Source: Catajapyx aquilonaris | Taxonomy: Eukaryota | Length of the DNA stretch: 22,125 bases | Reading direction: 5' to 3' | Assembly (NCBI GenBank): GCA_000934665.2 | Contig: JYFJ02001304.1 | Span: 62,001 to 84,125 of the forward strand | In this document: one piece after another, positions 1-22,125 of the stretch | Layout: each line of letters starts with the position of its first letter | Position numbering within the stretch: the stretch's first letter is position 1 | The notes under the pieces: model-generated | Seen by the model: only the letters and a program-made list of their open reading frames with translations | Databases searched by the model: none | Told to the model about the DNA's origin: nothing | Translations under genes and position numbers: made by a program

Positions 1-128
1 GCGCGAAACGTACACGATCAACTCCATCAGCCACGAACATATCAATTTATTCTGTAGGATTTCTCGTACAAATTGACACCTTCTGTGTAAAAATGCATTT
101 CGCATTGTCTCATTTCTATTTGAACCAG

Positions 129-8138
<8,010 letters not shown>

Positions 8139-8246
8139 TTGCATGTACTCTCCCGCCCTATATTCAATTACTTTTGATGTTTGCAGTAAAGTTACATTGT
8201 CCTTTACATGTATACCGACAATAAGGTTGTGACATGTATCCTGCAC

Positions 8247-8247
<1 letters not shown>

Positions 8248-8328
<81 letters not shown>
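8248..8328. repeat. (TAA)27 perfect microsatellite
   Basis: Uninterrupted TAA run starting 110 nt downstream of the RPTP stop codon. Confidence 0.98.
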
Positions 8329-8329
<1 letters not shown>

Positions 8330-8875
8330 CATCTGTATGTGATCTAGAACGTTTCAATGAGCCATTTATTACTCCACATTATGTTGAACCATGATTGTAA
8401 TGACAATTATTTCCTCCACATCATTATGTACTTCAATTTTGAAACATGACAAATATATAATGTACATTTTGCTGCCAGTAAAAACAATTAGATCGCCTTT
8501 GCATTACATGGTTCGAAACATTTTTGTTTGACTGTACATGAATGTCCCTACGGTGATTTTTATCGAACGTGTGTTCTCCAGCCAACGGATTTTCCTTCCA
8601 GTTTTTTTTTCTGGACAAAATCTGCCTGGAAACTGGTTTAATTGGCAGGATAATCGTCATCAGCGGTAAATATGGTTGCCCCAGGAGGGTCTGGGTTAGC
8701 ATTGACTAGCTTACATGGAACCCTCAAAAAAATTCATTGCTAAAGGACATTTTGGATATATGGTTCCTTTTCCAGGCTGAGTGGCCCTTATTAGTTTTAA
8801 AAAATATTTAAAGCATTGCAATTTTAAAAAAATCTGAAAATAGCTTTTCATATAGACAATCCGGCGTTCAAAAGG

Positions 8876-11608
8876 ATGCCTCCAAACACTGAAGAGATCA
8901 GCAGGAGATGCGTGGTGCCGATGTGCTCCAGCAACTGCTGCGGAGGAGGGGATTCCGGAGGACGAGGGACGTCCTTCTTCCCCTTCCCCAGCCACGAGAA
9001 GCTCCGAATGATGTGGATGCGGTCCATCCTCAAGCCAGACCATTCCTTGGTCTGCTCCAGACATTTCGACGAAGCAGACCTGGTTTCAACTGCCAACGAA
9101 GGATTGAAACTGAAGGAAAATGCTGTTCCACTGCTCAACTTGCCGCAACCTACTTCAAGAGCACCCACGAAAAATGTCCAGCGTTTACACGGAGGTTAGA
9201 ACATACTTCGCATACAAACCATATCGAAACATAACCTGAGAAGCACTTGTATGACCAATTATTAAGGAGTTGCATATTCTGCATTATTTACGTACACAAA
9301 CCCTGAGATTTTTTTTCCAATTAGCCTTCCCGCATCTGGCTCTAAGTCTGACAAGAAGTGGTTCCTCTAAATCCTTTCAGTGGTAGAAGCAGATGTAGCC
9401 ACAGCATCACCCCAGTTGATTGACTTGACCACAGAACCTTCAGATGACGAGTCGGATGCTATTGATGAGTCACCAGAATCCACTGAAAGGACCAGGGAAC
9501 CAGTGGAAGACACACGTCCAGGAGTCCAAAGTGACACTTCCACAAGCGGAGGAAATTGTGTAGTACGAGATTGCGGAAAGGAACAAGGGTAGGTTGATTG
9601 AAACTGCACCATTTTTCAGAATTAATGTGTGAGATGGGCTCATTTCGGTGCTAATTTGCAAGAGAGAGGTGTCGGTACCATCAGTATGATAGAAATTCTT
9701 ATCTGCTTCTATTCAGCATTTGGTGTCAGTCCTCATCCAGCTTTTTATTGAGGATTGATTGTTTACCAAAGTACTAATAAATTATGTAATTGCAGGAACT
9801 CGAGCAACCACTCCCAACTGGAATCTCAATCGATGCTTACCTTCTCACTGGAAGAGGTCAACGCAGCAGCTCAGAAGGAATTCGGAAATGTGCTCGTATC
9901 CATCGACATGGATCATCCTTATGCGCAATGCAAGGCGACCCAGTTCAAGTGCGGCTTGTGCGGTTTGACTTTCACCTCAAAGGATGCTGCGGCCAGTCAC
10001 GTTTGCATCGTTTCTACCAATGACCCGCTTGCAGTGGAGGGTATGCCAAGCCCATCCGCTGTTCCAAGTGTTACGCCCAGTGGGTCGTCCGAAGTTGTTG
10101 AGTTAAAGAGTACCGTGCTGTTCCAACCTTCTAATTCTGTTCTATTGCCATATGTAGTACCGATTAATTCAGAAGTGGACCCGGAATGGAAGGCTAGTTT
10201 CACAGGAGATACATGCAATATATGCGGCAAATTAATCGTAAGCATAAGGTGGAAAAAAGTTCACTACAACGATCACAAAGGAATCAGGCCATTCACGTGT
10301 GATGCATGTGGGCTGGGATTCTTTAGTAAGCAGCGTCTGAAGGAACACAAAGAAGCTCACTTGCGGGAGCCTGACCCTCATGTGGTGTATAATAGAAAAT
10401 TGACTCCTGAATGGAAGGCGAGCTTTACAGGAAATACATGCAATATATGTGGCAAAGTAATTGTAAACGTAAAGTGGAAACGATGTCACTACATCAATCA
10501 CAAAGGGATCAAGCCATTCAAGTGTGACAAATGTGGGAAGGGATTCATTGCAAAGGCGCGTCTGAAACGTCACCTGGAAGGTTGTGGGGAACTAACTCCT
10601 TATGATGGTTCATTAGCTGTTGGCGGAATCAAGGTAAAATGGAACGATAAAGCCATCAAGTCATTTTTGGAAGCGCATAAAAATGCTTTGCCAGCACATG
10701 AAGCTGTTCCGATCGATTTGCCAGCACATACAGATGCTCTGGTCACGTTATCTTTGCGATCACATACACATGCACCGATCAAGGTGTCTTTGCCAGCTCA
10801 TAAAGATGCTCCAATCATGGTGCGTAACAATGCTCTCAAGACGAAGGGGAATAAACCACTTGAATGTGAGTTCTGCGGAAAGCCTTTCACCTTCCAGTCT
10901 CGCTTGGATTATCACATGTTGAGCCACACAGGAGGAAAGTCATTCGTATGCGATGTATGCAACAAGGGGTTTCGCTTTAAAAATTCACTTCAGTTTCACA
11001 ATAGAACGTGCGTGAAGGAAGGGGAGATTCCATTGGGCGTTAAGAAACGATACGTGTGCGAAACGTGTGGAAAGGGATTTAGAAGAAAGTACGGATATGC
11101 CCATCATCGCTTTACGCATACACAAGAGAGGCCATATGTGTGCGAGATATGTTCAAAGTCTTTTATATATAAAACTGCTTTTGATGCCCATCGTTACATC
11201 CACACTGGAGAGAAGCCGCATTTGTGTGACGTATGCGGGAGGTCTTTCAGGGTCAAGGGTCAGTTGACACTCCATTACATGCGCCACACTGGGGAGAAGC
11301 CACACAGATGTGACATATGTGATAAAAGATTTCGCCTGAAAGGCGGGCTGGTTGTCCATCGCAGGATGCACACTGGGGAGAAACCCTTTCAGTGCGACAC
11401 ATGCGGGAAGAAATTCCTGATCGGATCAGCACTTCGGAGACACAAGAAAACACACAAACCCGAGAAAGTTCAGTTCACTTGCAACTCTTGTGGGCACGGA
11501 TTCTCCCGAAAGGCGGCTCTTGAGAAGCACAAGTGCGTCGCTGAGGAAGGAACGGACCTGGAGGAAACGACTGACCATGAACTTTTAGAAACTAATAGTT
11601 CATGGTGA
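8876..11608 (+). CDS. THAP-domain / C2H2 zinc-finger protein, paralogue 1 (about 779 aa)
   Basis: Exons 8876-9194, 9381-9588, 9796-11608 (phases 1 and 2; 2340 nt). THAP C2CH signature CVVPMC..FFPFP..W..VCSRHF..LKENAVP; HTGEKP-linked C2H2 fingers. Confidence 0.92.
10688..10825 (+). repeat. Degenerate in-frame 30-36-nt tandem repeat x4 (LPAH..AP) in paralogue 1
   Basis: LPAHEAVPID / LPAHTDALVTLS / LRSHTHAPIKVS / LPAHKDAPIMVR; units begin ttgccagc or ttgcgatc. Confidence 0.8.
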
Positions 11609-12081
11609 TTATTCTTACGCAGTGTCACCTGTGACTTAATCATGGACGGAAAATGAGACAACGATCCGATGTCATCGAGGTTCCTATTAAGGAGATACTA
11701 AAAAGCAACAATGAAAGAAAAGATGACGTCAGATCGTTCTCTCCTTTTCCGTACATTACCTAGTGTGTATGGCATTAAAAGCAATGATGTTGTTCATTTG
11801 CATATGACGTAATTTATTATTCAAACCCACGAAAATTGCTTTACCAAGCCATATGTTGAGAATGAATTTTCGTGACATTTTCAGCTGACGTATTGTATCG
11901 TGCTCCTGGAATAAGTTATTCCGTTGCATGAAATTGGAAGAAGTAGTTTCAGAATTAATTTGGAAAGTCAAAAAAAAAAGTCCAGTGATAAACATGATAT
12001 GTTAGGTGCAAATTTCCAGGGTTAATTATAATTATGATTCTGGATTTCAATAGGACACCTGCTGGAGTGCCTCATGGAAAT

Positions 12082-12114
12082 GTGGCGCAAAATTTTGTCA
12101 TGGCTGTACAAAAA
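12082..12114 (+). promoter_or_regulatory. Conserved upstream motif TTTTG.C(A/G)TGGCT(G/A)TACAAAAA, candidate promoter element
   Basis: Recurs about 250-330 nt upstream of the ATG of paralogues 2, 3 (15357-15389) and 4 (17772-17805) within otherwise diverged AT-rich DNA. Function is inferred. Confidence 0.5.
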
Positions 12115-12235
12115 TTCATGCCTTTGTGTTTCACAAACGTCGTTCCATTTCGGCGTCCGTTACTTTATGTCGGCTATAGTTTCCCTCCAGTTATTTCCTG
12201 GAAGGCGATGCGTGTCCAGGGCTGAGCTGGAAAAG

Positions 12236-12304
12236 GTACGGTTCCAGGCAGTCCCACAGATGCTTGCGAATCAGGCAGTGACACACTCTCTCTAATCATT
12301 ACAG
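12236..12304 (+). other. Probable 5'-UTR intron of paralogue 2 (homologues 15519-15591 and 18010-18076)
   Basis: gtac(g/a)g donor, ctaat branch-like site and cag acceptor conserved in three copies; lengths 69, 73 and 67 nt match local intron sizes. Confidence 0.65.
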
Positions 12305-12355
12305 GTACTACATAGGTGATTGATAAGCCGAGGGAAGCACCATAAGTTCCAAAGG

Positions 12356-15108
12356 ATGGTACGCTGGAGGATGGAACCATGGAAAGCATGGAAGGATGGA
12401 AACGCTGAAGAGAACAGCAGGAGATGCGTGGTGCCAATGTGCACCAGCAACTGCTCCGGAGGGGATTCCGGAGGAGGGACGGCCTTCTTCCCCTTCCCCA
12501 GCCACCAGAAGCTGCGGATGATGTGGATGTGGTCCATCCTCAAGCCAAACCATTCCTTGGTCTGCTCAAAGCATTTCGACGAGTCAGACCTGGTTTCAAC
12601 TGGCAACGGAGGATTGACGCTGAAGGAAAACGCCTTTCCGTTGTTCAACTTGCCGCAACCTACTTCACGACCAGCGACAGATAATGTCCAGCGTTTACAA
12701 CCAGGTTAGAACATGCTTCCATTGCAAACCACTTGTATAACAACAAATTAGCAGTCTGTAAATGACGAATTATGGATATTATACATTTCGTTTGCCTATC
12801 AATTAGCACCTGGCTCTAAGTCTGACAACTGTTCCTCTCAATCTTTGCAGTGGTAGAAGCAAACGTAAGGACATCGACATCCCAGTTGATTGACTTGACC
12901 GCAGGACCTTCAGGTAACGAGTTGGATGCTTTTGATGAGTCACCAGAATCCACTGAAAGGACCAGGGAACCAGTGGAAGACACACTTCCAGGTGTCCAGA
13001 GTGAAACTTCCACAAGCGGAAGAAAGGGCAAAGTAAAAAGATGTGGAAAGGCACGTTCGGACAGGTAGGTTGATTGAAACTGCACCTTTTTTTACAGAAT
13101 TAATGTGTCGCAGGAAATTTTTAGGTGAGGCACATAAAAATTGAGCATAATCTGGCAAGTTCCATGTTTGTAAGTGTGTTTAAAAAATATATATATAATT
13201 ATATGTATATCCTGGAAATGAGCTTTTTCTTAGACACACCGTGTATTTACTAAAGTATTAATGACTTTCCCTATTTGCAGGAACTCGGACAACAACATTG
13301 TCACATCCCAGCTGGAATCTCAATCGACGGTTACCTTCTCACTGGAAGCGGTCAACGCAGCAGCTCAGAAGGAATTGGAAGATGTGCCAATCGACATCGA
13401 CCATCCTTATGCGCAGAGCAAGGAGACCCAGTTCAAGTGCGGCTTGTGCGACTTGACTTTCACCTCAAAGGACACTGCGGCCAGCCATGTTTGCATCGTT
13501 TCTACTAATGACCCGCTTGCAGTGGAGGGTAGGCCAAGCCCATCCGCTGTTCCAAGTGTTACGCCCAGTGGGTCGTCCAAAGTTGTTGAGCCAAATAATA
13601 CCACACAGGTCCAACCTTCCTGTGCAGTACCGGTTAATTCAAAAGGGGCCACTGAATGGCAGGCAAGTTTCACAGGAGATAAGTGCAATTTATGTAGCGA
13701 GAGAGTAGAAGGAGTTAATTCGCAAAAACGTCACTACGACAACCACAAAACGAGCAAGCCATTTGTGTGCGAGACATGTGGGAAGAAATACGCTGGTAAG
13801 AATAGTCTGAAACATCACATGGACGTTCACTTGCTGGAATATTTTGCCGACTCGTTATCTAAAGCGGCAAGTAATAGAAAAAGGCCTGCCACGTGGAAGA
13901 CAAATTTCACCGGAGATGCATGCAATGTATGTGGCAAGATAGTAAAAGACATTAATTTGCAAAAATGTCATTACAAATATCACAAAGGGATCAAGCCATA
14001 TGCATGTGAGACATGCGGGAAGGGATATGATACTAAGTGGAGTCTGAAAATTCACAAAGAAGCTCACTTGCTGCTACGTTCTTCCAAATCTCAAGAGGCA
14101 AGTCATAGAGAATTGGCTGCCGAATGGGAGGCAAGTCATAGAGAATCGGCTGCCGAATTGGAGGCAAGTTATACCGGAAAGAAATGCAACGTATGCGGCA
14201 AGGACGTGAGTGAGAGGAGGCGGAAATGTCACTACTTCATTCATAAAGGGATCAAGCCGTATAAGTGTGACAAATGTGGGAAGGGATTTGTTGATAAGCA
14301 GAGTGTGAAACATCACCTCGTGGGACGTAAGGGACGACCTCCTTGTGATGGTTCAATACCTGATACAGGGTTATTTGAATGTGAATTCTGCGGAAAGACT
14401 TCTTCTGGCAAGGCTCGCTTGGATCGTCACGTATTGAGTCACAATAAAGGAGTCAAGTTATTTACATGCGATGTGTGTAACAAAGGGTTTTGTCTTAGTC
14501 GTTCCCTTCGGTTTCACAAGATGACCTGCGTGAAGGAGGGGGGTGTTCAGAACCTATTTGTGTGTGAGACATGCGGAAAATCATTTGTGAGAAAGAATTC
14601 ATTTATCTGTCATCGCGCAACACATGGGCCAGAGAGGCCATATGTTTGTGAGGTATGTGGAAAGTCATTTATTTGGAAGTCCACTTATGGTAAACATCGT
14701 TCCATTCATACTGGTGAGAAACCGCATTTGTGTGACGTATGTGGGGATTCTTTCCGGTCCGGATTTGAGTTGAAGCAACATTACATGCGCCACACTGGGG
14801 AGAAGCCTTACAAATGCGACATATGTGATAGAGACTTCCGCCAGAGAGCAGGGCTGGTTGCCCATCGTAGGATACACACTGGGGAGAAACCTTATCAGTG
14901 CGACACATGCGGGAAAAGTTTCAGAACATTTTCGGCAATCCTGGGACACAAGAATACCCACAAACGAGAAAAGGTCACGTTCAAATGCAACTCTTGCGGG
15001 AAAATATATTCGTGCAAGACCCGGTTGAAGAGGCACAAGTGTGTCGCTGAAGAAGGAACAGTCGTCTCGCCGGTCTCGGAGGGACTGGTTGACCAAGAAC
15101 TAAATTAG
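12356..15108 (+). CDS. THAP-domain / C2H2 zinc-finger protein, paralogue 2 (about 796 aa)
   Basis: Exons 12356-12704, 12851-13064, 13281-15108 (2391 nt). Same splice sites and phases as paralogue 1; ATG in the shared aaaggATG context. Confidence 0.92.
14095..14169 (+). repeat. In-frame 33-nt tandem repeat x2.3 in paralogue 2
   Basis: gaggcaagtcatagagaat(t/c)ggctgccgaat(g/t)g twice, then gaggcaagt: [25 protein letters not shown]. Confidence 0.93.
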
Positions 15109-15642
15109 GCACTAGTACATTGTGATTATTATTAATCATAATCAACTGTACGATCTTAGTCGCAGTGTATATGGCCTTTTTAAAAAAATAAAATAATAAA
15201 AAAGTTGTACAGCATGTGCATATTGCTGTCTGAATGAATTTTTCTAAAAGTAATTATTTAATTTTAATATCAGCTCACATGCCTTTAATATATTCTTGCA
15301 AAACCTGTTCCACACATACTTAAAATTTTGGTTATTAAGAAAACATGTCGCATTTAGTGCTATGAATTTTGGCATGGCTATACAAAAATAGTTGCCATTT
15401 TTATTTATTTTATTGTGTTGATGGCCTCCATTACTTTTGGTTGCCTAGTTTTGCCTCGTTTTGCTCCAGTTTCCTGGAAGGTCCTGAGTGCAGAAAGCTG
15501 CTGAACTGGAGAGGAAAGGTACAGTCCAGGCAGTCCCGCAGATGCGTTCCAATCAGACAACGACACACTCTAATTATTATTATTATTGCAGGTGCACATG
15601 TGATTGAAGAGGATCAGCCGAGGGAAGCACAAGTTCCAAAGG

Positions 15643-17554
15643 ATGGCTCCAAAGCCGGAAGAGATCAGGAGATGCGTGGTGCCAACGTGCACCAGCAACT
15701 GCGGAGGAGGAGGTTCAGCATCTGGTGGAGGAGGAGGGACGGCCTTCTTCCCCTTCCCCAGCCATGAGAAGCTCCGGATGATGTGGATGCGGTCCATCCT
15801 CAAGCCAGACCATTCCTTGGTCTGCTCCAGACATTTCGACGAGTCAGACCTGGTTTCAACTGGCGACCAAGGATTGAAACTGAAGGAAAATGCCTTTCCA
15901 TTGCTCAACTTGCCGCAAACGGAAAATGCCCTATGTTTACAACAAGGTTAGAACATACTTCCCATGCAAACCATGCCTAAACGTAACCTGCGAAGCACTT
16001 GCATGACAACAAATTAACCTGTAAGTGACGAATCATGCGGTTTTTTTCATTCGGTGACAATATGCACATTTTCCTCAATTAGCCGAAACACAACCGGCTC
16101 CAGGTCTGACAACTGTTTCTCTAAATCCTTTCAGTGGTAGAGGAAGACACAACCACAGAATCACCCCAGTTGATTGACTTGACCACCGAGCCTTCAGATG
16201 ACGAGTGGGATGCTATTGATGGGCCACCAGAATCCAGTGAAAGGACCAGAGAACCAGCCGATGAACCAGCCGATGACATTATTCCAGAAAGTGAACCTTC
16301 CACAATAAACGCCAGAAATTGCGAAGAACATGACTGCGGAAAGGAACAAGACGATCGGTAGGTTGATTGCAATATTGCGAAATTTTCTTGAATTAATGTG
16401 TCACGTAACTAGTATTTGGGCACATCTGGGTATGATTATTTTGTGTGACTTTAAATGCGGACAAGCCATATGTTATTGATTATTTTCTAAAATTTTATTC
16501 CTGCATCAGGAACTCGGACAACATTGTCCCATCCCAGCTGGAATCTCGATCGATGCTTACCTTCTCACTGGAAGGGGTCAACGCAGCAGCTCGGAAGGAA
16601 TTTGAAGATTATGTGCATGCATCCATCGACATGGATCATCCTTATGCGCAGAGCAATGAGGCCCAGTTCGAGTGCGACTTGTGCGGTTTGACTTTCGCCT
16701 CAAAGGATGCTGCGGCCAGTCACGTTTGCTTCTTTTCCACCATTGACCAACTAGAACTGGAGGATATGCTAAGCTCCGCTGTTCCAAGTGTTACGCCCAG
16801 TGACATCATTCCAGATTTGCCAGCTCCCAAGGGAAAAAAACCAATTGATTGCGAGTTCTGCGGAAAGACTTTTGCCAGAAAGTCTGCCTTGGATTATCAT
16901 ATGTGGAGTCACAAGGAAGGAAAGTCGTTCATATGCGACGTGTGCAACAAGGGCTATCGTTACAACCACTCGCTTAGGTATCACAAGAGAACCTGCGTGA
17001 AGGAGGGGGAGACTTCCTTGGACCCTAAGAAGGAATATACTTGTAAGACATGTGGGGAAACATTTGCGGGAAAGCATCGATTGTTCGTTCATCGCTTCAC
17101 ACATGAGAGGCCATATGTGTGTGGGATATGTTCAAAGTCATTTATGCGGAAGTCTTCTTTTGATGTCCATCGTTCCATCCATACGGGAGAGAAGCCGCAT
17201 TTGTGTGACGTATGTGGGAAATCTTTCAGGCTCAAGAATGAGTTGAAGTCTCATTACATGCTCCACACTGGGGAGAAGCCATACAAATGCGACATATGTG
17301 ATAGAGACTTCCGCCAGAGAGGATCGCTGGCTGCCCATCGCAGGGTACACACCGGGGAGAAACCCTATCAGTGCGACACATGCGGGAAGGATTTCAGAAC
17401 TTCTTCAGCTCTCACGGCACATAAGAAGACGCACAAGCCGGAAGACGTCGAGCTCAAATGTAACCGTTGCGGGAAAAGATTTAAAAGAAAGGCAGCTTTG
17501 GTTAAGCACAAGTGTGTCGCTGAGGAAGGAAACCGTCTCGGAGGGACTGGCTGA
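15643..17554 (+). CDS. THAP-domain / C2H2 zinc-finger protein, paralogue 3 (about 523 aa, lacks the EWxASFTG modules)
   Basis: Exons 15643-15946, 16135-16357, 16510-17554 (1572 nt). THAP and 8-finger array intact; last few codons are frameshifted relative to the paralogues. Confidence 0.9.
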
Positions 17555-17633
17555 CCATGAAGTAAATTAGAAACAAATAGTTCATGATGGGGATTATTCT
17601 AGTGAGCTTCATACGTGTACATGGCGTTGGAAT

Positions 17634-17639
17634 AATAAA
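17634..17639 (+). terminator. Polyadenylation signal AATAAA, paralogue 3 (equivalents: 15187-15200 in paralogue 2; ATTAAA 11774-11779 in paralogue 1)
   Basis: About 80 nt after the stop, in a shared context gtgta.(a)tgg...aataaa..gttgt. Confidence 0.65.
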
Positions 17640-17802
17640 GTTGTGTGCCATGTGTTTATATATAATGTCATTTTTATTGTTCATACCCATGGCCTGACTG
17701 CTCCTTACAAAAATTATGGGACATTTACTATTAAATTAATATTTCAGTTTTAAAAATTTTAGTCACTATAAGTGGCACATATTTTGTCGTGGCTGTACAA
17801 AA

Positions 17803-17858
17803 AAATCGATAAATCGATAAAGAAATCGAGAAAAAATCGAAAATCGAAAAAAATCGAA
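17803..17858. repeat. Six clustered AAATCGA units upstream of paralogue 4, two forming AATCGATA (DRE-like)
   Basis: aaatcgataaatcgataaagaaatcgagaaaaaatcgaaaatcgaaaaaaatcgaa. Confidence 0.75.
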
Positions 17859-18124
17859 TGTCTACATTCAAAATGGCGTCCGTTCCTTTTAGTCTTTTTT
17901 TTGGAATTCGTCTTGTTTCACTTTAAGTCATCCAGAGAGGATCAGAGTGGCCTGGAGGAAGTTTCCTGGAAGGCGATGCGTGTCCAGGGCTGAGCTGGAA
18001 GCGGAAAAAGTACGGTTCCAGGCAGTCCCACAGATGCGTGCCAATCAGGCAGTGACACTCTCTCTAATCATGACAGGTACATGGTGATTGAAGAGGACTA
18101 TAGCTGCACCACAAGTTCCAAAGG

Positions 18125-21100
18125 ATGGCTCCAAACACTGAGGAAATCAGGAGATGCGTGGTGCCAATGTGCACCAGCAACTGCGGAGGAGGTTCGACAT
18201 GTGGCGGAGGTTCAACGGCGTACTTCCCCTTCCCCAGCCACCAGAAGCTGCGGATGATGTGGATGCGGTCCATCCTCAAGCCAAACCATTCCTTGGTCTG
18301 CTCCAGACATTTTGATGAATCAGACCTGGTTTCAACTGGTGACAAAGGATTGAAACTGAAGGAAAATGCCTTTCCATTGCTCAACTTGCCGCAGCCTACT
18401 TCAAGACCAGCGACGGAAGATGTCCAGCGTTTAGAACGAGGTACTTCGAATGCAAACCATGTCGAAACATAACCTGAGAAGCACTTGCATGACAAATTAA
18501 TGTGTAAATGACGTATATGTGAATTACAATGAAGCCAGAGAGAGACACTAAAAATAAGTCTAATAACTGGTTCTGTACATCTGGCAGTGGTGGAAGCGGA
18601 CGTAACCACAGCATCGTCGCAGTTGATTGACTTGACCACAGGACCTTCAGATAACCAGTCGGATGCTATTGATGACTTGCCAGAATCAGACGAAAGGACC
18701 ACGGAACCAGCGGATGACATTCTTCCAGTTGTCCCGAGCGAAGCAACATGTTCCAGAATTAAAATGTGATACATGTTCATTTCGTTGAGCTCGTGTTTGA
18801 AGCGAAAGCTGTTGTGCAGGATATTTTTAATTCTAATTTAGTGCTCAGTATTTGTCGTCACCATATTAGGAACAAATTTTTGTTAAACAATGATCTTGCT
18901 TGGAAATGAACTTTTCTTAAGCGTACTGTGCATTTACCCAAGTATTAATGGCTGACCCATTTACAGGAAATCGAGCAACCACATTGTTGCCTCCCAGCTG
19001 GAATCTCAATCGACGGTTACCTTCTCACTGGAAGAGGTCAACGCAGCAGCTCAAGAGGAATTCGAAGATGTGCATGTCCCCATCGACATGGATCATCCTT
19101 ATGCGCAGAGCAAGGAGACGCAGTTCAAGTGCGGCTTGTGCGGTTTGACTTTCGCCTCAAAGGACACTGCGGCCAGTCATATTTGCATAATTTCTACCAA
19201 TGACCGGCTTGCAGTGGAGGGTATGCCAAGCCCAGCCGCTGTTCCAAGTGTTACGCCCAAAGTTGTTGAGTCAAAGAGTTACGTGGAATTCCAACCTTCT
19301 AATGTAATTCTGCTGCCCCATGCAGTACCGCTTGATTCAAAATTGGTTCCTGAATGGAAGGCAAGTTTCACAGGAGATAAATGCAATATATGCGGCAAAG
19401 TAATAGAATGGATTGATTTGCAAGAATGTCACTACAACAGCAACCACAAAATTACCGAGTCACATGTATGTGAGACATGTGGGATTGGATTTGTTGCTGA
19501 GGAAACTCTGAAAAAGCACAAGGCCACTGTTCACTTGACGGACTCTTTAGCCACTGTTCACTTGCCGGACTCTTTAGCCACTGTTCACTTGCCGGACTCT
19601 TTAGCCAGCTCGTTATCTCCTGTGGGAAGTAATAGAGAATTGGCTCCTGAATGGATAGCAAGCTTTACCGGAATGAAATGCAACTTATGTGGCAAGGATG
19701 TGAGTCAGAGGTGGCGAAAATGTCACTACCACAATCACAAAGGGATCAAGCCGTATAAGTGTGAGACATGTGGGAAGGGATTTTCTACTAAGTCACGTCT
19801 GAAATATCACAAAGCTTGTCACTTGTCCCCCTTTCATTTAATACATCATGAGGTACGTAATATAAAATTGGTTCCTGAGTGCAAGCCACAGTTCACAAAA
19901 GATACACACAATATGCATGGCAAAGTAACAGACGACACCGATTTGCAAAAACGTCACGACAACAACCAGGAAATGACCAACGAAATACGTGAAACATTCA
20001 AGAAGGGATACGTCCGTAAGACAGATCTGAAATGTCACAAAGAGGTTCACACGCTGGAACCTTCAGCCAACTCATCAGAGATGCGGAGTAATATAAAATT
20101 GTTTCCTGAATGGAAGTCGAGTTTCGCAGGAGATAAATGTAATATATGTGGCCAAGTAATAGAAGGGATTAATTTCCAAAAACTTCACTACTTTGTACAC
20201 ACCGGGATCAAGCCATATCAGTGCAAGAAATGTGGAATTGGATACCTCAGTAAGGCAGATCTGAAGAGTCACAATGTAGTTCACCTGCAGCCTGCCAACT
20301 CATCACGTCAAGTGGCAAGTAAGGTAAAATTGACACCTGAACGGAAGGCAAGCTATACTGGAACGACATGTCACCTCGAGGGACATGAAGGACGACCTCC
20401 TTGTGATGGTTCAAGAACTGCTGCGGCAAGCCAGGTCAAGGTAGATTGGTATGCAATAATTGCAGATTTGCCAGCAGATACAGTGGCTCCGGACAAGGTT
20501 CCAGAGGAGAAAGATATACTTGAATGTGAGTTGTGCGGAAAGACTTACCTTTTCAAGTCTCACATGGATCGTCATGTGATGAGTCACATGGGAAAGACTT
20601 TCACATGTGATGTGTGTAACAAGCAGTATACTCATAAGGATACTCTTAAGAAGCACAAGAGAACCTGCGGGAAGGAAGGGGAGATTCCTTTGGAGATTTT
20701 GAAGCCACATGCGTGTAAGAAATGTGGGAAAAGATTTGCGAAAAAGTCTGCGCTTGCCAATCATCTCTTAACACATGGGACTACAAGAGAGAGGCCATAC
20801 GTGTGCAAAATATGTTCAAAGGCATTTATTTGGAAGGCGTCTTTTGATGCACATCATTACATCCATACGGGAGAGAAGCCGCATTTGTGTGATTTTTGCG
20901 GTAGAACTTTCAGGGTCAAGGGTCAGTTGACCCAACATTACAGGCGACACACTGGGGAGAAGCCATACAGATGTGAAACATGTGATAAAAGATTTCGCAT
21001 GAAAGCAGCCCTGATTATCCATCGCAGAGTGCACACCGGGGAAAGACCTTATCAATGCGACACATGCGGGAAGAAATTCGTAACTCAAGCCGCACTTCAC

Positions 21101-21244
21101 AGACACAAGGGAACTCACAAACCTGGAAAAGCCGCATTCACATGCAACTCTTGTGGGTACAAATTTGCCCGAAAGGCCGCTTTAGCGAGGCACAAGTGTG
21201 CCGCTGAAGAAGGAACAGCCGCGACCGACCATGAACTAAATTAG
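18125..21244 (+). CDS. THAP-domain / C2H2 zinc-finger protein, paralogue 4 (about 923 aa if a cryptic donor at 18766 is used)
   Basis: Exons 18125-18440, 18588-(18765?), 18967-21244. THAP exon and ZF exon are intact. The gtaggt donor of exon 2 seen in paralogues 1-3 is absent, so the exon 2-3 join is uncertain. Confidence 0.78.
19523..19607 (+). repeat. In-frame 27-nt tandem repeat x3 in paralogue 4
   Basis: gccactgttcacttg(a/c)cggactcttta three times: ATVHL(T/P)DSL. Confidence 0.95.
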
Positions 21245-21305
21245 ATTGCCATTATTTTTTTGTGAGCAATGTATTTTAATACCCGTGTGTATGGGATTTA
21301 ACAGG

Positions 21306-21311
21306 AATAAA
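21306..21311 (+). terminator. Polyadenylation signal AATAAA, paralogue 4
   Basis: 62 nt after the TAG, in the same aataaagttgt context as paralogue 3. Confidence 0.65.
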
Positions 21312-21337
21312 GTTGTACTAAAGTTGTACTACATGTG

Positions 21338-21801
21338 CATATTATGATTACATTATATTATTATTACAGTATATTATACATTATATTATACATTACCGGT
21401 ATATTATTATATTACATTATATATTACATTATATTTACATATTATTATACATATATTATATTACATTATATTTACATATTATTATACATATATTATATTA
21501 CATTATATTTACATACCGGTATTATATTACATATTATATTACATTATATTTACATACCGGTATTATATTACATATTATATTACATTATATTTACATATTA
21601 TATTACATATTATATGACATTATATTTACATATATTATATTACATTATATTTACATATATTATTATTACATTATATTTGCATATTACATTATATTTACAT
21701 ATATTATTATTACATTATATTTGCATATTACATTATATTTACATATATTATTATTACATTATATTTGCATATTATATTACATATTATTATATTATTAATT
21801 A
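21338..21801. repeat. AT-rich low-complexity satellite built from ATTAT / TTACAT units
   Basis: About 460 nt of attatattacattatatttacat variants; G is almost absent except in accggt and tgcat variants. Confidence 0.95.
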
Positions 21802-22125
21802 AGTCGGTTGACTCCCAATGCCACAGCTCTGGGTACGCTTGTCAGGTATGACAGAAATGTACTGAAGAATTAAACATCTCAAATTCATCCTAACTGAACT
21901 GCAAATTAATTTTTTTTTTGTTTTAAAATAAATAAATTCTAATATTTGCATAAATGTATGCGGATTGTTTAATTTAGACATGCCTGTACAAAAAGCGCAT
22001 GAGTTGGTGTCAACCTCAGGCCGTTCCTTTTGTTGGGTCTTGACATTTTGAAATGTTTGGAAACTTTTTAAATCAAAAATTTGTCCAATTTTTATGACAA
22101 TTTTTGATCGAATATTTGTAACGTG

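Follow-up and report, generated by a model that had tools for sequence, protein, structure and literature searches.

The window analysed here, a 22,125-nucleotide stretch of the Catajapyx aquilonaris genome, carries at positions 8876-21244 of the plus strand four genes arranged head-to-tail (g1-g4), each with a THAP exon followed by a short acidic exon and a single terminal zinc-finger exon (Table 1). Gene models drew solely on open frames and splice signals, and gave intact spliced products of 779, 796 and 523 aa for g1, g2 and g3, respectively. Exon 1 exceeded the Pfam THAP (PF05485) cut-off of 23.9 bits in 4/4 genes, with values of 41-48 bits. The terminal exons of g1, g2, g3 and g4 measured 1813, 1828, 1045 and 2278 nt, in agreement with the range of 1045-2278 nt given by an earlier sequence-only reading of this DNA, and contained 11, 11, 7 and 12 strict C2H2 matches (13, 14, 9 and 15 under relaxed matching). 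The motif quoted in that reading, FPFPSH(E/Q)KLRMMWM.SILKP(D/N)HSLVCS(R/K)HFDE, was also found as written in the THAP cores. Its description of the exon layout stands as well, but not its count of four genes, the whole contig carrying 11 THAP-finger genes. A receptor tyrosine phosphatase gene is located within the array. The exon-2 donor GTAGGT is common to g1, g2, g3 and one upstream paralogue and is missing from g4, whose 923-aa frame requires the weak donor AAT|GTGATA at 18766; because the family donor is lost and this weak one is needed, g4 may be decaying.

Table 1. Features of the four THAP-finger genes (positions within the window).
Feature	Position	Strand	Support
g1 exon 1, short-loop THAP variant (core 8909-9145)	8876-9194	+	Pfam PF05485, 47.6 bits
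g1 exon 2, acidic linker; SIM-like LIDLT 9416-9430	9381-9588	+	predicted model
g1 exon 3	9796-11608	+	predicted model
g1 exon 3 motif FSLE.VNAAA	9842-9871
g1 exon 3 motif, HCF-1-binding-type DHPY	9911-9922
g1 exon 3 fingers: one finger, two W-led finger pairs, then shared 8-finger block (position given)	10862-11536
Putative 5'-UTR intron of g2	12236-12304	+	conserved donor motif and alignment; inferred from sequence only
Similar putative 5'-UTR intron of g3	~15519-15591		as for g2, from sequence
Similar putative 5'-UTR intron of g4	~18010-18076		as for g2, from sequence
g2 exon 1, THAP variant (core 12425-12655)	12356-12704	+	Pfam, 41.2 bits
g2 exon 2, acidic linker; LIDLT 12886-12900	12851-13064	+	predicted model
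g2 exon 3; FSLE.VNAAA-type motif 13336-13365; DHPY 13399-13410	13281-15108	+	predicted model
g2 exon 3 fingers: three finger pairs (one without W), then 8-finger block (position given)	14377-15042
g3 exon 1, THAP variant (core 15673-15915)	15643-15946	+	Pfam, 43.2 bits
g3 exon 2, acidic linker; LIDLT 16170-16184	16135-16357	+	predicted model
g3 exon 3; FSLE.VNAAA-type motif 16562-16591; DHPY 16634-16645	16510-17554	+	predicted model
g3 exon 3 fingers: 8-finger block (position given), without W-led finger pairs	16847-17515
g4 exon 1, THAP variant (core 18155-18391)	18125-18440	+	Pfam, 41.8 bits
g4 exon 2; LIDLT 18623-18637; family donor gone, weak in-frame GT at 18766	18588-18765	+
g4 exon 3; FSLE.VNAAA-type motif 19022-19051; DHPY 19091-19102	18967-21244	+	predicted model
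g4 exon 3 fingers: three recognisable W-led finger pairs, then 8-finger block (position given)	20522-21199

In the genome as a whole, 51 variant THAP copies were found on 28 contigs, 11 of them on the contig of g1-g4, and in a quick tree they form one clade (SH-aLRT 94) with 0/30 library domains inside. At least two fingers lay within 4.5 kb downstream of 37/48 evaluable variant THAPs versus 2/42 ordinary THAPs (Fisher P=5e-13), and broken copies were present among the variant THAP-finger genes. The copy number and the spread over contigs bear out the expansion beyond the locus that the sequence-only reading had proposed to check by counting. With the single clade and the broken copies, they suggest a lineage-restricted family evolving by birth and death, of which g1-g4 would be young members.

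The order THAP plus C2H2 is present in other animals, 18 of the top 150 library proteins carrying at least four fingers; it is found in Maniola jurtina (XP_045781417.1), Mythimna separata (KAJ8706533.1), Frankliniella fusca (KAK3914106.1), Rhipicephalus appendiculatus (KAL1487356.1) and others. Their THAPs differ in having ordinary loop lengths and in falling outside the variant clade, and the short-loop variant was not found in the THAP-plus-finger proteins of other animals in the library compared. A search of 388 longer candidates with the g4 THAP as query gave no relative at E<=0.001, and a family profile run on 8000 scored candidates recovered 5 ordinary THAP proteins. One candidate, P0161, was rejected as a family member, its 53% identity covering a short stretch and its best domain reaching 17 bits.

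The sequence of this variant was then compared with that of ordinary THAPs. The zinc ligands (two Cys, one Cys and one His) and W, F and P are invariant or nearly so, C, C, C, H, W, F and P being found in 25/25 aligned copies and the last P in at least 90% of them. Loop 3 is ~5 residues shorter than in ordinary THAPs, and is retained among copies merely 35-45% identical; among library THAPs, a W-to-C spacing of 13 occurs in 2/228 domains. Relative to THAP1, the variant is without RRKN and one further loop-3 residue, has Pro aligned to Lys24 (Pro in 38/51 copies, Arg in 1) and shows no equivalent of the basic loop 4. Lys24 contacts bases, and K24A is described to abolish specific DNA binding (PMC2879526); the change to Pro alone nonetheless proves nothing, because human THAP11 has Thr at this position and 25/228 library domains have Pro. 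Median net charge is -1 for the variant (n=47) versus +7 for ordinary THAPs (n=30 own, n=29 library; P=5.5e-13). The variant is in this way short of the basic THAP surface (Lys/Arg24, loop 3, basic loop 4), while the equivalents of Lys46-Pro47 and Ser52 are retained in g1-g4 (ILKP, HS).

Regarding the fold, all top Foldseek and VIA-align matches of the predicted model are THAP structures (best match 3KDE, Z 7.1, rmsd 2.6, 67 aligned), pointing to the beta-alpha-beta THAP fold; the AlphaFold2 monomer of the g4 domain has a pLDDT of 74.5, and of 66 over residues 41-50. Omega is 0.14 over THAP residues 24-54, the glycine loop (1.24) being the sole unconstrained stretch of the THAP exon, and positive selection in this exon is unsupported (M1a vs M2a, P=0.1). 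The variant thus described seems to keep the zinc-binding fold with much of the DNA-binding surface lost. The relation of THAP to the P-element DNA-binding domain, invoked by the sequence-only reading, consequently points in the opposite direction, and the downstream exons match only zinc-finger families in Pfam, with no transposase catalytic domain after the THAP.

The g4 THAP, also used for the monomer model, was predicted as a homodimer with a score of 0.60, compared with 0.02 for the best of three controls, none of them an ordinary THAP; runs agreed in at least 91% of contacts, with pLDDT of at least 76. In the calibration, the mark was reached by 17/29 eukaryotic dimers (7/16 from animals) and 0/30 single chains, but by only 1/7 eukaryotic dimers without a solved relative, and the dimer run used no alignment and, unlike the calibration set, included zinc. 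That AlphaFold2 also folds this domain as a monomer speaks against the dimer. The predicted homodimer is apparently domain-swapped and would bury the beta-strands and the N-terminal tail, which contact DNA in THAP1. Known THAP dimers, as described in PMC13631171, arise mainly via C-terminal coiled coils.

The THAP could, on the contrary, still bind DNA with altered specificity, cooperating with the fingers and bringing HCF-1 to promoters. Such two-domain factors would be consistent with (i) the intact fold and zinc ligands, (ii) the Lys46-Pro47 and Ser52 equivalents and the HCF-1-binding motif (HBM) of g1-g4, and (iii) the many animals that have THAP-plus-finger proteins. Nonetheless, the net charge near zero, the deleted loop-3 basic residues, the missing basic loop 4 and the burial of the DNA-contacting elements in the predicted dimer argue otherwise, and we consider this reading unlikely. 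A homodimer would also be expected if these were architectural proteins or insulators of the Pita and Zw5 kind, with THAP dimers bridging distant finger-bound sites and the diversification of paralogues retuning genome organisation rather than defence; the ZAD of those proteins drives dimerisation (PMC9810180). ZAD matches are few in this genome (9/27 candidates), leaving room for a ZAD substitute; together with ionotropic-receptor-like genes, these matches suggest an arthropod affinity. On the contrary, apparent selection at contact residues (see below) and rapid copy loss fit conserved architectural roles poorly, and near-identical THAPs would let different paralogues dimerise with one another, something that ZAD proteins are generally known to avoid, making an architectural role distinctly improbable.

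After the THAP, a candidate HCF-1-binding motif of the [DE]HxY type (DHPY) is present in 4/4 window genes. HBM occurs in 10/12 young and 9/39 older copies (shuffle mean 2.0, max 5), and the SIM-like LIDLT in 11/12 young and 0/39 older copies. The NDHEY repeats that C554 carries after a finger exon were excluded from the HBM count. CtBP-type motifs were detected in 3/51 copies and in 0 window genes, LIDLT having no Pro as in the CtBP-type pattern PxDLS. The acidic tail and LIDLT resemble the SUMO-binding peptide of PIAS2, VDVIDLTIESS (PMC9071424), and HBM, according to PMC13631171, does not always bind HCF-1. The proposal of THAP plus short motifs as the constant module of the family holds in part: the HCF-1-type motif is typical of ordinary THAP factors, and the SIM is confined to the young subfamily.

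Changes in the fingers cluster at helix positions -1, 2, 3 and 6, and the paralogues differ further by gain and loss of two-finger units. The W-led finger pair was rejected as a new fold, its model consisting of two ordinary C2H2 fingers plus a short extra helix. Omega was 1.73 for 32 contact codons versus 0.33 for 173 framework codons (P=4e-5 against 1), ranged within 1.62-1.94 over three codon-frequency models and five subsets, and exceeded 1 in 26/28 pairs; M8 beat M8a (P=2e-4), and a second subfamily yielded a contact-codon omega of 2.68 (P=2.6e-7). When contact codons were given their own synonymous rate, omega became 1.41 (P=0.11) or 1.55 (P=0.18), significance holding in both subfamilies under a shared synonymous rate and not under a class-specific one. 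These tests left out the copies that are broken or partial (C6510, C2688, C4941, C14862) as well as the W-led finger pairs, which are variable, and the comparison of C7487 with C6080 was saturated. Of the rapid diversification put forward earlier, the concentration at base-contacting positions is therefore upheld in two subfamilies, with its significance dependent on the synonymous rates.

Synonymous divergence was 0.25 for the THAP, 0.17 for the exon-3 head and 0.45 for the finger block, and the 5' and 3' parts support mutually incompatible trees (AU P=0.016 and 1.5e-6). The THAP cores are near-identical, as the sequence-only reading had remarked, but part of this identity reflects exchange between paralogues, the 5' half being less diverged at synonymous sites. 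Unequal crossing-over and gene conversion could in the same way homogenise the 5' halves while redundant copies drift neutrally at their fingers, in agreement with these divergences and trees, with an omega not significantly above 1 under class-specific rates, and with the damage seen in g4 and several other copies. Purifying selection on framework codons and on the THAP core, 14 mosaic neutral simulations with omega of at most 1.30 (0/14 reaching the observed value), the same pattern in two independent subfamilies and the variant loop kept among divergent copies speak against it, so that neutral turnover appears highly unlikely.

On balance, we find it somewhat probable that these genes encode lineage-restricted birth-and-death, sequence-specific chromatin regulators in which fingers read DNA, the THAP pairs proteins and the linker recruits cofactors. 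The C2H2 array would be retuned after every duplication by change at the contact positions. The N-terminal THAP, its zinc-binding fold under purifying selection and its basic surface lost, would serve to pair proteins, as ZAD does in insects; the shortened loop would favour a dimer, probably one of the domain-swapped type. Judging from its motifs, the linker would recruit cofactors via HBM and, in the young subfamily, also via the SUMO-interacting motif.

The KRAB-like surveillance that the sequence-only reading put forward would be a narrower form of this explanation, not exclusive with it: the fingers would pursue transposons, here silenced via SUMO-dependent heterochromatin. It would be consistent with selection at base-contacting positions, known for KRAB and FiNZ genes (PMC10547256) and unlike that of ZAD-ZNFs, described as mainly on linkers (PMC7655104), with the PIAS2-like peptide, and with the turnover shown by broken copies and mosaic paralogues. 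On the contrary, HBM is the mark of THAP factors recruiting HCF-1 at promoters, tethered THAP3 activating via HBM (PMC13631171), the SIM-like motif is not family-wide, and the expansion of finger genes in Hemiptera is reported not to have tracked repeat content (PMC6444547); surveillance is thus a tentative possibility that we rather doubt. The fullest version, in which a short loop deletion made the THAP a domain-swapped dimerisation and effector module of an independent KRAB/ZAD-like family, and in which adaptive change in the fingers of its young branch serves to target transposons for SUMO-dependent silencing, we deem improbable.

The N-terminal modules and co-repressors of invertebrate finger families are a question raised in PMC6444547 for insects and in PMC10547256 for animals, and this family offers a named module with three handles: the dimer interface, the HCF-1-binding motif and the SUMO-interacting motif. 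If the dimer is real, a DNA-binding domain would have turned into a protein-pairing one, and Pfam THAP matches would no longer be DNA-binding by default.

Regarding known systems, the layout (effector exon(s), one terminal poly-C2H2 exon, tandem clusters with turnover) is of KRAB type. Like this family, KRAB-ZNFs of tetrapods and FiNZ-ZNFs of cyprinid fish have a small N-terminal module on its own exon and a poly-C2H2 array on a single terminal exon, lie in tandem clusters subject to birth and death, and change quickest at base-contacting residues (Wells et al. 2023, PMC10547256). They differ in numbering hundreds of copies versus ~50 here, and the family, whose module is a THAP fold, has no KRAB or FiNZ match; no KRAB match was obtained at E<=0.1 in exons 1 and 3 of g1-g4 and exon 2 of g1 and g2. 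Transposon binding and a TRIM28-like partner are features of the KRAB system. With insect ZAD-ZNFs it shares an N-terminal zinc-binding dimerising module (known for ZAD, predicted here), a disordered linker, a C2H2 array and lineage-specific clusters, but zf-AD (PF07776) has no match in those exons or on this contig, and selection appears to fall on contact residues, not chiefly on linkers (PMC7655104); in the Drosophila THAP-ZAD-ZNF genes CG6689 and CG10431 (PMC9810180) THAP is additional to ZAD, whereas here it replaces it. Hemipteran ZF271-like/APEZ genes also form arthropod tandem clusters of 4-8 genes with pseudogenes and finger turnover, and are described with no domain apart from fingers (PMC6444547). 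Finally, THAP factors (human THAP1, THAP11, the P-element transposase domain) share the C2CH ligands, W/F/P core, fold, N-terminal position and downstream [DE]HxY motif, and differ from the variant in their longer loop 3, Lys24 position and net charge, and in carrying a coiled coil (PMC13631171) where this family has its finger array.

The four head-to-tail genes (g1-g4) that the sequence-only reading had described as a THAP exon, a short acidic exon and a poly-finger exon were borne out by Pfam searches, in which the first exon passed the THAP cut-off in 4/4 and the last exons matched no family but C2H2. The proposed gene structure holds for g1, g2 and g3, with open frames of 779, 796 and 523 aa and GT-AG introns (exon joins deduced from sequence), but not entirely for g4, where the GTAGGT donor after exon 2, common to its paralogues, is lost and a frame of 923 aa is possible only via a weak substitute. 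Terminal-exon length varies mostly with the copy number of a W-led two-finger unit, located upstream of an 8-finger block common to the four genes (table).

These genes belong to an expanded family headed by a THAP variant with a shortened loop 3. Searches of the 286 Mb assembly (20,583 contigs) with four protein queries returned nearly identical sets of 54-56 genomic places, and 51 of the 108 THAP matches classified in the examined stretches, on 28 contigs, were of the family type (57 other), a count short of a full census, with 150 of 282 Pfam THAP candidates scored, that may include allelic contigs (long stretches of C6510 and C2688 show 93-95% similarity). The copy count and gene tree suggested as checks thus place the expansion beyond the locus: a quick maximum likelihood tree (129 domains, 90 columns) gathered all 49 short-loop domains and one further genome domain in a single clade (SH-aLRT 94), with 0/30 library domains inside it. 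At least two fingers lay within 4.5 kb downstream of 37/48 evaluable family THAPs vs 2/42 ordinary ones, a set drawn from the best Pfam matches (P=5e-13). Seven further THAP-finger genes precede g1-g4 on the same strand of contig C554, of which the window covers 62001-84125. Turnover is evident from stops, frameshifts or insertions in copies on C2688, C6510 and C4941, and from a remnant on C554. The atypical THAPs of contigs C8397 and C1466 (table) offer natural controls for the dimer model presented below.

Family THAPs keep the zinc ligands and core residues, and the predicted model matches THAP structures. Relative to THAP1, they miss RRKN and one further loop-3 residue, and Lys24 aligns to Pro. 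THAP1 makes contact with DNA through loops 3 and 4; its Lys24 touches bases, and specific binding is lost in the K24A mutant (PMC2879526, in part). Their basic surface is reduced, the median net charge being -1 (47 domains) vs +7 in ordinary THAPs (30 from the same genome, 29 from the library; P=5.5e-13). We infer from the sequence that DNA binding by this domain would be lost or strongly weakened, although Thr occupies position 24 in THAP11, Pro does so in 25/228 library domains, and the window genes retain Lys-Pro and Ser of loop 3. Regarding the near-identical THAP cores noted earlier, constraint is shown by a low omega (0.14 over residues 24-54), but part of the likeness comes from homogenisation between paralogues. 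Mean synonymous divergence is 0.25 for THAP, 0.17 for the exon-3 head and 0.45 for the finger block, and the trees obtained from the 5' and from the 3' half are mutually incompatible (AU P=0.016 and 1.5e-6). The paralogues are mosaics with a partly homogenised constant (5') half, and therefore THAP near-identity by itself is no proof of constraint.

The THAP variant is predicted to dimerise. A pair of g4 domains modelled together with zinc gave scores of 0.60, 0.60 and 0.61, while the best of three controls, none of them an ordinary THAP, reached 0.02; at least 91% of contacts agreed among runs, with pLDDT of at least 76. In calibration, the mark was reached by 21/30 microbial dimers and 0/23 single chains, and by 17/29 eukaryotic dimers (animals 7/16; 1/7 without a solved relative) and 0/30 single chains. 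The surest cross-chain contacts join residues 47-51 to 23-27 and W37 to 74-75, with M38, I41 and L42 meeting across the axis; M38 and I41 are conserved in at least 90% of 25 family copies. Since strands 24-25 and 48-50 form an intrachain sheet in THAP structures, the predicted contacts would suggest domain swapping via the shortened loop. Shorter hinge loops may favour such swapping. THAP dimers are known mainly via coiled coils, although THAP9 and THAP12 oligomerise by N-terminal regions (PMC13631171, in part), and the available part of PMC11295075 adds nothing on THAP dimers.

Two candidate motifs follow the THAP domain: DHPY matches the HCF-1-binding consensus Asp/Glu-His-X-Tyr (HBM; PMC13631171, in part), and LIDLT with an acidic tail is similar to a PIAS2 SUMO-binding peptide (PMC9071424, in part). 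In the young subfamily holding g1-g4 (12 copies) and the 39 older copies, respectively, HBM occurs in 10/12 and 9/39 (one antisense match in each group; means of 0.6 and 2.0 after shuffling), at varying positions among the older ones, LIDLT with its tail in 11/12 and 0/39, and an unnamed motif, S[LP]E.VN, in 10/12 and 6/39 (0/42 ordinary THAP loci), the young-copy counts being non-independent because of recent shared ancestry. Through such linker motifs the proteins might recruit HCF-1 and SUMO; LIDLT also fits the general pattern of SUMO-interacting motifs (SIMs), and in insects SUMO is linked to SetDB1-type silencing.

Change in the fingers is firmly concentrated at the contact positions (helix -1, 2, 3 and 6). 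A GY94-type codon model fitted to 229 codons of the 8-finger block from eight young paralogues gave omega values of 1.73 at the 32 contact codons (P=4e-5 against omega 1), 0.95 at -2, 1 and 5, and 0.33 elsewhere. The contact value was 1.62-1.82 under alternative codon frequencies, and it held in five subsets, one of them g1-g4 alone (1.62, P=0.005); omega exceeded 1 in 26/28 paralogue pairs, and neutral simulations on mosaic trees (n=14) gave at most 1.30. Site models concur (M2a over M1a, P=0.001; M8 over M8a, P=2e-4), contact positions making up 18/42 flagged sites vs 32/229 overall (P=1e-7). In a second subfamily (three genes; contigs C4875 and C1323) contact omega was 2.68 (P=2.6e-7). Pairs of old genes can be saturated, whereas young subfamilies reveal the signal. 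A contact-codon omega above 1 is thus likely, albeit model-dependent, because with a separate synonymous rate for contact codons two analyses gave non-significant values of 1.41 (P=0.11) and 1.55 (P=0.18). KRAB and FiNZ genes have been reported to show the same pattern (PMC10547256, in part), whereas that of ZAD-ZNFs differs (PMC7655104, in part). The suggested likeness to KRAB-ZNF and ZAD-ZNF genes stands as a similar way of working, shared with FiNZ genes, but not as membership of any of these families.

A profile of 25 family THAPs yielded 4667 matches at E<=0.001 among 1.84 billion representatives. Judged by the best 150, that library contains no close relative, although weaker ones may rank lower: the best single library domain scored 64 bits (64-100 for intact family members outside the profile) and a W-to-C spacing of 13, present in 46/51 family domains, occurred in 2/228 library domains. 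The THAP-then-fingers order is not new: 18 of the best 150 carry at least four fingers, including proteins named from butterflies, moth, beetle, thrips, tick, tardigrade and snail, and in Drosophila THAP is combined with both ZAD and fingers in CG6689 and CG10431 (PMC9810180, in part). In themselves, THAP expansions are frequent (PMC10027918 and PMC13631171, both in part). In a literature search of main texts, with few subscription journals covered, neither a comparable expanded family of THAP-finger genes nor a THAP with swapped domains was described; species tables such as those of PMC10547256 may already list these as finger genes.

Other genes also lie on C554. A receptor tyrosine phosphatase gene sits within the THAP-finger array, with no second copy among the genome stretches compared, and a long frame upstream of its parts matches Pfam Methyltransf_FA. 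A gene resembling TDRD9/spindle-E, of the piRNA pathway, ends ~1 kb ahead of the first THAP-finger gene, an adjacency that may be due to chance.

Features of the window, of its contig C554 and of other contigs of the assembly
Feature	Location	Strand	Observation
g1-g4	window 8876-21244	plus	
g1 terminal exon		plus	1813 nt; two W-led units
g2 terminal exon		plus	1828 nt; three W-led units
g3 terminal exon		plus	1045 nt; no W-led unit
g4 terminal exon		plus	2278 nt; at least three W-led units
g4 weak donor	window 18766		
g1 upstream region	window 8516-8729		77-82% like that of three genes before the phosphatase gene
g2-g4 upstream regions	window 12150-12305, 15430-15595, 17950-18080		separate type with putative non-coding exon, unlike that of g1
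(AAT)n microsatellite	window 8247-8328		flanks g1-g4
AT-rich degenerate tandem repeat	window 21350-21800		flanks g1-g4
Receptor tyrosine phosphatase gene	C554:60326-62000 and window 1-8138		multi-exon; EGF-like, FN3 and PTP parts
Short-loop THAP	C8397:854-1123		Lys kept at position 24; sister to rest of clade
Long-loop THAP	C1466:43128-43418		placed within clade
Ordinary THAP exons 550-700 bp upstream of short-loop exons	C24:24407-31950		inverted duplication; possibly double-THAP genes pairing a basic with a non-basic domain
About eight family THAPs	e.g. C783:65835, C6703:2774, C4082:4130, C3169:9399		no finger array in reach, no long frame downstream; remnants, THAP-only genes or assembly gaps
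Three finger exons without own THAP exon	C554:34243-39066		downstream of gene at 30287-32119; could represent alternative terminal exons or genes whose THAP was lost
Finger-exon head	C554:42568-44307		five acidic-hydrophobic SIM-like repeats (DDVIEFV type)
33-bp tandem repeat	C554:32565-32893		translates in two frames to repeated NDHEY (HBM-like word); probably non-coding
TDRD9/spindle-E-like helicase gene	C554:12044-21200		52% to bird TDRD9 across 91 aa
Two ionotropic-receptor-like frames	C554:3300-8853		few introns; Pfam Lig_chan
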